Part shown: positions 1 to 64,000 of the stretch, one piece after another
Numbering within the stretch: the first letter of the stretch is position 1
How the letters are laid out: each line of letters opens with the position of its first letter
Assembly: GCA_029778565.1 (NCBI GenBank)
Contig: JAKOQC010000249.1
Coordinates: 45,611 to 109,610 of the forward strand
DNA from: a bacterium
Lineage (GTDB): Bacteria; Patescibacteriota; Saccharimonadia; CAILAD01; BJGX01
Length of the DNA stretch: 64,000 bases
Direction of reading: 5' to 3'
Translations under genes and position numbers: made by a program
The notes under the pieces: generated by a model
Seen by the model: the letters and a program-made list of their open reading frames with translations, nothing else
Told to the model about the DNA's origin: nothing
Database searches by the model: none

Positions 1-1
1 T

Positions 2-1036
2 GCAGCTTTATTTGTACCAATCGTAAAACGCTTCGCCTTTAAGGTAGGAGCGGTTGATAAGCCAAGTAAGATTGCTCGTAAAATACATACCAAAACGATG
101 GCCAGGGGTGGGGGAATTGCAATCTTTTTAAGCTTTCTCATTGTTAATTTAGCCCTTATAGGTCTCCACTGGTGGCAGTTTTGGGGTTTAATTGTGGCTT
201 CTACTATTGTAATGGCAGTTGGATTGCTTGATGATATTAAACGTTTGCCTGCAACAACTAAGCTGATAGTTCAAATTCTGGCCGCATTTGTAGCCATTTT
301 TGTATTTGGCATTCAGATAGAAGGCCTTTCAAATCCATTTACGCAAGGTGTGTTAGCATTCGACCCACATATAACTTTTGCGTTATTGCACCATACTATC
401 CAAATTAATATAATTGCTGTAATTATTACAACTATTTGGCTTGTTGGAATGACCAATACTATGAATTTTGTTGATGGAATAGATGGTCTTTCTGGTGGTG
501 TGGCAGCAATTGCAGCCTTTGTTATGTTTGCTCTGGCTATCGGGCCAAAAGTAGACCAGCCTCAAACCGCAGTAGTGGCGATTGTTTTGACTGGTGGTTG
601 TCTAGGGTATTTGATTTACAATTTTCATCCTGCCAAGATTTTTAATGGTGATTCAGGAGCGTATTTCTTGGGTATGGCACTGGGTATTCTGGCTATCTTT
701 TCGGGTGCTAAGCTAGCTACCGCTGCACTTGTACTTGGCGTGCCAATAATAGACGCTACCTGGGCGGCCTTACGACGTATTCTGCAAGGTCGCTCTCCGT
801 TTAGCGCCGATAGGGGGCATTTACATCATCTCTTACTTGATGTTGGTCTCTCGCAGCGTCAGGCAGCGCTGCTAATATACGCACTTTGTGCCATATTTGG
901 CGGTATTGCACTTATTGCATCACCAGAACAAAAACTTGTGGCTATCTTCTCACTCATAGTTTTAATTATGCTGTTATTCTTGCTACTTACACTCTTGCGC
1001 CGCCGGAAGAATCAGAATAAAAACCAGCTTACGTAA
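2..1036 (+). CDS. WecA/TagO-family polyprenyl-phosphate HexNAc-1-phosphate transferase (MraY/WecA superfamily); 5' end runs off the window
   Basis: Frame is open from nt 2 (AALFVPIVKRFAFKVGAVDKPSKIARKIHTKTMARGGG...), so the ATG at 98 is internal. Motifs RKIHxxxxxRxGGIAIF, LLDDIKRL and NTMNFVDGIDGL plus ~10 hydrophobic helices are typical of WecA/TagO transferases. Confidence 0.7.
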   Translation, partial: AALFVPIVKRFAFKVGAVDKPSKIARKIHTKTMARGGGIAIFLSFLIVNLALIGLHWWQFWGLIVASTIVMAVGLLDDIKRLPATTKLIVQILAAFVAIFVFGIQIEGLSNPFTQGVLAFDPHITFALLHHTIQINIIAVIITTIWLVGMTNTMNFVDGIDGLSGGVAAIAAFVMFALAIGPKVDQPQTAVVAIVLTGGCLGYLIYNFHPAKIFNGDSGAYFLGMALGILAIFSGAKLATAALVLGVPIIDATWAALRRILQGRSPFSADRGHLHHLLLDVGLSQRQAALLIYALCAIFGGIALIASPEQKLVAIFSLIVLIMLLFLLLTLLRRRKNQNKNQLT

Positions 1037-1090
1037 TTGACACCTTAGCACCAGATGTGCTAGTATTTCTATGTAAGAGGGCAAATAAAC

Positions 1091-1474
1091 GTGAATGGTA
1101 AGAACCTTCAAGAGTTAATTAAGAATCTACAAGTCTTTTACACCTGTCCTTCTTGCGGTGCACATTATCGTAATGAGGATATTGCTTTTTTAGGACGTGT
1201 AGATGAGCACTGCTTTATGCAGCTTACCTGCCAGGCCTGCTCATTGCCAATCTTGGCTACTGTACTGCTTGCTAGTCAGATAGAAAAATCTGTTAAAGCT
1301 GACGGTGCACGAGCTAACTTTGCTACTTCGACGCCTCGAAAACGATTTCGCTCCGACTTAAAACGCGGTGAGAAAGCTAAGTTTAGTGGTTCAAGCGAGA
1401 TTAGCAGCTCTGAAATTGCCAACCTTCATCTTTATTTGTCTAATAATTCGACAGATTTACACACTTATTTTTAG
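1091..1474 (+). CDS. hypothetical small protein with CPSCG...CQAC zinc-ribbon-like motif
   Basis: ORF with a GTG start 8 nt after AAGAGGG. Two CxxC pairs. No family recognised. Confidence 0.3.
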   Translation: MNGKNLQELIKNLQVFYTCPSCGAHYRNEDIAFLGRVDEHCFMQLTCQACSLPILATVLLASQIEKSVKADGARANFATSTPRKRFRSDLKRGEKAKFSGSSEISSSEIANLHLYLSNNSTDLHTYF

Positions 1475-1480
1475 TTTATT

Positions 1481-2173
1481 ATGGAAAAAATCAATCTTAT
1501 AGCCCACAAGCGAGAGGTTTTTGGGAAAAAACTTCGTACTGTCCGCAAAGCCGGTGATGTTCCGGCTATTGTCTATGGACAAGAAAAAGAACCAGAGCCA
1601 GTAACCGTTAATGCACACGAATTTACCAAGATTTATGCCCGTGCTGGTCATAACACTATTATCGATCTTAAAATCGATCAAGATGCTAGTGACAACGTTT
1701 TAATTCAAGATGTAGCCACAGATCCTATTAATGGCGATATTACTCATGCCGACTTTTATCGCGTAAATATGAGCCAGGCAATTCGTACCTCGGTACCAAT
1801 CCACTTTGTCGGTGATGCTCCAGCTGTTTACCAAGATGAAGGTACACTACTTACCAATATTGAAGAAGTAGAAGTAGAGACACTTCCAGCTAAGTTGCCT
1901 GCTAATATAGAAGTGGATATTTCTAGTCTTGATGACTTTGAAAAGGCTATTCATATCTCAGATCTTAAGGTTCCAGAAGGTGTAGAGATTCTCGATGATC
2001 CCGAAGAGCTTGTTTGTAAGGTAGATCCACCACGCTCAGAAGAAGAACTAGAAGCTCTTAACGAAGAGATAGTAGAAGAAATGCCTGCCGAAGAAGGTGC
2101 AGAAGCTAGTGAAGAAGCTGGTGAAGCCGAAGGCGGTAGCGAAGATAAGCCCGCTGAAAAACCTGCTGAGTAA
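1481..2173 (+). CDS. rplY: 50S ribosomal protein L25 (general stress protein Ctc form) with acidic C-terminal tail
   Basis: N-terminus KREVFGKKLRTVRKAGDVPAIVYG... matches bL25/Ctc. Glu/Ala-rich C-terminal tail is typical of the long Ctc form. Confidence 0.85.
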   Translation: MEKINLIAHKREVFGKKLRTVRKAGDVPAIVYGQEKEPEPVTVNAHEFTKIYARAGHNTIIDLKIDQDASDNVLIQDVATDPINGDITHADFYRVNMSQAIRTSVPIHFVGDAPAVYQDEGTLLTNIEEVEVETLPAKLPANIEVDISSLDDFEKAIHISDLKVPEGVEILDDPEELVCKVDPPRSEEELEALNEEIVEEMPAEEGAEASEEAGEAEGGSEDKPAEKPAE

Positions 2174-2198
2174 ATTAACCAGCTAATACATTAAAAAT

Positions 2199-2231
2199 AC
2201 CTCAGAATAGATAAGTCTGAGGTATTTTTTT
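2199..2231. terminator. bidirectional intrinsic terminator between rplY and nrdR
   Basis: ACCTCAGA-9 nt loop-TCTGAGGT hairpin followed by a T7 run. An A-run lies upstream on the other strand. Confidence 0.55.
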
Positions 2232-2625
2232 AGCTATGTTCTGCTAGATAGTGAAGATAAGCCTTCTTATCTATTGGTTTAATGGTTGCCAGGGTAAGAC
2301 TAGCTAGTTCTTTGCTCGATACGGTGGCATCGTTTTGCTCTAGTAACTTTATTTCTACCGTATCAGCTAGTTTATCAATCAGTGCATAATCTTTGCTGTT
2401 GCCCTGAAAACTCTGGGCGATACTCATATAGAGCTGAGAGCGGTGATAGGGGGAGGCAGAATTATTTTTGGTGATAGCTACGTGTTGCATATCTGGTTTC
2501 TCAAAGGTAGTAAAGACCCGCTTGCAGTTTCTGCAATACTTACGGCGCCATGTCTGGGTTTGGCTACGAGTAGATCGCGAATTGGTTGTGCTTGTACTGG
2601 TGGAGTTACAAAATACACATTTCAT
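2230..2625 (-). CDS. nrdR: transcriptional repressor NrdR (zinc ribbon + ATP-cone)
   Basis: MKCVFCNSTSTSTTNSRSTRSQ...RRKYCRNCKRVFTTFEKPD matches the NrdR CxxC...CxxC ribbon followed by an ATP-cone-like region. I start it at the internal ATG (2625), not the longer 2757 ORF. Confidence 0.7.
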   Translation of the reverse strand: MKCVFCNSTSTSTTNSRSTRSQTQTWRRKYCRNCKRVFTTFEKPDMQHVAITKNNSASPYHRSQLYMSIAQSFQGNSKDYALIDKLADTVEIKLLEQNDATVSSKELASLTLATIKPIDKKAYLHYLAEHS

Positions 2626-2751
2626 ATCTATATATTGACATACTACTATAAAAAAAACCAGTGGAAAAGGTACCAAATTTCTGGGGACAAGTAATAATAT
2701 GTTCGTATTATGTTTGCTTTTATATCTATAAAAAATTACAATAAAGAAGCT

Positions 2752-4017
2752 ATGCAAAAACTTATTAACCAGTTGCCCAAACCCAAACCATATTCAACAC
2801 TTTATATCGATATGGATTCTTTCTTTGCTTCTGTTGAGCAGTTTTATCACCCCGAGCTTAGAGGTAAACCAGTTGGGGTGGCTACCGGTACGACTGCAGG
2901 GGCCAGTATTGTGGCTGCTTCGATAGAAGCGAAGAGAAGGGGCGTACGAGGAGGGGTAAAAATTGATGTTGCACGACGTTTGTGTCCGGGAATAGCCATT
3001 GTGAGTGATAGCCCACATTCGTATAGAGCTATTCATCGGCAAATAATGGCTGTTTTGCAGGCCACGCCATGCATGGTAGAGGCCAAAAGTATCGACGAGG
3101 CAGTACTAAGAATTCCACATTATATGCAAAATCGTAATGATATTTTTGCTTTAATAAAAGCAATAAAAGCTAATTTATACAAAATGTATAACGAACATAT
3201 ATATTGTTCTATTGGGGTATCGAGCAATATGTGGCTGGCGAAGATGGCAGCGAGTTATAAAAAGCCCAATGGTGTATATATAGTACATAATAAGCTGGCG
3301 GAATTTTATACAGATCATTCTCTCTTAGATCTTACGGGTATTAACTACCGTATGAGACGTCGTTTGCACGCCTTACAAATACTTACACCCCTCGATCTTT
3401 ATTGTGCACCACAACCATTCTTGCGTAGGTCGTTGGGGGTAGAGGGCGAGAAGTGGTATTTTCGAATGCGCGGGTATGAGGTAGATAGACGACCTTTGGT
3501 AAAACAGCGCTCGTTAAGCCATCAAGTTACTACTATTCCAGATTATCCAGATAATTTAGAAAAAATTACAACATATTTAGTAAAGATATCTGATGTTCTT
3601 GGTAGAAGATTAAGAGAAAAGCATCTAAAGGCCCGTTCTGTTTATCTTAGCCTGCGTTTAGAAAATAATACCTACTTGATGAGTGAGTTTAAAAACGTTG
3701 CAGAATTTAATGATTCATTAGTTTTAACCAATTATTTAAAAATGTTGTTAAAAAAACTAGAAATTAATGTAAGGGTTATTAAGATAACGGTAGGTGTGGG
3801 TAAAGTTAGCGAGAGTTGGCAACTCGATTTTGATAGCCATATAAAGCAGAGGCGGGCAAATACGGTGTATGCAGCACTCGATAGGATATCGCAAAAATAC
3901 AATAAGGCCGATCTGGTGCGGTCACTTAAACTGAGTAATAGTGATTTTATAGACTTAGAGCGAGTGGGTTTTGCCGGCGATATTATTCGCCATACTTCAG
4001 ATTTGGCAAACTATTAG
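2752..4017 (+). CDS. dinB: DNA polymerase IV (Y-family translesion polymerase)
   Basis: LYIDMDSFFASVEQFYHPELRGKPVGVA is the canonical Y-family N-terminal motif. SIGVSSNMWLAKMAASYKKPNGV matches the DinB conserved region. Start placed at MQKL (2752) to avoid overlap with nrdR. Confidence 0.8.
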   Translation: MQKLINQLPKPKPYSTLYIDMDSFFASVEQFYHPELRGKPVGVATGTTAGASIVAASIEAKRRGVRGGVKIDVARRLCPGIAIVSDSPHSYRAIHRQIMAVLQATPCMVEAKSIDEAVLRIPHYMQNRNDIFALIKAIKANLYKMYNEHIYCSIGVSSNMWLAKMAASYKKPNGVYIVHNKLAEFYTDHSLLDLTGINYRMRRRLHALQILTPLDLYCAPQPFLRRSLGVEGEKWYFRMRGYEVDRRPLVKQRSLSHQVTTIPDYPDNLEKITTYLVKISDVLGRRLREKHLKARSVYLSLRLENNTYLMSEFKNVAEFNDSLVLTNYLKMLLKKLEINVRVIKITVGVGKVSESWQLDFDSHIKQRRANTVYAALDRISQKYNKADLVRSLKLSNSDFIDLERVGFAGDIIRHTSDLANY

Positions 4018-4035
4018 GTATAATACATCAGATGT

Positions 4036-4112
4036 GGGTCCTTAGCTCAGTTGGCTAGAGCGCTTCCTTGACGTGGAAGAGGTCAGAGGTTCAAGTCCCC
4101 TAGGACCCACCA
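4036..4112 (+). tRNA. tRNA-Val (anticodon GAC)
   Basis: Cloverleaf by eye: acceptor GGGTCCT/AGGACCC, D arm GCTC-AGTTGGCTA-GAGC, anticodon stem CTTCC/GGAAG with loop TTGACGT (U33, anticodon GAC), T loop TTCAAGT, discriminator A and encoded CCA. One A.C mismatch in the T stem and G37 are slightly unusual. Confidence 0.7.
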
Positions 4113-4118
4113 CATTAT

Positions 4119-4141
4119 AAACACCTGCCAGGTGTTTTTTG
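4119..4141 (+). terminator. intrinsic terminator after tRNA-Val
   Basis: ACACC-TGCCA-GGTGT hairpin followed by T6. Confidence 0.5.
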
Positions 4142-4149
4142 TTATAATA

Positions 4150-5943
4150 ATGCTTATGGAAAAGCATCCTCTGCAGTCAAAATATCCTGAGCTACATACG
4201 TCTAAGCCAGTAGAGCACGAGGTTGCCCGTCAGCGCCAGCATGGTGAGCGTATTCCCAATGAGCCGGCACCCAAGCTAGAAGCTTGGCTCCGCTTATTAG
4301 AGAGAACCCACACGGGTAAAGGTGGTAGTGAGGCCCGCCAAGCCGCGCAGCCACAAATATACGAGCGCATAAAAACTCTCTACCATCGTCCAACCCAAGA
4401 GGGCGGCTATATTACCGGTCTTGATGATGCCTCTATAGAACGCTATTTACACCATCAAGCCCGGATTGCCCACGAGCAAGGCCATGGCACCATTGAAGAT
4501 ATTATGGCCCGAGCAAATGACCAAGTGCGAGCCGAGGCCAGAGAGACTATCCGAACCGACCAAGAACGCAGTCTCGATGCTTGGTTGGATTATCTTATCT
4601 CTGATGATGCCACGTACCCAATGTGGTTTAAGTACTACACCTTCCGTAACATTACTCGTCTGGCTGACTATGACAAACAAAAAGGCGAGTTTCCGAAGCG
4701 TTCTAAATCTACTACTGCACCTTTTCCAGATATTAATCGCGAAGCCTTGGCATACATGGAAGACAGCTTAGCCAAACATTATGGCCTGAAAGCCATTGAC
4801 CCAGATAATACTGCCGAGCAAATAACACCAGAGACCAAAGCGCTCTTAGATAGAGATGCTAACTTTGCCAGTCTCTACAAGCGTGCTATTGAATACGCTG
4901 CTCCCAAACACGCCGAGAGTCTTAATGTTACCGATGGTCGCTGGGTAAAGTACGACCAGACAAGTGACAACAGTAAGAGTAAAGAGCTAGCTCACTCACT
5001 GCATGGCTATGGGACGGGCTGGTGTACGGCCGGCGAAGGCATGGCTCATAGCCAACTGAGTGGCGGTGACTTTTATATCTACTACACGAAGAGTGAAGAT
5101 GGTCAGTACTCGGTACCCCGTGTGGCTATCCGGATGCAAAACCAAGCTGGCCAGCAACGCATTGCCGAGGTGCGGGGAATTGAGACCGACCAGAACATGG
5201 AAGCTGAGTTGGTACCGATTGCCGATGCTAAGCTTGCTGAGATAGACTCCGCGGGTGCTGAAAGATATAAGAAATGCTCTGAGGACATGCGCCGTCTTAC
5301 CGAAATAGACAACCTACTTAAAGACAACCCAAATGCTGAGCTCAGCAAAGACCAGCTGAGATTTCTCTACGAACTAGATAGAAAGATTGAAGGCTTTGGC
5401 TATGAGAAGGACCCACGGATTGCCGAGATCTTACAAACTCGTAACCCGAGGGCTGATTTGGCTTTTGTATTAGATCTACAGCCAGAACAAATTAGTCTGT
5501 CTAAAAGTGAAGCCTTGATCGGTAATATACTCTATCACCATGGTGATCTCGAGCTCAGCGACCTCACCACCGCCAAAGGCATATATCTGCCAGCGAATGT
5601 TGGCGGGTATCTCAGCCTTAACAGCCTCACCACCGCCGAAGGCTTACACCTACCCGAGACGATCGGTGGTGATCTCTACCTCAACGGCCTGCACACCGCC
5701 GAAGGCTTGCACCTGCCCAAGACGATCGGTGGTGGCCTCTACCTTAGTGGCCTGACCACCGCCGAAGGCTTGCACCTGCCCAAGACGATCGGTGGTGATC
5801 TCTACCTTAGTGGCCTGACCACCGCCGAAGGCTTGCACCTGCCCAAGACGATCGGTGGTGATCTCTACCTTAGTGGCCTGACCTCGGCCGAAGGTTTACA
5901 GCTACCCGAGACGATCGGTGGGTCTCTCTTCCTCGGGGCCTGA
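4150..5943 (+). CDS. hypothetical protein with C-terminal 20-aa tandem repeats (LTTAEGLHLPKTIGGDLYLSG, LRR-like); interrupted by a 1-nt frameshift, full reading frame would continue to 6155
   Basis: Long ORF. The last intact repeat is followed by a repeat copy one nucleotide short (ctcttcctcggggcctgacc versus ctctaccttagtggcctgacc), which creates TGA at 5941. In the +1 frame two further repeats and a ...KWQWFPEYYEE tail run to TAA at 6153-6155. The 4132 GTG start lies inside the tRNA terminator, so ATG 4150 or 4156 is more likely. Confidence 0.5.
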   Translation: MLMEKHPLQSKYPELHTSKPVEHEVARQRQHGERIPNEPAPKLEAWLRLLERTHTGKGGSEARQAAQPQIYERIKTLYHRPTQEGGYITGLDDASIERYLHHQARIAHEQGHGTIEDIMARANDQVRAEARETIRTDQERSLDAWLDYLISDDATYPMWFKYYTFRNITRLADYDKQKGEFPKRSKSTTAPFPDINREALAYMEDSLAKHYGLKAIDPDNTAEQITPETKALLDRDANFASLYKRAIEYAAPKHAESLNVTDGRWVKYDQTSDNSKSKELAHSLHGYGTGWCTAGEGMAHSQLSGGDFYIYYTKSEDGQYSVPRVAIRMQNQAGQQRIAEVRGIETDQNMEAELVPIADAKLAEIDSAGAERYKKCSEDMRRLTEIDNLLKDNPNAELSKDQLRFLYELDRKIEGFGYEKDPRIAEILQTRNPRADLAFVLDLQPEQISLSKSEALIGNILYHHGDLELSDLTTAKGIYLPANVGGYLSLNSLTTAEGLHLPETIGGDLYLNGLHTAEGLHLPKTIGGGLYLSGLTTAEGLHLPKTIGGDLYLSGLTTAEGLHLPKTIGGDLYLSGLTSAEGLQLPETIGGSLFLGA

Positions 5944-6042
5944 CCTCGGCCGAAGGTTTACAGCTACCCGAGACGATCGGTGGTGATCTCGACCTCAGAG
6001 GCCTGACTTCGGCCAAAGGTTTACAGCTACCTAAGACAATCG
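5563..6042 (+). repeat. eight tandem 60-bp coding repeats (two copies identical)
   Basis: Direct inspection: 60-nt periodicity ...accaccgccgaaggcttgcacctgcccaagacgatcggtggtgatctctaccttagtggcctg... Antisense and out-of-frame ORFs here are repeat artefacts. Confidence 0.85.
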
Positions 6043-6266
6043 GCGGGGTAATTAGTATCTATAATCTACCCACTAGCGAAAGGTTATTACTCGAAAAGGA
6101 GTATCCACAATTTGCAGATAAATGGCAATGGTTTCCTGAATATTACGAAGAATAAGAAGAAGAAGAACCAGAAGAGATAGAGGAATAATTAAAAATAATG
6201 GTTAAAATTGTTTGTTAAGTGCAAGATTGTCTTTATTTGCAATAAAAATAATTGCAATACTTTCTC

Positions 6267-6455
6267 TTGTATAAATACATAATTTCTTGGTATAATAACA
6301 CGTAGTTACATAAGACGAAGTAGCAGACCTCACCAACCTGCGAAGTCTCGCTGGTATATGGCGTACATATGCAAAAGAGAGATCCGCCATGGATAAACCA
6401 AGTGGAACCTCCCAGACCGTTCTGGGACTTGGTAGATAGGGCGGTTTTTGTTTTA
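6267..6455 (+). promoter_or_regulatory. thrS promoter plus structured leader with T-box-like antiterminator element and U-tract
   Basis: TTGTAT-18 nt-TATAAT at 6267-6296. In the leader: helix ACCAAG (6397-6402)/CTTGGT (6428-6433), a 7-nt bulge UGGAACC, inner helix UCCCAGA-CCGT-UCUGGGA, the whole enclosed by CCGCC (6384-6388)/GGCGG (6440-6444) and followed by UUUUUGUUUU. GUGGAACC matches the T-box core GUGGNACC. ACC (Thr) codons occur in an upstream hairpin loop GCAG-ACCUCACCAACC-CUGC. Confidence 0.35.
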
Positions 6456-6467
6456 TAAGGAGAAATC

Positions 6468-8285
6468 ATGACAGATGCAAACTTAGATAAGATTCGCCAT
6501 AGCCTAGCACATATAATGGCAGCGGCCGTGCAAAAGCTTCATCCAGAAGCTCAGTTTGGCGTAGGTCCGGTAATAGAAAATGGGTTTTATTACGATATTA
6601 AGCTCGATAACCCACTTGATGCTCAGGAGCTGAAAAAAGTACAGAAAGAGATGAAGAAACTTATCTCTGCCAAAATAGACTTTGTACGCGAAGAGTGGCC
6701 GATAGATGAGGCTATAAAGTACTTCAAAGAACATAAGCAAGGTTTTAAGGTAGAGTTACTACAAGATTTAAAAACAAAAGGTACCACGGCAGTGGCAGAT
6801 GCTGGCGATTCAGATTTAATTGACAATTCAGTTGAGAAAATTACAACAGTTAGTGTATATAAAACAGGCAATTTTATCGATCTTTGTCGTGGCCCACATA
6901 TAAAGAACACCAGCGAAATAGATGTTGATAGCTTTAAGCTCGATAAAGTAGCTGGAGCCTACTGGCGGGGTAATGAAAACAATCCTCAGATGCAACGTAT
7001 CTATGGGGTGGCTTTTGAAAACAAGGCTGGTCTCGAAGTGTATCAGCAAATGGTAATAGAAGCTGAGAAGCGAGATCATCGCAAGCTGGGTCAGCAACTC
7101 GATTTATTTACCTTTTCTGATTTGGTAGGTCCTGGTCTGCCACTGTACACACCCAAAGGTACAGTGCTTATTAATCAGCTCAAAGCCGCATTAAATGAAA
7201 TTAGTAATAAGTATGATATGCAGCCAGTATCTATTCCTCATCTGGCAAAGCTTGATTTATATAAAATCTCTGGGCATGCTGAGAAATTTGAAGATGAGTT
7301 ATTTAAGGTAGAAAGTCATTACAAGCAGGAGTTTGTGCTTAAGCCAGTAAATTGTCCTCACCATACCCAAATATACGCATCGCGGCCACGTAGTTATCGC
7401 GACTTGCCAATTCGTTATATCGAGCAAACCATGCAATATCGCGACGAAAAGCCAGGGCAAATAGGTGGCTTACAACGTACTCGTGGATTTACCGTTGATG
7501 ATGGACATACATTCTGTCGAGTTGATCAGATAAAACATGAGGCCGAGATGATAGCCGAGATTATTGAGAGCTTTTATAAAAACTTAGGATTATGGGGTAA
7601 CCATTGGGTTTCACTCTCGGTTAGAGATCCTAAAAAACCTGAGGCTTACATTGGCGAACCATCTGATTGGGATGAGGCCGAGCAAATGTTAAAAGAAATT
7701 GCCCAAGAGAGAGGCTTGGATGCTAAACGAATGGAAGGCGAGGCGGCTATTTATGGGCCAAAGCTCGATTTTATGTTTAAAGACGCTCTCGGGCGCGAAA
7801 CTCAGCTTGCCACCATTCAGCTCGATTTTGCTATGCCAAAGCGTTTTGAGCTGGTCTATACGGACGAGACAGGTAAAGAAAAGAATCCAGTTATGATCCA
7901 TCGGGCAATTTTAGGATCGTTTGAGCGCTTTATTATGTTATTAATAGAACATTTTGCCGGAGCATTTCCGGTATGGCTGGCACCAGAACAGGCAAGAGTA
8001 TTGCCGGTATCAGATAAATTTAACAAATATGCACATGAAGTTGCATTAAAACTAAAAGAAGCAGGTGTACGTGTAGAAACAGATGATAGCTCTGAATCTT
8101 TAGGCAAGAAAATTCGTAATGTTGAGATGATGAAGGTTCCATACGCACTTATTGTAGGAGAAAAAGAGCAAAAAAGCCGCTCGGTATCTGTACGCCGCTA
8201 TCAAAAAGGCGATGAAGGTCAGCAGAAAGTTAATGTATTTATAACAACATTATTGAAAAATATATCTGATAAGTCACTCAATTAG
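6468..8285 (+). CDS. thrS: threonyl-tRNA synthetase (short form lacking the N-terminal TGS domain)
   Basis: Begins with the N2 editing-domain motif RHSLAHIMAAA. Class II core with VNCPHH zinc site, HRAILGSFERFIMLLIEHFAGAFPVWLAPEQARVLPV motif 3 and C-terminal anticodon-binding domain. Confidence 0.9.
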   Translation: MTDANLDKIRHSLAHIMAAAVQKLHPEAQFGVGPVIENGFYYDIKLDNPLDAQELKKVQKEMKKLISAKIDFVREEWPIDEAIKYFKEHKQGFKVELLQDLKTKGTTAVADAGDSDLIDNSVEKITTVSVYKTGNFIDLCRGPHIKNTSEIDVDSFKLDKVAGAYWRGNENNPQMQRIYGVAFENKAGLEVYQQMVIEAEKRDHRKLGQQLDLFTFSDLVGPGLPLYTPKGTVLINQLKAALNEISNKYDMQPVSIPHLAKLDLYKISGHAEKFEDELFKVESHYKQEFVLKPVNCPHHTQIYASRPRSYRDLPIRYIEQTMQYRDEKPGQIGGLQRTRGFTVDDGHTFCRVDQIKHEAEMIAEIIESFYKNLGLWGNHWVSLSVRDPKKPEAYIGEPSDWDEAEQMLKEIAQERGLDAKRMEGEAAIYGPKLDFMFKDALGRETQLATIQLDFAMPKRFELVYTDETGKEKNPVMIHRAILGSFERFIMLLIEHFAGAFPVWLAPEQARVLPVSDKFNKYAHEVALKLKEAGVRVETDDSSESLGKKIRNVEMMKVPYALIVGEKEQKSRSVSVRRYQKGDEGQQKVNVFITTLLKNISDKSLN

Positions 8286-8291
8286 ACCAGC

Positions 8292-9155
8292 ATGTCGAAA
8301 ATGATTACTATTCTTGGCCCAACAGCATCTGGAAAGACTGTTATGGCGGTAGAACTAGCTAAAAAGTTTAATGGTGAGATAGTTTGTGCCGATAGTCGCA
8401 CTATCTATAAGAATATGAATATCGGTACGGCTAAACCTACAAAAGTAGAACAACAAAACGTTCCTCATCATCTATTAGATATCGTTTTGCCAGGTGAAGT
8501 ATTTAGTGTATTAGAATTTCAAAAGCTAGCAAGGTCTTGTATTGCAGATATTCAAAAGAGAGGTAAGCTACCGTTCTTAGTTGGCGGGAGCGGACTCTAT
8601 ATAGATTCGGTTTTATTTAATTACTCATTTCAGCGCAGCTCTGTGGGCAGAGTAGTGACCAAAAATTTATCGCTACAACAATTGCAGAGTAGAGTAAAGG
8701 CAGAGTTTCCAGAAATTGAATTAAATAATTCAGACATACATAATCAACGTCGGTTAGAGCAAATCTTAAGTCGTGGGATGGTAAAAAGTGATGACAGAAA
8801 AAAACAGAAAATTGATAGCTTAGTGTTAGGTTTGGACATAAAAATACCAGTATTAAAGAAAAATATAGCCCAAAGAACAGAATCTATGTTGAATAAAGGT
8901 TTTATTCAAGAAGTAGAAAATATCATCTCTACGTTTGGTGAGGATTGCCCGCAATTACATACAACCGGATACAAAGAAGTTTTAGATTTTATTCATTCTG
9001 GCACAACCAAAAACCAGCTGGAACTACAAATTAACTCGGCTACCTACCAACTAGCTAAGAAGCAAATAACTTGGTTTAAACGCAACCCTGATATTATTTG
9101 GGTGAATACCTTTGCAGAGGCAGAAAGAAACGTATCAGATTACCTTAAGCTTTGA
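8292..9155 (+). CDS. miaA: tRNA dimethylallyltransferase
   Basis: ILGPTASGKT P-loop, then ...VCADSRTIYKNMNIGTAKPT, typical of MiaA. Confidence 0.85.
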   Translation: MSKMITILGPTASGKTVMAVELAKKFNGEIVCADSRTIYKNMNIGTAKPTKVEQQNVPHHLLDIVLPGEVFSVLEFQKLARSCIADIQKRGKLPFLVGGSGLYIDSVLFNYSFQRSSVGRVVTKNLSLQQLQSRVKAEFPEIELNNSDIHNQRRLEQILSRGMVKSDDRKKQKIDSLVLGLDIKIPVLKKNIAQRTESMLNKGFIQEVENIISTFGEDCPQLHTTGYKEVLDFIHSGTTKNQLELQINSATYQLAKKQITWFKRNPDIIWVNTFAEAERNVSDYLKL

Positions 9156-9167
9156 TACAATAAGTGT

Positions 9168-10553
9168 ATGAAAAAAACCGCAGCAATTTTGGCTGCCAAA
9201 GTAGTTAAGTCGGCATCACGCATAAAAAAAACCGCAGCCACAGCTGCTCCGGGTTATTTGGCTGAGCGGATTGATCCAAACCTGTTAAAAAAGTTGGGTA
9301 GCATTAATTTTCCTGATGGTGTTGTGTTGGTTACAGGTACAAATGGTAAGACTACTACGACAAAGGTATTAGCCGACGTCTTGCGAAATGGGGATATTTC
9401 TTTTGTGAACAATCGCGCCGGTTCTAACCTGAGCAGAGGTGTTATTAGCTCGATACTGACCGAAGCGAATTTAAGAGGTTTTACCCAGGCACGCGTTGGA
9501 TTATTTGAGGTAGATGAAGCCTATTTACCAGAAGTGGCTGCCGCCCTACAGCCCAAAATGGTGGTGGTGACAAATTTATTTCGAGATCAACTTGATAGAT
9601 ATGGAGAGCTGGATAGTATTGCCAATAAGTTTCGGCAAGCGTTTAAGAATCTGCATTCTACTACTTTGGTCTTGAATGCTGATGATCCATTGGTGGCTAG
9701 CCTTGGTATGAAACTCAGTGGAAGTCTAAAGGTCTTGTACTTTGGTATATCTGATAAGTCGGCTTTTAGGGCATTACAACACGATAACAGTGCCGATAGT
9801 ATTGTTGACCCATTTAGTGGTGATACATTGCGCTATACACACCGGTATTTTGGCCATATTGGTCTTTATACTACCAAATCACATTCGTTTAGCCGACCCA
9901 AGCCACAAATAAATGTTACTAAACTAATAAAATCTAGTGAGAAAAGTATAAAAATAAATGTAAAAACTACAACGGAATTACTTTCCGTATCTGTAAATCT
10001 TTCAGGAAACTATAATATATACAATGTTCTGCCAGCATTTGCCACGGCACAATTATTTAGAATAAATAACACCATAGTTTTGCAGACACTTGCCAATCTT
10101 AGTGCTGCTTTTGGTAGAACCGAGGCAATGCAAATAGATAAGACAATTTTCGACCTTTATCTAATTAAAAATCCAACAGGTTTTAACCAAGTGATACAGT
10201 CATTTATACAGAAAGACTCTAAATGCCCACTTATACTTGCTATTAACGATAATATTGCTGATGGACGTGATGTATCTTGGTTGTGGGATTGTGCAATTGA
10301 AGATTTTGCATCTAGAGTAGGCCCCGTAATTCTTACAGGCACCCGGGCTCTGGATATGCAACTCCGGCTAATATATGCTGGCTATAAAGGCAAGATAATA
10401 ACCGAGACAAATGCCAAAAATGCACTTAAAACTGCTCTTGGGTTGGCAAAGAATAATCGAGTAATAGTACTTCCTACATATACTGCTATGTTATCTCTTA
10501 GATCTCTTATTAATGAAGCCAACGATGAAACCAGCAAGGAGTTTTGGCAATGA
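9168..10553 (+). CDS. murT: Mur-ligase-family lipid II isoglutaminyl synthase subunit MurT
   Basis: VTGTNGKTTTTKVLADVL Mur-ligase P-loop and central domain, DUF1727-like C-terminus. Immediately followed by, and overlapping, a GatD-type amidotransferase. Confidence 0.7.
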   Translation: MKKTAAILAAKVVKSASRIKKTAATAAPGYLAERIDPNLLKKLGSINFPDGVVLVTGTNGKTTTTKVLADVLRNGDISFVNNRAGSNLSRGVISSILTEANLRGFTQARVGLFEVDEAYLPEVAAALQPKMVVVTNLFRDQLDRYGELDSIANKFRQAFKNLHSTTLVLNADDPLVASLGMKLSGSLKVLYFGISDKSAFRALQHDNSADSIVDPFSGDTLRYTHRYFGHIGLYTTKSHSFSRPKPQINVTKLIKSSEKSIKINVKTTTELLSVSVNLSGNYNIYNVLPAFATAQLFRINNTIVLQTLANLSAAFGRTEAMQIDKTIFDLYLIKNPTGFNQVIQSFIQKDSKCPLILAINDNIADGRDVSWLWDCAIEDFASRVGPVILTGTRALDMQLRLIYAGYKGKIITETNAKNALKTALGLAKNNRVIVLPTYTAMLSLRSLINEANDETSKEFWQ

Positions 10554-11266
10554 GAAAACTACGAATTTTACACCTATATCCTGATAGGATGAACATTTAT
10601 GGTGATATGGGGAATATTATTTGCCTACAAAAACGTATGGACTGGTTTGGCTTAAAGCATGAATATATTACCAACACTGTAAGTGAAAAGCTGAGTGGTA
10701 AGTTTGACCTTATTTTTATGGGAGGTGGGCAAGATAGGGGGCAGATAGCTGTAGGGAGTGATTTACAAACCAAACAAGCGATTATTAAAGATCATATTAA
10801 CTCTGGTGTACCAGCTTTGACTATCTGTGGTGGTTATCAGTTATTTGGTAAATACTTCCTTACAAAAGATTCGGGAAAAATAGAAGGAATAAGTGTGTTT
10901 GATGTTGTAACAAAAGCAACAGAATTGAGAATGATAGGTAATATCGTCTGTGTAAGTGACGAATTTGGTACAATTGTCGGGTTTGAGAATCATAGTGGCG
11001 CTACACAACTTGGTGATAGTGCTCAACCACTAGCTAAGGTAATAAAAGGCTATGGAAATGATGGTAAATCTGGTTTTGAGGGGGTAATTTATAAAAATGC
11101 CATTGGTAGCTATCTTCATGGCCCGCTCTTACCTAAAAATCCTTCTCTAGCAGACTTTCTTATTGGCACAGCGGCCCGAAATATTGATAAGCAATTTATA
11201 TTAAAAAACATTGACGATAGTGTAGCTATGCTAGCAAATAGTTATGCTCAAAAATTACCACAGTAG
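10544..11266 (+). CDS. gatD: glutamine amidotransferase GatD (CobB/CobQ-like), partner of MurT
   Basis: LRILHLYPDRMNIYGDMGNI, GGGQDRGQ and catalytic ICGGYQLFG Cys motif. Gene pairing with murT. Confidence 0.75.
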   Translation: MAMRKLRILHLYPDRMNIYGDMGNIICLQKRMDWFGLKHEYITNTVSEKLSGKFDLIFMGGGQDRGQIAVGSDLQTKQAIIKDHINSGVPALTICGGYQLFGKYFLTKDSGKIEGISVFDVVTKATELRMIGNIVCVSDEFGTIVGFENHSGATQLGDSAQPLAKVIKGYGNDGKSGFEGVIYKNAIGSYLHGPLLPKNPSLADFLIGTAARNIDKQFILKNIDDSVAMLANSYAQKLPQ

Positions 11267-11381
11267 GGTAAAAAACTTTTATTAACTGTCTAGATTTTTT
11301 ATTCATTTACCTCTATAATCAGGAGTAAATATCGAATAAACGCATAAATGAACACATTTATGCAGGACGATAAGGTGGAAG

Positions 11382-12053
11382 ATGTTTGAACAATTGTTTG
11401 GATCAAAAACTCGAGTAAAACTACTTAGCTTGTTTTATAACAATCCCGAGCGTCCTTTTTACGTCAGAGAAATTACTCGCAAAATTGACGAGCAGATTAA
11501 CTCTGTTCGTCGGGAACTGCAAAATTTACTAAATATTGGTATTGTCCGCTCGGTTAACCAAGGTAACCGATTGTATTATGAAGTTAACCCTAAATATAAG
11601 TTTTATAATGAATTGCAGGCGATCTTCTCTAAAATTCCTGCTAAATCAAAAGCTATTAAACAAACCAAAGAAGATGACCATATCTTAAAAGAACTCAAAA
11701 AAGCCGGAAATGTACGTATGGTTTTCCTAAGTGGGGCATTTGTACGAGGCAGTAACCAGTCGATAGATATCTTTATTGTTGGCGATATGAACAAGGCTAA
11801 GCTTGCCAGTATAGTAGCTGAGCTCGAGAAAGAAATGAGTCGAGAGTTAAACTACACTGCAATGCGATTAGAAGATTTTGACTACCGTCGTAACTTAAGT
11901 GATAGATTTTTGCTTGATATACTCGATGCAAAAAAAGCTGTTCTTTTTGATAGTCTAGGCATCTTTGAAAAAGAGAAGAAAGATCAGCCAGAAAAAATTC
12001 CTGTTATTGATCAAAATGAAGATTACTCAACAGTAACAAAATCGGCGGTATAG
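11382..12053 (+). CDS. hypothetical winged-helix (ArsR-like) domain protein
   Basis: N-terminal KTRVKLLSLFYNNPERPFYVREITRKIDEQINSVRRELQNL resembles a wHTH. The rest is unassigned. Confidence 0.3.
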   Translation: MFEQLFGSKTRVKLLSLFYNNPERPFYVREITRKIDEQINSVRRELQNLLNIGIVRSVNQGNRLYYEVNPKYKFYNELQAIFSKIPAKSKAIKQTKEDDHILKELKKAGNVRMVFLSGAFVRGSNQSIDIFIVGDMNKAKLASIVAELEKEMSRELNYTAMRLEDFDYRRNLSDRFLLDILDAKKAVLFDSLGIFEKEKKDQPEKIPVIDQNEDYSTVTKSAV

Positions 12054-12056
12054 GGT

Positions 12057-13091
12057 ATGAAAAAAGTACGCCACATTGTCGTAGTATCACCCTTATCGTT
12101 CTTATACTTACTCGGCACGATTATTTTGGTATGGCTTACTATACAGCTATCGGGCATTATATTGTCACTGATTGTGGCTGGTATTTTTGCAATTGCCCTT
12201 AATCCACTCGTTACTTTTTTAGAAGAAAAGCTAAAAATTCGTCGTGGTTTTGCCGTGGCAATAGTAATTATCAGTATAGTGGCGGTATTTGCTTTTATTA
12301 TGTGGCTAATCATTCCAACTACAATTACGCAGGCTCAGACTCTGGCAAAAAATTGGCCATCATACCAAACAAAGCTTAAAGACTATACTTCTCATAACAG
12401 CAACCTATCATGGGCATATCAGCGTGGTGAACAGTTATTCCGAGATAATACAAGTCGTATCTCTAATAACCTAACGAGCATCTCACTGAGTTTAGCTGGT
12501 GGTCTCTTTAGCTTTCTTACTTTCTTTGTCTTCTTAATTTATATGTTAGCCAGTGGTCGCCGGTTTGCGGTAATACTTTCTGGTTTGTTACCTAAGAAGG
12601 CCTGGCGTATACAGTTTGTGAGTATTATGCATGATGTTTCTAATAAACTTGGACATTGGCTACGTGGGCAACTAGTATTGTGCTTTATTGTCTTTATATT
12701 AAGTTATATTGGTATGTCGATACTTGGTATAGATTATGCATTAACCTTGGCATTATTTGCTGGTCTAATGGAGGCAGTACCGATGGTGGGTGCATACTTA
12801 GGTGCAATACCAGCAGTAGCCTTCGCCTTTGTTACTACTGGATCTCTCTGGAAGACCGCTGCGGTTGCAGTACTGTTCTTGGTAATCCAGCAGCTAGAAG
12901 GTAATATTATTGTGCCTCAAGTAATGAAGAAGGCGGTGGGTGTGCACCCTATGATTGTTCTCTTAGCAGCAATGGTAGGTGGAACGCTGCTTGGTTTTGT
13001 TGGTGTGCTCATAGCTGTGCCAGTCACGGCAGCTTTATCGGTAATATTTTCGAGTATGCGCCAATATTATGATGATAGGATAGAGAAGTAA
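12057..13091 (+). CDS. AI-2E family (UPF0118/PerM-like) membrane transporter
   Basis: ~8 TM helices, LNPLVTFLEEKLKIRRGFAVAIVI and C-terminal EAVPMVGAYLGAIPAVAFAF pattern typical of the AI-2E family. Confidence 0.6.
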   Translation: MKKVRHIVVVSPLSFLYLLGTIILVWLTIQLSGIILSLIVAGIFAIALNPLVTFLEEKLKIRRGFAVAIVIISIVAVFAFIMWLIIPTTITQAQTLAKNWPSYQTKLKDYTSHNSNLSWAYQRGEQLFRDNTSRISNNLTSISLSLAGGLFSFLTFFVFLIYMLASGRRFAVILSGLLPKKAWRIQFVSIMHDVSNKLGHWLRGQLVLCFIVFILSYIGMSILGIDYALTLALFAGLMEAVPMVGAYLGAIPAVAFAFVTTGSLWKTAAVAVLFLVIQQLEGNIIVPQVMKKAVGVHPMIVLLAAMVGGTLLGFVGVLIAVPVTAALSVIFSSMRQYYDDRIEK

Positions 13092-13119
13092 TCGATAAAA
13101 ATTGTTATAATAGAGTCTT

Positions 13120-13653
13120 ATGGAAATAACCAAAAACAATCAGGATAGCTTTTTACTTGTCACTAAACAGGTAGATGTAGCTATTAACCCAACAGGTGAG
13201 TCAAAAGCAGGTGTGGTATTACAAACTACCTCTGAACATACATATGCGCCTACAAAAGACCAAATAGTTTTTGATGGACCAGGCGAATATGAAGTAAAAA
13301 ATACAATGATCGATGCAGTTGGCTTAAAAAACACAACTGGATTTGTTGTTACATCATCTGGTTTGCGAGTAAGTTTTGTACATACCGACGAAAATAACCT
13401 CGATGAGTCCCAGATAGAGGCTTTGGGCAACCCGGATATTCTAATAATTAAGGTATTCGGAGATAAAGCCGAGTCACTCAATAAGCTTATTAGTGAGTTG
13501 GAGCCCAGTATTGTTGTACCCTTTGGCTACAGCGAAGATCAATTAAAGTCACTTTCGGCAGAATTTGGAAAAGACATTACTCGAAGTGCTAAGCTTAAAG
13601 TTAGTAAAAAGGATGTCTCGATAGAAAATCAACAACTTATTGTCTTAGAGTAG
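13120..13653 (+). CDS. hypothetical protein
   Basis: ORF only. No motif recognised. Confidence 0.3.
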   Translation: MEITKNNQDSFLLVTKQVDVAINPTGESKAGVVLQTTSEHTYAPTKDQIVFDGPGEYEVKNTMIDAVGLKNTTGFVVTSSGLRVSFVHTDENNLDESQIEALGNPDILIIKVFGDKAESLNKLISELEPSIVVPFGYSEDQLKSLSAEFGKDITRSAKLKVSKKDVSIENQQLIVLE

Positions 13654-13660
13654 GCAAGTA

Positions 13661-13693
13661 GTAACAAAAAAGCCACCATTTATTGGTGGCTTT
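13661..13693. terminator. bidirectional intrinsic terminator (AAAAAAGCCACCA-TTTAT-TGGTGGCTTTTTT)
   Basis: Perfect 8-bp GC-rich hairpin flanked by an A-run and a T-run. Sits between convergent genes. Confidence 0.65.
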
Positions 13694-13708
13694 TTTGTTA
13701 ATAGAGTA

Positions 13709-13948
13709 TTATTTCTTGGTTGGGTTCTCGGTTGCAGCAGCCAATTCCTTGGCGTTTAGTTGGGTTTCATACTTGCGTAGAGTACGAATTGTAGAAGCAG
13801 CCAGCTTTAAGCGAACCTTCTGGCCATCTATTACCAGGGTCTTCATTTGTAGGTTTGGCTTCCAGGCTTTTGGAGTGGCTCGCAAAGAGTGTGAGCGGTT
13901 ATTACCAAACTGTTTTCCTTTACCGGTGATATCGCATTTGTATGACAT
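13709..13948 (-). CDS. rpmB: 50S ribosomal protein L28
   Basis: MSYKCDITGKGKQFGNNRSHSLRATPKAWKPNLQ matches bL28. Confidence 0.85.
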   Translation of the reverse strand: MSYKCDITGKGKQFGNNRSHSLRATPKAWKPNLQMKTLVIDGQKVRLKLAASTIRTLRKYETQLNAKELAAATENPTKK

Positions 13949-14044
13949 AACCAGACTAGTGTAACAGGTTATAAATTAAATTTCAAGTCTAAAAAGAAGG
14001 TATTCTTTTGCGTTCAAACCTATATCTGCAGTACTATAGAGACT

Positions 14045-14680
14045 ATGCATATCGATATTATTACATTAGTAATGTATCTCATTATCCTGGTTATAGCTCT
14101 GACTATACACGAGTTTTGCCATGCCTGGGCTGGACATTTACTGGGAGATGTAACCGCCAAACAACACGGGAGACTTACTCTTAACCCATTGGCACATATT
14201 GACCCGCTAACAACCCTACTATTACCGATTGGGTTGATTATGCTTGGCTCGCCAGTTGTGTTTGGTGCGGCTCGACCAGTACCATTTAACCCATATGCGG
14301 TGCGATATGATAAATGGGGTGTAGTTTTGGTAGCAATCGCCGGTCCACTGAGCAATTTGGCTATGGCAGTTGTGGTAGGTCTGTATCTACGCTTTGTACC
14401 TATCTCGGGAATATATGGTCAATTTTTATTACAATTTGTAATAGTGAATCTAGCTTTCTTTATATTTAATATGATCCCATTTCCGCCACTAGATGGAAGT
14501 AGGGTATTATATGCTATTGCACCTGCATCAATTCGCGACATTATGGATAGAATTGAAAATTACGGTATTGTAGTGGTATTTGTGTTTATTTTGTTCTTAT
14601 TTCCGCTTATCACTCCATTTATCACCAGAAGTGTACAGTTTTTACTAAACCTTATCGTGGGTGGCTCAGTAGGCCTGTAG
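14045..14680 (+). CDS. site-2 protease family (M50) membrane zinc metallopeptidase
   Basis: HEFCHAWAGHLLGD HExxH motif within a TM helix. Polytopic membrane protein. Confidence 0.55.
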   Translation: MHIDIITLVMYLIILVIALTIHEFCHAWAGHLLGDVTAKQHGRLTLNPLAHIDPLTTLLLPIGLIMLGSPVVFGAARPVPFNPYAVRYDKWGVVLVAIAGPLSNLAMAVVVGLYLRFVPISGIYGQFLLQFVIVNLAFFIFNMIPFPPLDGSRVLYAIAPASIRDIMDRIENYGIVVVFVFILFLFPLITPFITRSVQFLLNLIVGGSVGL

Positions 14681-14888
14681 CGTGCTAGAATAAGAATGAG
14701 TTCTGCTACGCCCGCACTTTACTAAGGTTACATATTTTTTCTGCTTAGACATTTTACTAGGGAATCTTAGATTACTCTTAAGGAAAGCCTTAGGATGTTG
14801 CGGATACCCACCTGAACTTTTTTTCAGGAAAAATACTAGCCTTGCGGCGATGCGGACTCTAAAGAAATTATAAAAAAAACGGCGCTTT

Positions 14889-15446
14889 CTAGAGTTGAAA
14901 GTGTCGTTTTATTTTAGCTTCGTCTTCGAGATGGCTCGCAACAATGAGTCGAATTTTTTGACCGAGATTATAGCGAGCTCTGGTGGTTTCAACATATTTT
15001 ATCGGGTTATATGGTGAAAGCCAAAGACCTTTGCTGTAGTTGTAGAAATGAGCATTTTTAAGGTCAAGAATAATTTGATTACGTATTGCTTTCTGGCTCT
15101 CTGGTATATCAAAGGTAACAAGGTAATAGCGGCCATCCCATCGACCAGTGGTTGGGATACTAGCTCGGGTCTGTTCGCGTTGTAGTTTAGTGCGACCCTT
15201 CTGAGTGATAGTGTAGACTTTCTGGTTATCGAGTATTCCGACACTTATATAACCCTGCTTGGCAAGGAGCGCTAGTGTATCAGTAATACGTCTCGAAGCG
15301 GTGGTGGTTTTTGAATCAGAAAATACCGATACCAGGCTTGGTTCGGTGGTAATTTTGCTTTGCCGCAAAAGGTCTTTCTTGGCAATAAAAGAAAGTATTT
15401 GAGCTGATTTGGTTAGATTCTGCACTAAAATTACTCTTACATACAT
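14889..15446 (-). CDS. PaaX-like transcriptional regulator
   Basis: N-terminal wHTH-like region plus WDGRYYLVTFDIPESQKAIRNQIILDLKNAHFYNYSKGLWLSP, matching the PaaX middle-domain pattern WDGxWxLVxYDxPE...GFGxLxxGxWxSP. Confidence 0.4.
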   Translation of the reverse strand: MYVRVILVQNLTKSAQILSFIAKKDLLRQSKITTEPSLVSVFSDSKTTTASRRITDTLALLAKQGYISVGILDNQKVYTITQKGRTKLQREQTRASIPTTGRWDGRYYLVTFDIPESQKAIRNQIILDLKNAHFYNYSKGLWLSPYNPIKYVETTRARYNLGQKIRLIVASHLEDEAKIKRHFQL

Positions 15447-15521
15447 AGTATGTCATAACATAAGCTTTATGTGAATAGTATTATCAGAACTACTTTGTGA
15501 TATCTGGTATAATTTTTTCAT

Positions 15522-15598
15522 CGGGGTGTGGCGCAGTTGGCTAGCGCGTACGGCTGGGGGCCGTGAGGTCGGCAGTTCGAGTCTGCTCACCCCGACCA
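15522..15598 (+). tRNA. tRNA-Pro (anticodon GGG)
   Basis: Acceptor CGGGGTG/CACCCCG, D arm GCGC-AGTTGGCTA-GCGC, anticodon stem TACGG/CCGTG with loop CTGGGGG (U33, GGG, G37), T loop TTCGAGT, encoded CCA. An extended -10 (TGgTATAAT) lies at 15505-15513. Confidence 0.8.
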
Positions 15599-15715
15599 GT
15601 CAAAATATCCAAGCGTAGCTTGGGTACTTTGACTGGAAGAATGTATGAGAACTGCCATATTTTGCTCTAGCACAATGGCAGTTAGCGCGAATGAATAGTA
15701 TTCAATTCGAGCGCT

Positions 15716-15735
15716 GTCTGCTCACCCCGACCAGT
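15716..15735 (+). repeat. 20-nt direct repeat of the tRNA-Pro 3' end (GTCTGCTCACCCCGACCAGT), att-like scar
   Basis: Exact copy of 15581-15600, preceded by a degenerate TTCGAG of the T loop. Intervening 115 nt contains perfect hairpins CCAAGC-GTA-GCTTGG (15609-15623) and AACTGCCAT-16 nt-ATGGCAGTT (15650-15683). Confidence 0.6.
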
Positions 15736-15793
15736 AATTATTTTGAAATAGCTATGCTTTACATTTTGCGACGTTGGTCGTAGTTTAGAACTA

Positions 15794-15946
15794 ATGGGTA
15801 AACTTATAACTATTACCGTAATCGTGTCGTTATTGTTGATGTATGGCAAGTACATGGCAGATATGCAGCAGCAGGCTGTGCAAAATCTTAACAATATTAC
15901 GCATTTATATAGTCATGCCGAAGAAGTAGCTGCACAGCTGCACTAA
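15794..15946 (+). CDS. possible small hydrophobic protein (50 aa)
   Basis: MGKLITITVIVSLLLMYGKYMADMQQQAVQNLNN... Below the ORF-track cutoff. One predicted TM helix. No RBS checked. Confidence 0.15.
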   Translation: MGKLITITVIVSLLLMYGKYMADMQQQAVQNLNNITHLYSHAEEVAAQLH

Positions 15947-15976
15947 AACAAGTCTAAGTGCTATACTAAATAAGTT

Positions 15977-16384
15977 ATGGCTGATTCTGTATTTACCAAG
16001 ATGCTTAAGGGTGAAATCCCACGAGAGATTATCTATAAGGACGATGTGTGTTTTGTTATTCCAACCATCGCGCCTCATACAGAAGGTCATGTAATGGTGA
16101 TACCGATAAAACAGGTGGCAAATTGGGAAGACTTAGATCCTAAGACCTATCAACACTGTATGGAGGTTGTGCAAAAAATGGGGAAGATATTAAAAAAAGT
16201 ATATCAATGCCCAAAGGTTGGGTTAGAAATTGTTGGATTTGAAGTGCCTCATGTACATATAAATGTAATTCCGTTCTATAAGATAGAAGACATGGATCAT
16301 ACGAGTGCTAAAGAGGTAGAATTTACCACATTACAGCCGGTTGCCGAGAAGATTCGTACAGCAATAAAGCAGGAGGGAGCATAA
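15977..16384 (+). CDS. HIT-family (histidine triad) nucleotide hydrolase
   Basis: HTEGHVMVIP and HVHINVIP (HxHxHxx) histidine-triad motif. Confidence 0.75.
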   Translation: MADSVFTKMLKGEIPREIIYKDDVCFVIPTIAPHTEGHVMVIPIKQVANWEDLDPKTYQHCMEVVQKMGKILKKVYQCPKVGLEIVGFEVPHVHINVIPFYKIEDMDHTSAKEVEFTTLQPVAEKIRTAIKQEGA

Positions 16385-16388
16385 AATA

Positions 16389-17171
16389 ATGATATTTATT
16401 GTAATATTACTTTCAATTGTACAGGCGATTACAGAATTCCTGCCTATCAGCAGCTCAGCTCACTTATTGTTAGTACCCTGGGCTTTCAATCTAACTGATC
16501 CGGGATTGGCTTTTGATGCTGCAATTCATATTGGTACGGCTCTTGCATTGCTGGTCTTCTTCTGGAAAGACTTTTGGAAGATGGTAAAGACCAAAGATAG
16601 ACTTCTTTGGTACATAGTTGTTGCATCTATTCCAGCGGGCGTAATTGGATTCTTTGGTGATAAGTTTATCGAGAAAACTCTGCATGCTAGCAGTTATGCA
16701 CCACTCATTGTTGGTATAGGAATGATTTTCTTCTCATTACTGCTGTACTATGTTGATACGGTTGGTAAAAAGAAAGAGCAAGAAAAAGAAATTACGCTAA
16801 AGCAAAGTTTATTTGTAGGCTTTGCCCAGGTTCTTGCCTTTATACCCGGTGCTTCGCGATCTGGTGTAACTATTACCGCTGGTCTCTGGCTAGGCTTTAC
16901 TCGTAAAGAGGCAGCCCGGTTTAGTTTTTTACTTGCTACTCCTATCTCATTAGGAGCCGGTCTATATAAACTCTTAGAATTAATTAAAAACCCTAGCCCA
17001 ACACTTTCTAACTTTGATATTCTTGTAGGAATTATAGTTACCTTTGTTGCCGGTATCGTAGTAATTAAGTGGTTATTAGATTACCTCAAAAACCACTCAA
17101 TGTTGTTATTTGTAATATATAGAATCGTAATTGGATTGGCAGTAGTAGGGCTATGGCTGATACGGAGGTAA
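16389..17171 (+). CDS. uppP: undecaprenyl-diphosphate phosphatase
   Basis: AITEFLPISSSAHLLLV and PGASRSG motifs of BacA/UppP. Polytopic membrane protein. Confidence 0.85.
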   Translation: MIFIVILLSIVQAITEFLPISSSAHLLLVPWAFNLTDPGLAFDAAIHIGTALALLVFFWKDFWKMVKTKDRLLWYIVVASIPAGVIGFFGDKFIEKTLHASSYAPLIVGIGMIFFSLLLYYVDTVGKKKEQEKEITLKQSLFVGFAQVLAFIPGASRSGVTITAGLWLGFTRKEAARFSFLLATPISLGAGLYKLLELIKNPSPTLSNFDILVGIIVTFVAGIVVIKWLLDYLKNHSMLLFVIYRIVIGLAVVGLWLIRR

Positions 17172-17557
17172 TTGTCTATTGTGACGGGGGTAGTCGGGGC
17201 AATCCTGGGCCTTCAGCTTCAGGTGTTGTAATAAAATCTACAAAAGGTAAGGTTTTGGCTGAATATTGTGAATTCTTGGGCGAGCGCACCAACAATTATG
17301 CAGAATATTCAGCAGTAATTTTGGCACTGCAAAAGTTGCACGAAATGGGGGTGAGCAAAGCTGACTTTTATTTAGATAGTCAGTTGGTGGTACGTCAGCT
17401 GAATGGGGAGTACAAAATAAAACATCAAGATATGAAGTTATTATTTGCAAAAGTCGAAGAATTATCTCGAGGAATTGAGGTGAGCTATACGCATGTTTTG
17501 CGCGCAGACAACAAAGAGGCAGATGCAATGGTTAATAAGTGTTTAGATGCTGAATAG
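17153..17557 (+). CDS. rnhA: ribonuclease HI
   Basis: VYCDGGSRGNPGPSASGVVI...NNYAEYSAVILALQKL matches the RNase H1 catalytic DEDD fold motifs. Confidence 0.75.
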   Translation: MADTEVIVYCDGGSRGNPGPSASGVVIKSTKGKVLAEYCEFLGERTNNYAEYSAVILALQKLHEMGVSKADFYLDSQLVVRQLNGEYKIKHQDMKLLFAKVEELSRGIEVSYTHVLRADNKEADAMVNKCLDAE

Positions 17558-17599
17558 ATTACTATAGACAATTGTATAATATTATACTAAAATAATAAT

Positions 17600-18064
17600 G
17601 TGAGTTAGCGCACAATCGCTCGTTTTTTACGAGAGGAAAGTCCGAACAGCACAGAGTACAGTAGTTGCTAACGGCAACCTAGGGTAACCTACGGGAAAGT
17701 GCCGCAGAAACTATACCGCCCCTCACCATATCACTTGAGTTACGAGTGATATGGTGAGGGGTAAGGGTGAAAAGAGTGTCCTCGCTTGCGAGGAGTAAGT
17801 TTTAATCACACAGTGATCAATATTTACAGGTAAGAGCTCACAATCTTAGTTGGTGACAATTAAGAGTTGGTAAACCCTGCTGGCTGCAAGATTAATGGAT
17901 CCTTCTACATATTGTAGACAAGTTACTCGCTTGAGAAATAGGATATATCGCATGATCCCACGCCATCTGATGGTGCGGGACGCCCGGAAACGGGAAGATA
18001 GATGATTGTGGTCTCTCACTATGCAATGGTGAGAGATACAGAATTCGGCTTATAACTAACTCAC
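17600..18064 (+). ncRNA. rnpB: RNase P RNA (bacterial type)
   Basis: P4 strands GAGAGGAAAGUCCGAAC (17631-) and ACAGAAUUCGGCUUAUAA (18036-) with compensatory pairing CCGAA/UUCGG. P1 GUGAGUUAG (17600-17608) pairs with CUAACUCAC (18056-18064). No ORF on either strand. Confidence 0.85.
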
Positions 18065-18068
18065 ACCA

Positions 18069-18098
18069 GAAAAAGCTCTATTGAATAGGGCTTTTTTG
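18069..18098 (+). terminator. intrinsic terminator after rnpB
   Basis: AAAAAGCUCUAUUGAAUAGGGCUUUUUU imperfect hairpin plus U6. Confidence 0.5.
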
Positions 18099-18114
18099 GT
18101 ATAATAAAGCAAGC

Positions 18115-19536
18115 ATGAAAAAACGCAGCGAGCTGGCATTTTTGCTTATACATATACCAATAGACTATCTTATGATTGTTTTTGGATTTGCTCTGGCGTA
18201 CTTAATTCGAGAAGGGCAAGCCAAACCGTTTGCCTATTCGATAGCAGGACGACAGTACCTACTCGGTCTTTTAGTACTGTTGATTAGTTGGTTAGTAATT
18301 TATGCACTCTTTGGTTTATATAGTTTTAGTAGCGCTCACCGTTCGCGTTTGAGCGAGTTTAGTCGTATCGTGGGGGCTTCGGCAATTGGTACTACACTAC
18401 TAATTATTTTCGATTTCTTTTCTACTAATCCAATCTTTCCGTCGAAGGCTGTACCAATATATGCATTCTTGTTTGCTACGGTTTTAGTCTGTTTAGCTCG
18501 ATATAGTCTTTATTTATTACAACAGCTTTTATATCGCTATCAATTTGGAACTCACAATACGTTGATATTAGGTAGTGGCCCAGCGCGGATAGAGCTCGAG
18601 AATGTATTGAATAATATGGCACGTGGATACCATATTGTTGCAAATAATACTACAAAAAGTTTTTTTAGCCAGAAAAATTGGCAAGAACTTCAGAGCAAGT
18701 ACAATTTAGATGATATCTTTTATATCGATAACAGTGAAGATGCAGAAGCAATAACAAAGCTATTATTGTTTTGTCGACAACATCAAGTACAGTTACATGT
18801 GGTACCAACTATTCGTGAGCTCTATGGCACTACTATGAAAACCGCCCGACTTGGTGATATGGCGTTACTAGAAGTAATAGCAACACCCTTAGATGGTTGG
18901 GGGCGGGTTGTTAAGCGAATTGTTGATCTCTTATTGTGTATGGCGGTACTCTGCATAGCTCTACCGGTAATGGCAATAATCGCAATTCTGATTAAAATCT
19001 TTGATAATGGTCCGGTGTTTTATACGCACAAAAGAATTACTCGTTCGAGTAAACCATTAAAAATCCTCAAGTTCCGTAGTATGAAACAGATGTACTGTAC
19101 TGGCGGAAAATATGACGGCAAGACAGATTTAGAGGTTTTAAAAACGTTTAATGATCCAGAGTTAATTGCAGAGTTTAAGCGTGATCAAAAAGTGAAGAAT
19201 GATCCGCGTGTAAGTTCGATTGGTCGTTTTTTACGTCGCACCAGCTTAGATGAATTACCGCAGCTGTTTAATGTATTAGCAGGACAGCTCAGCTTTGTAG
19301 GGCCTCGACCGATTGTAGAAAATGAACTTAGTCGCTATGGTGATGAATCGGGAATTTTCTTACATATTAAGCCGGGTCTAACTGGACTATGGCAGGTTTC
19401 TGGCAGGAATGATATTGACTATGATTCTCGGGTAAAATTAGACATTTACTATATAGAAAATTGGAGTTTGGGACTAGATATCTCTATTCTGTTTCGAACA
19501 ATTCCGGTTGTTCTATTTGGTAGAAGTGGATATTAG
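18115..19536 (+). CDS. polyprenyl-phosphate glycosyl-1-phosphotransferase (WbaP/EpsL-type bacterial sugar transferase)
   Basis: Four N-terminal TM helices. C-terminal domain has [45 protein letters not shown], diagnostic of the Bac_transf family. Confidence 0.8.
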
Positions 19537-19542
19537 GAGTTT

Positions 19543-20649
19543 ATGAGGGTAGCAATTGTACATGATTGGCTCACTAACCTAGGTGGAGCAGAACGAGTAG
19601 TTGAGGTATTAAGCCGAGAGTATCCAGAGGCACCAATTTATACCAGTGTGTATGATGATACTCGATTAGATTTGTTTAAAGACAAGCAAATTACTACCTC
19701 ATTTTTGCAACATTGGCCATTTTCAAAAAAACGACATCAGCTCTATCCAACACTCAGAAGGTATGTCTTTGAGAGCTTTGATTTTTCAGACTATGATTTG
19801 GTCATTACATCGGCAAGCGCTGAAGCTAAAGGAGTAATTACTCGTAGTGAGACCCTACACGTAGCCTATATTCATACGCCTACTCGTTATTATTGGAGTG
19901 GTTATAGCGACTATGTAAAAAATCCCGGATATGGTGTACTTAATCCGCTTATAAAGCTGATTCTCCCGAGACTGGTAAAAACAATGCGTTATTGGGATTA
20001 TGCGGCTGCTGCACGGGCCGATGTGGTGATAGCTAATTCACAAACGGTTGCCCGGCGTATTAAAGAGTATTATAACCGTGAAGCTAGAGTGATTTATCCA
20101 CCGGTAAATGTAAAAAGATTTGCAAACCCTATAACAAAAAATGAAGGCTATTATTTGGTTGTAAGTCGCCTTATACCATATAAGCGAATTGATCTGGCAG
20201 TGCAGGCTTGCAACGAGCTTGGTAAAGAATTGATTGTGGTAGGTAAGGGCAGCGAACTAGGAAAACTACGCAAACTTGCAGGTAAAACAATTCGATTCGA
20301 TACTGAGGCGAGTGATGAGGCAGTGGTAAAATATATACAAAAGTGCAAAGCGTTCTTGTTTGCGGGCTTTGAGGATTTTGGTATTACACCGGTAGAAGCA
20401 ATGGCTGCGGGTAAGCCAATAATTGGGTATGCTAACGGTGGTTTGGGTGAGACAGTCATTAACGGTACTACCGGTATTTTGTTTAAACAACAAACTATAC
20501 GTGATATGAAGGATGCGATAGAAAAATTTGAGCAAACCACATTTAGTGCAGTAAAAATAGCACAGCATGCTCAAAATTTTTCTGAAGCTATTTTTGCAAA
20601 GAAAATGAAAGAAGTGATAGATGAAGCCCTCACTAAAAAACAGACCTAG
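19543..20649 (+). CDS. GT4-family glycosyltransferase
   Basis: GT-B fold pattern, EDFGITPVEAMAAGKPIIG (E-x7-E region) typical of GT4 retaining glycosyltransferases. Confidence 0.7.
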   Translation: MRVAIVHDWLTNLGGAERVVEVLSREYPEAPIYTSVYDDTRLDLFKDKQITTSFLQHWPFSKKRHQLYPTLRRYVFESFDFSDYDLVITSASAEAKGVITRSETLHVAYIHTPTRYYWSGYSDYVKNPGYGVLNPLIKLILPRLVKTMRYWDYAAAARADVVIANSQTVARRIKEYYNREARVIYPPVNVKRFANPITKNEGYYLVVSRLIPYKRIDLAVQACNELGKELIVVGKGSELGKLRKLAGKTIRFDTEASDEAVVKYIQKCKAFLFAGFEDFGITPVEAMAAGKPIIGYANGGLGETVINGTTGILFKQQTIRDMKDAIEKFEQTTFSAVKIAQHAQNFSEAIFAKKMKEVIDEALTKKQT

Positions 20650-22066
20650 ACCAACCCTATTACAGGCAATGGCAATTGCTGCTGGAATGATTTTTGTGGC
20701 TTTTTTGATAGTTTTTGTGGTTAATAAAGTAATAAGTACAACAATACCCACTCCAAAGGAACTTCAATACAGCCATTTGTATGAGTATTTTAGTGGTAAA
20801 ACTAAGCCCACCAAAACTCTAATAGTTTTTGCGAATAATGCGGAGCAACGTTTTGGTGGGGGGTTTCTTGGTTCGTATGCAATCTTGCAGGGTAACAACG
20901 GAAAATTTAATCTGAGCGATGTAAATAATATTTACAATATAGACTATGACACGGTAAATGCTAAGCTGGGTATTCCGGTGCCAGAATACATGAAATACTT
21001 GGCTCCGTATTTGAGTCTGCGTGATAGTGGCTTGGTTCATAATTGGCCTACGAATGCTCAAGAAGCAATGAAATTTTACAATGCTGATACAGGTGATAAT
21101 GTAGATGCAGTGATAGAAGTAACACCCCAGGTCTTGCGTGAGTTATTAAAAGAAACCGGCCCAGTTACTCTAAAAGACTATAATCTGACTATTACAGATG
21201 AGAATTTTCTCGAGAAAGTACAGTTAGAAGTAGAGGCCGGAAAAGATAAAATTGCCGGAAAAGACCCAAAGGCTGGTATCCTTACTGGCCTTGCCCAGGT
21301 ACTAATGCAACGTTTGGCCGCTCAGCAGAATATTCAAACACTTGCTCATTATTCAAATCTGTTTACTAAACTTGCTAATGAAAAACATATTTTACTCTAT
21401 AGTAATGATCCAACCGTACAGGCCCAAATAGAGGAGCTCGGCTTCTCGGGAAGTATTAAAAAGACCGACTATAATTATTTTCAGATAACAGAGGCTAACT
21501 TTGGGGCTGATAAGAGCAGTCCGTTTATCGAACAAAAGGTAAATTATGATCAAACAATACTGCTAGATGGCACCAGTAGTGTTGTTGTTGATATCTCTCG
21601 CCGTCACACAAAACCGCAAAGTTTTCCGTATACAAATCCTTATACCAACAAACCAGACTGGCTAATAAAAAGTAATATTTCGTATATGCAAGTTCTTGTG
21701 CCATACGATTCACAACTAAAAAGTTTTTCTGGGGTTGATAAGATTACTACCAGTTATGAGAAGCCCATCCAACAACTTAGTTATATTTCTCTGTTAGGTC
21801 CACTTGGTCCGCCCCAGACTGTTCGGCTGAATTATTCTGTGCCACAACATTATGATGTTGGCAGAAACATTACGGTAAATCTTCTAGTGCAGAAACAATC
21901 GGGTGGTTGGCCATATGGCTTGGTATATCGCTTGCACACACCAGCAGGGTATCACTTGGTGGCAAGTAGTGATAACCATACAGCCGCAATAGATGCCAAT
22001 ACTACCGAGCTTCGTGCTACAATTAATACAGATGCCATCTTGAGTTTTGTATATGAAAAAGACTAA
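20621..22066 (+). CDS. hypothetical membrane-anchored extracytoplasmic protein
   Basis: N-terminal TM anchor (AIAAGMIFVAFLIVFVV), the rest predicted outside. Sits between the glycosyltransferase genes and the MacB-type ABC pair. Confidence 0.3.
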   Translation: MKPSLKNRPRPTLLQAMAIAAGMIFVAFLIVFVVNKVISTTIPTPKELQYSHLYEYFSGKTKPTKTLIVFANNAEQRFGGGFLGSYAILQGNNGKFNLSDVNNIYNIDYDTVNAKLGIPVPEYMKYLAPYLSLRDSGLVHNWPTNAQEAMKFYNADTGDNVDAVIEVTPQVLRELLKETGPVTLKDYNLTITDENFLEKVQLEVEAGKDKIAGKDPKAGILTGLAQVLMQRLAAQQNIQTLAHYSNLFTKLANEKHILLYSNDPTVQAQIEELGFSGSIKKTDYNYFQITEANFGADKSSPFIEQKVNYDQTILLDGTSSVVVDISRRHTKPQSFPYTNPYTNKPDWLIKSNISYMQVLVPYDSQLKSFSGVDKITTSYEKPIQQLSYISLLGPLGPPQTVRLNYSVPQHYDVGRNITVNLLVQKQSGGWPYGLVYRLHTPAGYHLVASSDNHTAAIDANTTELRATINTDAILSFVYEKD

Positions 22067-22094
22067 TCAAAAAAAATCTCACAACGTTATTTAC

Positions 22095-22763
22095 ATGAAG
22101 TCACTCAGCAAACGCTACGATGATGAGGCGGGTGTTTTAGATGCTCTAAAGGGAATTAACCTTGAAATAAAAGATGGTGATTTTATTGCTATTATGGGAC
22201 CATCTGGCTCGGGTAAATCGACACTAATGAATATAATTGGTTTACTCGATAGACCAACTGCAGGTGTATTTTTATTGGATGATGTAGATATTGCTACACT
22301 TTCTGAGAAAGAACTGGCTCGTTTGCGACGAGATAAGATTGGTTTTGTGTTTCAGAGTTTTAATCTGTTGCCGCGGCTGAATGTTTTTCAGAATGTTGAG
22401 CTTCCAATGGTCTATGCCAGAAAAAGTAAGTCCGAACGCAAGCTAAAGGTTGCCGAGGTTTTAGAGAAGGTAGGGTTGGCCGATAAGGCAAAAAATCGAT
22501 CAAATAGAATGAGTGGTGGCCAGATACAACGTGTGGCAATTGCTCGTGCACTCACTAACAACCCAAGTCTTATTCTTGCCGACGAACCAACTGGTAATCT
22601 TGATACTAAAACCGGAGAAGAGATAATGGATTTGCTAAAAAGCTTGAATCAGCAAGGAGTAACTATTGTACTCGTTACTCACAATCCTGAAGTAGGAAAG
22701 TATGCCAACAAGATCGTATGGGTAAAAGACGGCTTACTTACTAAGAAGAAGGTGCCGGTATGA
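22095..22763 (+). CDS. ABC transporter ATP-binding protein (MacB/LolD/FtsE-like)
   Basis: Walker [10 protein letters not shown], signature [15 protein letters not shown], Walker [12 protein letters not shown]. Start moved to MKSLSKRY so it does not overlap the upstream gene (longest ORF starts at 22047). Confidence 0.85.
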
Positions 22764-24007
22764 TTTTGCAAAATATCAAAATGGCGCTTATTAGTATTCG
22801 TTCGGCCAAAATGCGTTCGTTTTTAACGATGCTCGGTATTATTATTGGCGTTTTTGCCGTCTTAGTTATGATAGGCATTGGCGATGGGGTAAAGAGTCAA
22901 GTTTCTAGTCAAGTTTCGAGCTTGGGCTCTAATTTACTTACAGTTACATCTGGACAGATAGGTGGTAGCGGGACGACTGCAAAGAATGGACAGCAACAAA
23001 AAGGTGGTGGTGGGTTTAATTTTGCCAGCTCGGTTGGTACATCTACACTTACTTCTCAAGACGTAAAAACAATCGAACAAACTAAGAATGTTACTGCAAC
23101 CGCACCATTTAATATTGTTTCTTCCAATGTAGCTTACCAAGATTTATCAACAAGCTCACCATTTATCTCTGGGACAACTGCAAACTATAGTGATATTCGA
23201 CAGCTCAAGTTAGAGAATGGTGCATTTTTTACAACAAAAGATAACGATAATAATGCAAAAGTAGCAGTTTTAGGGGCTGATACTAAGCAAAATCTATTTG
23301 CTGATGGTGATGCGCTAGGTAAAGAGATTGTTATACGAGGGCAGAAATTTACCGTGGTGGGCGTGATAAAAAAATCTGACACAGGCGCGGGTTTTGGTGC
23401 CAGTTCTGACGATATTGTCTATATTCCTATTAACACAGCCAACCAAGTTACGAATTCAAACCAAATATTCCGTATTCTAGTGCAAGTAAATGATCCAAAA
23501 AACATCTCGTCTACACAAAACGCTATTAAAGACGCCTTAAAAACAAATCATGCTGGTCAAGAAGACTTTAGCGTACTTACCCAAGAAGACCTGCTTTCTA
23601 CCTTTAATACAATTCTCGATCTTCTTACTGCCTTTGTGGTAGCAATTGCATCAATTAGTTTGTTGGTAGGAGGAATAGGTATTATGAATATAATGCTTGT
23701 AACCGTGAGTGAGCGTACTAGAGAAATAGGTATACGCAAAGCTATTGGTGCAACCAGTGGTAATATACTTAGTCAGTTCTTAATAGAAGCAGTTATACTT
23801 TCGGTAATTGGTGGATTACTGGGTCTGGCACTCAGTTACGTTGCTGGCTTAGTAGTGAAAAAGTTTGCTGGTATCACACCAGTATTTAGCCTTAAAGCGC
23901 TTGTGCTTGCCCTTGGTGTGAGTTTGTTTGTGGGAGTTGTGTTTGGAGTTGCCCCAGCCATTAAAGCCGCTCGTAAGCGCCCTATACAAGCCCTAAAGGC
24001 ATTGTAG
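22760..24007 (+). CDS. ABC transporter permease (FtsX/MacB-type, 4 TM with large extracytoplasmic loop)
   Basis: N-terminal TM, long loop, C-terminal three TM with ERTREIGIRKAIGAT motif typical of FtsX-like permeases. Start overlaps the ATPase gene. Confidence 0.8.
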   Translation: MILQNIKMALISIRSAKMRSFLTMLGIIIGVFAVLVMIGIGDGVKSQVSSQVSSLGSNLLTVTSGQIGGSGTTAKNGQQQKGGGGFNFASSVGTSTLTSQDVKTIEQTKNVTATAPFNIVSSNVAYQDLSTSSPFISGTTANYSDIRQLKLENGAFFTTKDNDNNAKVAVLGADTKQNLFADGDALGKEIVIRGQKFTVVGVIKKSDTGAGFGASSDDIVYIPINTANQVTNSNQIFRILVQVNDPKNISSTQNAIKDALKTNHAGQEDFSVLTQEDLLSTFNTILDLLTAFVVAIASISLLVGGIGIMNIMLVTVSERTREIGIRKAIGATSGNILSQFLIEAVILSVIGGLLGLALSYVAGLVVKKFAGITPVFSLKALVLALGVSLFVGVVFGVAPAIKAARKRPIQALKAL

Positions 24008-24011
24008 AAGT

Positions 24012-24659
24012 TTAGAAAACAATATTGTAGAGTCTGTCTTGTAAAGTGGTTGTATGATCACCACTACAACTAGCTGGATCTTTTTTAAGGTTATATTCAC
24101 TGGCTTTATTTGGTATGTCATTATCTCGAGCTATAAGCTCGGCGTCTGTCTCACTGCCATAGTTAATTAATAACTTGTCTTCCGATCTAATAACTATGCC
24201 GCTTAGTGAATCAAGTTTGCGTCCATTGAGTAGGTAGGTTACCTTATTCTCTGGGTTGTCTTGATATACTTTACCAGCGAGATTTACATAACCTTTCTGA
24301 GCCGAGGAATTAATATTTTCGAGGAATTGAGCATAGGTAACTCCATTAGCATGCACATGAATAACATCATAAACATTATTGTGCATATGAGCGCGGTGAA
24401 GGGGGTCAGAATCGTCATTAATAGAGCAGCTGGCGACTTCTTGGTAGAATGCTGGTTCGGGAAACATTTGTTGTTGTCCGTTAATCCAAACCTGCCAATT
24501 GGCATGATAATGTGTGGCGTGGTCGGGCTTGTAGGTAATAAATCGAAAAAGAGCAAAAAGTACTAATCCAACAAGCACACCAATAAGAATGGAGTTAACA
24601 ATAACAAGCGTATTTTCTGTTTTTTCTGGTTGTGAAGTGGGTTTTTTTGCAGCTTTCAT
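24012..24659 (-). CDS. hypothetical membrane-anchored protein
   Basis: Single N-terminal TM, His-rich extracytoplasmic domain. No family recognised. Confidence 0.3.
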   Translation of the reverse strand: MKAAKKPTSQPEKTENTLVIVNSILIGVLVGLVLFALFRFITYKPDHATHYHANWQVWINGQQQMFPEPAFYQEVASCSINDDSDPLHRAHMHNNVYDVIHVHANGVTYAQFLENINSSAQKGYVNLAGKVYQDNPENKVTYLLNGRKLDSLSGIVIRSEDKLLINYGSETDAELIARDNDIPNKASEYNLKKDPASCSGDHTTTLQDRLYNIVF

Positions 24660-24671
24660 TACTCTATAGTA

Positions 24672-24699
24672 CCAAAAAACCTATCTTATTCGATAGGTT
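24672..24699 (-). terminator. intrinsic terminator downstream of rplT
   Basis: AACCUAUC-GAAUAA-GAUAGGUU hairpin followed by a U-run on the minus strand. Confidence 0.55.
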
Positions 24700-24718
24700 T
24701 TATATCTGGAATCTATTA

Positions 24719-25060
24719 TTACTTAGCTGCTTTAACAACAGCCTCAAATGCTTTTGGCTCGTTAACGGCAAGTTCTGCCAAAGTTTTGCGATCGAGTTTA
24801 ATCTCGGCTTTCTTTAAACCGGCAGTTAAAACAGAATAACTTGTACCATTAATACGGGCAGCGGCACCAATACGTGTAATCCAAAGTGATCGCATATCTC
24901 TTTTTAGATTACGACGATCTCTATATTGATAACTCATTGCTTTTAGTACGGCTTCGTGGGCTTTACGATAACTACTTCGGCGAGTTTTGCTGTAGCCTTT
25001 GGTAAGCTTGAGTACTTTTTTATGTCGTTTGGTGGCTGTTACGCCGCGTTTTACTCTCAT
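24719..25060 (-). CDS. rplT: 50S ribosomal protein L20
   Basis: [41 protein letters not shown]... matches bL20. Confidence 0.9.
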
Positions 25061-25061
25061 C

Positions 25062-25256
25062 TTAGATTCCTAACATTTTCTTAACGTTTTTACTATCACC
25101 CTTAGCAGCATCGTGTTCTAGCGTGTAGGCACGTTTACGTGCAGCTGATTTTAGCGTAAGTTTGTGCGCCCGTGTAGCTTTACGGTGCATTACTTTTCCG
25201 CTACCAGTAACTTTTACTCGTTTAGCGACTGTTTTGTTAGTCTTAATCTTTGGCAT
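25062..25256 (-). CDS. rpmI: 50S ribosomal protein L35
   Basis: [33 protein letters not shown] matches bL35. Confidence 0.9.
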
Positions 25257-25848
25257 CTTCTTGCTTTCTTTGACTTTTAACTTCTTTTTTTAGTCCGACA
25301 ACGATAGACATATCGCGTCCGGCTAAGCTTGGATCTGACTCGATAATAGCGATGTCGCTAAGCCCTTCAAAAAATTTATTGAGCACTGCTCGACCTAAAT
25401 CTTGATGAGTCATCTCGCGACCCTTAAAGCGGGCAGTAATTTTTACTTTATTGCCAGCATCTAAGAATTTACGAGCAGCTTTACGCTTAACTTCTATATC
25501 GTGGTCACCAATTTTTAATCCCATTCGAATCTGTTTGACTTCGATGGTTTTCTGCTTTTTACGACTCTTAGCGGCTTGTTTTTCTTGCTCGTACTGGTAC
25601 TTACCCCAATCGAGCAATTTACAAACCGGTGGTTTCGCACCAGGAGAAACTTCGGCTAAGTCGTATCCTTGCTCTGAGGCCATCTGTAGGGCCTGCGAAA
25701 GAGTTACGACGCCAAGCTGTGAACCATCAGCACCCAACAAACGTACGGTTGGGGATTTTATCTCATGATTCAACTTAAAACGTGGTTTTTTCAGTGATTT
25801 CTCCTTAAAGCTCCAGACAATAGTAACACGAATAGCTTGGCAAATCAA
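25243..25848 (-). CDS. infC: translation initiation factor IF-3; non-AUG start (TTG at 25848 or, more likely, CTG at 25794 six nt after AAGGAG)
   Basis: IKSPTVRLLGADGSQLGVVTLSQALQMASEQGYDLAEVSPGAKPPVCKLLDWGKYQYEQEK matches IF-3 N and C domains. infC-rpmI-rplT order conserved. There is no in-frame ATG near the N-terminus. Confidence 0.85.
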   Translation of the reverse strand: MICQAIRVTIVWSFKEKSLKKPRFKLNHEIKSPTVRLLGADGSQLGVVTLSQALQMASEQGYDLAEVSPGAKPPVCKLLDWGKYQYEQEKQAAKSRKKQKTIEVKQIRMGLKIGDHDIEVKRKAARKFLDAGNKVKITARFKGREMTHQDLGRAVLNKFFEGLSDIAIIESDPSLAGRDMSIVVGLKKEVKSQRKQEDAKD

Positions 25849-26663
25849 GACTCTTCTGTTGATAATAATTTGTCGCTTTGGTCTTGGGTAAGCTCAAAAC
25901 CACGCTTTACAATAAGGCGAAGTTTCTTGCTGTGTAAACCAATAGAAACTGGCTTTTTCAGTACCGCACCAAATGGGTCACGAATAGTGCCGGCTGACTC
26001 AATCTGCGCCACCTTAAACGGTAGGCGAAATTGCAGCTGGCTTGATTGCACGTGATTATTCTTAAAGGCGAGGTTTTGCAAAATAGGAGTCGACTCGGTT
26101 TCGAGTTCGTGTTTCTCATAGCCTTCAATAACGAGCGACTTAGAAGGGTGCATACTATCAAATTGTTTGTTCAGGAGTTTTATTGATCCTGTAGGGGATT
26201 TTATTTGTAATTTTTTGTCAATAAAAAATTGTGTAGTACCATCTTCTGGAAGATCTGTAATCTTTAATTGATAGTCGAAAAGCATAAAGTACTGATTAAT
26301 AGAGCAGAGGGTTATCTCAAAGAGTTTACGTTGCGCAATGGCCTTACAGGCATCTTTGTGGTTTTTGAGACCAAGTTTTTGGGCGAGAGTATTTTTGGTA
26401 AGAGGAATGTAGCCAATTACAGCGTTATCATCAAGAAGTTTTGCATAGCTAAGCAGGGCAGAGAAGGTATCTTGTTTGCCTACACAAATATATGCCGAAG
26501 CCGCCTCAGTTTGTTGCTTAAGAATCGTTCCAATCGTAGTAAAATCTTCAACAATATGAAACTCTGCAGTTACATTAAGCTTGCTTGCCCAATCCCTAAG
26601 ATAGGTTAAAAGTGCCTCGTTTTCAGCAGACTTATTATCGATAAAGAGATGATAGTTACTCAT
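25845..26663 (-). CDS. DAGK_cat/YegS-like lipid kinase family protein with degenerate GGDGT motif
   Basis: ICVGKQDTFSALL (in place of GGDGT) and NAVIGYIPLTKNTLAQKLGL (matching LGIIPLGTGNDFARSLG). Weak call. Confidence 0.35.
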   Translation of the reverse strand: MSNYHLFIDNKSAENEALLTYLRDWASKLNVTAEFHIVEDFTTIGTILKQQTEAASAYICVGKQDTFSALLSYAKLLDDNAVIGYIPLTKNTLAQKLGLKNHKDACKAIAQRKLFEITLCSINQYFMLFDYQLKITDLPEDGTTQFFIDKKLQIKSPTGSIKLLNKQFDSMHPSKSLVIEGYEKHELETESTPILQNLAFKNNHVQSSQLQFRLPFKVAQIESAGTIRDPFGAVLKKPVSIGLHSKKLRLIVKRGFELTQDQSDKLLSTEES

Positions 26664-26668
26664 AATTG

Positions 26669-27025
26669 TTAGGTAGTCTTACACTTGGCATTTAGTTGAG
26701 CGCCTTTTTCAACTAAAATATTGGCCGATTCAACACTACCATCCACACTGGCGCAATTTTTTATTTGTACTTCATCGGTAAAACTAGCACTACCTTTATA
26801 TTTGCCTTCAATAATCCCTACACGGGCGTTGAGATCGGCAGTAACATTTGCATTGTTTCCAACTTCAATGAGACCACTTGTAGTTACTTCTCCAGTATAG
26901 CGACCATCCAACAAGATATCGCTTTCAAACTCTACAGTGCCGGCAGCTATAGTTTGTGCCCCTAGGAAAAATTCTGGGTGAACACTAAAACCATGATGGG
27001 TACTTTGTTGTTTATTCCACCACAT
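26669..27025 (-). CDS. bactofilin-family cytoskeletal protein
   Basis: Repetitive beta-helix pattern GxVxGxIxAxxVxIxxxGxVxG (TIAAGTVEFESDILLDGRYTGEVTTSGLIEVGNNANVTADLNARVGIIEG...). Start trimmed to MWWNKQ to avoid overlap with the next gene. Confidence 0.55.
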   Translation of the reverse strand: MWWNKQQSTHHGFSVHPEFFLGAQTIAAGTVEFESDILLDGRYTGEVTTSGLIEVGNNANVTADLNARVGIIEGKYKGSASFTDEVQIKNCASVDGSVESANILVEKGAQLNAKCKTT

Positions 27026-27554
27026 CTTTTTGAGCCTTTTCTCTGTCGAGCGCCTTTTGTAGAGCAATAGTCTCTTCGTCTGAGAGGTTATATTTACTTA
27101 AGCCATCTCGTATTTCCTTAGCATATACTCGAGTACCGGTACGAGCGTGTACACTCGAGAGTACAACACCATTATTATTGTTATCGAGCAAGGCAAGAAC
27201 AAAACTTTGGTTACCGCCAGTATCACCAAATGGATTAAACCGAATAAGCGCCTGCTTAGAGATAGCAAACTTAGAGTTTTGGTGCATTTTGGCAACGAAT
27301 TCGGCCATCTCGTCTATTTTGTTTTGGGCATCAGCTACGTTATGGCTATATTCCTTAATAAGGTCTTCTACTTTTTTTGCACTAGCTCCTTCGAGAAATT
27401 GGCCATATTTTTTTTGTAATTGCCAATACCGCCATTGAGTAAAACCAATTACACCAATGCACGCAAAAAGTATCAAAACAAATAAGCTCGTCTGCATAGT
27501 ACCCCTATTATATCTGGCTAGAGGACTAGCCACAAGAGAAAGTGCCGTGTACAA
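27012..27554 (-). CDS. DUF4446-like membrane-anchored protein
   Basis: N-terminal TM, then ...LIRFNPFGDTGGNQSFVLALLDNNNNGVVLSSVHARTGTRVYAKEI, reminiscent of DUF4446. True start may be the internal MQTS (27497). Confidence 0.35.
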   Translation of the reverse strand: MYTALSLVASPLARYNRGTMQTSLFVLILFACIGVIGFTQWRYWQLQKKYGQFLEGASAKKVEDLIKEYSHNVADAQNKIDEMAEFVAKMHQNSKFAISKQALIRFNPFGDTGGNQSFVLALLDNNNNGVVLSSVHARTGTRVYAKEIRDGLSKYNLSDEETIALQKALDREKAQKDVVE

Positions 27555-27564
27555 TAGCAGCTAT

Positions 27565-27891
27565 ATGGCAAAAAAGAAGAAACATCGCAAGTCTAGCCGC
27601 TCACGCAAGCAGAGAATGCAAGCTACTTCTGCAAATGTAACAGCTTCAAATAATGGGGTGAACCAACGAGAACCTGAATCTGTTGCAGCAGTTACTCTTG
27701 CAGCTAAAAATGAGCAAAAACCCAGCAAGAATCAGATGACTTATGATGATGTTGAGTTAAGCTATGTAAAAGAAGATGTAACTAAGACAGTTGTCTTGGT
27801 TGGGATTATCTTAGCTATCTATGCTGCTGTTTGGTTACTAATGACCTATACCAACCTTAGTATGCAGATTTTGCATATTTTTTCTCGATAG
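27565..27891 (+). CDS. hypothetical basic protein with C-terminal TM helix
   Basis: MAKKKKHRKSSRSRKQR... C-terminal hydrophobic helix. Longer 27457 start would overlap the convergent gene. Confidence 0.25.
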   Translation: MAKKKKHRKSSRSRKQRMQATSANVTASNNGVNQREPESVAAVTLAAKNEQKPSKNQMTYDDVELSYVKEDVTKTVVLVGIILAIYAAVWLLMTYTNLSMQILHIFSR

Positions 27892-27896
27892 ATAAT

Positions 27897-29414
27897 TTAG
27901 CGCTGGGCAACTTGTGGTCGATACTGTAATGCTTCGGTGAAGTGAGTTATATTAATCTCTTTACTGTTGTCGAGGTCAGCAATAGTGCGTGCAACTTTTA
28001 AGACTCGCATGTATGATCGGGCAGACATATTAAAATGATTGTATGCTTGGCTGGCTAGCTCTTCTACTTCATTATTAAGCATACAGTATTGCTTAACTAA
28101 TTTATTGTCCATTTCGTGATTGCATGTAGCATATGATTCTGCAAACCTTTTAGCCTGAATCTCCCGAGCTGCTTTTACACGTTTAGCAACGGTTTTTGTG
28201 TCTTCTTCATTGTGAATTTCAAACAAGGCTTTGCGCTCGGTCTTAGTGACTTCAACAATAAGATCGATTCTATCAAGTAATGGGCCAGATACTTTTGTAC
28301 GATAGCGATTAATCTGGCTTGGTGAACAATTACATGTATTGCTCGGGTCGCCATCATACCCACATGGGCAGGGGTTTTGTGCTGCAACTAAAAGAAACTG
28401 AGCTGGAAACTGATATGTAGCACTGGCGCGCGAAACAGTAATTGTTCCATCTTCGAGTGGTTGGCGCATTACCTCGAGTACATGCCGTGGGAACTCAGGT
28501 AATTCATCTAAGAAAAGTACTCCTCTATGTGCGAGACTAATTTCGCCTGGTTTAGGATGGGTACCGCCACCAATTAGCGCAATATCGCTCGCTGTGTGGT
28601 GAGGACTACGTAAGGGGCGAGTAGTAACAACTTCTGAGTTATTGTGCCCAGCCAAGCTGTGAATGCGGGTAATTTCGAGCATCTCTGAATAACTTGGTGC
28701 AGGTAGTAAGCCAATAAGTGCTTTTGCGAGCATAGTTTTGCCGCTCCCAGGTGGGCCGGAGAGGAGAATATTATGATTGCCAGCGGCGGCAATTTCGATG
28801 GCTCGGCGAGCTTGGTGTTGGCCATAAATTTCTGTCATATCTACGCTTGCCGCCCTAGTATTGGCCTGAATAACGGTTTTGTTGAGTGGCAAGAGAGTTA
28901 TCTCGCCAAGTAGATGTTGATAGAGTTCGAACAAGTTTTTTACCGGTATGACTTCTATGCCTTCAATAATAGCCGCTTGTTTAGCAGAGTCGGCCGAGAT
29001 AAAGAGCCGGGTAAAGCCAAGTTCTACAGCCATTTGTGCCGTAGCTAATGCTCCAGAAACTGCTCGAGTGCTACCGTCAAGCCCAAGCTCGCCATAAAAT
29101 AAGCTATTCTGAGGAATTTTTTCTATTTGGTTACTCGCCAAAAGTAGACTTGTTGCCATAGCGAGGTCGTAACTTGAACCGGTTTTTGGGATGTCGGCTG
29201 GAGCAAGATTGAGGGTAATGCGGCGTGGTGGGAGATGTAGTCGTGAGTTTTTTAGCGCCGAGCGCACTCTTTCTTTAGCCTCATCGACAGCTTTATTGGC
29301 CAGACCAACAATAATGAAGGCCGGCAAACCGTTATACATATCGGCTTCTACCTCTACTAACTGAGCTTGTAAACCAATATGACTAATAGTATGTACTTTT
29401 GCTAACATTTTCAC
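27897..29414 (-). CDS. comM: YifB/ComM-family Mg-chelatase-like AAA+ ATPase
   Basis: N-terminal Lon-like domain, Walker A LLSGPPGSGKTMLA, Walker B VLFLDELPEF, C-terminal MCM-like helix bundle. Overall YifB architecture. Confidence 0.85.
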   Translation of the reverse strand: MKMLAKVHTISHIGLQAQLVEVEADMYNGLPAFIIVGLANKAVDEAKERVRSALKNSRLHLPPRRITLNLAPADIPKTGSSYDLAMATSLLLASNQIEKIPQNSLFYGELGLDGSTRAVSGALATAQMAVELGFTRLFISADSAKQAAIIEGIEVIPVKNLFELYQHLLGEITLLPLNKTVIQANTRAASVDMTEIYGQHQARRAIEIAAAGNHNILLSGPPGSGKTMLAKALIGLLPAPSYSEMLEITRIHSLAGHNNSEVVTTRPLRSPHHTASDIALIGGGTHPKPGEISLAHRGVLFLDELPEFPRHVLEVMRQPLEDGTITVSRASATYQFPAQFLLVAAQNPCPCGYDGDPSNTCNCSPSQINRYRTKVSGPLLDRIDLIVEVTKTERKALFEIHNEEDTKTVAKRVKAAREIQAKRFAESYATCNHEMDNKLVKQYCMLNNEVEELASQAYNHFNMSARSYMRVLKVARTIADLDNSKEINITHFTEALQYRPQVAQR

Positions 29415-29492
29415 CCCCTTAACGTTTGTACTTTTACATCATATTATACGAACGTTGTACGAAAGGCAAGCATAAAAATAGTACTATCTTGG

Positions 29493-30554
29493 TTAACCCC
29501 TATACCATTTTGCAGCAGATTCGGGTGGTACCGAATTAATCACCATACTGGTAGCTACTTCAAAACCTCCCCACGTATTGCTACGTCCACATACTTTCAC
29601 AACTAAACGCTGGTGTTGTGAAATGCCATTTTCGAAAAAGAAATTGAAGCTAATATTGTGACGTGTGAGTTTGGCGCAAAACCGCTTTAGATGACGTGCA
29701 ATATAGAGTTTGTCGGTCTTTTCGAGTTCGATAGTGGAGGTAATTTTGCGTTTTGGTACTATCCAGTATTCGAAGGGCCATTGGCTAGCATATGGGCAAA
29801 ATACAATAAACCGAGAGTCTTCACAGAGTACCCTAACCTTATGATTCTTTTCATAAGCAATAATATCGTCGTACGGATCCCGACCATTTGTTTTGGCGTA
29901 TTCCTCGATTATTCTCGATTCATCAACAAACTTTTGGGGGACAAACGGCAAAGCAAAGATCTGGCTGTGTGCATGGGCAAGGCTAGCTCCAGCATCAAAT
30001 CCGTCGTTATGAAAGACTAGCACGTACTCTATGCCATGCTCATGAGTAAGGTGCGTGGTACGTTGCTGAAATACATCGATTACTTTTGCTATCTGACCCT
30101 CACTTAGATAAGCCAAGGGTTTGTTAGCCAACGGGGTATCAATAATTATTTCTTGTTTACCATAAGCCTGAGGATTGTCTGGGCTAAGACTAGGAAATTT
30201 ATTCTCAACTGCTTTCACCAGCCAATCACCGTGCTTGTTCTTAAGGCTATAAAATTCGCGATTTCTATCGAGACGTGGACTCTGTGCGGTCTCGATAAGT
30301 TTCTTGTCTGGATTATGCATATCATAAGGGCGCGAACCACGTGATGGAGCTACGATGACATAATATTCGTTAAGATAGTCTCGACGAATCTGAGTATCAA
30401 TGCCGCGGGTATCTAGCTTTATACCCGCATGTTGGGGGGTGAAATGCGAGAAGCAAGCAGCTGCGTTTGGTGGGGTTTGACTCTTGGACTGATGCTTGGT
30501 TGTCTCGGTTCGGGCAGCATGATAATTGCTATGAGTTTGGTCGGAGGAATTCAT
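29493..30554 (-). CDS. galactose-1-phosphate uridylyltransferase-like (GalT/HIT-like nucleotidyltransferase) with low-complexity N-terminal extension
   Basis: Active-site HAHSQ (H-x-H-x-Q) and FCPYASQWPFEYWIVPKRK region match the GalT family. Confidence 0.5.
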   Translation of the reverse strand: MNSSDQTHSNYHAARTETTKHQSKSQTPPNAAACFSHFTPQHAGIKLDTRGIDTQIRRDYLNEYYVIVAPSRGSRPYDMHNPDKKLIETAQSPRLDRNREFYSLKNKHGDWLVKAVENKFPSLSPDNPQAYGKQEIIIDTPLANKPLAYLSEGQIAKVIDVFQQRTTHLTHEHGIEYVLVFHNDGFDAGASLAHAHSQIFALPFVPQKFVDESRIIEEYAKTNGRDPYDDIIAYEKNHKVRVLCEDSRFIVFCPYASQWPFEYWIVPKRKITSTIELEKTDKLYIARHLKRFCAKLTRHNISFNFFFENGISQHQRLVVKVCGRSNTWGGFEVATSMVINSVPPESAAKWYRG

Positions 30555-30608
30555 TATTCTTATGCTACCAGCATTGCGCTCTTTCTGTAAAGACGTAATA
30601 ATAAAGGA

Positions 30609-31721
30609 ATGAAGAAAAAAATATTGGTTTTATCAGCTAAAACAGGGGGTGGGCATCGGGCCGCCGCTCTGGCGGTGCTTGAGGCATTTAATCATATTGA
30701 GCACGATCTAGAAATTACTCATTACGATTTTATTGAGAATGCTCCACGTCCCTTCGACGACCTACCAAAGTATTACTCGACAATTACCAAACTTCCACCA
30801 GCATATGGTTCGATATTTAAGGCTACAGAAGGAAAACGCCAGGCAAAGTTCTCAACTGATACTATTGCTCGACTTTATAAAACTCATTTAGAGAAGGTAA
30901 TAAATCAATTTAATCCCGATATTATTTTATCTTTCCATTTTGGGGCTAACTGCCTTATGCCCGTTATTGAAAGCATGGGTAAGACTATACCTTACATTAC
31001 TGTAGTAACAGATCTAGCTACGGGTCACCCAATGTGGTTTGATGAACGTGCCAGCGCTTGTATTGTACCGAGCCATGAAGCCTACGTACGTGCTCGAACC
31101 TATGGAATGCCAGCCAGTAAGTTACACATTATTGGTCTTCCTATTAATCGTCAGTTTGGCTTAGAGAAGCGTTCTAAAGAAGAAATTCGCCAAAGTCTTG
31201 GGTGGCCAACGGATAGACCAGCCATCTTGGTGATGACCGGTGGCGATGGGCTCGGTAAGATTAATATGCTCTCTCGACGGATAGACAATACCAAATCGAT
31301 TGAAGCCTCAGTAGCGATTATTGCTGGGCGCAATGCTACTCTCGAGAAAAATTTAAGTAAAAGAAATTGGAAGAAACCAACAATTATCTATGGATTTCGC
31401 GATGATATTGCCGATATGATGCACGCTGCTGACGTATTACTAACCAAAGCAGGCCCTGGAACCATCGTAGAGGCCATTGTAAGCCGTTTACCAATCGTTA
31501 TCTATGACTTCTTGCCTGGGCAAGAAGAAGGCAATCTAGAGTACGTAGTGAGTAATCACGCAGGGGTTTGGGCGTCGACAGCCACGCTTGCCACGCGAGC
31601 TACACATGATATCTTAAATGGCAATATTACGATTGGTGGGGCGGCGTATGAGAAAACCAGGTTACGTCACGAGCATGCTGCCGAGAAGATTGCTGAATTT
31701 GTTAAGCACTATCCTCTATGA
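30609..31721 (+). CDS. GT28-family diacylglycerol glycosyltransferase (MGDG synthase/UgtP-like)
   Basis: MKKKILVLSAKTGGGHRAAALAV N-terminal motif typical of MGDG synthase/UgtP/MurG-like GT28 enzymes. GT-B C-terminal domain. Confidence 0.55.
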   Translation: MKKKILVLSAKTGGGHRAAALAVLEAFNHIEHDLEITHYDFIENAPRPFDDLPKYYSTITKLPPAYGSIFKATEGKRQAKFSTDTIARLYKTHLEKVINQFNPDIILSFHFGANCLMPVIESMGKTIPYITVVTDLATGHPMWFDERASACIVPSHEAYVRARTYGMPASKLHIIGLPINRQFGLEKRSKEEIRQSLGWPTDRPAILVMTGGDGLGKINMLSRRIDNTKSIEASVAIIAGRNATLEKNLSKRNWKKPTIIYGFRDDIADMMHAADVLLTKAGPGTIVEAIVSRLPIVIYDFLPGQEEGNLEYVVSNHAGVWASTATLATRATHDILNGNITIGGAAYEKTRLRHEHAAEKIAEFVKHYPL

Positions 31722-32908
31722 AAAGATTGTTGATTGTATCTGATCTGTTTGCACCCTCTATAGGTGGTACCGAGACGGTAACCGATGCCATGGCAACTAA
31801 TTTGCCCAAAGTAGGCTATCAGACTACCGTAGTAGCTCCAGCTGTTGCCCATAAAACAACACCCTATACGGAAAAATCTCAACATGGGTATTCAATTGAG
31901 CGTCTGCGCTCGTTCTCACCACACCTACAAAAGAACTTACGCTTTGGTTTTAGACCGTACAAACAACTTGTTCAATATCTTGATCAGGTTGGTCAACCAG
32001 ACATAATTCATGCCAACAATCTCTTTCCATTAAGCCGCGCGGCGATAAAATATGCGCGTCGTCATAACATTCCATTGGTAATTGGCAGTCATTTAATGCC
32101 AGAAAGTATTACATTTGGTTTAAGTTGGTTTAAGACCCTTCAGCGCGGTTTAAATCGCTTTGGCTGGCGTTATATAGCCAGAGTATATAACAAGGCCGAC
32201 ATTGTTATGAGCCCTACCAATACTGGTATTCGTTATCTTAAGCGTAATGGCTTGCGAGTACCAACCCGAGCAATCAGTAATGGTATAGATTTGCTCACCA
32301 ACAAACCTATTCACACAGATAAGACAATCTTGCGCAAAAAACTTGGTATATCTGGTGATTTGGTGTTGATGTATGCAGGACGACTAGGAGTAGAGAAGAG
32401 AATTGATGTAATAATTACGGCCTTTGCTAAAGAATATGCCACCTTTAATGCCAAATTAATACTGTTGGGTGATGGCAATGCGCGTAAACAATTACGTCGC
32501 CAAGTAAAAAATCTTGGTATCGAGAAAAATGTTATCTTTACTGGTTATGTTACCGACCACGAACGCAAGCGAGAATATTTAGCCGCAAGTGATGGGTTTG
32601 TAATAGCGAGCCCCGTAGAGCTGCAAAGTTTGGTAACTATGGAGGCCATGGCAGTAGGCTTACCAGTGTTGGCCGCAAGAGCAGGAGCGCTACCAGAACT
32701 TTGTCAAAATGAAGTAAATGGCTTTACCTTTGCAGATGGTAATACCAATCAGCTGGCCGATAGAATGTTTAAGCTCTTAAGTAGTGAAAAACTTCGTCAG
32801 AAGTTTTCGAAAGCGAGCCTAGAAATTATATCGCAACATGATATTACTGATACCTGGAAAAAGTATGACGAGATGTATGCAGAGGTATTAGAGAAGTATA
32901 AAAAATAG
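31718..32908 (+). CDS. GT4-family glycosyltransferase
   Basis: GT-B fold. MEAMAVGLPVLAARAGALPEL E-x7-E region of GT4. Confidence 0.65.
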   Translation: MKRLLIVSDLFAPSIGGTETVTDAMATNLPKVGYQTTVVAPAVAHKTTPYTEKSQHGYSIERLRSFSPHLQKNLRFGFRPYKQLVQYLDQVGQPDIIHANNLFPLSRAAIKYARRHNIPLVIGSHLMPESITFGLSWFKTLQRGLNRFGWRYIARVYNKADIVMSPTNTGIRYLKRNGLRVPTRAISNGIDLLTNKPIHTDKTILRKKLGISGDLVLMYAGRLGVEKRIDVIITAFAKEYATFNAKLILLGDGNARKQLRRQVKNLGIEKNVIFTGYVTDHERKREYLAASDGFVIASPVELQSLVTMEAMAVGLPVLAARAGALPELCQNEVNGFTFADGNTNQLADRMFKLLSSEKLRQKFSKASLEIISQHDITDTWKKYDEMYAEVLEKYKK

Positions 32909-32933
32909 CCTCAAGATATATATTTGAGGCTAA
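32909..32933. terminator. bidirectional terminator GCCTCAA-GATATATAT-TTGAGGC
   Basis: Perfect 7-bp inverted repeat between convergent genes. Confidence 0.5.
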
Positions 32934-32950
32934 GTGCAGTTCTTATGTGC

Positions 32951-33241
32951 TCAGCGCCCGCAGGTGCAATTCTCGCAACGAAACTCACAGGTAATGACAG
33001 TAGTGACTGCCAGTGTGACAGGCACCTCTCTAGTAGGCGTAACAAATTGAATTGACTTGAGCTTTTCTCTAAATTCTTTCTTGGCAATTGCTTCGGCAAC
33101 GGTATCTTCATCGAGAAGCTCATCGATTTCATCTAAGAGAGCATCAGTATCACTCAGATCACGTTTTGTGACTTCGGGTATGTCTTCGACTTCTTCTACT
33201 TTGTCTTGCTTCTGACTGCTCTTGGTATTTTGTTGCTGCAA
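32951..33241 (-). CDS. small acidic protein with Pup-like DALLDEIDELLDE helix and C-terminal Cys/Thr-rich tail (CEFRCENCTCGR)
   Basis: Clean ORF flanked by a terminator. No family assigned. Confidence 0.3.
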   Translation of the reverse strand: MQQQNTKSSQKQDKVEEVEDIPEVTKRDLSDTDALLDEIDELLDEDTVAEAIAKKEFREKLKSIQFVTPTREVPVTLAVTTVITCEFRCENCTCGR

Positions 33242-33351
33242 GGTACACTCCTTGTCTATCGGAGAAATATATTTATACCAAAAAATTATTTACAGCACAA
33301 GCATAAGCATTCTTGACATTTTACCCTATAACAGGTAAAATCTCTTCTTAT

Positions 33352-33751
33352 GGGGCTGTATTAGCTTTGACATATGGAACTTTGAAAAATATTCGCAAGC
33401 CGGGCCGGAATGCACGTTAGCCGTTCCAAAACACTTTAAGTGCCAATACACTTATTAGCAAGGTAAAGGCTGCTTTTGCAGCTCCTAGCCTTGCGCCAGC
33501 ATTTGCCTAATACGCTATGCCGCTTACTACCCAGACACCAGATAGGGTAACAAGCGTCGATTATCTGGATGCGGTCTTACCACCTCTCTGGGCGAGATCT
33601 AAGTAAAAATAAAGAGAGCAAGCAACTTGAGCGCTCTTGTCGGTTTTTTACACTCTTGGGGCTTGTAAAATCCCTTTAGAATCGACTATGCTTGAAGACG
33701 ATATTTTTTCAAACCGTATGGACGCGGGGGCAGAACCCGCCAGCTCCACCA
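33352..33751 (+). ncRNA. ssrA: tmRNA (SsrA)
   Basis: 5' GGGGCUG pairs with 3' CAGCUCC-A-CCA including the G3.U70 alanine identity pair. 3' end GGACGCGGG...CCCGCCAGCUCCACCA is near-identical to canonical tmRNA. TTGACA-17 nt-TAAAAT promoter at 33313-33341. No ORF. Candidate tag reading frame ...AAFAAPSLAPAFA-UAA at about 33453-33497. T loop (GGCAGAA) is atypical. Confidence 0.75.
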
Positions 33752-33756
33752 AAAAT

Positions 33757-33780
33757 GCCTAACCTTTGTTGGGCTTTTTT
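33757..33780. terminator. terminator after ssrA (GCCUAAC-CUUU-GUUGGGC + U6)
   Basis: 7-bp stem with one G.U, then a T-run. Also sits at the 3' end of the convergent small membrane-protein gene. Confidence 0.5.
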
Positions 33781-33992
33781 GATACTATTCGTTTCTTTTT
33801 GAACGTTATTACTCCTACGGCAAGCATAACTATACCAACCGGAAAGGTAACTATGCCAAGCATAGAAATGACCAGTAGGGCTGGGTTGTTGGTGGCAAAA
33901 TAACCAGTCAGACATAGGGGCAGTACAAGTACCAAAACTGTACCCAGTATTACCATGGTAGTGCTACTCATCTTTGATATTAGTTTACTCAT
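33759..33992 (-). CDS. small two-TM membrane protein immediately downstream of the giant surface-protein gene
   Basis: MSKLISKMSSTTMVILGTVLVLVLPLCLTGYFATNNPALLVISMLGIVTFPVGIVMLAVGVITFKKKR. ATG 1 nt after the stop of the 1108-aa gene, suggesting an operon. Confidence 0.3.
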   Translation of the reverse strand: MSKLISKMSSTTMVILGTVLVLVLPLCLTGYFATNNPALLVISMLGIVTFPVGIVMLAVGVITFKKKRIVSKKPNKG

Positions 33993-33993
33993 G

Positions 33994-36900
33994 TTATGTG
34001 TGGTGGTTTTTCTTATCTGTAACGTAGAGGATATAAGCCAAAAGAGAGGCAAGAAGCAATATGCCAATAATGGATGACCACCAGATGAAGATATAAGTTC
34101 GATTAGGATTGTTATTGCGTGTCCTGCCAGTGTTATCTGGGTTGTTATTATTGCTATCGACTATTGTAACAGTGCCTTCAATAGTGCCAGCTGGATGCAA
34201 TACATATCCATTCGTGTTATCTGTTACTGTTTTGGTAGTCGGGCTTACTGGGCTTGGTGTAGGAGGAATTGGCGTATCTTGGAATGTCCAGTATGTGTTG
34301 CCACCACTGTTTATACTGTCGTAAGCAATCATTACAGACGCATTAATATTATTGCTATCACTTACATCTAGATACTGCAAAGTACGGCTGCCTTGCGCAT
34401 CTATTTGCCAAGGAGTACCCGGAGAAGAAGATACGAGTGTGAGTAGTTCTGTAGCGGAGCCGCCTTTTAGGATGAGATCTCCCAGTATGGTCTCGGTACC
34501 ACCAGCAGGGAAGGTGAGAGTATCGGCCGAGGCTACAATTTTGGTTAGGTTATTAAAGGTAGTGCCCATAATAATCTGGTTGCTGCCATCGAGGATTACT
34601 GTTCCGCCATTAGCATTAAAGGTAGAGCCAGTATTGATAGTAAAGTTACCGCCTACAGTCATGTTGGCACTCGTTGCAGTAAAAGTACCATTATTAATAA
34701 CACTAAAGTTACTATTTATATCTAGCGTGTTATATGTGCCAAGGTTAAGATCGGTGCCATCGATAACAAGATTATTAGCGTTTAGGCCTGTAAAACCATT
34801 GAGAGAATTAGAAGAATCAATCTGTAGTATCCCCGATAAATCGTTAAGCGTTCCTGTACCAGAGAAGGTACCAAAAACATAGAGAGAATCTGTATTGCCC
34901 ATGACTATTACTGGATTGTTACCTAGTGGAAAAATACAGTCTGAGCCGACCGAAAAGTAACCCGCCGATTTATTGAACGTTACTAAATTAATGACCGCAT
35001 TGCCACAGAATGCATTCTGATCTTTAGCACCATAAAAAGTAATAGTACCACCGTTAGCATCAAAGGTAGCACCATTATAATTGACAGTAAAATCGCCACC
35101 TATCGACATTACCCCGGCTGGTGCAGTAAAGCTAGAAAAGCTACCCTGAGAAAAATTTGTAAAAATATCAACCGAAGAGAAGTTACTAAAGTCCACGCTA
35201 ACATTAGCTGCAATAAATACACTCCCGCCAACCAATAAGCTATCAAAGCCGGTTAAAGCGTTGGCAGAGCCAATAGTAAGCAGAGAAGCAGAACTAAGAA
35301 AACTTAGTGTACCAGTACCATTGAAGTTACCATTGAGAATAATATCACCAGAATTTGTAAATGTAGGATTATTACCCAACTCAAAACTACAATCAGAATT
35401 GAAAGTTTTTGTGCCAGTATTGGTAAACCTAACCTGATTAAATGTTGCCCCGCCACAGATTATTGTAGCTGTACCATCACTAAACTCAGTGGTGCCCCCA
35501 TTGGCATTAAAAGTAGCGGCCGGGTTGATTGTTAATGCTTTCTGAAAATACATTGTGCCCGTAGGTGCAATGAAAGTGCCAGAATTTATTGTAACCGTAG
35601 AAGGAAAGTTAACACCAGTCACCGGCACAGTAACACTACCTCCTGTCTGGGTGTATGTTCCAGTTAGACTAAACGTTAAGAAACTACTAAAGTCGAGTGT
35701 CGCGTTAACCTCTGCAAATGAACCCGCTGACAGGCCCGAAAACCCAGACAACGATCCGGCACTATTGATTGTCAGGAGGTTTCCGGTAGCTGCCGAGGCT
35801 ATGGTGAGTGTGCCGCTACCAGAGAGTGTACCGTTTAGGATGAAATCTGTGGTCGTACCACTGCCAATAGTTGGGTTATTGCCAAGTGGCAAGCTACAAT
35901 CGCTACCAATAGTTTTTACACCAGCTGTATTAGTAAATGTCACCAAATTAAACACAGCACTATTACATGCAATAGATGCCGTAGTTGTACCGTTAAAATT
36001 TACTGTTCCACCATTTGCTGTAAAGCTACCTGCCGTAATACTGAATGCACCACCTATAGACATCGTTCCACCTGGGGCCGTAAACGATCCCGAACTCATG
36101 CTAAATGCTGTACTAATGGTAAAGGGAGTGTAGCTCCCAGCATTAAAACTACCTCCGGCAATTGTAAGATTCGCTACAGAGAGCCCCGTAAACCCGGATA
36201 GACTAGAGCCGCTATTGAGGGTAAGGGTGCCGGCAGACTGTGTTAGGGTGCCCGTCCCAGACAGCGTGCCGTTTAGCACAACCCCTTGTGCAATAGTCGG
36301 ATTGTTACCAAGCGGTAATGTACAAGTACTATTGACTGTCTTAGCTGCAGTGTTATTGAAAGTTACCAGATTAAACGTTACACTTCCACAACTAAGAGTT
36401 GACGTTGAGCCGGTAATGTTAACTGTGCCACCATTCGCATTGAAGGTAAGCCCAGCTGTGAAGTTCAGACCTGAAGCACTAAGGGTTCCGGACGGAGCTG
36501 TGAATACAGATGTTGCACCTAACGAAAAGCTTCCAGTCACAGCAAAAGTGGTATAGCTGCCAGCATTTAAAGTACCGTTGATTGTTACATTACTTCCTGA
36601 GTTTATACCCGAGAATCCGGAAAGAGTACCCGTTGTGCCCAATATGAATGTTCCTGTTGTAATAGAGAGTGTGCCGCTGCCAGAAAGTGTACCATTTACA
36701 GTAATGGCATTGGTAATAGCGGGGCTGCTCCCTACCGGAATAGTGCACCCAGAACTAATTGTTTTTAGGCCCGTATTGGTAAAGGTTGCCGTATTGAGTG
36801 AAATACCATTACAAGCTATTGTTGCGGCACCACCTGAGAAGTTGACCGTACCGCTGTTGTGGTTAAAGGTCGGAGTGCCCGTTACTGTAACAGCGCCACT

Positions 36901-37320
36901 AATAGATGTTGTGCCAGAACTCGCAGTGAATGTCCCACCAGAGAGCGTAAAGGCCGCCATCGTGAATGACTGATTGGATGCAGTAAAACTCCCAGTAGCC
37001 TGCGAAAATGTGGTTGTAGTTGCGAAGGTGCGAGCTAAGGTGATTGTGCCAGTATACCCAGCAGCAATGGTTAATGTGGCCACACTTGCTGGCGCACCGG
37101 CATCTATCGTCGAATTCTTGGTCGACGTTGCATTAAAGGTAACCGTATCGCCAGCTATCGGACAGGTATCGGTAGTCCAGTTTGCACAGGTACTCCAGTT
37201 ATTATCAGCCCCACCACCATCCCAGGTGAGAGAAGCGGCGTGAGCGTGCAGGGGGTTAGCAAACAGAGATAAGAGGCTCGTAAACACTAAAAGAACCACT
37301 ACAGAGTAAGTAAGTAGCAA
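33994..37320 (-). CDS. giant (1108 aa) secreted, C-terminally membrane-anchored repeat protein, Thr/Gly/Asn/Ser-rich beta-helix-like; putative surface adhesin
   Basis: Signal peptide MLLTYSVVVLLVFTSLLSLFANPLHAHA. About 8 degenerate ~110-aa repeats (FNANGGTVN...C...FNLVTFNNT...S.C.LPLGNNPTI...LNGTLSGSGTL). Pro/Thr linker PPTPSPVSPTTKT, then C-terminal TM IFIWWSSIIGILLLASLLAYILYV plus KKNHHT. Confidence 0.6.
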   Translation of the reverse strand: MLLTYSVVVLLVFTSLLSLFANPLHAHAASLTWDGGGADNNWSTCANWTTDTCPIAGDTVTFNATSTKNSTIDAGAPASVATLTIAAGYTGTITLARTFATTTTFSQATGSFTASNQSFTMAAFTLSGGTFTASSGTTSISGAVTVTGTPTFNHNSGTVNFSGGAATIACNGISLNTATFTNTGLKTISSGCTIPVGSSPAITNAITVNGTLSGSGTLSITTGTFILGTTGTLSGFSGINSGSNVTINGTLNAGSYTTFAVTGSFSLGATSVFTAPSGTLSASGLNFTAGLTFNANGGTVNITGSTSTLSCGSVTFNLVTFNNTAAKTVNSTCTLPLGNNPTIAQGVVLNGTLSGTGTLTQSAGTLTLNSGSSLSGFTGLSVANLTIAGGSFNAGSYTPFTISTAFSMSSGSFTAPGGTMSIGGAFSITAGSFTANGGTVNFNGTTTASIACNSAVFNLVTFTNTAGVKTIGSDCSLPLGNNPTIGSGTTTDFILNGTLSGSGTLTIASAATGNLLTINSAGSLSGFSGLSAGSFAEVNATLDFSSFLTFSLTGTYTQTGGSVTVPVTGVNFPSTVTINSGTFIAPTGTMYFQKALTINPAATFNANGGTTEFSDGTATIICGGATFNQVRFTNTGTKTFNSDCSFELGNNPTFTNSGDIILNGNFNGTGTLSFLSSASLLTIGSANALTGFDSLLVGGSVFIAANVSVDFSNFSSVDIFTNFSQGSFSSFTAPAGVMSIGGDFTVNYNGATFDANGGTITFYGAKDQNAFCGNAVINLVTFNKSAGYFSVGSDCIFPLGNNPVIVMGNTDSLYVFGTFSGTGTLNDLSGILQIDSSNSLNGFTGLNANNLVIDGTDLNLGTYNTLDINSNFSVINNGTFTATSANMTVGGNFTINTGSTFNANGGTVILDGSNQIIMGTTFNNLTKIVASADTLTFPAGGTETILGDLILKGGSATELLTLVSSSPGTPWQIDAQGSRTLQYLDVSDSNNINASVMIAYDSINSGGNTYWTFQDTPIPPTPSPVSPTTKTVTDNTNGYVLHPAGTIEGTVTIVDSNNNNPDNTGRTRNNNPNRTYIFIWWSSIIGILLLASLLAYILYVTDKKNHHT

Positions 37321-37675
37321 TTGGTGGATTGACTTGTGCTGATCTTTTTTCTTTTTGATTTTGTTTTACCCTATGATTTTTTCAATCAACTAGTTATATT
37401 GTATCGAACCTATTGAGATTAGTATATATATAAGTATAAGAATTAAACCAAAGCATAAAAAAAATCGAGCCGCAATTTGGCTCGAATACATTAATTTCTT
37501 TCTATTATTTATTTTGTTAAAACAAATTGACGGGGCTTTATGCCTCCGCCAATCTGTAAAAAAGAGCTTTGTTTTTGTTTTGAGTAATTTTAGTGTGCAG
37601 CACTAAATCCATAATACTGGTTAAGCATAAGCCTTGTCAACAACTTTTTTCAAAGTTTTTTTAGTTTTTTTGCAA

Positions 37676-38716
37676 TTATTTTTTTTCGCTAGTAAATTTA
37701 CCGTCACGCGCAAACGAATTATTGGCCAAAAGTTGGGCAAAGATTTTTTGAGCTTCGGCAACGTTTTGGCTCTTGCCGTCCCACTTTGCCATTACTGGGT
37801 CTTGCACGGCGCGCGAGAATGAGAAAGTAATAGGCCAGGGTTGTTTGCCGGCGCTTCCGATAGCATTCAGATTGGCTGTAGCCATATCAGGAGATTGGCC
37901 GCCAGATAAGAACACGATACCGGCTATATCTTTTGGTACACGCTCGTTAAATACCCCTAACGTGGCGTTGGCAACAGCATGCGGGTCGGATTGTTGCGGA
38001 TTATCTTTGCCAGCCAGCACCATGCTTGATTTTAATATCACACCAGATAAATCAACTTTGTAAGCAGTAAGCAGCTCAAACAATACTCGTAATACAACCG
38101 AGAGTGTATCTTGGCAGGCCTTCTGGCTATGTGTGCCATCATAAAGAACTTCTGGCTCTACAATAGGTACCATTCCAGCGGCTTGAGCCAAAGAAGCATA
38201 ACGAGCCATAGCGTGCAGGTTGGCATGTATAGCAGTAGAGGTAGGAAGTTTGCCTGCCTCATCTATAACAAATGCAGCCCGCCATTTGGTAAACCTCGCA
38301 CCCATTTTGTAATACTCAGTCAGCCGTTCGGCGAGGCCATCGAGGCCTTCAGTAACTGTTTCACCAGGGAAGTTAGGCAGGTCTACAAGCCCGCCATCGA
38401 CTTTTATACCTGGTATTATGCCTTGTTCTTGTAAATAATCAGCAAATGGCTTGCCGTCGTCAGTGGTTTGGCGAATTGTTTCGTCGTAGAATATTACACC
38501 GCTGATGTATTGTGCGACATTGGGTGTAGTAAAGAGCATTTGGCGGTATAGGCGTCGCATTTCTTCGGACTGTTCAATATTGAGGGCTGCAAAACGCTTA
38601 TTAGCACTTTTTGTCGACTCATCGGCAGCTAAAAGCCCCTTTGGATCTGATAATAGCTGACTTGCAATAGAAGAGAGGGAATTCATAGTACCTCTAGCAT
38701 AAGCAATATTCACCAA
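37676..38716 (-). CDS. fbaA: fructose-bisphosphate aldolase, class I (eukaryotic type)
   Basis: KGLLAADESTKSANKRF, RQMLFTTPNVAQYISGVIFYDETIRQ, GIIPGIKVDGGLVDLPNFPGETVTEGLDGLAERLTEYYKMGARFTKWRAAF match the class I aldolase TIM barrel including the Schiff-base Lys region. Confidence 0.85.
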   Translation of the reverse strand: MVNIAYARGTMNSLSSIASQLLSDPKGLLAADESTKSANKRFAALNIEQSEEMRRLYRQMLFTTPNVAQYISGVIFYDETIRQTTDDGKPFADYLQEQGIIPGIKVDGGLVDLPNFPGETVTEGLDGLAERLTEYYKMGARFTKWRAAFVIDEAGKLPTSTAIHANLHAMARYASLAQAAGMVPIVEPEVLYDGTHSQKACQDTLSVVLRVLFELLTAYKVDLSGVILKSSMVLAGKDNPQQSDPHAVANATLGVFNERVPKDIAGIVFLSGGQSPDMATANLNAIGSAGKQPWPITFSFSRAVQDPVMAKWDGKSQNVAEAQKIFAQLLANNSFARDGKFTSEKK

Positions 38717-38850
38717 TAATTCAAGTTAACAGAAGAAAATGTACTGATTTTATACATATACTTAATGCTATAGCACTTAGTATATGCGAAATTATTTTCT
38801 GCTAACAGATATAAAATGCAAATGAACACTAAAAATAACTGTACTAATAT

Positions 38851-39300
38851 TTAACGTTTAGACTGAATATCGCGGCTAGCATCGCGTAGCATATCACGCT
38901 TTTTTATTGTCTGACGTTTGTCATAGGCCTTTTTACCACGCCCAAGCCCTATTTCTACTTTAATAAGGTTGCGCTCTAGACCCATTGCTAGAGGTAAAAC
39001 AGTCATGCCGGCTGACTGCACGGCTTCTCGAAGCTCAACAAGCTCTTTCTTTTGCAGTAATAGCTTGCGATTACGGGTAGGATCGTAATCTTTGGTGTGC
39101 GAAGCATGTTTGTAGGGGGTGATAGTAGCATTGGTGAGAAATGCTTCATTACCACTAAAGTGCACAAAGCTACCTTTAAGGCTAATTGCACCAGATCTGG
39201 CACTCTTGGTTTCTTGGCCACTCAAAACAATACCAGCTAGATACGTTTTACTGATATCATAGTCAAATTTGGCGCGTTTGTTCTTGGCTAAGATTTTCAT
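38851..39300 (-). CDS. smpB: SsrA-binding protein
   Basis: AKNKRAKFDYDISKTYLAGIVLSGQETKS...LLLQKKELVEL matches SmpB. Confidence 0.9.
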   Translation of the reverse strand: MKILAKNKRAKFDYDISKTYLAGIVLSGQETKSARSGAISLKGSFVHFSGNEAFLTNATITPYKHASHTKDYDPTRNRKLLLQKKELVELREAVQSAGMTVLPLAMGLERNLIKVEIGLGRGKKAYDKRQTIKKRDMLRDASRDIQSKR

Positions 39301-39347
39301 AGTTCTTATTATAGCCTACTTGATGCTAAATCAGATATAATAGCAAT

Positions 39348-40952
39348 ATGGAACTCCCAAAACAGATAGTCTTTCAGGCTATCGAGCAAGCTTATACTAA
39401 CGAATTTCAAGAGAAACTCCCGACAGGAGTGAGTTTAGACTATTGCGAGGCAAAGTTTGGTGATTTTGCATCGAATATTGCCATGCAATTAGCTCCTAAA
39501 TTACAACTCTCACCTAGGGAAGTGGCTGATTCTTTAGCTGAAGAAGTGCGGAAAGTAAAAGATATTGATACTGTTGAGGTGGCTGGGCCGGGGTTTATTA
39601 ATATCACACTCAGCAACGAGACGTGGTGTAGATATGCCGAAAATCTTACTCAGTTTGGTAACCTAAATCAGGCAAAACCTCAAAAAGTACAAATAGAGTT
39701 TGTTAGTGCTAACCCTACCGGTCCATTAGTACTTACCAATGCTTGGCAAGGATACTATGGGGATATTTTAGCCAATATCTATTCTAGCCAGGGCTACCAA
39801 GTAGCCCGAGAATATTATCTGAATGACGGTGGCAACCAGATAATAGCTCTTGGTGATGCTATTCAACAGAGCCTGGGTAAGGATTTTTCTGAAGAACGTG
39901 CCAAAGAGCTTTATAGAGGTGAGTATGTAGATGCAGTTGCCAAGACAATTAGTGAAGAGTATGGAGACGCTAGCCGGGTTTTAGCTACTCAGCCAGCAAT
40001 AATTGGTAAACGTGCAGCAGAAATTATTCTCGACCATTATATACGTCGTGATCTCGAGCATTTGGGTGTGCATTTTGACACAATCTTTTCTGAAACTATT
40101 GCAGATACGAAGGCTACCTTAGCTAGACTGAAAGAAGCCGGGCTTCTAAAAGAAAAAGAGGGGGCTATCTGGCTGAATGGCGAAAAGATTGGTCTCGATA
40201 AAGATGAGGTGTTGGTGAGGAGTTATGATAAAGGTGAAACCTACTTCCTAAAAGATATCGCTTATCAACTTAATCGCATAGAGGATAGGGGGTTTGAAAA
40301 AACTATTACCATTGTGGGCCCAGATCATCACGGTCAAGCCATACGGCTTGTAAAGACACTCGAGGCACTTGGCCACACGAGTTTTACCGAGCTGTCGACT
40401 CAAACTATCCGCCTTATCAAAGATGGGAAAGAGTTTAAGATGAGTAAACGGGCCGGTAATTATATCCTCCTTGCCGATTTCCTTAATGAGGTGCCAACCG
40501 AGGCAGCTCGATTCTACTTTGGCATGCGCGACACTAATAGTCATATGGATTTCGATATTGATCTTGTAAAAGAGCGATCACAGAAGAATCCGGTATATTA
40601 TGCAATGTATGCCTATGCCCGGGCATGTTCACTCCGTTCTTTAGCTAAAGAGAATAATCTAGTGACTGCCAATAATCTTTCACCAGACAACCTATCGGCA
40701 CCCCAGCGTGAGTTGTTGCGACAGATTAGTCAGTTACCAGAAATATTGCAGGCAATAACTCAAAATCACAAGGTACACCTTCTGCTTCATGCGACATTAG
40801 AAGTAGCACAGTGTTTTCATGAGTGGTACGAGCAAGAAAAGATAGTAGGTAGTGATGATGCTCAGCACAAACTCGCCCTACTCGATAGATTCTGCTCTAT
40901 TTATGAGGTAATCTTTTCTATTCTTGGAGTAACTCTCTTAGAAAAAATGTAA
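39348..40952 (+). CDS. argS: arginyl-tRNA synthetase homologue with HIGH motif replaced (PLVLTN) but canonical KMSKR present
   Basis: FVSANPTGPL...GDILANIY...REYYLNDGGNQI matches the ArgRS Rossmann core, and C-terminal DALR domain (YYAMYAYARACSL). Translation of 39700-39780 checked by hand: the HxGH tetrapeptide is absent. Confidence 0.75.
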   Translation: MELPKQIVFQAIEQAYTNEFQEKLPTGVSLDYCEAKFGDFASNIAMQLAPKLQLSPREVADSLAEEVRKVKDIDTVEVAGPGFINITLSNETWCRYAENLTQFGNLNQAKPQKVQIEFVSANPTGPLVLTNAWQGYYGDILANIYSSQGYQVAREYYLNDGGNQIIALGDAIQQSLGKDFSEERAKELYRGEYVDAVAKTISEEYGDASRVLATQPAIIGKRAAEIILDHYIRRDLEHLGVHFDTIFSETIADTKATLARLKEAGLLKEKEGAIWLNGEKIGLDKDEVLVRSYDKGETYFLKDIAYQLNRIEDRGFEKTITIVGPDHHGQAIRLVKTLEALGHTSFTELSTQTIRLIKDGKEFKMSKRAGNYILLADFLNEVPTEAARFYFGMRDTNSHMDFDIDLVKERSQKNPVYYAMYAYARACSLRSLAKENNLVTANNLSPDNLSAPQRELLRQISQLPEILQAITQNHKVHLLLHATLEVAQCFHEWYEQEKIVGSDDAQHKLALLDRFCSIYEVIFSILGVTLLEKM

Positions 40953-40958
40953 CTTGCT

Positions 40959-42914
40959 TTAAATGGGCAGGCTAAAAAGCCCATCCTTACTAACAAAGTA
41001 GAGCAGGTTATTTTTCTCATCGACAGTAAAATTGGTAATATTAGTTGTGTTATTTACAACTAACTGCTTTTGAAATACCGCGCTATTACCCTGGATAGTT
41101 AACAACGTAAACGAATTGTTACTGCTGTCGAGTAAGAAAAGCGATTCTGGAGAAGAACGGTAGCCAAGCTGTATGACATTATCAAGAGACGGTATACCGG
41201 TAGTGGTAAAGCTTTGGGCTGTATTCTGGCTATATTGGCGAATATTACCTGACTTATTTGTAGTATATATTGTGTTTCCCACAACAAAGCTAACAGCATC
41301 CTTTAGGCTCGGATCGTTTGTCTTTAAGTAATTTGTTTGTGGGCCAAACTGATTACTGCCAACAGAGCGAAAACGGTAAATTTGGCCAGCGGACGGCATT
41401 AAAAAGTAGAGATTGCCAGCATAGGTGGCGGTGGCTTGTGCGCTGGGCCAGAAACTTGCACTCGTACGTGCTTCTGTGACGGTTAAATCTGGTTTAACTG
41501 AGAACACCGATGACTGGGTCAGGGCATAGGTAAGAGGAGAGTCTGTCGATGAAACGAGCCATTTGCTATCAACTAAGCTGGTTTGGGTTTTATTTGTTGT
41601 CTTGTTAGAGCTAGTAATGTAGCCTAGAAGCCTACCAGTAGCTGGATTTAACAAATTGAGTTGTGTTGAAGTGCCGGTTAACAGAGAATACGAAAAGTTG
41701 TTCTCACTAAAGGTTTTTGTGGCACTCACCCGAAAGATATTATGAATTTCATCGAGTTGAACTTGTGAGTATTGTGCAATCTCATCAAGCGTTGGTTGTT
41801 TATGGCCTGAGGCATACTTATTAAGTGTGGTTTTTTCGGTTGCACTAAGGCTAGATATTTCTTTTAGAACTTGGTTAAACTGTGCCTCTGAGTTACTTGT
41901 GTCTTGGTTGGTTTTGCTTGCTTGGGCATTTGTATACAGACCTTGAATCTTCTGATACTCTGTTGATGTTTTGCTATTACTACCAAAAATATTCCAAGCG
42001 ATAATACTAGCAATAATAATAGCTATCACTCCACCAATAATAAGTAATGCTCTCAGTGGGTTTGGATTAATATACGTACTCCATAGCTTTGTCCAGAGTG
42101 ATTGTAAACGATGTGTAATGGCTCTTACTGGTTTTGTTTTGTGAGTATGGGTACTAGGTTGGCTTTGAGTAGTTTTCTTGGAGATGATACGCGATTTAAC
42201 AATCCTGTAGTGTCGTTTAATATTGTGGTGAGCTTTGGCAATAATTCCAGTAGAAGCAAGTACGGGCAACTTGCCAAGAGGTGACTGAGATTGAGTGTCA
42301 AAGTTAATGATTAGGTTAAACCAAGCAGATTCAACGCGACCATGGGTAGTCAAATGTACTGAATAGGCTATTTCTTCTAAGCTATTTGATTTTGGGTTAT
42401 TACTGCTTTCGGCGAGGGTAATAAAAAGATGTTTTAAATCTTTGTGTGATCCAGAAATAATTTCTGAAAACTCAAGAAATTCTTCTGGCGTATAAACCTC
42501 GTGTAGGCGATGTGAGCTGTCTTCGGCAATAATATAGCCTTCACCACAGGCCGAGACGAGAAACTCGCTCTCAGTAATAGTAATGATGCAAATACTATAC
42601 TCGTATTCTTGTCGGTGGTCTTTGTAGTAGTGTCGAATTTCTTCCATACCTGTGTTAATGGCACGAATAGACCGACTAAAGCGCTTAAAATTGTCATCTT
42701 CAATTTCTGCGCGGTAATAATGATCTTCAAAACTTACAATGGCACGTTCGAATACTTGCTGATGCACTTCTCCAGGAATATATGCCAGAAAGAACGTTTC
42801 GCCGTAATGATTGTTATTAGAGTGAGAGTTTAAGACTTGGAAGTGAAAGTTGGCTGCTGTTGGCAAACCTTTTGCGGGAGAGGCTGTCTTATATGTACAT
42901 AACTCTCTTTCCAT
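40959..42914 (-). CDS. hypothetical bitopic membrane protein (N-terminal cytoplasmic domain, central TM, ~350-aa Ser/Thr/Asn-rich extracytoplasmic domain)
   Basis: TM helix LRALLIIGGVIAIIIASIIAWNIF near residue 290. No family recognised. Confidence 0.3.
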   Translation of the reverse strand: MERELCTYKTASPAKGLPTAANFHFQVLNSHSNNNHYGETFFLAYIPGEVHQQVFERAIVSFEDHYYRAEIEDDNFKRFSRSIRAINTGMEEIRHYYKDHRQEYEYSICIITITESEFLVSACGEGYIIAEDSSHRLHEVYTPEEFLEFSEIISGSHKDLKHLFITLAESSNNPKSNSLEEIAYSVHLTTHGRVESAWFNLIINFDTQSQSPLGKLPVLASTGIIAKAHHNIKRHYRIVKSRIISKKTTQSQPSTHTHKTKPVRAITHRLQSLWTKLWSTYINPNPLRALLIIGGVIAIIIASIIAWNIFGSNSKTSTEYQKIQGLYTNAQASKTNQDTSNSEAQFNQVLKEISSLSATEKTTLNKYASGHKQPTLDEIAQYSQVQLDEIHNIFRVSATKTFSENNFSYSLLTGTSTQLNLLNPATGRLLGYITSSNKTTNKTQTSLVDSKWLVSSTDSPLTYALTQSSVFSVKPDLTVTEARTSASFWPSAQATATYAGNLYFLMPSAGQIYRFRSVGSNQFGPQTNYLKTNDPSLKDAVSFVVGNTIYTTNKSGNIRQYSQNTAQSFTTTGIPSLDNVIQLGYRSSPESLFLLDSSNNSFTLLTIQGNSAVFQKQLVVNNTTNITNFTVDEKNNLLYFVSKDGLFSLPI

Positions 42915-42984
42915 AAAACCCCTTTTTATTAGCTTAACATCTTATCTATAGGTTACCAAGTAGATTTCTCGTATAATGAAATAA

Positions 42985-45807
42985 ATGGAGAGGTATAATG
43001 CAGCACAAAAGCAGGCGATAGCCCATGGTGAGGGGCCAGCTTTAGTTGTGGCCGGGGCTGGTACAGGTAAGACAGCTGTTATTACACAGAGAATACTTCG
43101 ATTAATAGAATCTCGCCGAGTGGCTCCAGAAAAGATATTGGCTTTAACATTTACCGATAAAGCCGCTGCAGAAATGCAAGATAGAGTAGACGATATATCG
43201 CCCATTGGATATATCGATAGTACAATAACTACATTTCATAGTTTTTGCGCTGAAATATTACGTGGTTATGGGGTAGAGATGGGCCTAAGTACTGATTTTA
43301 CAATTATTTCGGGCTATCAACAGGTAGTAATTTTGCAGTCTGTAATAAACGAACTTGACCTGGTTTACTACAAAACCAATAGTAGCCCATATAGCTTTGT
43401 AAATGCAGTACTTGGTTTTCTGGGACGCCTGAAAGATGAGGGGATAACCGAGCAAAAGTTTGCCCAATTTGTTAAACAGAGCAAGCTAGAGGGTGAAGAA
43501 AAAGAGCGAAACGTAGAGCTTTCTCATATCTTTACGGCTTTCGAAAAAGCCAAGCTAGAACAAAATTGTCTTGATTACTCAGACTTATTGGTCTGTTGCT
43601 TGGAGCTTTTTCAGTTAAGAAAAGAGGTTTTAAAGTATTTTCAACAACAATATGAATATATTTTGGTTGATGAATACCAGGATACTAACTACGTTCAGAA
43701 CGAAATAGTAAAAATATTATCAAAAAAACATCGAAATTTGTTTGTTGTTGGTGATGATGATCAGTCAATTTACCGATTTAGAGGTGCAGCTATTAGTAAT
43801 ATATTGCACTTTATCGATGATTTTCCGGATGCGAAGCAATTTGTACTTACTCAAAACTATCGTTCCACACAGCAAATTCTAGATGTTAGTTATCGTCTTA
43901 TTAACCATAACAATCCCTATCGACTAGAAACTCAAAACAATATCAACAAAAAGTTATCATCTACCCAAAAAGGTAAGGCACCAGAAGTAAATTTCCTTGC
44001 AACTCAGCCCATGGAAGCAGAATGGGTAGTTAATAAGATAGAAAGTCTCATTAAATCCGGTACCCCCTCGAATGAAATTGCTATTCTCTTACGTAAGAAC
44101 AATCAAGCCGAAGTCTTTACCCATCTATTAGAGAAAAAATCTATTTCTTATGAGCTTAGTCAGAACAAAAAACTCTTTGAGCAAGAGCCAGTAAGGTCAC
44201 TTATTAATCTTATAAAGGCTATTAATAACCCAGACGATTCACAAGCACTCTATCTGGTATTGGTTGGGCACATCTATTCTTTGCCAATCGATGAAATAGT
44301 AAGTGCAAGTGCGGCTGCACACAGGGCACGGATAAGCCTTGAAGAATATCTAAATACAAGTAATGAAAGCCCAAATGGCGGCAAACAAGCGCTAGATGAT
44401 ATTAAAGAACTACGCCAAAATGCGCTTACACTAACAGGAGGGCAAATACTTTACTCCTATCTAGAAAAATATCATATTATTCAAAATTTAGTAGATAAAT
44501 CTGAGTCTGATTATAATGCTGTTTTGCAGTTACAATACTTATCGCAATTTTTCTCGCTCATTCGAGACTACGAAAGGACTGTTGCAACCCCCAATCTCTA
44601 TGGCTTGTATCAGTATTTCGAATTAATGCATCAAAGTGAGGTAGATATTGTCTCAGAAGTAGCACCGCTTGATCAGTCAGCTGTGCAGATATTGACGGTA
44701 CATAAAGCAAAAGGGCTTGAGTTTAGTGCTGTATTTTTAGTTGATATGGTAGAGCAGACATTTCCAGCCACACGGCGCCCAGAACCTATTAGAATACCAG
44801 ATGGCCTACTAGAGGGCAGTGATAGTGCTGATATCAACTGGCATTTACTTGAAGAAAGACGGTTGTGCTACGTTGCTATGACAAGAGCAAAAAACACTCT
44901 CTATATAACAGGTTCGGCTGATCATGGTGGCAAGCGATCCAAAAAACCCTCCCGATTCATTACTGAAGCAACAAATTATACTCCTAAGAAATCAGAACTT
45001 TCTCAGATAAAATCGGCCTTTGCTGATTTTCAACCCACGCTAGCAGCAAAAACCAGTAAGAATTTTGATCCTACGCAGAAGTACTTTGATGAAGGTGGCT
45101 GGCTTCATTTGAGTGCCAATCAAGTAGCTGACTATCTGCGTTCGCCCAAAGAATTTTGGTATTTTGATGTTTTACAACTACCCAAAGGCCCGTTTCATTC
45201 TCTGGTATATGGTTCGGCTATACATGCCGCTATAGAGTATTATTATAGCCGTGTAATACGTGATCAAAGGGTAAATCTGAATGAGTTACATACAGTATTT
45301 GATAATTCTTGGAAGAGTGAAGGGTTTGTGTCGTTTCAGCACGAACAAGCAAGGCGTAAAAAGGGGAAAGAAGTGCTAGGACGGTTTTACAAGGAGCAAC
45401 AAGCCAAAAAAGACTTCCCTAAATGGGTAGAAAAAGCATTTACACTGCGATTACCAGAAGTAAAAATGGTTATCCGGGGTAGATATGATGCAGTTTTTGA
45501 TAGGCAGGGAAAAATAGAGATAAGTGACTTTAAAACTGGTGAGGTTAAGGATGAAAAAGCTGCTCAGAAGAAGCTAAAAGACAGTATACAAATGGCGATT
45601 TACGCCTTAGCGTGGGAAAAGATAGCCAAAACACCGGTAGAATCTCTCAGTTTAAACTTTCTTGAAAAGTCTATTCTTGTGAAGCAGCAACCAATAGACG
45701 AAAGTGTGGTTATTGCTAAGTTAAATAAAGTGCGCGATGGTATACTAAGTAAAGAATTTAGTCAGAGTGGTGAAAGTAGAGTAAATTTTGGAAGTTTTAT
45801 CGAATGA
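42985..45807 (+). CDS. UvrD/PcrA-like SF1 helicase fused to a C-terminal PD-(D/E)xK (RecB/Cas4-like) nuclease domain
   Basis: Walker A AGAGTGKT, helicase motifs (YILVDEYQDTN, VVGDDDQSIYRFRGA, QNYRST, VHKAKGLEF). C-terminus GRYDAVFDRQGKIEISDFKTGEV...QMAIYALAW is a D...D/E-x-K nuclease core with trailing Q..Y motif. Confidence 0.7.
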   Translation: MERYNAAQKQAIAHGEGPALVVAGAGTGKTAVITQRILRLIESRRVAPEKILALTFTDKAAAEMQDRVDDISPIGYIDSTITTFHSFCAEILRGYGVEMGLSTDFTIISGYQQVVILQSVINELDLVYYKTNSSPYSFVNAVLGFLGRLKDEGITEQKFAQFVKQSKLEGEEKERNVELSHIFTAFEKAKLEQNCLDYSDLLVCCLELFQLRKEVLKYFQQQYEYILVDEYQDTNYVQNEIVKILSKKHRNLFVVGDDDQSIYRFRGAAISNILHFIDDFPDAKQFVLTQNYRSTQQILDVSYRLINHNNPYRLETQNNINKKLSSTQKGKAPEVNFLATQPMEAEWVVNKIESLIKSGTPSNEIAILLRKNNQAEVFTHLLEKKSISYELSQNKKLFEQEPVRSLINLIKAINNPDDSQALYLVLVGHIYSLPIDEIVSASAAAHRARISLEEYLNTSNESPNGGKQALDDIKELRQNALTLTGGQILYSYLEKYHIIQNLVDKSESDYNAVLQLQYLSQFFSLIRDYERTVATPNLYGLYQYFELMHQSEVDIVSEVAPLDQSAVQILTVHKAKGLEFSAVFLVDMVEQTFPATRRPEPIRIPDGLLEGSDSADINWHLLEERRLCYVAMTRAKNTLYITGSADHGGKRSKKPSRFITEATNYTPKKSELSQIKSAFADFQPTLAAKTSKNFDPTQKYFDEGGWLHLSANQVADYLRSPKEFWYFDVLQLPKGPFHSLVYGSAIHAAIEYYYSRVIRDQRVNLNELHTVFDNSWKSEGFVSFQHEQARRKKGKEVLGRFYKEQQAKKDFPKWVEKAFTLRLPEVKMVIRGRYDAVFDRQGKIEISDFKTGEVKDEKAAQKKLKDSIQMAIYALAWEKIAKTPVESLSLNFLEKSILVKQQPIDESVVIAKLNKVRDGILSKEFSQSGESRVNFGSFIE

Positions 45808-46304
45808 ATAATCATATCCACAGAGACCAAGAATGGCTCGAAAATATGTTAGCCGACATCTGGTATAAGTACTTTTTTGATGTTGAGCAATCGAACAACG
45901 TAACTATACGATATGGCAGAAAAGCTAAACGGCGTCTAGGGTCTATCAGTCTCGATAGAGTGGACGGAGTAACGTCAATAATTACTATAAACCCACTCTA
46001 TCAAGACGAGATGGTTCCAGAATATGTTGTAAAAGCTACCATAGTACACGAAATGACCCACTATGCACACGGATTTAATTCTCCTCACGAGCAAAAACAG
46101 CGGCACCCTCATTCTGGAGGGGTAATACGCAAGGAATTTGCCGAACGAGGTCTAGAAGATCTTTATCTTAAGCAACAGAAGTGGTTAAAGGACAACTGGA
46201 TAGGTGTAGTCGAGAAGTATTTTGGACCGCAAAAACCAATATATAGAGTACGACGCAAAAGTACCTCACAATCGATCAAAATTAGCCCATGGTGGATGAG
46301 CTAA
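45804..46304 (+). CDS. DUF45/YgjP (SprT/WLM-like) zinc metallopeptidase-fold protein, translationally coupled (ATGA) to the helicase-nuclease
   Basis: IVHEMTHYAHGFNSPHEQ (HExxH...H) resembles the YgjP/DUF45 HELxHlxxxNHsxxFW motif. Confidence 0.45.
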   Translation: MNNHIHRDQEWLENMLADIWYKYFFDVEQSNNVTIRYGRKAKRRLGSISLDRVDGVTSIITINPLYQDEMVPEYVVKATIVHEMTHYAHGFNSPHEQKQRHPHSGGVIRKEFAERGLEDLYLKQQKWLKDNWIGVVEKYFGPQKPIYRVRRKSTSQSIKISPWWMS

Positions 46305-46433
46305 ATTATTATAAACATAACTTGCTTAGCAAATTAGTCCGTCATAAAAGCAAAAAACAAAAATCTGCACATAAATTAACAACAAAAAACTTATGGTAAA
46401 ACTATTGAAAAATAGCATTAATTATGATATAGT

Positions 46434-46784
46434 GTGTTTATGAAACAGCGAAAAGTATCAATAACGCAAGGTAATAATATAGTTGCACAAAGTTCGGGCT
46501 ATACATTAAAGCAAAAGGCCTCTATTAGAAGTCGCGAGCGACTCAATAAGTTAGCAGTTACTAAAGCAAGAAAGTACTTACTGTTTGCTCTTATTACTTT
46601 TGTATTTACTCAAATAATCAAATTCCTTACTAACAGTGTCTTTTGGAATGGAAGTGAAACTCCAACAGGAGTATTGTTCTTGTTTGTAACTTACCTTCAG
46701 ATAGGATTATTGTTATTTACATTTATCTTTTTGGTAAGTGCTGCTTACCAAGCATTGAAACGTATTTTTTCTGATATAGCCTAA
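46434..46784 (+). CDS. hypothetical membrane protein
   Basis: Two predicted TM helices. No motif. Confidence 0.25.
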   Translation: MFMKQRKVSITQGNNIVAQSSGYTLKQKASIRSRERLNKLAVTKARKYLLFALITFVFTQIIKFLTNSVFWNGSETPTGVLFLFVTYLQIGLLLFTFIFLVSAAYQALKRIFSDIA

Positions 46785-46835
46785 AACTTAGTATATTCGT
46801 ATTGTGTTCGTACATTTCAACTGTATAATGGATGT

Positions 46836-47912
46836 ATGATTACTTTTTTATTGTTCTTAATGGTTGTTATTCTCATAGTTGGTTTTTTAGGGCTGTATCT
46901 TTCGTTTCAGGGTAAATTAGCACGTCTAAAAGATGACTCTTCACTTGGTTATATCAAGCAAGATCTTGAGGCTCTTAACCAGACGCTTAGTAAGACCCAA
47001 GAAGCGATGCATGAACGTATTGATCGCAATAACGCCACTATGCAAAGCAGTATGCATAAACAAATGAGCGAGTCATCTCGACTAATTCAAGAAGTAACTA
47101 CGCGTCTCACCAAGCTTGACGAAACTAATCGTAGGGTAGTAGACGTAGCCGATGAGCTAAAAACCCTACAAAACGTACTGTCCAACCCTAAACAACGGGG
47201 TGTACTTGGTGAATACTATTTAGGTGAAATTCTCAAGAACACCATGCCTCCAGATAGATATCAGCTGCAATATAAATTTAAAAATGGTGAGATAGTTGAT
47301 GCAGCTATTTTTTTAGATCAGGGAAAAGTATTGCCGATAGATTCAAAGTTCAGTTTAGAAAACTATAATCGAGTAGTTGAGGCAAAGGATAAAGAGAAGC
47401 GAGATGCGCTTATTAAACAGTTTAAAGTCGATTTAAAAGCCAGAATTGATGAAACCTCTAAATATATTCGTCCAGATGAGAATACGATGGATTTTGCCTT
47501 TATGTTTATACCTTCCGAAGCCATATATTATGACCTCCTTGTAAATAAAGTAGGTACTATCCAGACGAGTTCTCAAGACTTAATAGAATATGCATTTCGA
47601 GATAAACGGGTCATTATTGTCTCACCGACATCATTTATGGCATATTTACAGACGGTTATGCAGGGATTGAGGAGCTTGCAAATAGAAGAACAAGCCAAAG
47701 AAATACAAAAACGTGTAGGTCAGCTAGGCAAGCATCTAATAAATTATGATGAATATATGCACAAGCTGGGTAATTCTCTTGGTACTACGGTGAACCACTA
47801 CAATACTGCCCATAAAGAATTGAAGAAAATAGACAAAGATGTAGTAAAAATTGCTACAACCGATGAAGCCGTTGAGCAGCTGGTTATTGAGAAGCCTCAT
47901 TTAGAAGATTAG
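46836..47912 (+). CDS. rmuC: DNA recombination protein RmuC
   Basis: N-terminal TM, long coiled coil, C-terminal RmuC nuclease-like domain (YIRPDENTMDFAFMFIPSEAIYYDLL...). Confidence 0.6.
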   Translation: MITFLLFLMVVILIVGFLGLYLSFQGKLARLKDDSSLGYIKQDLEALNQTLSKTQEAMHERIDRNNATMQSSMHKQMSESSRLIQEVTTRLTKLDETNRRVVDVADELKTLQNVLSNPKQRGVLGEYYLGEILKNTMPPDRYQLQYKFKNGEIVDAAIFLDQGKVLPIDSKFSLENYNRVVEAKDKEKRDALIKQFKVDLKARIDETSKYIRPDENTMDFAFMFIPSEAIYYDLLVNKVGTIQTSSQDLIEYAFRDKRVIIVSPTSFMAYLQTVMQGLRSLQIEEQAKEIQKRVGQLGKHLINYDEYMHKLGNSLGTTVNHYNTAHKELKKIDKDVVKIATTDEAVEQLVIEKPHLED

Positions 47913-47916
47913 CTGT

Positions 47917-47982
47917 GATATAATTTAGAGTATGAATCCCGTTAGAAAAACTTTCGGGATAGAAAGGGTATTCTAACGGGAT
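47917..47982 (+). promoter_or_regulatory. trpS promoter (extended -10 TGaTATAAT) and leader hairpin occluding the SD and AUG
   Basis: TGATATAAT at 47917-47925. 12-bp inverted repeat ATCCCGTTAGAA (47936-47947)/TTCTAACGGGAT (47971-47982) with inner CTTTC/GAAAG stem. The GAAAGGG SD and the AT of the ATG start lie inside the stem. Confidence 0.4.
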
Positions 47983-48964
47983 GAAAACAGTATTTTCAGG
48001 ACTAAAACCAAGTGGTGATATGACAATCGGCAACTATCTTGGAGCAATGAAAAACTGGCCTTATCAGCAGGGTCTAGCTAGAACAATCTTCTTTGTACCC
48101 AATGCACATGCTATAACTGTTCGCCAAGACCCTACAGAACTAAAAAAACGAACATATGATTTAGTAGCTTGGTTGATTACTGTTGGTTTAGATCCAAAGA
48201 AATCGATAATTCTTGTTCAGTCTAAAGTACCAGCTCATGCCGAGTTGTGTTGGATTCTCGATAACTACGTTACAATGGGCGAGCTCAGTAGAATGACCGA
48301 ATATAAAGATAAGTCACAAAAACTTGGCCCCGAAGGACAGTTAGTCGGCCTGTTTAACTACCCAGTATTAATGGCAGCAGATATTTTGCTTTACGATGCC
48401 AATGAAGTACCTGTAGGAGAAGATCAGAGACAGCATCTAGAGCTGGCACGTACGATTGCTGAGAGATTTAACCGTCTTTATGGTAATACCTTTGTTTTAC
48501 CCAAGGCAACAATTCCCAAAACTGGCGCTCGCATAATGGGTCTTGATGATCCTACTAAGAAAATGAGTAAGAGCGATCATCCTGATAGCTTTATTATGCT
48601 TGCCGAAACAGCTGATAGTATACGTAAGAAAATTAAACGGGCTGTTACTGATTCAGACAATAGAATAATTTATGACAAAAAGGGTAAACCAGCAGTTTCT
48701 AATTTAATAGAGATATATGCAGGCTTTAGCGATGAAACAATCTCTGTTATCGAAAAGCGGTTTGTAGGTAAAGGCTATGGCGAGTTCAAGGCAGAGCTAG
48801 CAGAGCTAGTGGTAGAGAAGTTATCTCAATTACAGGCCGAGTTTTATAAAATTCGCGATAATGAGGCAATGTTAGACAAAGTAATAGACTCGGGAAGTGC
48901 TAAAGCTGCCGAAATTGCGAACGAAAAGCTACGTGAAGTTAAAGAAAAAATTGGTTTATTGTAA
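47981..48964 (+). CDS. trpS: tryptophanyl-tRNA synthetase
   Basis: SGLKPSGDMTIGNYLGA (TIGN form of HIGH), KMSKS at TKKMSKSD. Length typical of bacterial TrpRS. Confidence 0.9.
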   Translation: MKTVFSGLKPSGDMTIGNYLGAMKNWPYQQGLARTIFFVPNAHAITVRQDPTELKKRTYDLVAWLITVGLDPKKSIILVQSKVPAHAELCWILDNYVTMGELSRMTEYKDKSQKLGPEGQLVGLFNYPVLMAADILLYDANEVPVGEDQRQHLELARTIAERFNRLYGNTFVLPKATIPKTGARIMGLDDPTKKMSKSDHPDSFIMLAETADSIRKKIKRAVTDSDNRIIYDKKGKPAVSNLIEIYAGFSDETISVIEKRFVGKGYGEFKAELAELVVEKLSQLQAEFYKIRDNEAMLDKVIDSGSAKAAEIANEKLREVKEKIGLL

Positions 48965-49017
48965 AATATACCACGTACTCTAACAGGTATAGATGTAATA
49001 AATACGTTAAAAAGCAT

Positions 49018-49596
49018 TGACATTAGCATAAGCGTTTGCTACAATAGTCTTAACATTGTTCTTTCAAATAAAAATAAAAACCAACACAAAAACCATGCCA
49101 CAAATTCTTTACGCATTCTATGACGATACTTGATCTCTATAAAAGTATCTCTATTTAAACCAATTTCAACCTAATACGGTAGGGGAAGTCTGGCTCATAA
49201 AAGGCAGCCCCCTTGCTTTTTATAGCCAGTTTTTCCCTACTGTTCGAGGGGCAAACTAAGATAGTAATTTCTGCTGTTCTGTTAAGTTATTTGTACCTTG
49301 TCTATCTTCACCCGAAGGAGTCGGCTAGGACTTGCTCTCTAATTCTTTGGAGCGCGAATCCTGGCCGGTCTGCCATACGGATGGTTGGGAAGTCGTCAAC
49401 CGTGTATTTCAGTAATTGATGCATATATGCGCCTTGACAGCTTACAACGGCTACTTTCGGTTCTGCTGAGAGTTGGCCTTCGGGCCAGCGTGTGCCATTT
49501 AGTTAATTCTATTAAGGGCAGATACGTTGGCCCGTAACCAAATTTTGTTGAAAAGTAACCACTTTACTGCCAGTAGGGTGGTTTTTTATTTGTTTT
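49018..49596 (+). ncRNA. candidate ~540-nt noncoding transcript of unknown identity (consensus promoter to intrinsic terminator, no ORF over 68 aa)
   Basis: TTGACA-17 nt-TACAAT at 49018-49046. Terminator CCACUUUACU-GCCA-AGUAGGGUGG + U6 at about 49562-49596. Internal long imperfect hairpin 49181-49253 (GUAGGGGAAG...CUUUUUAUAGCCAGUUUUUCCCUAC) and a GGCC-UUCG-GGCC tetraloop hairpin at 49473-49484. Confidence 0.25.
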
Positions 49597-49640
49597 CGTG
49601 ATAGTATACCTTAGTAAATTGTACCTGGAGGTAAGTCAGT

Positions 49641-49985
49641 ATGCCTACAAAGCTTACACATGGTGCTTATACAAGAGATAGTAAGTATGAGGTTGTGCAG
49701 CATCGCTATGCTGCTTCTGGGTTTGCTGCTTATGTAGAGTGCTTAGAGGTAGTAAACCCACCTGATGGTATGCCTAGGTATATTATTCACTGGTATTACA
49801 TAAAGGATGCGGTTTTCTCAGGGGATCATAGCTGGTATTTCTCTTCATTAAGTGCAGCTCAAAAAGCTTGGGATAAGTTTTGGAGACAATCTCAAAGTGA
49901 ACCTAAGGAACGGTTTAAAAATCAAGAAGGATTTATTTATTATGAATACAATAGCAGCGATTCTCCATGGTATTACGTAAAGTAA
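49641..49985 (+). CDS. hypothetical Trp/Tyr-rich protein
   Basis: ORF with GGAGG RBS. No family. Confidence 0.3.
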   Translation: MPTKLTHGAYTRDSKYEVVQHRYAASGFAAYVECLEVVNPPDGMPRYIIHWYYIKDAVFSGDHSWYFSSLSAAQKAWDKFWRQSQSEPKERFKNQEGFIYYEYNSSDSPWYYVK

Positions 49986-50319
49986 CCCTAACCCTGTGTT
50001 AGGGTATTTTTTATTGTTATTAATTTTTGACATAATAATAGGCAACTTATGCACAATATCCACAAGCCGAGCTAAAAGTGTTCGGTTTTTTACAAATTAC
50101 ATAATTATTTAATTTAGCTCGCTCAAGCATTACACAAATTGAACTGCAAAATAGAATTTACAAAATATTACAACACTAGTCTTAAGAATAAAATAAGTAT
50201 TCATTAGCATTTTCTAGTATCACAAAATAAAAAATGTATGCAATATTGAATAGATTATTTGATCAAATAGCATAATTTGATGGAAATGCTCTAAACCAGT
50301 ACAATAGAAGGTACAAATT

Positions 50320-50718
50320 ATGCTTTCACAACGTTCTGTCATACTACTTTCTATATTTGGGCTCGTTTTTTCATTTATTATCTCTACTCTAGGGGTGGTA
50401 TATGCCTTATTTACGTATACGCCTGCTAAATTGGGTCCAGCGGGTATTACTTTTTGGTTTATTGGCATACTAATAAGTGTAGGAAGTGTTATAGCTTTGC
50501 TTGGTTTCTTGTGGAAGTTACGTCACGAAGAACATCGTTTGACCGCTGCAAAGGCACTTACTAGCTCTTTGCGTACAGGTTTCTTGGTGGGTTTTACGGT
50601 ATCGATTTTATTGGCTCTCTCGAGTTTGAGAAGCCTAAGTATTCGTGATATTATCTTATTTATTCTTGTAGTAGTGGTAATAGAAATCTATTTTCGTACC
50701 AGAAAGAAAAGAGTATGA
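50320..50718 (+). CDS. hypothetical membrane protein (3-4 TM)
   Basis: Hydrophobic ORF overlapping the pheS start by 4 nt. Confidence 0.3.
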   Translation: MLSQRSVILLSIFGLVFSFIISTLGVVYALFTYTPAKLGPAGITFWFIGILISVGSVIALLGFLWKLRHEEHRLTAAKALTSSLRTGFLVGFTVSILLALSSLRSLSIRDIILFILVVVVIEIYFRTRKKRV

Positions 50719-51701
50719 CCTCACAGAACGACATAATTAAGGCCCTAGAGGCTGATTTAGTGCAAGCGAGCAACGAGCATGCAATTGCGCAAGTTAAATC
50801 TAAATATCTTGGTAATAATAGTTTTATTTCTGAGCAACTTCGCTTGTTGCCAGGCTTAGCCCCAGAAGAAAAAGCCCAAAAGGGTAAAGAGCTGAATATT
50901 CTCAAAAACCAGATAGAACATGCAATTACCGAGGCACGCGAGCAGTTATTGTCATCACAGCAATTTCCAATAAAAGACATATCTCTGCCAGGGCAGAGAT
51001 TTAAGCAGCCCTATGGGCATATGCATCCTGCGAGTAGGGTGTTACAAGAAACCTATAAGATATTTTCAGATTTAGGCTTTGCGGTGGTAGATAGCGGCGA
51101 GATAGAGACTGATTGGTATAACTTTGAGGCTCTTAATATGCCCGAAACTCACCCGGCGCGTGAAATGCAAGACACATTTTATATAAAAAACAATGGCAAG
51201 TTAGATGTTTTGCCCCGTACGCACACGTCTGGAATGCAAGTACGGTTTATGGAGGCAAATAAACCGCCATTTAAAATTATTGTACCTGGCAGGGTGTTTC
51301 GGAATGAAGACGAAGACGTTACTCATATTTGGGCTTTTCATCAGATAGAAGGCCTGGTTGTGGGCGAGGGGGTATCGATGGCACAGCTAAAGGGAACATT
51401 GCTACATGTTGTGCAGGGAATTCTAGGGCCAGAGGCTGACATTCGTTTTCGGCCTAGCTACTTTCCGTACACCGAGCCATCTGTAGAGCTCGATTGTCGT
51501 TATAAGGGTCAGTGGTTAGAGTTGGGTGGAGCAGGAATGATTAACCCTGTAGTACTGCAAAATGGTGGTATAGACCCCGAAAAATATACTGGTTTTGCCT
51601 TTGGTTGGGGTGCTGAGCGAATCGCTGCTATTAAATATGGGCTCGATGATTTACGCGAGCTGTGGCGACCACGCTTTGAATTTTTGGAGCAATTTGTATG
51701 A
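50715..51701 (+). CDS. pheS: phenylalanyl-tRNA synthetase alpha subunit
   Basis: Class II motifs: HPARDMQDTFY-like (HPAREMQDTFYI), FRNEDEDVTHIWAFHQIEG, RFRPSYFPYTEPSVELD, GWGAERIA. Confidence 0.9.
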   Translation: MTSQNDIIKALEADLVQASNEHAIAQVKSKYLGNNSFISEQLRLLPGLAPEEKAQKGKELNILKNQIEHAITEAREQLLSSQQFPIKDISLPGQRFKQPYGHMHPASRVLQETYKIFSDLGFAVVDSGEIETDWYNFEALNMPETHPAREMQDTFYIKNNGKLDVLPRTHTSGMQVRFMEANKPPFKIIVPGRVFRNEDEDVTHIWAFHQIEGLVVGEGVSMAQLKGTLLHVVQGILGPEADIRFRPSYFPYTEPSVELDCRYKGQWLELGGAGMINPVVLQNGGIDPEKYTGFAFGWGAERIAAIKYGLDDLRELWRPRFEFLEQFV

Positions 51702-54481
51702 AAGTAAGTATACAATGGCTTAATAGCTATCTAAAAGAAAGACTTTCGACTAACGAAATAGTAGCCGCACTAGAACGCACCGAAGTTGAGATAGAAGAAG
51801 TTATTACACCACCAAAGCTAGATAAAAAAGTTATTACTGCCAAAGTGGTTAATGTAATAGACCATCCAAATGCTGATAAACTTAGGCTCGTTGATATTGA
51901 GTTTGGTAAAACAAAACGCCGGGTTGTATGTGGCGCGCCAAATGTTCGAAAAGGTTTGGTAGTGGCATATGCTCAGCCAGGCAGTGTGTTGCCAGAGGAT
52001 TTTGTTATTGGTGAGAGAGAAATTCGTGGTGAGAAATCGGCCGGCATGTTGGCCTCGGCGAAAGAGCTTGGCATGGGTAATGATCATAGTGGTATAGTAG
52101 AGCTCGACCCTGATCTCCCCCTTGGAATATCATTGTGCGACATAGAGAATATGGCCGATATTGTGGATGTTAAGACGCCAGCAAACCGATGGGATTTATT
52201 GTCGGTTTTGGGTTTGGCGCGCGAAATTTCTGCTAATTCTTCTAAAAATCAGGTTGTAGAACCAAAACGTGAGAAAATAGAATATAAAAACAGAGAAGTG
52301 GTGAAAGTCAAGGAAACTGGGGAGTGTGAACGATTTATTAGTGCGGTATTTAAAATTGATAGCAATGCAGAGACACCGGCTTGGATTGTGGAAAACTTAG
52401 AGGCGGCGGGGATGCGAGCTATACACCCCGTTGTAGATATTACTAACTTTGTCATGTTAGAGACTGGACAGCCTAGCCATGCGTATGACAGTAAAAAACT
52501 CAAGGGTGCTTTGCAAGTGCGTTTTGCCCGGGCCGGTGAACTCCTCTCTACTTTGGACGGGGTTGAAAGAAAACTGACAAAAGAAGATTTAGTTATTGCT
52601 GATAATTCCGGCGCAATTGGATTGGCGGGTGTAATGGGTGGAGCAAGTAGCGAAGTAAGCACTCAAACTCAAGAAATTGTACTAGAAGTTGCTAATTTTA
52701 ACAAAACCACTGTTCGTAGAAGTGCACTGCGCCATGGTTTGCGTTCTGAGGCGAGTACTCGATTTGAAAAAGGGCTACCTCTCCCTCTTCCCTGTTTCGC
52801 TTTTGAGCGAGCTGCGCAGTTACTTAAAGAAATTTGTAAGGCCGAACTTATTGGAGACGTAAATGATCAATTATATGCTTGGCCGTGGATTTCGTTTGTT
52901 GGTTTGCGTCAACGTCGCGCAGAAATGGTACTGGGTACAAAGCTGAATGAAAAAGAAATAATTGAAGGGTTGCGTGCGCGTGGGTTTAGTGCAGAACACT
53001 TTTCTCTTTCTGCCGAGGCTAAAAAACATCTTGGCAAGCCATATGTATATGGTGCTAGCTTTAAGAAAAACGGCGAAGAAGCTTTTGACTGTTCATATTT
53101 AGTAGAGAGAATATATTCAAAAATTGGGATTGCAATTGGCCATACTGCTCAGCAACAATTTAACTCTGGAAAGCCTGTCGAAAAAGATAATCTCAAACCT
53201 GGAGATTTAGTGTTTTATTCGGGTCATTGGGAAAAATTAGACGCCAAAAGCCGTGGCGATATTGGACATGTGGGGATGTATTTGGGTAAAAACCAAGTTA
53301 TTGAGGCAAGTGAATACGAGTTTGACACCAAAATTGGCAAGTATATAAAACGCAAAACTGCCGACGTACGCTATACTACGCTTGATAGTTATACGAGCAA
53401 TCCTACTTTTAAAGGTGCGCGACGGTATACTGAGAGCTTTAATCATATTATTGCTGTTGTTGCTCCCTGGTGGCGTACTGATATTGTAAAAGAAGTTGAT
53501 TTAATTGAAGAAGCCGCCAAAATATTGGGGTATGAAAATATGCCGAGCAAGTTGCCCGAATTACCGCCTATGGAAACGGCAGATCATCAAATGTTACCTG
53601 GATTAATGGGTATGCGCGAAGATTTAGTAGCTGCAGGATTATTTGAAGTAACTACGTATTCATTTGTTAGCGAGCAAGACTTGCTTGATACTCATATTGA
53701 TCCCACGAGTGTGTTGGCAATAGAAAACCCAATGAGCAAAGAACAGGCCTATTTACGTAACTCGCTTTTAAGTAGTCACCTACAGACAGTAGCTCGTAAT
53801 AATACATTCTATGAAAAAGAATATGGTTTTTTTGAGCTTGCTCGAATATACGAAAAATCTCCCCGCTCTAAAACATTAGCCCAAGAGAGCTGGCGACTAG
53901 CGATCTGTGCAGTTGGTAAAAACGGTCTCGAAAGGATAAAAAGTGTGCTCGATATGTGTGAAAGTCGCTACCAACTAAGGTTGGCGTACAAGCGCAGTGA
54001 AGAAGCCAATTTCTTACCCGGCCGAACAGCCACCCTACAGAGCCAGAGAATACCTGAAGTTAGGGGATTATATGGACAGGTTAAACCTATTTGTCTAAAA
54101 AAATTCTCAATTAGTGATGAGATAGTGTTTGCCGAAATTATATTGCCTGATCAGTCTATTTTTGCAGAAAGCACCCAAAAATCGGTGTCCCTTCTCCCCT
54201 ATCAGCTTGTTAGCCGCGACCTTACGCTCGAGTTACCCAATGAAGTTCTTTGGCAAAACATTGCATTGATTGTAAAATCGCAGAAACGTATATCTCGGGT
54301 GCAATTTCTACAGGAATTTGCCAGTGAAGAATTAACAAAAACAAATAAGAAACGGGTGAGTATGCGAATTTGGATTGATTGCGGGGCTAATCCTAGCCAA
54401 AAAGAGATAACAAAATATATGAGTGCTATAGAAAGTACCTTACTTGCTGACAAAACGCTAAAGCAAGTCAAAATAGTCTGA
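51698..54481 (+). CDS. pheT: phenylalanyl-tRNA synthetase beta subunit carrying a ~148-aa NlpC/P60 Cys-His hydrolase domain inserted in the B5 region
   Basis: B1, tRNA-binding (KVVNVIDHPNADKLRLVDIEFG) and B3/B4 editing domains, then B5...LGTKLNEKEIIEGLRARGF. Insert residues ~436-583 (GKPYVYGASFKKNGEEAFDCSYLVERIY...LKPGDLVFYSG...IGHVGMYLGKNQVIEAS). Then canonical B5/B6 resumes (IIAVVAPWWRTDIVKEVDLIEEAAKILGYENMP) through to the C-terminal anticodon-binding domain. Confidence 0.85.
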   Translation: MKVSIQWLNSYLKERLSTNEIVAALERTEVEIEEVITPPKLDKKVITAKVVNVIDHPNADKLRLVDIEFGKTKRRVVCGAPNVRKGLVVAYAQPGSVLPEDFVIGEREIRGEKSAGMLASAKELGMGNDHSGIVELDPDLPLGISLCDIENMADIVDVKTPANRWDLLSVLGLAREISANSSKNQVVEPKREKIEYKNREVVKVKETGECERFISAVFKIDSNAETPAWIVENLEAAGMRAIHPVVDITNFVMLETGQPSHAYDSKKLKGALQVRFARAGELLSTLDGVERKLTKEDLVIADNSGAIGLAGVMGGASSEVSTQTQEIVLEVANFNKTTVRRSALRHGLRSEASTRFEKGLPLPLPCFAFERAAQLLKEICKAELIGDVNDQLYAWPWISFVGLRQRRAEMVLGTKLNEKEIIEGLRARGFSAEHFSLSAEAKKHLGKPYVYGASFKKNGEEAFDCSYLVERIYSKIGIAIGHTAQQQFNSGKPVEKDNLKPGDLVFYSGHWEKLDAKSRGDIGHVGMYLGKNQVIEASEYEFDTKIGKYIKRKTADVRYTTLDSYTSNPTFKGARRYTESFNHIIAVVAPWWRTDIVKEVDLIEEAAKILGYENMPSKLPELPPMETADHQMLPGLMGMREDLVAAGLFEVTTYSFVSEQDLLDTHIDPTSVLAIENPMSKEQAYLRNSLLSSHLQTVARNNTFYEKEYGFFELARIYEKSPRSKTLAQESWRLAICAVGKNGLERIKSVLDMCESRYQLRLAYKRSEEANFLPGRTATLQSQRIPEVRGLYGQVKPICLKKFSISDEIVFAEIILPDQSIFAESTQKSVSLLPYQLVSRDLTLELPNEVLWQNIALIVKSQKRISRVQFLQEFASEELTKTNKKRVSMRIWIDCGANPSQKEITKYMSAIESTLLADKTLKQVKIV

Positions 54482-54536
54482 CTTTTTCTTAGAATAAGAG
54501 GTATAATAGGAGAAATATTAACATCAATAGATAATT

Positions 54537-56039
54537 ATGCCAAAATCGCCAAAACCCGATAGTCAACCATATGCTCACCGCTTTGCACTACCAAAGTCGC
54601 TAAGTAAATCTGGGCAAAAACCAAGTATGCTGGCTCGAATGCAGTTTGTGGTTCTTGGTGCACTTTTGGCTTTTTTGTGTATTAACGGAGCTGTAGCCGC
54701 TGCGCTAACTGGCAGAATTTATCCTGGCGTATCTGTAGCCGGACACGATTTAAGCTTTAAAACTCGCGCCGAGGCGATGCAGACTTTACGGCAAATCCAA
54801 ACCAAGCGAAATTTTACCCTCAAAGTAGGTGATAAAGTATTTACTACTACTGATGCCGAGCTGGGATCGAATTACGATCTCATAACTACAGCCAATACTG
54901 CCTATAGTGTCGGCAAAAATGCAGCCTTGCCAGTTTTTGGTATCTTTACCAGTGAGCGAAATGGACAACTTGGTCTTGCATACAATTTAGATTTGGTAAA
55001 ACTAAAGGCTTTCACTTCTTCTGTGGTACAGTCGGTTGGCCACGATCCTATTAATGCCACATTGGTAATAAATGAAGGGGTAATAACTGATCAGCCCGAC
55101 CAAGATGGACTACGTATAGATCAAAAAGCACTTAATCAAATAATTCAGTCGGCACTTAGTGATGGCCAAGATGAAAATATTACCTTGCGACCAGAAGTGC
55201 AAAAAGCCGATATCCAAGTGGCCGATTTAGCACCGGCGCGAGCGAGCGCCGAAACTCTGTTGAGTAAACAAATAATACTATCCTATAATGGTAAAAATTT
55301 TGTGGCCGATAAAAACGCTATTGGTCATATGATAGTTTTTGAAGCTCAAGATGGAGCTGATGGTAAAAAACACTTGGTAGCCAAAATATCTCCAGAACAA
55401 GTTGCTGGCTATGTACAATCGGTTGCTAATCAAATAAACATTGCACCCAAAAACAAGATAATAACGGTAGCCAATGGCACTAGTTCGGTTACACAAGAAG
55501 GCGTAGATGGTTTGGCAGTTAATCAAGATCCGGCAATTAATGCAATTGTAGCCGGGCTCAATGCCAATCAGGATGTTAGTTTTAGTCTAACAGCTTCTCC
55601 AGTAGCGTTTAAGACGCAGACCAATGCTTTTGGTGGAATTGGTGGATTGGACTATCCGCAGTACATTGAGGTTTCTCTGCGCCAACAGCATTTGTGGGCT
55701 TGGCAAGATGGTCAAGTAATCTTTAATGCCCCAATTACCAGTGGTGCTACTGGTGCAGGTTTTGGAACAGTAACAGGGACCTTTGCGATTTATGCCAAAG
55801 AACGCAGTCGATATCTTAATGGTGCACAATATGGTTATAACTATAATGTTTTTGTTGATTACTGGATGCCATTTTATAACGGTTACGGATTGCATGATGC
55901 CGACAGGTGGCGCTCAAGCTATGGTGGCCAGGACTATTATTATGGTGGCAGCCATGGGTGCGTAAATATGTCAGGTAGTTCAGCGGCATTTTTATATGGT
56001 TGGGCACCGATTGGTACACCTGTTTGGGTGCATAGTTAA
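54537..56039 (+). CDS. L,D-transpeptidase (YkuD domain) with N-terminal membrane anchor
   Basis: C-terminal ...FYNGYGLHDADRW...GGSHGCVNMSGSSAAFLY has the YkuD catalytic His and SHGC(V/I)(N/R)M Cys motif. N-terminal TM LARMQFVVLGALLAFLCINGAV. Confidence 0.65.
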   Translation: MPKSPKPDSQPYAHRFALPKSLSKSGQKPSMLARMQFVVLGALLAFLCINGAVAAALTGRIYPGVSVAGHDLSFKTRAEAMQTLRQIQTKRNFTLKVGDKVFTTTDAELGSNYDLITTANTAYSVGKNAALPVFGIFTSERNGQLGLAYNLDLVKLKAFTSSVVQSVGHDPINATLVINEGVITDQPDQDGLRIDQKALNQIIQSALSDGQDENITLRPEVQKADIQVADLAPARASAETLLSKQIILSYNGKNFVADKNAIGHMIVFEAQDGADGKKHLVAKISPEQVAGYVQSVANQINIAPKNKIITVANGTSSVTQEGVDGLAVNQDPAINAIVAGLNANQDVSFSLTASPVAFKTQTNAFGGIGGLDYPQYIEVSLRQQHLWAWQDGQVIFNAPITSGATGAGFGTVTGTFAIYAKERSRYLNGAQYGYNYNVFVDYWMPFYNGYGLHDADRWRSSYGGQDYYYGGSHGCVNMSGSSAAFLYGWAPIGTPVWVHS

Positions 56040-56082
56040 GACAATATAGTCTCATATAAACATAACTGGTATAATAGGGTGT

Positions 56083-56541
56083 ATGGATCCCCAACAATCT
56101 CCTCCTAACCCAAATACTGTTCCTGCACCACAGCCAACAATCGAACAGATTGCTGCACAAAAAGGTGCTGCACCAAACCTACAACCATCCGCAGAGGCTA
56201 ATAATCCTGGGGTAGAAATTCAAAGCGGACAAGCAGAACTTGCACCTACGCCGAGTGTGGGCGCACCAGTTGCTAACACCCCATCAGCCGCAGTAGTAAG
56301 TACAAATACTCCTCCCCCGGCGCAAGTTGTGCATACTGGTAGTGTGCAAGGTCGTGCGCTACAAGCTCAAGACTTGGCAAATCTTTCAGCAAGTGATGAC
56401 GACCTAATAGAAAAAGAATGGGTAGATACTGTTGATAATGTGATTGAAAAAGATGAGGATGATCCCCTAACTGAGGATGTTGATCACAATACCGTGAGCC
56501 GAGCATATCAAAAGCAGCGATTTAATCTGGATGTCTCATAA
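56083..56541 (+). CDS. hypothetical Pro/Ala/Gln-rich acidic protein
   Basis: Low-complexity ORF directly upstream of the coupling-protein-like ATPase. Confidence 0.25.
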   Translation: MDPQQSPPNPNTVPAPQPTIEQIAAQKGAAPNLQPSAEANNPGVEIQSGQAELAPTPSVGAPVANTPSAAVVSTNTPPPAQVVHTGSVQGRALQAQDLANLSASDDDLIEKEWVDTVDNVIEKDEDDPLTEDVDHNTVSRAYQKQRFNLDVS

Positions 56542-56568
56542 ATTAAGAAATAACACCACCAGATATAT

Positions 56569-59073
56569 ATGAACCAATTTGTCATTTTTACTAGTATTTT
56601 GTTTCTGCTATTTGCCAGTGGTATATCTGTCTTAGCATATTTTTTGTTGCGCAAACGTGCACGGCATAGCAAAGATATTGAACGATCTCTGAAGATGGTA
56701 CCACTATTGGTCAAGCTTCCACCTCAAGAAGTAGGTGAAGATGGACGTGACAGCCGAGAGCTTATTAAAGAAAACATTGCCAAGGCTGAAGGTGTGTTTA
56801 ATTTATTAAGTGGTATAGCGACCGAAAAAGCTTCATATTATGGCAAAAAATACATTAGTTTAGAAATTATTGCTGAAGGAAAGTTGATTAACTTTTATAT
56901 TGTAGTACCCGTCAGTCTACTGAGTGCTGTGCAAAAAGCCCTAGTAGCCGGATATCCCAATGTACAGATAGAAACCGCCCAAGAAACAAATATATTTTCT
57001 GACAAAAGCAAAATAGCTGGTGTGCAGGGCGGTGAATTAGTCTTAGCTAAAGAAAGTATCTACCCTATTAATACCTACAAATCCACAGACTTCGACCCAT
57101 TGTCTGGTATACTCTCGGGACTAACCAACTTGGGCGATGGTGAGGGTGTGGGGATACAAATTCTTATTCGTCCGGCGGGAAGTGACTGGACTAAATATGC
57201 CCTAAAGCGTAGTAAAGAACATTTAGACCCGAGTAGCTCAGAAAATAAAGCCCTTAGTTTTGGCTCGGATGTATTGAAAGCACCATTTAAAGCACCAAGC
57301 TCGAGTGACAATGATAAAAAACCCGATAAACAACCCACTGCTATCGACCAGCGCAAGAGTGAGACAATCGAAGATAAGGCAAAATCGCCCGCTTTTGAAA
57401 CATGTATTCGTTTAATTGCTAGTTCTGACAATCCAGCACGTGCTCATGTAATGATTCAAGATTTACAACTTGGGTTTGCTCAACTCAGCCAGGGCGGCAG
57501 TAATGGTTTTAAATATCAAAGTGCTGATTCACCACAAGAAATTGCCACAAATTTTATTTTTAGATTCTTTCCTGTTGCCAAAAAGAAGAATGTATTGAAT
57601 GCGGTCGAACTCGCTACGATTTTTCATCTGCCAAGCGAGGTAATTGGTATTGCAACACAGCTCGAACGCAAAGCGGTAAAAGAAGTAGCTGCTCCAGCCG
57701 GTCTTCCTACGGAAGGCCTGAGAATTGGTGTAAACGAATATCGAGGGACAAACACACCGATCTATATTACCCAAGATGATAAGCGCCGCCACATTTACAC
57801 CATTGGTCAGACAGGAACAGGTAAATCAACCATGCTTACTAACTTAATGCTCCAAGATGCATATGCTGGTAAGGGTTTTTGTTTTATCGACCCAAATGGT
57901 GACGAGGCTGAGAAGTTTTTGGGACGAATTCCGGCTAATCGCGCTGAAGATGTCATTTACTTCAGTCCGGGAGATACAGAATTTCCTCTAGGGTTTAATA
58001 TTATGGAGTACGATCGTAATCACCCCGAACAGCGCGACTTCTTGGTGCAAGAAGCAATTTCAATGCTATATAAACTCTACGATCCGCAACATCAGGGTAT
58101 TATTGGCCCACGGTATGAACACTGGTTTCGAAATGCTGCTCTCACCGTTATGGCCGACCCAGAAGGTGGTACATTTATAGAAATACCAAAAGTATTTACT
58201 GACGATGAGTATTTAAAGAAGAAATTCAAATACGTTACCGACCCAACGGTGCAAGACTTTTGGACGGGTGAGATGGCTCAGACAGATGCACATTCTAAGA
58301 GTGAGATGCTAGGATGGTTTGTTTCAAAATTTGGTGCGTTTGCTAATAACGCCATGCTTCGCAATATTATTGGCCAGAAGACTTCAGCATTTAACTTCCG
58401 TCAGATAATGGATACCAATAAGATTTTGATTGCCAACCTCAGTAAAGGTTTGCTTGGTGAGTTGAATGCCAAATTGCTTGGTATGATATTTGTGATTAAG
58501 TTACAAATGGCAGCTATGAGTCGGGCCGATACACCCGAAGATCAGCGTGTAGATTTTGCTCTGTATGTCGATGAGTTTCAGAATATCGCTACCGATAGTT
58601 TTGCTACAATTCTTTCTGAAGCCAGAAAATATCACTTTAATCTTATTGTAGCCAACCAGTATATTGAACAAATTGATGAGCAAATTCGCGATGCGGTATT
58701 TGGTAATGTTGGTAGTATGATTATTTATCGAGTAGGTAATGATGACGCTGAGTATATTGCAAAACAATTCTCACCACAGTATGATGCCAGCGATATCGCC
58801 AATATCCCTAATCACTACGCTGCTGCTAAGATTATTGCTGATGGTATTCCCACAACCCCATTTAGTTTGCATGGTGACCCGCCGGTTGATGGAAATGTTA
58901 TTAATACTAATTTGCAGAATGCTATGCGCGATCTTTCTCGAGCTAAATACGGACGACCAAAAGCAGAGGTTGATGCTGAAATTGCTCGGAGCCTGAGTGA
59001 CAGTTTACCCACCGAACCAGCGGGTGGCGACGCAGCTGCTGGTGGTATGGGTACAGAACAGACTGGAAATTAA
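56569..59073 (+). CDS. VirD4/TraG/TraD-family type IV coupling-protein-like ATPase (N-terminal TM anchor)
   Basis: N-terminal TM. Walker A IGQTGTGKSTML, Walker B FALYVDEFQNIA. C-terminal IVANQYIEQIDEQIRDAVFGNVGSMIIYRVGNDDAEYIAKQF matches the TraG-D_C pattern (Qs..QL...yG..a..i.gN....i.f...d..tA). Confidence 0.55.
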   Translation: MNQFVIFTSILFLLFASGISVLAYFLLRKRARHSKDIERSLKMVPLLVKLPPQEVGEDGRDSRELIKENIAKAEGVFNLLSGIATEKASYYGKKYISLEIIAEGKLINFYIVVPVSLLSAVQKALVAGYPNVQIETAQETNIFSDKSKIAGVQGGELVLAKESIYPINTYKSTDFDPLSGILSGLTNLGDGEGVGIQILIRPAGSDWTKYALKRSKEHLDPSSSENKALSFGSDVLKAPFKAPSSSDNDKKPDKQPTAIDQRKSETIEDKAKSPAFETCIRLIASSDNPARAHVMIQDLQLGFAQLSQGGSNGFKYQSADSPQEIATNFIFRFFPVAKKKNVLNAVELATIFHLPSEVIGIATQLERKAVKEVAAPAGLPTEGLRIGVNEYRGTNTPIYITQDDKRRHIYTIGQTGTGKSTMLTNLMLQDAYAGKGFCFIDPNGDEAEKFLGRIPANRAEDVIYFSPGDTEFPLGFNIMEYDRNHPEQRDFLVQEAISMLYKLYDPQHQGIIGPRYEHWFRNAALTVMADPEGGTFIEIPKVFTDDEYLKKKFKYVTDPTVQDFWTGEMAQTDAHSKSEMLGWFVSKFGAFANNAMLRNIIGQKTSAFNFRQIMDTNKILIANLSKGLLGELNAKLLGMIFVIKLQMAAMSRADTPEDQRVDFALYVDEFQNIATDSFATILSEARKYHFNLIVANQYIEQIDEQIRDAVFGNVGSMIIYRVGNDDAEYIAKQFSPQYDASDIANIPNHYAAAKIIADGIPTTPFSLHGDPPVDGNVINTNLQNAMRDLSRAKYGRPKAEVDAEIARSLSDSLPTEPAGGDAAAGGMGTEQTGN

Positions 59074-59152
59074 TATACTGCTTAAGCCTTGCATAGCTAT
59101 TGTAGTATGTACTACAATAAAGCATAAGCAATTGTATATTTAAAGGAGAAAG

Positions 59153-61504
59153 ATGAAAATCGTAAATTTCCGAGATGTCGTCACTAACTTTAAGATTGGT
59201 GGCATCTCAAAAAACAAAATCTCGTTCTATGCCAAACGTCTTACTAAGGAAACTTCAGCACGACGACTGGCTTCACTACTTTTAGTCGGCCTATTAGTAT
59301 TCCAGTTTATTACGTTTATTGCTCCACCATCAGCTGGGCGGGCAGCAAGCTGTACGTCGAATGACATTATTAACTGTGGTATTGGTGATAGAAGTAACCA
59401 AGGTGTTTTAAATGCATTCAAAAGTACTGGTGCGATACAGCTTCTATACCAGGCAGGTGTTACCGATAATGATGTTTTAAATGGCCAAGCCAATGCTAAT
59501 ATTTGTCGTACACCTGGCCTGCTTTCGATGGGTCGAACCCAAGCGCCGGGATCATTCTTATATCCGGGTCATAATGACATATGGATTGGTGATGCGAGTA
59601 GCCGCTGGCTACAAAACTGTTTTGCAGGTGAATTACTGAACGTAAAAGTACAGGGTAGCACAATAGGTACGGGTGATCCCAATGCTTGGTACCAAGTAGG
59701 TATTCTCTACGACTGTGGTAACTTGGTATTTATTCCCACCTCGCCACATCAACAACCAAAAACCATTACCTGTTCAAGCTTGAATGTCTCTAGCTTTACA
59801 GCTACTGTTGGTCAACCAATCGTAGTTGCTGGTTATGCACACGGAGACAACATTAGTGCTGGCGAGTTAGTCGATATGGCCTATGGCGCCTATGATAGCG
59901 GTACTAATAACCTAGTAGGAGGTATTCCCCAAGGAAATCCCCTGGGGGCACAAGGTGTACCGCATGATGCAAATAATAACTTTATTGATAATGCTGGGCG
60001 AGCGTTTACCTTTAATCAACCAGGTACCTACGATCTTAGACTGCTAGTTGGATATGATAATAATGGGCAAAAATTGTTTGCCGCTGGTAGTGCTGCCGGA
60101 GATTGCGCTCGTACTGTTACTGTTACTCAACAAATGACATTACGATGTGCACAGCTAGATATTGTCGCCAAAACTGGCAATACGCCATTTACTCCAGGCC
60201 TAAAAGGCACAGCAGGCGTTGATGGTACTTCGGGTACAAAACCCTATCCTTCTAAATTCGAATATATTCTTTTGCAGAAATATACAGGCCCAGACAATCC
60301 AAGTTTGCCGATTGTTACCTATAACGGTGTAAAGTATTTAGAAGGTAATCCTAGTGGCGGGACTACTCGAATTACACACACCAATGCCAATCCTGCGGTC
60401 TATACCGACCCCGCATCTAGTCCAGCTTTCTCTGCTACAGAATTCAAACAAACTACACCAGGTGATTTCTTAATTATTCTCCGAGTAACCGACCAGAATA
60501 ATACAACTGCGCCAGAGAATCCAAACAACTGTTTTGTACCATTTACTACCACCCCTCCACCTGCAGAGTTTGCTTGTAAAACTCTCACTGCTGACCCTGC
60601 TACAGGTACCGCTCCACTGAAGGGAGTAAATCTAACCGCAACTGCAACAGTCAAAAATGCAGTGGTTAAATCGTACCAATTTGACTTTGGTGATGGCAGT
60701 GCTAAACAAACAGTTACGAGCAGCCAACTTACCGCCTCTACAAAACACGACTATAACAATCCGGGTAAATACACAGCGACTGTTAGTATAACAACCGATA
60801 GGGGTACCACGACAGATACCCAAACGTGTAAGACGGTTATTAATCCAACACAGGTGCAATATACGAAAAATGTAGCCAATATGACCCTGCTTACGAATGA
60901 CGGCAAACCCACCGACGCGAATAATCAGGTAGCAAAAGCCGGAGATACATTGCGCTACCAAATAGCAATTTGTAATGCTAATGGTGCACCCATTAATAAC
61001 TATGTATTCGAAGATGATGTAACCGACCTATTGTATTATGCTGATTTGGCAGACTTGGGCGGTGCTACCAAGGTAGTTAAAAATGGACAGACCAAGCTTG
61101 TCTGGCCTGCGACCGATATTGCCTCGTTGCCGAATGGAAAGTCATGTACTGATAGCTCAGGAAATATTATTCCAGCTAACTTTAGTGCACACTTTAAATC
61201 ATTTACTGTTAAGGTAAAAGATCCTATTCCAACCAAACCAAATGTACCACTCGACCCATCGGCCTACGATTGTAATATACAAGATAATTTCCATGGCTCT
61301 ATCGTTACTACTCCAATTGGTGTAGTACCAGCCAAACAAGTAGAATGTGCTGCGCAAAAATTACCACAAACTGGTGCAGGCATACCAATCTTTGTTATTT
61401 CGTTCTTTGCCGCGAGCTCAGTATTCCTATTCTTCCGCAACAGATTACTCAAACGTGAGCTAAAACTGGTCGAAACATTATCTGATGATGAAGGAGGCAT
61501 GTAA
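59153..61504 (+). CDS. LPXTG-anchored surface protein with PKD-like domain
   Basis: N-terminal signal/anchor (LASLLLVGLLVFQFITFIAPP). PKD signature YQFDFGDGSAKQTVTSSQLTASTKHDYNNPGKYTATVSITTDRG. C-terminal sorting signal LPQTG + hydrophobic stretch + RNRLLKR. Confidence 0.6.
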   Translation: MKIVNFRDVVTNFKIGGISKNKISFYAKRLTKETSARRLASLLLVGLLVFQFITFIAPPSAGRAASCTSNDIINCGIGDRSNQGVLNAFKSTGAIQLLYQAGVTDNDVLNGQANANICRTPGLLSMGRTQAPGSFLYPGHNDIWIGDASSRWLQNCFAGELLNVKVQGSTIGTGDPNAWYQVGILYDCGNLVFIPTSPHQQPKTITCSSLNVSSFTATVGQPIVVAGYAHGDNISAGELVDMAYGAYDSGTNNLVGGIPQGNPLGAQGVPHDANNNFIDNAGRAFTFNQPGTYDLRLLVGYDNNGQKLFAAGSAAGDCARTVTVTQQMTLRCAQLDIVAKTGNTPFTPGLKGTAGVDGTSGTKPYPSKFEYILLQKYTGPDNPSLPIVTYNGVKYLEGNPSGGTTRITHTNANPAVYTDPASSPAFSATEFKQTTPGDFLIILRVTDQNNTTAPENPNNCFVPFTTTPPPAEFACKTLTADPATGTAPLKGVNLTATATVKNAVVKSYQFDFGDGSAKQTVTSSQLTASTKHDYNNPGKYTATVSITTDRGTTTDTQTCKTVINPTQVQYTKNVANMTLLTNDGKPTDANNQVAKAGDTLRYQIAICNANGAPINNYVFEDDVTDLLYYADLADLGGATKVVKNGQTKLVWPATDIASLPNGKSCTDSSGNIIPANFSAHFKSFTVKVKDPIPTKPNVPLDPSAYDCNIQDNFHGSIVTTPIGVVPAKQVECAAQKLPQTGAGIPIFVISFFAASSVFLFFRNRLLKRELKLVETLSDDEGGM

Positions 61505-62127
61505 TGGCAGATAGAGCCGAGCTAGAGCCAGAAAGTGGCGCCGAGAAACTTGAGGTAAGCCAACTAAAAAAACTCGAGAAAGAAAAAGCACCAGAGGTTA
61601 GTAAAGCTGAGATAGAAGCTGGAGAAAAAGATTTGGCTCGCCGCCATGAAGCGGCCGAGAGAAATCTGAGTGCTGAAAAAAAACGTGAAGCTGATGCCGA
61701 GAAGAAGCGCGAGGCTGACCTAGAGAGAGAACGCAAAGAAGCTGAAAAACTCGAGAAGGTCGAGAAAAAACCACCAAAAGCCAAACCAGCGGCAAGCTAT
61801 ACCAAAAAAGAAAAGGCAACTGTTTATAAAAAAGAAATCAAGATGGTGCAGGCTCAGTTGCCACGCCGTAGTAAAACTTTTTCGAAAGTAATTCATAACC
61901 CAGCTGTAGAAAAAGTATCGGATGTAGCCGGTAAAACAATTTTGCGCCCCTCGGCACTTATTGGCGGTAGCGTTGTTGGCTTAGCAGCAGGCGTGACTGT
62001 TTATGCCATTGCTCGATTCTATAATTACGGCATGCCTAATTGGCTTTTACCAATACTTCTTATATTGGGTGCGCTGCTGGGTATTGCTGCAGAGCTTATT
62101 CTCAACAGATTTCGAACCACTGAATAG
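61504..62127 (+). CDS. hypothetical protein: charged Glu/Lys/Ala coiled-coil N-terminus, C-terminal two-helix membrane hairpin
   Basis: KEKAPEVSKAEIEAGEKDLARRHEAAERNLSAEKKREADAEKKREADLERERKEAEKLEKVEKK... then GGSVVGLAAGVTVYAIA / LLPILLILGALLGIAAELIL. Confidence 0.3.
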   Translation: MADRAELEPESGAEKLEVSQLKKLEKEKAPEVSKAEIEAGEKDLARRHEAAERNLSAEKKREADAEKKREADLERERKEAEKLEKVEKKPPKAKPAASYTKKEKATVYKKEIKMVQAQLPRRSKTFSKVIHNPAVEKVSDVAGKTILRPSALIGGSVVGLAAGVTVYAIARFYNYGMPNWLLPILLILGALLGIAAELILNRFRTTE

Positions 62128-62195
62128 TTTTACAACAAGAATTATTTCCTCGAGCCACTAAACTGGTGTAAAATAGTAACCATAAGCTTCTTCAA

Positions 62196-63041
62196 GTGAG
62201 GCAAATGGTTTTTGCTATGCTAAAAAAATATTTTCTCCCAGTTGTAAGTCTCATCTTGGCACTGTTATTCGCCTCAATAGCAACTTTTTCTGTTCGGGCA
62301 GATACGATTAGTCAAAGCTATACTGCTGCGGTAAATATTCCTGCTGGTTCACTGGTTGCTTTACAACAAGGCAGTAGCTCGCAGATAGTGCCAGCAGACT
62401 CTAGCAATACTGATAGTCTTCTTGGAGTGACGGTGGCTCCGCAGGCTAGTTTGGTAAACCTCAATTCAAACAATGGTAATACGTTGGTGGTTACATCGGG
62501 TAATGCGGTAGTTTTAGTAAGTAATATTAATGGCGATATTGCCAAAGGCGACTCATTAACAACTTCACCTATTAGCGGTGTAGCGATGAAAGCTACAGCA
62601 CCCGGTAGAATTGTCGGGATAGCAACAAATAGCTTTACTGCTGCGCAGGCGAGTTCACGACAAAAGATTGCAGACAAAAAAGGTGAATCAAGTGAAGTCT
62701 CGCTTGGTCAGGTGTCGGCAAATATTATGGTAGGTAACTATCAAAATCAACCCACCCTAACAGGCAATGGCATAATATCTGCCGTTCAGGCAGTTGCTAC
62801 CAGCACAACAGGCAAAAGTATTTCAACCGCGCGAGCTCTTTTGGCCTTACTGGTACTACTTATCTCGGTGGTTATTTCGGTACTTATTCTTTATACGGCA
62901 GTGGCTAGCAGTATCCGCTCGATAGGTCGTAACCCACTTAGTCGCCACTCTATTTTACAGAGTTTGATACAAGTAATTATTGCAGTGGTTGTAATAATGC
63001 TTTCTGGGTTTTCAATAGTATATTTAATTATTGGGCGTTAG
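62196..63041 (+). CDS. hypothetical exported Ser/Thr/Ala-rich protein with C-terminal two-helix membrane hairpin
   Basis: Signal peptide MLKKYFLPVVSLILALLFASIATFSVRA. C-terminal LLALLVLLISVVISVLILYTAVASSIRSIGRNPLSRHSILQSLIQVIIAVVVIMLSGFSIVYLII. Confidence 0.3.
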   Translation: MRQMVFAMLKKYFLPVVSLILALLFASIATFSVRADTISQSYTAAVNIPAGSLVALQQGSSSQIVPADSSNTDSLLGVTVAPQASLVNLNSNNGNTLVVTSGNAVVLVSNINGDIAKGDSLTTSPISGVAMKATAPGRIVGIATNSFTAAQASSRQKIADKKGESSEVSLGQVSANIMVGNYQNQPTLTGNGIISAVQAVATSTTGKSISTARALLALLVLLISVVISVLILYTAVASSIRSIGRNPLSRHSILQSLIQVIIAVVVIMLSGFSIVYLIIGR

Positions 63042-63045
63042 ACAT

Positions 63046-64000
63046 ATGAAACAAGAACACACCAAACCAAATTCAGCAAAAAGTGTAAAAGTAATTGCGC
63101 TATTTGATTGTATTGCTCAGACTGAGCCAGTAGCCGAGGCAAGTGTGGGTGGTGTAATGCAATTTGCTACTGGAGAGGCTGGACTGATTTGGCAGGTATC
63201 AGAAAAGTCAGTGACAGTTTTGCTCTTAGCTCGTGAATCTAAAGTAGTAGTTGGTACTACAGCCAAGTTAGCCGGGAATAGCTTGTATGTGAGAGCTGAC
63301 AATAAAGTGCTTGGGCACAGCGTCGATCCACTTTTGCAGACAATCGATGGGAAAAGTATTACACCATCAGGCAGCCCCCTGCCGGTATTTGGGGCCGCAC
63401 CAACTTTTCATGAACGGGCAATAGTAAATGAACAACTCGAAACAGGTGTGTTAATGGTAGATACGTTGTTTCCAATTGTAAAAGGTCAGCGCATTGCGAT
63501 TATTGGTGATAACAAAACCGGAAAGACCACTTTTATGACTCAGGTGGCGGCTCATCAAAAAAACCAAGATTGTGTAATTGTGTACGTTGCCATAGCCAAA
63601 CGTCGTTATGATGTCGCGCGTTTGCAACAACGTTTAGAAAATGCTGGAGTAATGGATAAGACAATCTTGGTTGTAGCCGATGCTTTCGATAGTCTACCAG
63701 CGGCATTTATTGCCCCATATGTAGGTTGCGCATTGGCAGAAAATTTTTGGCGACAGGGCAAAGACACTCTCGTCATTTATGACGATCTCAGTGCGCATGC
63801 CAAACTTTATCGAGAGCTCTCACTCTTATTAAAACAACCACCGGGCCGAGATGGCTATCCGGGAGATATGTTTTATATGCACTCTTCATTGTTAGAGCGT
63901 GCCGGCAAAATACACCGTAACGGTGCTACCCAAACGGTTTTAGCGGCGGGTACCAACCCCACAGGAGATATAACCGGTTATCTTTCGACAAGTTTAATTT
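63046..64000 (+). CDS. atpA: F1 ATP synthase alpha subunit (3' end beyond window)
   Basis: GQRIAIIGDNKTGKTTFMTQ Walker A. ILVVADAFDSLPAAFIAPYVGCALAENF and IYDDLSAHAKLYRELSLLLKQPPGRDGYPGDMFYMHSSLLERA match the F1-alpha consensus. ORF open to the end of the window. Confidence 0.85.
   Translation, partial: MKQEHTKPNSAKSVKVIALFDCIAQTEPVAEASVGGVMQFATGEAGLIWQVSEKSVTVLLLARESKVVVGTTAKLAGNSLYVRADNKVLGHSVDPLLQTIDGKSITPSGSPLPVFGAAPTFHERAIVNEQLETGVLMVDTLFPIVKGQRIAIIGDNKTGKTTFMTQVAAHQKNQDCVIVYVAIAKRRYDVARLQQRLENAGVMDKTILVVADAFDSLPAAFIAPYVGCALAENFWRQGKDTLVIYDDLSAHAKLYRELSLLLKQPPGRDGYPGDMFYMHSSLLERAGKIHRNGATQTVLAAGTNPTGDITGYLSTSLI

Follow-up and report, generated by a model that had tools for sequence, protein, structure and literature searches.

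Leucine-rich repeats of the BspA type (LRR_5, PF13306) are tandem units of about 21-23 residues which form a solenoid, and BspA-type proteins are typically surface proteins. Phase-variable contingency genes, e.g. those of Neisseria and Haemophilus, contain homopolymer or tetranucleotide tracts, and slippage at a high rate needs tracts far longer than four G residues in such loci. The recombining LRR loci of Flavobacterium psychrophilum encode cell-surface proteins and are organized in tandem gene arrays (Altae-Tran et al. 2020, PMC10392669). In CPR bacteria the variable (target) proteins of diversity-generating retroelements (DGRs) have been described (Roux et al. 2021, PMC8144416, citing Paul et al. 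2017); CPR DGR targets were reported without recognisable transmembrane or conserved domains, and both the identity of these domain-less proteins and the question whether they are truly not membrane-bound were left open (Roux et al., PMC8144416).

The locus studied here, positions 4150 to 6155 on the + strand of a 64-kb stretch of DNA (the window, i.e. the whole stretch analysed), was compared with these systems. It resembles the F. psychrophilum loci (PMC10392669) in its near-identical units, in the few variable positions and in the unit number, which differs between relatives, but it is a single gene without signal peptide, it carries a large unrelated N-terminal domain, and it resides in a Saccharibacteria-like genome. 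The window protein fits the domain-less description of the CPR DGR targets (PMC8144416); however, the gene has no reverse transcriptase (RT), TR or VR, its C-terminus is a repeat array and not a VR-bearing domain, and its diversification, if there is any, would proceed via unit recombination and substitution instead of retro-mutagenesis. As in contingency genes, the open reading frame is broken by a 1-nt change of length in a repeat-containing gene, but a long homopolymer or short-unit tract is missing, the unit is a multiple of three, and relatives do not share the frameshift.

The upstream reading frame (4150 to 5943, +; ORF list and translation) starts at the ATG at 4150, or at the ATG at 4156, which is the annotated start of the NCBI product P0002 and the one taken for the orthologues, and ends at a premature TGA (5941 to 5943, +) that is the product of the frameshift. 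As originally predicted, the shifted frame (5937 to 6155, +) was found by translation to stay open for 72 codons, comprising the rest of unit 7, unit 8, a degenerate unit 9 and the C-terminal cap; thus two further units and a terminus ending in KEYPQFADKWQWFPEYYEE are encoded before the TAA at 6153-6155. The addition of one G creates a single reading frame of 668 amino acids. P0002 (595 aa) covers 89% of this repaired protein with 100% identity, and a tblastn search with the repaired protein located amino acids 596-667 in the downstream frame, also with 100% identity. The orthologue (locus L001), situated syntenically between dinB/tRNA-Val and thrS, is intact, 740 aa long and 84% identical. 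An end of the orthologues at the same position had been named in advance as evidence against a split gene; the closest ones, P0001 and P0005, continue past the stop position into the same C-terminal tail. With moderate confidence we regard 4150-6155 as one gene and not as two features.

The segment missing from the truncated product includes the cap and tail LPTSERLLLEKEYPQFADKWQWFPEYYEE (6066 to 6152, +). The tail is common to P0001 and P0005, and it is present as ...L+xKYPxLAxKI throughout the repeat-bearing subfamily, while in the model of P0001 the cap consists of two predicted helices (703-712 and 714-719). Downstream of the tail the DNA alignment and the C-termini of P0001 and P0005 delineate a stretch (6153 to 6188, +) made up of the TAA, where the orthologue has GAG, ten relict codons (EEEEPEEIEE) and the ancestral TAA. 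The TAA at 6153 is a GAG/GAA to TAA change that shortens the ORF at the same 3' end as the frameshift, and by this alignment it reads as a second truncation that shortens the acidic tail to a minor extent.

The array, which is far above chance expectation, consists of eight 63-nt (21-aa) units with the consensus GGxLxLxxLTSAEGLxLPxxI (5539 to 6041, +; TRF, unit table, identity matrix and spacing), followed by a degenerate ninth unit which runs into the cap (6042-6104, +). The original prediction of eight tandem units was thus correct in their number, but not in their period of 60 nt or 20 residues, and its own consensus string had 21 residues. Similarly, two units are indeed identical in one register (5744-5806 and 5807-5869), although over 63 nt and not over 60. 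The longest exact duplicate is 84 nt (5737-5820 and 5800-5883), and TRF delimits 5624-6043 with 6.7 copies and 87% matches. The spacing of the units (63, 63, 63, 63, 63, 62 and 63 nt) bears out that one of them, unit 7 (5917-5978, 62 nt), is a nucleotide short and leads to the TGA at 5941, with about 6.8 units before the stop and two after it. The 63-nt period was also detected in 16 arrays of other genomes, in exact register in all of them. The unit count ranges from 4 to about 19 among the fetched homologues, and from 4 (P0005) to 11-12 (P0001, P0003) in the three closest ones. Unit entropy is highest at positions 16, 18, 20 and 21, which are the x positions of GGxLxLxx. The LPxT(I)GG string noticed earlier does recur in the units, but it is not a conserved LPxTG: the consensus of the family is LPxxIGG (e.g. 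LPQSIGG, LPERVGG, LPDSIGG). A sortase signal was rejected, since the motif is internal and repeated, its Thr varies among family members and there is no membrane anchor behind it.

With respect to the relationship to leucine-rich repeats, the window array itself had no match to the Pfam LRR models at E<=0.1, and a Foldseek search of the PDB with the repeat model returned no significant LRR match (LRRC8C, E 2.7). The support is indirect. Two relatives, P0113 and P0120, which have the same N-terminal domain as the window protein and the repeat LTSAEGLxxLxxIGG, pass LRR_5 with 32.9 and 43.5 bits against a threshold of 27.7 (L081 stays below it), and hhalign aligned window-type units with the LRR_5-passing arrays in the same register (99.2%, E 2.1e-19), the profiles being short, periodic and of low diversity. 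The window repeats therefore appear to be homologous to the BspA-type LRR_5 arrays of these relatives. Two short strands per unit are seen in the model of the orthologue (pLDDT 90-96), and the repeats are predicted to build a beta-solenoid closed by the two-helix cap. As in the BspA-type LRR, the variable residues of the window array alternate with Leu on one strand; its consensus, LTSAEGLxLPxxIGGxLxLxx, contains LxLxxL but lacks the conserved Asn/Cys of LxxLxLxxN/CxL, and each unit carries an LP and a GG turn, unlike the BspA type. The term LRR-like is supported indirectly by the homology and the predicted solenoid, but not by any Pfam match of the array itself.

The repeats are preceded by a conserved N-terminal domain (amino acids 1-464; 4150 to 5541, +), supported by alignment conservation, the AF2 model and dN/dS. 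This region of about 464 residues had been described as unassigned, and it did remain without match in Pfam, NCBIfam, PHROGs, PADLOC and the PDB sequences, where the curated libraries were queried with the protein itself and with a profile of 73 sequences; library matches to Luciferase_3H, Thr_synth_N and Glutaredoxin2_C were discarded as spurious, low-complexity ones. The domain belongs to a family of 1,774 clusters at 50% identity (E<=1e-3; 962 clusters at E<=1e-30), the members of which are almost all Patescibacteria/CPR. Its invariant or nearly invariant motifs are DQxxSLDxWxDYL, YPxWFKYY, APFPDxNREALAY, GxGTGWCTAGE, GDFYVYY, PRxAIRM, EVRGIxxxQN and GFGYxxDPRI, and the dN/dS of 0.10 relative to the orthologue corresponds to strong constraint. 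According to the AF2 model (pLDDT 91, pTM 0.79) the domain would consist of helical bundles which surround a small and only partially GNAT-like alpha/beta core, of the order beta-alpha-alpha-beta-beta-beta-alpha (about amino acids 263-365; 4936 to 5244, +), which contains the GTGWCTAGE and EVRG motifs. This core weakly resembles the N-terminal two thirds of the GNAT fold. Sequence identity to GNAT acetyltransferases (PDB 4lua, 9cr5, TacT/AtaT toxins) is only 3-14%, the Foldseek match in the PDB is not significant, and compared to the complete fold the model is devoid of beta5-alpha4-beta6. Moreover, the R/QxxGxG/A of acetyl-CoA motif A is absent, the beta4-alpha3 loop being EVRGIETDQN by inspection, and no acetyltransferase profile in Pfam or NCBIfam matched the protein. 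A papain/NlpC-like cysteine peptidase, considered because of GTGWCTAGE, was also rejected, since inspection of the alignment revealed no invariant or nearly invariant His.

The N-terminus is hydrophilic by inspection, with no hydrophobic segment. The assumption of a surface or effector-like protein is not supported by any signal peptide or membrane segment, and in this respect the window protein differs from the BspA-type proteins. A modular, cytoplasmic-looking protein of about 668 residues is the description which we favour with middling certainty.

The C-termini fused to the N-terminal domain differ across the family. Of 80 loci retrieved with the N-domain profile, 19 have a reverse transcriptase nearby, compared with none of the 12 repeat-type members. 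In three RT loci (L033, L036 and L044) the VR/TR mismatches were adenine-specific in 23/25, 16/16 and 7/8 cases, and the DGR targets of these loci share the N-terminal domain (41-43% identity over amino acids 8-448, E about 1e-98). Some family members thus possess a DGR-diversified C-terminal domain in place of the repeats. Within the 64-kb window tblastn with two family-linked RTs detected no RT, and no second copy of 5481-6200 that could constitute a VR/TR pair was found elsewhere.

Judged by its architecture only, the protein probably couples the variable recognition of a ligand to a conserved module. The solenoid could offer a changeable ligand-binding surface, with the variable residues (x in GGxLxLxx) on one strand; the number and order of units might be altered by recombination between near-identical 63-nt units, and the N-terminal module, which is conserved, would be delivered or regulated by this surface. 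A DGR-hypermutated C-terminal domain would take the role of the solenoid in other members. More speculatively, this undescribed family, nearly confined to Patescibacteria, might represent a cytoplasmic 'adaptive recognition' system, in which a module with a GNAT-like core is combined with interchangeable hypervariable binding domains, DGR-hypermutated in some lineages and unit-recombined in others, the present one among them. If this tentative proposal were true, DGR and LRR-like unit recombination would serve one purpose by different means, e.g. the sensing of phage or host molecules in episymbiotic bacteria, and the frameshifted copy would be a discarded specificity.

The break itself lies at CTCGGGGCC (5932 to 5940, +), which lacks one base within or beside the G4 run at 5935-5938. 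When aligned with L001, the sequence has a 1-nt gap at this site (CTCGG-GGCC vs CTCAGCAGCC), and insertion of a G brings back GGSLFLGGLTSAEG, a unit type that is present in homologues such as P0006. The ORF is disrupted relative to its intact orthologues, as in a pseudogene. The 72 downstream codons are free of stops, and compared with L001 their dN/dS is 0.23 at a dS of 0.60, with fewer nonsynonymous changes than the neutral expectation (Fisher p 3e-5); relaxed selection was not seen in them (omega 0.23). Since these codons are still under purifying selection, the lesion is either recent or an artefact, and any inactivation would be young compared with a dS of about 0.5. We consider the break to be an ordinary recent mutation or a sequencing error, and not a genetic switch. 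A real, recent 1-nt deletion in unit 7 has, in our estimation, roughly an even chance. Such a deletion would be a point indel, neither repeat slippage nor a phase-variation switch, and it would cut the protein after about 6.8 units. With the loss of two units and the cap, the product of this copy would probably lack activity or stability, and the gene would be an incipient pseudogene.

An artefact of sequencing, consensus or assembly, with an intact gene of about 668 codons in the organism, has somewhat less than an even chance. The open, conserved downstream frame under purifying selection fits this explanation equally well. Furthermore, the GGGG run at the lesion is flanked by 47-nt exact repeats (offset 62), the 84-nt exact duplicate lies within the array, and no other array of the family is frameshifted; one apparent case, L058, was dismissed as its change of frame is an N-run scaffold gap. 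The family arrays are also hard to assemble, since 13 of about 29 in other metagenome-assembled genomes are cut, 9 of them by contig ends and 4 by N runs. On the other hand, no other frameshift was found among the candidate ORF pairs checked in the 64-kb window, and the lengths of the neighbouring longest ORFs are near or equal to those of the L001 genes, allowing for start differences and one edge-cut gene. Ten short adjacent ORFs were also checked; nine of them are complete members of distinct Pfam families and one is without match, therefore none resembles half of a split gene. The coding density of the window, 89%, likewise gives no sign of generally poor sequence. The second truncating change at 6153, close to the frameshift, also speaks against an artefact, as does the fact that single-base indels are uncommon in short-read consensus, which weighs only if the assembly is short-read. 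A metagenome scan with a 22-mer of the frameshifted unit gave no match, this pattern requiring GGGG and being blind to the intact CTCGGNGGCC allele, and a 22-mer of the conserved tail found no matching DNA.

Slipped-strand phase variation, in which the frameshift would be one state of a reversible switch of a surface or effector protein, was suggested originally and is in our opinion very improbable. The lesion does lie in a short G run of a repetitive gene, and the family shows variability, with more than one copy in some genomes (L004 and L005 on one contig, P0001 and P0121 in one genome). Four G residues are, however, far under the tract lengths that slip at a high rate, and G/C runs of five bases or more do not occur in the gene. 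The G tract is not conserved at the site, because the orthologue reads CAGCAGCC there, and a signal peptide is absent. None of the 16 other arrays switches frame, all their spacings being multiples of 63 nt. Phase variation is not supported, since no more than four G residues stand in a row at the site and an array that gains or loses 63-nt units stays in frame. Programmed -1 ribosomal frameshifting, which would join both frames into a full-length protein and for which the overlap of the frames at the stop codon and the conserved downstream frame could be cited, is extremely improbable, given that inspection of CTC GGG GCC TGA shows no X XXY YYZ slippery heptamer and the orthologues use one frame for the whole protein.

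Taken alone the frameshift is of minor importance: it reflects a problem of annotation or assembly, or else the decay of a single copy of a gene that evolves fast. More can be gained from the family, which embraces about 1,800 clusters (50% identity), nearly all from ultra-small Patescibacteria, has no curated model, and combines the same N-terminal domain with DGR-hypermutated domains in some members and with recombining LRR-like arrays in others. The high-confidence model of the shared domain, together with the repeat-based sister architecture, provides a tangible subject for experimental work on the recognition of changing partners or invaders by these symbionts.

As regards the surroundings of the gene, no paralogue is present in the window, and Rfam finds no T-box or other leader upstream of thrS. 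A tRNA-Val(GAC) (4036 to 4112, +; ARAGORN, Rfam tRNA 63.5 bits) is located just upstream, followed by a terminator-like hairpin with a T run (4119-4137, +; terminator scan), and the same arrangement of tRNA-Val and hairpin exists at the orthologous locus L001.

Window positions 4150-6155 form a single gene, whose genuine 3' end is read in the downstream frame. The upstream frame opens at ATG 4150 or at ATG 4156, the latter being used by the NCBI product P0002 and by the orthologues, and it ends at TGA 5941-5943, since a base is missing at CTCGGGGCC (5932-5940) within the seventh repeat unit (5917-5978). The original prediction was nearly correct in its description of this feature: the unit start-to-start spacings in the array are 63, 63, 63, 63, 63, 62 and 63 nt, and the shifted frame does carry on, through two more units and the C-terminus, to 6155. 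Insertion of one G resulted in ...GGSLFLGGLTSAEG... and in an uninterrupted protein of 668 aa ending in ...LPTSERLLLEKEYPQFADKWQWFPEYYEE, with its TAA at 6153-6155. The closest homologue is the intact orthologue P0001 from Candidatus Saccharibacteria STL-PAT10 (740 aa, 84% identical), which is also flanked by a DinB-type polymerase and tRNA-Val on one side and by thrS on the other; the DNA alignment with its locus, L001, has a single 1-nt gap in the window at this site (CTCGG-GGCC versus orthologue CTCAGCAGCC). The deletion truncates the product, and the protein ending at 5941-5943 would be without two units and the cap.

P0001 and a further homologue, P0005, have a common C-terminal end, ...SERLLLQKEYPQFADKWQWYPVYEEEEEEEEPEEIEE. 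In the DNA alignment the TAA at window 6153 stands where the orthologue has GAG (GAG/GAA); the ten codons that follow (EEEEPEEIEE, now relict) persist at 6156-6188 together with the ancestral stop, identical in DNA to L001. The TAA is a second, minor C-terminal truncation which costs only part of the acidic tail.

The repeat array itself was confirmed, while the period of 60 nt and 20 residues first ascribed to it had to be corrected to 63 nt and 21 residues, since Tandem Repeats Finder gave a period of 63 (5624-6043, 6.7 copies, 87% matches) and the protein register contains eight 21-residue units GGxLxLxxLTSAEGLxLPxxI (5539-6041), followed by a degenerate ninth (6042-6104). Pfam LRR models did not match the window array. 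Two family members, P0113 and P0120, carry 21-residue LTSAEGLExLQxIGGxAxFxx units above the Pfam LRR_5 (BspA-type) threshold, and hhalign aligned four-unit blocks of the window type with these in the same register (probability 99.2%, E 2e-19); the predicted variable solenoid of the window gene is homologous to LRR_5 arrays. The P0001 model (pLDDT 88) predicts a regular solenoid (pLDDT 90-96) with two very short strands per unit, closed by two helices (SERLLLQKEY, QFADKW) and followed by a disordered acidic tail; Foldseek found no significant match to it.

In a set of 47 units drawn from the window gene and its nearest relatives, the x positions of GGxLxLxx hold most of the variability (2.0-2.5 bits versus at most about 1 bit elsewhere). 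The fetched homologues have between 4 and about 19 units; in the three closest ones the number runs from 4 (P0005) to 11-12 (P0001, P0003). Copy numbers of the family's arrays in public assemblies are unreliable due to breaks and gaps within them. Nine contigs end inside 63-nt arrays (L008, L010, L017, L023, L028, L030, L046, L067, L077) and four arrays contain N runs (L040, L042, L054, L058). The variability together with the differing unit number is the pattern of a putative recombining, LRR-like binding surface.

The 72 codons 3' of the lesion differ from L001 by 21 nonsynonymous and 20 synonymous changes (dN/dS 0.23, dS 0.60; Fisher p 3e-5), thus the downstream frame was coding for nearly all the time since the two genomes diverged, and the lesion is either very recent or not real. 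We see an even chance that the deletion is a real mutation. That the missing base is an artefact is a serious possibility, somewhat short of even: the lesion falls in a G run flanked by exact repeats, and 63-nt arrays assemble poorly in other MAGs; however, the remainder of the window looks clean with 89% coding density, the longest neighbouring ORFs nearly or exactly match the L001 gene calls in length once differing ORF starts and a gene cut by the window edge are taken into account, of ten short adjacent ORFs considered as split-gene candidates nine proved to be complete and to belong to distinct Pfam families and one had no match, and the second truncating change at 6153 lies within the same 3' end. 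The longest exact duplicate within the gene is 84 nt (5737-5820 = 5800-5883), and a 47-nt exact repeat at offset 62 brackets the lesion. Two metagenome scans brought up no matching DNA, whether of this strain or of a near relative.

Slipped-strand phase variation, which had also been offered, is not supported and should be dropped, since none of 16 arrays from other genomes switches frame (every unit spacing is a multiple of 63 nt), no G or C run of at least 5 was found across the window gene, a G tract is missing from the frameshift site in the orthologue, and a change in the number of 63-nt units is frame-neutral; the frameshift itself is ordinary. A programmed frameshift making the full-length protein from both frames is unlikely, as the site is without a slippery heptamer and the protein is read from one frame in every orthologue. 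The locus L058 was ruled out as a second frameshifted array, its frame change being due to an N-run scaffold gap. In L007 (Parcubacteria Greene0416_36, ~6001-7700) an in-frame stop lies within the N-domain directly 3' of GTGWCTAGESTAQA and seven repeat units go on in the same frame past it; the gene may be a nonsense pseudogene, or the stop may be recoded.

The conserved N-domain is under strong constraint (dN/dS 0.10, dS 0.51 versus L001). Neither the single sequence (464 aa) nor a 73-sequence profile matched anything in Pfam, NCBIfam, PHROGs, PADLOC or PDB sequences. The domain still marks out a large family, with more than 1,000 matches in a 90%-identity protein collection; a search of 1.84 billion representatives gave 1,774 clusters (50% identity) with E<=1e-3 and 962 with E<=1e-30. 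Genome loci with the domain number at least 572, almost all of them in MAGs of Patescibacteria/CPR, while the remaining few come from bins given other labels (Bacilli, Tenericutes, Nanoarchaeota and more). Among its conserved motifs are DQxxSLDxWxDYL, YPxWFKYY, APFPDxNREALAY, GxGTGWCTAGE, GDFYVYY, PRxAIRM, EVRGIxxxQN and GFGYxxDPRI. In the AlphaFold2 model (pLDDT 91, pTM 0.79) helical bundles surround a beta-alpha-alpha-beta-beta-beta-alpha core (residues ~263-365). Since Foldseek gave no significant match with this model, the strands completing the cofactor site of GNAT are missing from it and motif A is not visible, the protein is not classed as an acetyltransferase and the predicted core is described as 'partial GNAT-like'. 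By inspection, the hydrophilic N-terminus of the window protein contains neither a signal peptide nor a membrane segment.

Members in MAGs that bear the label Bacilli, Tenericutes or Candidatus Onthousia (L043, L047, L049, L052, L066, L075, and the LRR_5-passing P0113 and P0120) carry LTSAEGLENLQxIGGxAxF units, which suggests spread beyond Patescibacteria or mis-binning. In P0147 (1585 aa) the domain is internal (residues 888-1295), a different architecture. Some Saccharimonadia genomes have at least two paralogues: L004 and L005 lie ~8 kb apart on JBCLLN010000005.1, and those of STL-PAT10 (P0001 and P0121, L001/L002, JAXLZU010000001.1) ~550 kb apart.

Across the family the N-domain is joined to several other C-termini, and relatives diversified by diversity-generating retroelements (DGRs) share it with the window protein. 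Neighbour-gene clustering revealed a ~320-aa protein adjoining 19 of the 80 fetched N-domain loci; RVT_1 matches (E 1e-16 to 1e-22) identify it as a reverse transcriptase. At three loci the final ~112 nt of the family gene recur 410-440 nt downstream: 7844-7954 and 8253-8363 in L033, 7840-7952 and 8280-8392 in L036, and 7842-7954 and 8254-8366 in L044; an RVT_1 gene comes after each pair (8691-9662 in L033). The mismatches lie at A of the downstream copy in 23/25, 16/16 and 7/8 cases, respectively; these pairs are classical variable (VR) and template (TR) repeats of DGRs, and the genes are bona fide DGR targets. No reverse transcriptase was found near 12 repeat-type loci, and neither it nor a template copy within the 64-kb window.

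The C-terminal module might be a changeable ligand-binding surface serving the conserved N-terminal module, with diversity in the window lineage arising from unit recombination and not from retro-mutagenesis; the truncated window copy would be inactive or unstable. CPR DGR targets are usually without recognisable transmembrane or conserved domains, their non-membrane status being left open (Roux et al. 2021, PMC8144416), and the N-domain family fits that description. DGR-diversified lectin-fold domains fused to effectors were proposed as intracellular invader sensors (Kaur et al. 2021, PMC8195603), which is a precedent for a cytoplasmic reading, not evidence for it in the N-domain family. The literature searched contains no description of the family context in this form, and that context is of moderate interest.

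Upstream of the gene are tRNA-Val (4036-4112) and, directly after it, a terminator-like hairpin (4119-4137). The gene forms a GC-rich island (4001-6200, 47-53% GC versus 35-43% on either side; 48.8% in the N-domain, 59.2% in the array and 41.0% in the whole window) where GC skew changes sign, and the orthologue occupies the same position; its location directly 3' of tRNA-Val may reflect an old horizontal acquisition. L001 contains a ~90-nt insertion, missing from the window, which repeats the first 20 nt of tRNA-Val 5' of the intact tRNA (5790-5809, 5880-5899) and looks like an att-like footprint. The intergenic region 5' of thrS (6156-6467) matched neither T-box nor any other family in Rfam; its first ~105 nt (6156-6260) are ~95% identical to L001, better conserved than the neighbouring coding sequence. 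A leader or regulatory element not yet described may lie there.

Follow-up and report, generated by a model that had tools for sequence, protein, structure and literature searches.

A putative adhesin-like surface rod with a predicted parallel beta-helix fold in a Saccharimonadia bacterium

Organization of the locus

The window (the whole 64,000-nucleotide stretch analysed) contains a 1108-aa ORF on the minus strand (33994..37320) that begins at TTG. A 77-aa ORF with two hydrophobic segments follows, its ATG placed 1 nt past the TAA of the large ORF (Table 1). Both ORFs are real and lie where the initial annotation had put them. That annotation had also pointed to a T/G/N/S-rich composition, conserved cysteine pairs, and FN.NGGT and LGNNPT motifs in the large protein, and all of these were found (T 16.8%, G 12.5%, S 11.8%, N 9.9%). 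Charged residues are scarce (6 Glu, 6 Arg, 6 His, 13 Lys).

The genes adjoining the large ORF are those for an aldolase, the 77-aa membrane protein and tmRNA. The wider neighbourhood (ArgRS, SmpB, aldolase, glycosyltransferases) is syntenic and of housekeeping type; it is neither a variable island nor a prophage. No kinase or other signalling gene lies next to the large gene, and tblastn revealed no paralogue of it within the window. The hairpin at the 3' end of the 77-aa ORF is likely a terminator common to the large-small gene pair and the convergent tmRNA gene.

Table 1. Features of the locus in window coordinates; residues are numbered from the TTG codon
Feature	Residues	Position	Strand	Remarks
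tmRNA gene		33352..33751	plus	convergent with the large-small pair
Hairpin flanked by T-runs on both strands		33757..33774	.	likely bidirectional terminator
Small membrane protein	77 aa	33759..33992	minus	two hydrophobic segments, K-rich termini
TM helix IFIWWSSIIGILLLASLLAYILYV, tail TDKKNHHT and stop codon (33994..33996)		33994..34092	minus	AlphaFold2 helix 1078-1103
Disordered P/T/N-rich stalk	1018-1076	34093..34269	minus	pLDDT ~35 for 1019-1081
C-terminal cap	902-1017	34270..34617	minus	pLDDT >90; conserved across family
R5	754-901 (148 aa)	34618..35061	minus	Cys772/795
R4	605-753 (149 aa)	35062..35508	minus	Cys622/644
R3	435-604 (170 aa)	35509..36018	minus	Cys452/475; 20-aa insertion
R2	294-434 (141 aa)	36019..36441	minus	Cys311/333; dN 0.39-0.45 vs orthologues
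R1	153-293 (141 aa)	36442..36864	minus	Cys170/192; 18 strands, ~6 coils
N-terminal cap	29-152	36865..37236	minus	membrane-distal tip (predicted); pLDDT >90
Signal peptide	1-28	37237..37320	minus	judged by hand
Probable true start		37357..37372	minus	SD-like AGGG 37372..37369, 9-nt spacer, in-frame ATC 37359..37357

The 77-aa protein had been described as a co-transcribed partner. It is tightly juxtaposed to the large gene and conserved in the closest relatives: in the syntenic orthologue L001, from a 'Candidatus Saccharibacteria' MAG, its start codon immediately follows the stop codon of the large ORF, and in the orthologue L037 the two overlap (ATGA). A search of 5.8 billion proteins added just one further cluster, in every case encoded downstream of the large gene, and Pfam/NCBIfam revealed no recognisable domain. 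More distant members have no comparable small two-TM ORF downstream, and we rejected the partner as a general component of the family. The small protein may be a lineage-specific, translationally coupled accessory that associates with the anchor of the large one.

A conserved, unannotated small RNA (promoter-hairpin-terminator element) was observed upstream of the large gene; Rfam contains no family for it. We considered whether it serves the large gene as a leader or riboswitch and rejected this, because it ends in a terminator of its own and lies after the aldolase gene in all cases. The genes 3' of it differ, and are often on the other strand.

Translation start and export signal

The frame of the large ORF is open upstream of TTG, and an in-frame ATC lies 13 codons upstream. 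Extension from this ATC adds a K-rich n-region (KKKKDQHK). The pattern K-I-K-K...I..LL.TY is kept at the amino-acid level in three orthologues (window, L001 and L037), and the K-rich block is also conserved at the nucleotide level. The codon at the position of TTG is CTG in L001 and CTC in L037, neither a canonical start. The upstream ATC is probably the true translation start.

The hydrophobic N-terminus comprises an h-region (LLTYSVVVLLVFTSLLSLF) and a c-region (ANPLHAHA) with predicted cleavage at AHA|AS, which fits the Sec signal peptide proposed initially. AlphaFold2 placed a helix at residues 2-20 with low pLDDT. A signal peptide started at TTG would have no positively charged n-region, so export then rests on the putative ATC start. 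From these features the protein is probably exported by the Sec pathway.

Repeat architecture and predicted fold

The initial annotation had counted ~8 repeats of ~110 aa. This count was wrong; anchored on the NANGGT motif, the protein has five super-repeats of 141-170 aa between an N-terminal and a C-terminal cap. Identity autocorrelation peaked at lag 141, and unit-against-unit BLASTP with composition correction gave E values of 4e-18 to 1e-32, far beyond chance. Each super-repeat consists of ~6 beta-helix coils and one conserved Cys pair. The N-cap carries the motif WDGGGxDNNWSxCxNW and an additional pair (Cys45/Cys53), and its residues W33, D34, G37, W42, N47, W48, P54, D58 and D73 are near-invariant family-wide. 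The C-cap has no Cys pair, retains just the first third of a repeat unit, and ends ...SSSPGTPWQIDAQG...DVSDSNN...GGNTYWTF. Many relatives terminate exactly at the C-cap, and no Pfam or NCBIfam model matched it.

The AlphaFold2 model, built from a 43-sequence alignment, had a mean pLDDT of 88.7, with 885 residues at 90 or above. Residues 30 to 1015 are all-beta (122 strands, ~41 coils), and residues 1019-1077 are disordered. The model has the stacked three-strand coils of right-handed parallel beta-helices of the pectin-lyase-like superfamily and resembles solved members, in agreement with the parallel beta-helix suggested initially. It argues strongly that, once the signal peptide is removed, residues 29-1017 form a single unbroken right-handed parallel beta-helix comprising the N-cap, the super-repeats and the C-cap. 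With ~40 coils, such a rod would be roughly 20 nm long. The Cys spacing of 22-23 residues within a pair corresponds to about one coil, and adjacent coils would be stapled by disulfides if these residues are oxidised.

Foldseek revealed no significant match of the whole rod in the PDB; long solenoids presumably cannot be superposed globally. The fold neighbours of the rod also include lyases and phage tailspikes; the fold by itself does not give the function.

Membrane anchor and topology

The initial annotation had proposed a Pro/Thr stalk, a single C-terminal TM without LPXTG, and projection from the membrane. The first two are borne out by the P/T-rich linker, the helix at 1078-1103 and the absence of the motif; projection is in keeping with a disordered linker of 60 aa and a TM helix at the C-terminus. 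A regex scan revealed no LPXTG, PEP or PGF motif in the large protein, and no NCBIfam sorting-signal model matched its last 60 aa at E≤10, which sets it apart from sortase-anchored, PEP-CTERM, PGF-CTERM and GlyGly-CTERM proteins; anchoring by an unknown sorting system is conceivable. Of the 120 relatives listed, 60 have a hydrophobic segment at the C-terminus according to a hydropathy scan. On visual inspection, many of these segments are followed by basic residues, and several contain WW.

Proteins of the strict tail-anchored class have no N-terminal signal; their C-terminal TM is inserted post-translationally, and the bulk of the protein is cytoplasmic. The term "tail-anchored" used initially is imprecise for the window protein, which has a signal peptide besides its single C-terminal TM and short basic tail (KKNHHT). 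The hydrophobic signal and AXA site at its N-terminus argue, like the conserved Cys pairs, for export of the ectodomain; judged by sequence, this is a type I membrane protein. The rod would be joined by a ~60-aa disordered Pro/Thr/Asn-rich stalk to a single TM helix, with an 8-aa basic tail in the cytoplasm. Given a C-terminal TM anchor with a cytoplasmic tail, the N-cap would be the end farthest from the cell. N-glycosylation was rejected as the reason for the N/T richness: the protein has 29 N-x-S/T sequons, and shuffled sequences have 28.0 ± 4.2 (z 0.24).

Family distribution and evolution

The repeat profile matched 239 clusters among 1.84 billion. No Pfam or NCBIfam family, including Beta_helix (PF13229), NosD, Pectate_lyase_3 and the PATR repeat, reached cut-off. 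The best matches, DUF4403 (E 0.096) and Amnionless (E 0.0089, N-cap alone), were both far below it. A PDB profile search by sequence revealed nothing relevant. An enzymatic beta-helix family with an intact active site, or an already characterised S-layer homologue, had been named as the findings that would speak against the initial reading; sequence families gave no match to the former, and Pfam, PDB profile and Foldseek searches none to the latter.

Repeat-number variation, which the initial annotation had suggested as a check, is large: 2 to 18 matched stretches per protein across the family. In relatives, the repeats are fused with FN3, LysM, Big, CarboxypepD_reg or FG-GAP modules. Some members in other Patescibacteria have an N-terminal cytoplasmic receiver domain (PF00072, residues ~4-110) and extra TM segments. 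Full-length homologues with 43-45% identity occur in complete Solirubrobacterales genomes. No member was evident among the proteins with structural annotation from the cultured oral Saccharibacterium; the sole pectin-lyase-like beta-helix entry found there has PF13229, which is absent from the window protein.

N-cap dN was 0.015 relative to L001 and 0.044 relative to L037, with dS >1. For five neighbouring housekeeping genes dN was 0.028-0.114, with dS equally saturated. The N-cap is thus under tighter constraint than SmpB, aldolase, GT4 or ArgRS. Recent transfer was rejected as the source of N-cap identity, since N-cap dS (1.2-2.3) equals the genomic background. R1 of the window is 82% identical to R1 of L001. 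For R2-R4, dN between orthologues was 0.39-0.57; the central units are scrambled, without one-to-one orthology between genomes. Because the N-cap motifs are conserved family-wide, part of the constraint may stem from a role in capping or in nucleating the fold, and not in binding a ligand.

In the L001 clone the large gene has TAA at codon 117. The clone is present in at least seven assemblies with 100% nucleotide identity; all six further contigs are identical to L001 across the shared stretch. An assembly error was rejected, because the same TAA occurs in all four other assemblies that cover the codon (L038-L040 and L042). A nonsense codon in a widespread clone indicates that the protein is dispensable at least in that clone.

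Possible functions

The reading we favour, with a little better than even confidence, is a Sec-exported, type I anchored, non-enzymatic adhesin-like surface rod with a functional distal tip. The rod would act as a surface fibril rather than an enzyme. Its invariant tip may be a functional contact site that probably binds a ligand on another cell or surface, and the fast-evolving, interchangeable central super-repeats may form a spacer shaft. Adhesion or host interaction is inferred from architecture, fold neighbours and evolutionary pattern. The variable repeat number and the predicted anchor are traits of fibrillar adhesins; no known adhesive domain was detected in the large protein by Pfam.

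Archaeal S-layer glycoproteins have a C-terminal TM after a Thr-rich stalk. The window protein resembles them in this respect, and it could be a structural or protective coat, S-layer-like or brush-like, that spaces or shields the cell without a specific ligand. Its T/S/N/G-rich, nearly uncharged composition and the location of its gene in a syntenic housekeeping neighbourhood rather than a variable island would suit such a role, as would weak Foldseek matches to the S-layer protein RsaA (E 0.5-2.5). However, these matches are not significant, and neither an SLH domain nor a characterised S-layer homologue was matched by sequence. A near-invariant tip on a free-running shaft is unlike a uniform lattice protein, a successful clone carries a disrupted copy of the gene, and the family is rare and not apparent in the cultured oral Saccharibacterium. 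We therefore regard a coat as rather unlikely.

Patescibacteria, the Saccharibacteria among them, live attached to bacterial hosts. The factors so far tied to attachment are mainly type IV pili, together with a small number of surface proteins annotated by their domains (PMC10633639). A more specific proposal, which we advance as a speculation with little chance of proving right, is a disulfide-stapled docking rod confined to Patescibacteria with an epibiotic life and to the actinobacteria that they partner with. A conserved part of the host envelope would be recognised by its almost invariant tip, and the spacing of epibiont and host would depend on the exchangeable 141-aa modules. The Solirubrobacterales homologues would then stem from genes exchanged between the epibiont and the phylum of its host. 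If this is true, host recognition would have a genetically tractable determinant that does not depend on type IV pili.

Transmembrane signalling by the rod, as an extracellular sensor or receptor acting together with the small two-TM protein, would fit the translational coupling of that protein and the members in other Patescibacteria that carry PF00072 and extra TM segments on one polypeptide with the repeats. We consider it very unlikely, because the cytoplasmic tail is just 8 residues long, the partner has no recognisable domain and is confined to the closest relatives, and no signalling gene is adjacent.

Beta-helical lyases and glycoside hydrolases have a catalytic acidic/basic cluster on one face, with Ca2+ ligands in lyases. 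No such cluster was found: in the 43-sequence alignment (aa 100-900) the repeats contain no conserved Asp, Glu, Arg or His column, the sole conserved charged residue being one Lys per unit. The absence of conserved catalytic residues makes an enzyme unlikely; and a polysaccharide lyase, hydrolase or epimerase with cell-wall or capsule polymers of the host as substrates to be degraded or remodelled is the least probable reading of all, given also the scarcity of Glu, Arg and His in the whole protein, the absence of any match to Pfam/NCBIfam enzyme families even when single modules were searched with E values as high as 10, and the 6-11% identity to all enzyme matches among the fold neighbours.

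The adhesin-like rod represents a discrete family outside Pfam/NCBIfam with 239 clusters, 2-18 modules, a confident structural model and clear topology. If the distal N-cap is the functional end, it is a concrete candidate for recognition or spacing at the epibiont-host interface; if that prediction fails, the protein is one more beta-helical surface protein of an already common class. By-products of the analysis are the corrected repeat architecture, the probable non-canonical start codon and the conserved small RNA.

Comparison with known systems

The only significant Foldseek matches were BFVD A0A6J7X413 and A0A6J5QXQ6 (E 2.7e-10 and 4.3e-09; 17-18% identity), uncharacterised long fibre-like beta-helices of uncultured tailed phages, with low TM-scores (0.12-0.16). 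In contrast to these phage proteins, the window gene encodes a signal peptide and TM anchor and has a conserved chromosomal neighbourhood without prophage. Matches of the rod to autotransporter and two-partner-secretion adhesins were not significant (E >0.1). Pertactin, Ag43, EtpA, HMW1 and FHA need an outer-membrane beta-barrel or a TPS domain, whereas the window protein has neither; Pfam revealed no autotransporter or TPS domain in it, which places it outside type V/TpsA.

Tapirins bind cellulose. Those of Caldicellulosiruptor (PDB 6n2c, 6n2b, 4wa0) share 11-12% identity with the window protein and are much shorter. SRRP-BR of Lactobacillus reuteri (PDB 5nxk; PMC5866549) shares 12% identity, and its beta-helix is about one-fourth as long. 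According to PMC6973325, SRRP is flanked by glycosylated Ser-rich repeats and exported via the accessory Sec system. SRRP is LPXTG-anchored; the window protein has no LPXTG or Ser-rich repeat region, and has a C-terminal TM helix instead.

Adhesin-like proteins of gut methanogens have right-handed beta-helix ectodomains of up to ~1236 aa and a single TM anchor; they have been proposed to reach other microbes, their function being unproven (PMC11532034). No sequence relationship between them and the window protein was detected. The anchor of these archaeal proteins is mostly N-terminal, usually with Ig-like adhesin domains after it, whereas that of the window protein is C-terminal. Both combine a large beta-helix with one TM helix, and in both cases the cell lacks an outer membrane. 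The family described here is new in sequence (absent from Pfam and NCBIfam), though proteins of its type are familiar from other microbes.

Repeat architecture and predicted fold

The initial annotation described the large protein, encoded by an ORF of 1108 aa, as about eight repeats of ~110 aa. We found instead five super-repeats (R1-R5) of 141, 141, 170, 149 and 148 aa, whose NANGGT-anchored units start at aa 153, 294, 435, 605 and 754. Unit-versus-unit BLASTP gave pairwise E-values of 4e-18 to 1e-32 and showed partial likeness of the N-terminal region (N-cap, aa 29-152) and the C-terminal region (C-cap, aa 902-1017) to the units; the identity autocorrelation of the protein peaked at lag 141. 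The remaining features listed in that annotation were borne out: a composition rich in T, G, S and N (16.8%, 12.5%, 11.8% and 9.9%, respectively, with just 6 Glu, 6 Arg and 6 His), FN.NGGT and LGNNPT motifs with conserved Cys pairs, a P/T linker followed by a single C-terminal helix with the tail KKNHHT, and neither LPXTG nor any other sorting motif.

The beta-helix fold that it proposed also holds in the AlphaFold2 model, which was built on a 43-sequence alignment (mean pLDDT 88.7, pTM 0.64). Residues 30-1015 were modelled entirely as short beta-strands with pLDDT >90 nearly throughout, residues 1019-1077 as disordered (pLDDT ~35) and residues 1078-1103 as helical. The model contained 122 strands, or ~41 coils at three strands per coil; R1 and R5 had 18 strands apiece, forming ~six coils of ~24 residues. 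The predicted rod is estimated to be ~20 nm long, taking 0.48 nm per coil. The paired cysteines are 22-23 residues apart, approximately one coil of the model, which makes a predicted inter-coil disulfide staple likely in each super-repeat. A Foldseek search with the whole rod revealed no significant match in the PDB (best match Ag43, E 0.18); against viral models it returned two uncharacterised phage proteins (E 2.7e-10 and 4.3e-09), whose TM-scores were low.

The large protein is unlikely to be a lyase or hydrolase, because the 43-sequence alignment contained no Asp/Glu/Arg/His cluster in the repeats and no Pfam or NCBIfam enzyme family was matched. The charged columns conserved in this alignment comprised four in the N-cap (D34, D58, D73 and R97), two in the C-cap (D974 and D988) and one Lys per unit (K186, K327, K469 and K638); K927 of the C-cap corresponds to this Lys.

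Start codon, partner gene and neighbourhood

Features of the large gene and its surroundings (positions in the window)
Feature	Position	Strand	Description
Large ORF	33994..37320	minus	ORF call; 1108 aa, TTG start
Small ORF	33759..33992	minus	ORF call; 77 aa, ATG 1 nt past large-ORF TAA
In-frame ATC	37359..37357	minus	Conserved; 9 nt downstream of AGGG; ATC and AGGG span 37357..37372
Hairpin	33757..33774	both	T-runs on both strands; 3' of the large-small pair
tmRNA gene	33352..33751	plus	Convergent, immediately past the hairpin
96-aa protein	32951..33241	minus	Acidic; Cys-rich C-terminus (...TCEFRCENCTCGR); no Pfam match
SmpB gene	38851..39300	minus	
651-aa protein	40959..42914	minus	No Pfam match; internal hydrophobic segment; C-terminal half S/T/N-rich
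RNA element	37455..37660	minus	Unannotated; between aldolase gene and large gene; L001 copy 7645-7880
Promoter of RNA element	37640..37611	minus	Strong, sigma-70-type, TTGACA-18-TATTAT
Terminator of RNA element	37485..37465	minus	Intrinsic; last of three hairpins, followed by T8

Read from TTG, the N-terminus of the large protein (MLLTYSVVVLLVFTSLLSLFANPLHAHA/AS) combines a hydrophobic core with an AXA site and lacks a basic n-region. In the NCBI copy the start is placed 7 codons past TTG, or 20 codons past ATC. The TTG is replaced by CTG in L001, the syntenic orthologue from a 'Candidatus Saccharibacteria' MAG, and by CTC in L037, a second orthologous locus, and neither has a canonical start codon at or upstream of this position. 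The upstream frame is open in all three and encodes a conserved K-I-K-K...I..LL.TY. Translation from the ATC would, judged from sequence, give a textbook-type signal peptide with a K-rich n-region first (M-KKKKDQHK...), and this n-region is conserved in the three orthologues. The large gene probably starts at this non-canonical ATC.

Two hydrophobic segments and K-rich ends characterise the 77-aa protein, which matched no Pfam or NCBIfam domain above cut-off. Its identity to the window copy was 85% in L001 and 66% in L037. In L037 the start codon of the small ORF overlaps the large-ORF stop (ATGA); in the window and L001 it follows that stop directly. A search of 5.8 billion proteins added a single cluster, whose genes always lie immediately downstream of the large gene; more distant family members had no comparable small neighbour gene downstream. 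The small protein is a lineage-specific, putative accessory that is probably co-translated with the large one.

Genes for a class I aldolase, SmpB and ArgRS lie upstream of the large gene, and two glycosyltransferase genes and a GalT-like gene on the other side. Of the public genomes that share this gene order, L001 was the closest (83-93% identity of neighbour proteins), which places the window in a Saccharibacterium. The hairpin appears to be a bidirectional terminator common to the tmRNA gene and the gene pair. The tmRNA gene and the gene of its partner SmpB are only 5 kb apart, one on each side of the large gene. The 96-aa acidic protein was 86.5% identical to its L001 copy, and four further contigs (L038-L041) carry a 96-aa gene at the equivalent site, with the tmRNA region on one side and the glycosyltransferase genes on the other. 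The 651-aa protein may be another surface protein.

Divergence of the predicted tip and shaft

The window was compared with L001 and L037; dS had reached saturation in all genes of the region (~1-2.7). For the large protein, dN was 0.015 and 0.044 in the N-cap, 0.16-0.22 in R1, 0.39-0.57 in R2-R4 and 0.05-0.24 in the C-cap. The values for neighbours were 0.028 (MGDG-synthase-like protein), 0.040 (SmpB), 0.062-0.064 (GT4), 0.078 (aldolase) and 0.114 (ArgRS). The membrane-distal tip was thus more constrained than most nearby housekeeping proteins, with comparable constraint only in the MGDG-synthase-like protein, and the shaft diverged five to ten times faster than background. R1 was clearly orthologous to its L001 counterpart (82%) and R5 weakly so (51%). 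Window R2-R4 were about equally similar (42-56%) to any central unit of L001, indicating that one-to-one orthology has been lost there.

We read this pattern as suggestive of a functional tip on an exchangeable spacer. Part of the N-cap constraint may instead come from capping or folding nucleation, since the N-cap motifs are conserved family-wide and the protein would leave the Sec channel N-terminus first. The surface, adhesin-like role put forward in the initial annotation is a reasonable inference that takes a more specific form here, a tip-versus-shaft model. Natural transformation has been described for Saccharibacteria (PMC10633639).

In the L001 orthologue, TAA replaces CAA at codon 117 (L001 8349-8351), after the N-cap, and gene callers split the gene into ORFs of 98 and 972 aa. 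Contigs of six further assemblies matched L001 at 100% identity along stretches of up to 3.5 kb, so that this clone is represented by at least seven assemblies at 100% nucleotide identity. All four of the six contigs that cover codon 117 (L038-L040 and L042) carried TAA, and the mutation is therefore real; it is recent, the ORF being otherwise intact, and it is tolerated in that clone. A widespread strain seems to have lost the function of the gene recently.

Candidate small RNA upstream of the large gene

The predicted transcript of the RNA element is ~150 nt long with three hairpins. The block was ~100% identical in the three orthologous genomes despite saturated synonymous sites of the flanking genes, and folded far more stably than shuffled sequences (z -5.8); no Rfam family matched it. 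A metagenome scan revealed 11 further contigs with the element, one of them the contig of L037 (L037/L060; the others were L044-L046, L048, L050, L053-L055, L058 and L059). The 5' hairpin (UAGUGCUGCACACUA) and a CA-rich single strand (ACUCAAAACAAAAACAAAGCUC) were invariant, three base pairs of the second hairpin showed compensatory changes, the spacer between the promoter hexamers varied among contigs, and the terminators were unrelated in sequence between lineages. The aldolase gene lay upstream in every contig reaching far enough. The downstream gene differed, being a convergent gene for an RRM-type RNA-binding protein in five contigs, which rules out a leader of the large gene; the element is therefore a candidate free-standing small RNA of Saccharibacteria.

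Distribution of the repeat family

No Pfam or NCBIfam model matched the whole large protein, N-cap, repeat unit or C-cap; NCBIfam gave no match to the C-terminal 60 aa even with E up to 10, and a profile search of PDB sequences returned nothing relevant. A word-indexed search revealed 318 relatives, in all of which the repeats lay outside any Pfam domain. When 1.84 billion representatives were searched exhaustively with a five-unit HMM profile, only 239 clusters matched, 195 of them at E<=1e-10 and 148 at E<=1e-30; they had 2-18 matched stretches per protein and lengths up to 4044 aa. These counts mark the repeat family as discrete and rare.

In species-representative genomes the family occurred mainly in Saccharibacteria, and also in Dojkabacteria, Gracilibacteria, Uhrbacteria and Peribacteria; Bacteroidota and others gave weaker partial matches. 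Full-length homologues (43-45% identity), one on a 2.99-Mb chromosome, were present in Solirubrobacterales, a possible sign that Saccharibacteria have exchanged genes with Actinomycetota, the phylum supplying their known hosts. These actinomycetotal homologues (loci L003 and L010; proteins P0039, P0063 and others) have no C-terminal TM anchor.

A hydropathy scan detected a C-terminal hydrophobic segment in 60 of 120 listed relatives, several of these anchors containing WW; other relatives end exactly at the C-cap. Some carry additional FN3, LysM, Big, CarboxypepD_reg or FG-GAP modules. Three proteins from Dojkabacteria and other Patescibacteria (P0019, P0067 and P0100) bear a CheY-like receiver domain at the N-terminus and additional TM segments on the same chain as the beta-helix repeats; such joining of a cytoplasmic receiver to a large extracellular solenoid is unusual.

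Comparison with known surface proteins

In architecture and predicted fold the large protein resembles single-chain beta-helical surface adhesins (SRRP-BR, pertactin/Ag43, EtpA/HMW1/FHA and tapirins) and the beta-helix 'adhesin-like proteins' of methanogens (PMC11532034). It belongs to none of these families: no HMM matched, and it has no beta-barrel translocator, TPS domain, LPXTG motif, Ser-rich repeats or SLH domain. The structure-annotated proteome of Southlakia, a cultured oral Saccharibacterium, lists only one pectin-lyase-like protein, which carries PF13229, a domain absent from the large protein. The large protein represents a new sequence family of a type of protein that is already well known.

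Follow-up and report, generated by a model that had tools for sequence, protein, structure and literature searches.

A candidate new class of conserved structured RNA encoded between trpS and pheST in Saccharibacteria

The window, that is, the whole 64,000-nt stretch of Saccharibacteria DNA analysed here, contains between trpS and the following genes a segment (48965-49640) with little coding capacity. As had been noticed from the sequence alone, this segment holds no ORF longer than 68 aa. The longest ORFs touching it are of 68 aa (49213-49419, + strand), 61 aa (48844-49029, - strand), 50 aa and 38 aa, and that of 61 aa is mostly antisense to the end of trpS. By its sequence, the part from 49017 to 49596 is a self-contained transcription unit on the + strand, with a consensus promoter, a predicted RNA of about 545 nt (490-545 nt) and an intrinsic terminator. 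The GC content of the unit is 0.52 against about 0.38 in its flanks. The unit and its predicted RNA comprise the following features:

49017-49045, + strand: promoter, with -35 TTGACA (49017-22), a 17-nt spacer, and an extended -10 of TG plus TACAAT (49040-45)
49052-49094, + strand: 5' leader, with a start predicted at about 49052 from the -10 spacing, GUUC (49058-61) and an A-rich tract (49066-49094, AAAAAN repeats)
49095-49133, + strand: AUGCCAC (49095-49101) and candidate mini-ORF MPQILYAFYDDT, with its stop UGA (49131-33) in the P1 loop
49125-49149, + strand: P1 hairpin, 49125-31 paired with 49143-49, present in the MFE structure
49177-49242, + strand: H1 hairpin, with lower stem 49177-86/49233-42, upper stem 49190-49207/49213-29 (CUGG/CCAG plus A/U-rich pairs) and invariant CCCCC loop (49208-12)
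49232-49245, + strand: 5' strand of the alternative pairing LR, UUUCCCUACUGUUC, overlapping the H1 3' arm by 11 nt
49246-49320, + strand: junction segment, with (G/U)AG(G/A) (49246-49), Hv (49258-64/49302-08) and a CC-N3/4-GG hairpin (49311-18)
49321-49368, + strand: H2 hairpin, with outer stem 49321-30/49359-68 and inner stem 49333-41/49348-56
49379-49392, + strand: 3' strand of LR, GGAUGGUUGGGAAG, where the RNA varies least of all (UGGU-GGGAA)
49393-49440, + strand: H3 domain, with outer stem GUCAA/UUGAC (49395-99/49434-38), an inner stem and the small hairpin GCAUAUAUGC (49421-30)
49453-49473, + strand: H4 hairpin, 49454-60 paired with 49466-72
49481-49540, + strand: H5 hairpin and tail, CGGGCCAGC (49481-89) paired with GUUGGCCCG (49526-34), inner UGCC/GGCA, an apical 3-bp helix and the tail UAACCA (49535-40)
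49557-49596, + strand: intrinsic terminator, a 12-bp stem (49557-49583) followed by UUUUUUAUUUGUUUU

The RNA unit occupies one fixed position in about 40 Saccharibacteria loci, in the order rmuC-trpS-[RNA]-variable slot-membrane protein-pheS-pheT, and it was present and syntenic in all the related Saccharibacteria genomes examined. Twenty-eight of the homologous loci were metagenome loci retrieved with a sequence pattern that included GGCCCGTAACCA; 11 were recovered through proteins homologous to TrpRS or to the 114-aa ORF downstream of the RNA, and then through the contigs encoding them, without imposing GGCCCGTAACCA. Because the pattern was made from the 3' domain, the invariance of this domain is partly imposed in the 28 loci. 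The contigs with the locus come from lake and groundwater samples, and one of them is a single 652-kb piece. A CM of the 3' domain H5 (R1) matched each Saccharibacteria locus once, at 79-96 bits, and had no match in about 40 trpS loci of other phyla. Two trpS contexts outside Saccharibacteria had no gap after trpS. A TrpRS motif search of contigs returned Firmicutes and Actinobacteria matches of 44-53% identity, which reflect generic class-I motifs and carry no synteny information. The IMG/VR locus L122, obtained with a looser pattern, was rejected as a chance match in GC-rich coding DNA.

The promoter is of the sigma-70 type, with 11 of 12 consensus matches and an upstream TG. The original prediction had its sequence (TTGACA-17-TACAAT) right and its coordinates off by one base. 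The spacer itself is conserved (ATAAGCATAAGC...TGCTA) and includes the inverted repeat AGCA(T)-N7/8-(A)TGCT. The motif TTGACATAAGCATAAGC-N-TG(C/A)TA(C/T)A(A/C)T occurs as one copy per locus in 29 of the 32 loci reaching far enough upstream, the exceptions being L095, L103 and L104 (variant). Between the source DNA and loci L083 and L084 the promoter is 100% identical, against 81-83% for the upstream intergenic DNA. All the full-length homologs have GTTC-TT and an A-tract, which is complementary to the 3' U-tail over 19 nt (79%). At the other end, the strong terminator that had been called here was recovered as a 12-bp stem with a U-run ending in TTTTTTATTTGTTTT at 49596. A hairpin and U-run stand at this position in all 26 homologs that extend so far, with differing sequences. 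A duplex search in these 26 homologs found no conserved competing partner for the 5' arm of the terminator, suggesting that termination is constitutive. An antiterminator was rejected, as the best partner of each 5' arm was weak and differently placed in each homolog. The conserved region extends from the -35 element to ACCA and the terminator. The unit thus has the make-up of a stand-alone ncRNA gene, with a conserved promoter and an intrinsic terminator of its own and with conservation confined between both.

The + strand folds with an MFE of -188 kcal/mol, compared with -133 +/- 6 kcal/mol for shuffled sequences (z -8.9; none of 100 shuffles as good), while the - strand gives a z of -2.7. 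The predicted fold has the domains P1, H1, Hv, H2, H3, H4 and H5, and its invariant single-stranded or loop elements are AUGCCAC, the CCCCC loop, UGGU-GGGAA and the GGCCCGUAACCA tail. Since the MAFFT alignment was unreliable for P1, Hv and H3, these were judged by per-sequence folding. A hairpin with the P1 loop motif (U/A)G(A/U)(A/U)CUC (here UGAUCUC, 49131-37) formed at the equivalent place in all 12 folded homologs, with differing stem sequences. In the junction segment each homolog forms a hairpin, whose length and sequence vary between clades, and clade A has UUUGYACCUU in the Hv loop. The nested architecture of H3 folds in 10 of 12 homologs from different sequences (CAAUCGC/GCGAUUG in clade B). 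Kissing of the P1 loop with the 5' GUUC or the H4 region was rejected for want of covariation. A CsrA-type GGA motif, ACGGAUGG, was also rejected, as its GGA is not conserved (CGAUGG, GAGUGG, GGGCGG).

The alignable helices were tested for compensatory change. H1 appears in the MFE structure of all 27 homologs; its upper stem is 100% paired and has 11 invariant pairs out of 16, and its lower stem is 97.7% paired (98% when taken alone, against 36-65% in slid controls), with a GC<->AU exchange at 49182/49237. The long hairpin of the original prediction is therefore real, with limits of 49177-49242 and not 49181-49253. Its upper part plus the U-tract is unlikely to be an internal terminator, the G/C stem being only 4 bp. 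H2 is the best-supported helix, with 17 of 19 pairs changed on both sides and 94.5% pairing. The corresponding values are 5 of 7 pairs and 88% for H4, and 6 of 18 pairs and 99.7-100% for H5. GGCCCGTAACCA is invariant in all the sequences (for the 28 metagenome loci the retrieval pattern itself included it), and so is the single-stranded UAACCA tail, right after whose ACCA conservation stops. A GGCC-UUCG-GGCC tetraloop hairpin had also been pointed out; it is present at 49475-49486 in the source lineage only. It does not belong to the conserved fold, because CGGGCC (49481-86) pairs with GGCCCG (49529-34) in every homolog.

Across the 70 base pairs examined, 96.9% of cells were paired against 38-48% in slid controls, and 31 pairs showed compensatory double changes; the cell counts are inflated by the two-clade phylogeny, and independent compensatory events are far fewer. 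The covariation score was 0.44, compared with about 0.09 in the control, and none of 500 shuffles reached it. Compensatory substitutions as expected of a structured RNA are present, in few independent lineages. Conservation with covariation, the sign by which the original prediction proposed to recognise such an RNA, thus extends over about 40 loci. In close relatives the RNA is 98% (L083) and 92% (L084) identical, against 79-86% for trpS, rmuC, pheS and the membrane-protein gene.

Two of the conserved helices are mutually exclusive. The strand 49232-45 has 11 nt in common with the 3' arm of H1 and is complementary to 49379-92, so that LR and the lower stem of H1 cannot coexist. LR pairs at 13 of 14 positions in at least 29 of 30 sequences (93% paired against 31-61% in slid controls), and its compensatory changes are CG<->GC at 49245/49379, CG/UG/UA at 49244/49380 and 49237/49387, and UxU->UA at 49238/49386. 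Taken singly, the two competing helices have modest support from double changes (3 pairs and 1 pair). The 3' strand of LR resembles the 5' arm of H1 (CGGUAGGGGAAGUC vs CGGAUGGUUGGGAAGUC), and the complementarity could partly reflect this likeness of strands 1 and 3. In every homolog a structure with LR enforced is 8-23 kcal/mol less stable than the H1 state by nearest-neighbour energy, and the junction state may never form. A 3:4 helix between strand 3 (UGGUU) and the AACCA tail was rejected, being uncompensated in L099 (C at 49382) and L092. We propose that the core is bistable: the pyrimidine-rich strand 49232-45 would pair either with the upstream purine strand, completing H1, or with 49379-92, a pairing that would enclose Hv and H2 in a four-way junction. 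The H1 state would form first and be the more stable by itself. The junction state would thus need a partner (a ligand, a protein or another RNA), and its partner-driven formation would be the sensing or regulated step of the RNA.

The RNA does not resemble a known family. A scan with Rfam 15 (4227 CMs) gave no match at gathering score in 48965-49640 or in 12 homolog loci, in line with the earlier failure to assign the segment by eye, and at E<=10 it returned only microRNA/snoRNA noise from unrelated models that differed in each locus. RNase P (198 bits), tmRNA (95 bits, 33352-33751) and one tRNA were found in the same window, and therefore the scan works on the source genome. ARAGORN predicted 0 genes in 48000-50500, with no tRNA-like or tmRNA-like domain. 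We found no description of this RNA in the literature. The RNA is reminiscent of T-box leaders in its position between two aminoacyl-tRNA synthetase genes, its final terminator, an invariant UGGU and an ACCA. Unlike them, it has no T-box sequence (GGUGGNACCGCG), specifier loop or antiterminator, and the T-box model RF00230 does not match it. The same model matches downstream of the element in L113 (575-762, 34.5 bits), which serves as an internal positive control. A likeness of GAAGUCGU-AAC, GUAACC and GUAGGGGAA to the 3' end of 16S rRNA is unsupported: the 9-mer is confined to the source lineage, clade B lacks the 8-mer, and no local Rfam SSU match was obtained at E<=10.

What follows the RNA varies among the loci: the 114-aa ORF, purD (L084, L085, L114 and L117), guaA (L087), the 114-aa ORF plus purD, a T-box operon (L113), or no gene for 310-660 nt. 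The 114-aa ORF is found in a few lineages only; neither its product nor the 132-aa membrane protein has a Pfam or NCBIfam match. In the cargo-less genomes the slot is an AT-rich spacer of 310-660 nt, in which conservation is limited to the final 80-100 nt ahead of the membrane-protein gene. That these spacers 3' of the terminator are decayed cargo genes was rejected, as tblastn at E<=1 found nothing. Because the downstream gene varies, the RNA is probably not a leader for the 114-aa gene. The earlier suggestion of a long cis-regulatory leader for this protein is not supported: the ORF occurs in few lineages, other genes or none take its place elsewhere, and there is no conserved antiterminator.

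It is unlikely, in our judgement, that the RNA is a riboswitch-like or attenuator leader in a broader sense, one that senses a metabolite, a protein or translation status and sets the read-through of the terminator. The same low expectation applies to its conceivable targets, namely the 114-aa ORF, purD, guaA or the further membrane-protein/pheS/pheT operon. The cargo genes begin 14-53 nt past the U-run, which leaves no room for a promoter of their own. Purine genes have been gained here at least two times independently (purD and guaA), and such insertions right after the terminator might indicate regulation in cis. However, in most loci the next 310-660 nt are free of genes, with no loss of conservation in the RNA, the downstream genes have no function in common, and that of L113 brings its own T-box; a constant downstream gene or pathway, as expected of a riboswitch, is lacking. 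The RNA and the downstream operon invariably have the same orientation, but a conserved upstream region of its own precedes the membrane-protein/pheST operon, and in the source DNA a promoter-like site stands at 50027. Switches typically have mutually exclusive helices like the two conserved here, and a 5' mini-ORF ending in Pro-Pro-stop resembles regulatory leader peptides. In this the RNA is like the Salmonella mgtA and mgtCBR leaders and the leader-peptide attenuators, which combine a long 5' RNA, a very short ORF with proline codons and exclusive helices sharing a strand. In those leaders the choice between the helices governs termination or Rho access ahead of a single regulated gene, whereas here there is neither a constant downstream gene nor a link between helix and terminator. 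A short ORF and 1:2/2:3 alternatives do exist, but the terminator follows these helices only after 165-350 nt, and strand 3 (49379-92), 165 nt from it, does not pair with it. An expression platform would involve the terminator or a ribosome-binding site in a conserved alternative pairing; for the terminator no such pairing was found, the best partners of its 5' arm being weak and different in each homolog. Finally, a length of about 500 nt far exceeds that of known riboswitches.

We regard it as similarly improbable that the transcript is mainly a small-protein mRNA or dual-function RNA, in which AUG 49095 starts a micro-peptide MPH... (7 aa ending in KPP in one clade, 12-15 aa in the other). 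We give no more credence to the proposal that the chief role lies in this peptide or in its translation (e.g. stalling at Pro-Pro-stop), or that either of them controls how the downstream RNA folds. The invariant AUGCCAC follows an unstructured A-rich tract of 25-35 nt. No Shine-Dalgarno motif precedes the AUG; such a motif is not universal in the source genome, being present before 14 of the 43 long ORFs of the window by a crude count. In clade B the ORF always reads MPH(I/T/L/A)(N)KPP-stop or MPYKIPP-stop, with frame and length kept, and all the third-position changes are synonymous (ATA/ATT/ATC, AAA/AAG, CCT/CCA, CCA/CCG) with TAA or TAG as the stop. However, CCWCCR-UAR lies directly 5' of the P1 stem there, and a constraint at the RNA level could mimic codon conservation. 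In clade A the ORFs have 5-15 codons, and several end with D-(D/S)-(P/T)-UGA at the conserved UGA of the P1 loop, but the peptides share only the start MPH or MPQ, and that of L085 stops after 5 codons. ORFs of 5-15 codons are also a chance expectation in AT-rich sequence, and a peptide leaves about 400 nt of covarying downstream structure unexplained. Translation of the mini-ORF can nevertheless go together with the explanation that we prefer for the RNA as a whole.

Several features seen here would suit a highly diverged housekeeping RNA missed by the Rfam models, such as a 6S/Ms1-like RNA polymerase-binding RNA. The promoter is strong and of the type of abundant RNAs, the RNA is universal in the sampled lineage, and it changes more slowly than protein genes in close relatives. 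6S RNAs undergo a conserved structural rearrangement, to which the conserved alternative pairing may be compared. One report (PMC9130861) describes 6S-type RNAs as escaping sequence-based detection, with cases in Actinobacteria found by synteny, as the present RNA can be. Nevertheless, this identity is very unlikely. A 6S RNA is a rod of about 180 nt with a closing stem, a central bubble and a terminal loop, but the present RNA is two to three times that size and branched into several domains, with no central bubble, no covariation-supported closing stem between its 5' and 3' ends and with no CM similarity to 6S. No relevant Rfam model matched even at E<=10, though RNase P and tmRNA were detected, and ARAGORN saw no tRNA-like or tmRNA-like domain.

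A decayed protein gene (a gene remnant had been among the earlier suggestions) or a neutral spacer with fortuitous hairpins is refuted as far as sequence analysis goes and has next to no probability left: ORFs of 68 and 50 aa do lie inside, but they are not conserved and have no Pfam match, indels are non-triplet, substitutions keep pairs and not codons, tblastn finds no similarity to the neighbouring genes, and the segment is better conserved than the flanking genes in close relatives.

Taken as a whole, the observations are probably best explained by a stand-alone structured RNA of a new class, which would act in trans and have a bistable core, read-through passengers and possibly a mini-ORF. 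The original prediction of an unassigned structured RNA or novel sRNA agrees with the unit's own promoter and terminator, its covarying helices, the lack of an Rfam match and its conservation above that of flanking genes in close relatives. Action in trans is probable and is argued by exclusion. The RNA would be strongly expressed and stable, working as a ribonucleoprotein scaffold, riboregulator or sensor and not as the leader of one gene; its start site, ends and stability are predictions from the DNA sequence. The 114-aa ORF, purD and guaA, 14-53 nt past the terminator, would be hitch-hikers expressed by read-through from its promoter. Translation may start at the invariant AUG of the 5-15 codon mini-ORF; the transcript would then be dual-functional.

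Such an RNA would have counterparts among large bacterial ncRNAs. OLE, ROOL, GOLLD, the raiA motif and HEARO likewise have hundreds of nt, many covarying helices and invariant loops or junctions, a long intergenic location with raised GC content in an AT-rich genome, restriction to one lineage, and neighbouring genes that do not reveal function. None of their Rfam models matches the present RNA, however. Unlike ROOL and GOLLD it is not beside tRNAs or prophage genes, unlike HEARO it has no associated nuclease ORF, and it differs from these large ncRNAs in being single-copy at one syntenic chromosomal site, with an A-rich leader and a candidate mini-ORF. With Staphylococcus aureus RNAIII, SR1 and SgrS it shares a length of about 500 nt, its own promoter and terminator, a short 5' ORF, many hairpins and a C-rich apical loop. 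There is no homology to them, the candidate mini-ORF has just 5-15 codons, and the structure is conserved over deep divergence, above what is usual for base-pairing sRNAs. In low-GC bacteria, C-rich apical loops pair with Shine-Dalgarno regions. When the ribosome-binding sites of the 64-kb window were searched for G-rich stretches complementary to the CCCCC loop, nothing convincing emerged; G-runs were almost all in coding regions.

More tentatively, and as a bolder reading that we hold to be possible but not the likelier outcome, the RNA may be an undescribed class of about 0.5 kb, fixed and probably essential in Saccharibacteria; acting in trans, it would be a ribonucleoprotein, a sensor or a ribozyme gated by its conserved two-state core. 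Perhaps its 3' end is processed at the invariant GGCCCG-UAACCA, giving a minihelix with an NCCA-like tail, and its 5' micro-ORF is translated; these features would link the RNA to translation or tRNA biology between trpS and pheST.

For annotation, the 114-aa ORF, purD and guaA in this slot may be regarded as putative read-through passengers, and GGCCCGUAACCA together with UGGU-GGGAA provides a marker motif for finding the element. The conserved pair of exclusive helices is a directly testable switch hypothesis. Co-culture of some Saccharibacteria and gene targeting are reported in two publications (PMC7651992, PMC11623550). Genetic work would thus be feasible provided that the RNA occurs in the co-cultured strains. 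As to its importance, the unit is present at one place in all the sampled lineages and changes more slowly than the aminoacyl-tRNA synthetase genes in close relatives. Saccharibacteria are ultra-small epibionts with genomes of about 1 Mb or less and very little non-coding DNA. The retention of the RNA in such reduced genomes suggests that it likely has a central role. Other large folded RNAs, namely RNase P RNA, tmRNA, group I/II introns and OLE, proved to be ribozymes or ribonucleoprotein cores. To our knowledge, almost nothing is known about RNA-based functions in the candidate phyla radiation, and a new RNA class from this group would offer structural and genetic studies a concrete target.

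The region 49017-49596, between trpS and the operon of a membrane protein, pheS and pheT, encodes a structured RNA. The gene is conserved, has boundaries of its own, occupies a fixed locus in Saccharibacteria and belongs to no known family. The surrounding stretch 48965-49640, flanked by trpS (47981-48964, +) and a 114-aa ORF (49641-49985, +), contains in all frames no ORF longer than 68 aa. Consensus scans placed a promoter at 49017-49045 (TTGACA-17-TACAAT with an upstream TG, 11 of 12 positions matching) and a terminator whose hairpin (49557-49583) has a 12-bp stem and leads into a U-run. GC content at 49300-49499 is 0.52, compared with about 0.38 before the rise. The + strand of 49052-49596 folds at -188 kcal/mol versus -133 +/- 6 in dinucleotide shuffles (z -8.9), and the - strand reaches a z of only -2.7. 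The ORF, promoter and terminator scans and the fold energy thus bear out the original prediction of a structured, ORF-free unit, located on the + strand and well beyond a chance pattern. The promoter spacer (49023-49039, with its counterpart in every homolog) is no less conserved than the hexamers and carries an inverted repeat, AGCA-N8-TGCT in one main group of RNA sequences (clade A) and AGCAT-N7-ATGCT in the other (clade B), a possible operator site of a dimeric repressor; in locus L095 the spacer differs. A second promoter-like site, TTGACATAATAATAGGCAACTTATGCACAAT, lies at 50027-50055, after the terminator of the 114-aa gene (49985-50005) and upstream of the membrane-protein/pheS/pheT operon.

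TrpRS homologs of the window are labelled Candidatus Saccharibacteria. Loci L081-L093 were taken from contigs encoding graded TrpRS homologs; in each, a gene-free stretch of 600-1000 nt follows trpS, and the element aligned in all of them, with a nearly unchanged promoter and invariant blocks alternating with variable hairpins. Searching JGI metagenomes with a pattern derived from the invariant 3′ blocks added 28 loci; a looser pattern gave a single match in IMG/VR, judged to be chance. In two TrpRS homologs from diderm bacteria (58-59% identity), trpS adjoins uppS and the gap is absent. Mapping by tblastn revealed one gene order in all loci: rmuC, trpS, the RNA, a variable slot, a 125-133-aa membrane protein, pheS and pheT. 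Among close relatives, the RNA is 98% (L083) and 92% (L084) identical to that of the window, compared with 79-86% for trpS, rmuC, pheS and the membrane-protein gene. In L114 (WBZU01001468.1) the RNA promoter equals that of the window, and identity is 89-92% for pheS and the membrane protein but only 56% for TrpRS; this close relative has apparently acquired a divergent trpS allele in place of its own.

Comparison of these genomes showed the segment to be conserved with covariation: RNAalifold on a 22-sequence alignment (A5) predicted 77 pairs, and 31 of these show compensatory changes. In a curated 70-pair structure, 96.9% of A5 cells were paired versus 38-48% with partners slid by 1-3 columns, and the covariation score was 0.44 versus about 0.09, values reached in none of 500 shuffles; because A5 falls into two main clades, independent events are far fewer than the cell counts.

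Helices of the RNA
49125-49149, +, P1, loop motif (U/A)GWWCUC
49177-49242, +, H1, upper stem nearly invariant, apical loop CCCCC
49258-49308, +, Hv, variable hairpin
49321-49368, +, H2, covariation in 17 of 19 pairs
49395-99 with 49434-38, +, H3, nested domain
49453-73, +, H4
49481-49534, +, H5, then invariant tail UAACCA
49557-96, +, intrinsic terminator

Two hairpins had been noticed from the sequence. The long one exists, with its bounds corrected to the conserved limits of H1; the GGCC-UUCG-GGCC hairpin (49475-86) also exists, but only in the lineage of the window, and its 3′ half is part of the conserved long helix H5. MAFFT misaligned P1, Hv and H3, which refold at equivalent places in individual homologs with differing sequences; the Hv loop motif UUUGYACCUU is kept in clade A. 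Conservation collapses between the UAACCA tail and the terminator. R1, a covariance model of H4, H5 and the tail, matched once per Saccharibacteria locus (79-96 bits) and found nothing further in the 64-kb window, nor in about 40 trpS loci of other phyla.

The explanation that we favor, and consider rather probable as a whole, is a stable RNA that would act in trans as an RNP scaffold, regulator or sensor, with a core that would toggle between two folds, and with genes landing behind its terminator expressed through read-through. Its trans-acting and switch parts are far less secure than the RNA gene itself.

Contents of the variable slot
114-aa ORF: window, L083, L096
purD: L084, L085, L117
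114-aa ORF and purD: L114, contig of P0018
guaA: L087
T-box-led gene pair: L113
empty, 310-660 nt of AT-rich DNA: majority of loci

The 114-aa ORF is Trp/Tyr-rich (49641-49985; L083 1950-2294; L096; L114). It had no match in Pfam or NCBIfam, and a word-index search of 5.8 billion proteins gave just one homolog cluster; all its tblastn copies (46-83% identity) lie directly downstream of the RNA. Because the downstream neighbor varies between loci, the RNA is not, as had been suggested, a leader of this ORF. The Hv loop AGUUAUUUGUACCU (49285-49298) recurs at 86% identity as AGUAAAUUGUACCUGGAGG at 49613-49626, just upstream of the ribosome-binding site of the ORF. In L113 a T-box leader (575-762, +; RF00230, 34.5 bits, local E 4e-6, below the Rfam threshold) with the canonical GGUGGUACCGCG lies 3′ of the RNA's terminator, followed by 211-aa and 240-aa ORFs without assigned function, a further kind of cargo. 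Cargo-less spacers (L089 5568-6000, L091 6569-6917, L092 6578-6918 and about 20 other loci) are ORF-free with GC 0.20-0.37, and 310-660 nt is large for such compact genomes; they hold no remnants of slot genes, and conservation is confined to the 80-100 nt that immediately precede the membrane-protein gene.

Both purD and guaA start 14-18 nt past the terminator U-run (L084 5604-5621, L085 5586-5601, L117, L087 5590-5608), which leaves no room for a promoter; purD was acquired at least once, and guaA independently of it. The host organisms are said to lack de novo nucleotide synthesis, and given this reputed lack, lone purine-pathway genes at one spot are odd. Cis-regulatory control of read-through, an alternative that we nevertheless consider unlikely, draws its best support from this twofold acquisition of purine genes so near the terminator. 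The RNA is not a riboswitch of the common terminator-controlling type: the best partner of the terminator 5′ arm is weak and changes from homolog to homolog, and the alternative helices are remote from the terminator.

Downstream of the -10 hexamer lie, in order, an invariant GUUC, 25-35 nt of A-rich sequence and the invariant heptamer AUGCCAC (49095-49101). The putative clade B mini-ORF, MPH(I/T/L/A)KPP* or near variants, keeps frame and length, and its third-position differences are all synonymous; that of clade A has 5-15 residues, starts with MPH or MPQ, and in several cases ends at UGA within the conserved P1 loop. No Shine-Dalgarno motif precedes the AUG at 49095. By a crude count with a first-ATG approximation, just 14 of the window's 43 long ORFs have such a motif, and initiation without it may be common in this genome. 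Since the mini-ORF lengths equal chance expectation for AT-rich sequence, translation is no more than possible. A micro-peptide mRNA, or an RNA of dual function, is compatible with the favored trans-acting RNA, though doubtful. The A-tract (49066-49085) is complementary to the 3′ U-tail (49578-49596; 19 nt, 79%), and in most homologs the invariant GCCAC of the leader (49098-49101 with 49579-83) complements GUGG(U/C) of the terminator 3′ arm; CCAC.../...GUGG terminators recur in both clades beyond what free drift would suggest. The two ends of the RNA may interact.

At gathering thresholds, Rfam 15 matched no family in 48965-49640, so the description as an unassigned structured RNA stands; at E<=10 only microRNA/snoRNA noise appeared. 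The scan at gathering thresholds detected three other stable RNA genes inside the 64 kb: RNase P RNA class A (17600-18068, 198 bits), tmRNA (33352-33751, 95 bits) and a tRNA (4036-4109). ARAGORN rejected a tRNA-like or tmRNA-like molecule; 6S RNA differs in size and shape and lacks covariance-model similarity; and the Rfam T-box model ignores the RNA, yet detects the real T-box just downstream in L113. The RNA failed each membership test that could be run, and a diverged member of a known housekeeping RNA is highly improbable. Searches of the openly accessible literature found no description of it; the only TM7-specific motif met there, lysM-TM7, is an unrelated 5′ UTR motif. The reading as a gene remnant was rejected, and a decayed gene deserves almost no credence. 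Very likely, the element is a conserved gene for a structured RNA and represents a new family.

A 32-sequence alignment searched for helices yielded an alternative helix, LR. In it, 49232-49245, which holds the 3′ arm of the H1 lower stem, is complementary to 49379-49392 (GGAUGGUUGGGAAG), the most invariant block of the RNA, along 14 nt that include one UxU. Thirteen LR positions are paired in at least 29 of 30 sequences. Compensatory changes occur at 49245/49379 (CG<->GC, a pair outside H1), at 49244/49380 and 49237/49387 (CG/UG/UA) and at 49238/49386 (UxU to U-A). Taken singly, LR is 93% paired versus 31-61% when slid, and the H1 lower stem, with its own GC<->AU exchange at 49182/49237, 98% versus 36-65%. 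The two are mutually exclusive. The evidence suggests a possible two-state switch in the RNA core, although the likeness of the H1 5′ arm to the LR 3′ strand alone creates part of the dual complementarity. In 27 of 27 homologs, a fold forced into LR is 8-23 kcal/mol less stable than the H1 state, so tertiary contacts or a partner would be required for LR to form. Once formed, LR would close a four-way junction that encloses Hv, a small hairpin and H2 and has conserved unpaired residues. The RNA is new at the level of the RNA family, and its mechanism could yet prove familiar. A large, deeply conserved and possibly bistable RNA in minimal-genome bacteria of the candidate phyla radiation would interest both RNA biologists and those working on Saccharibacteria.
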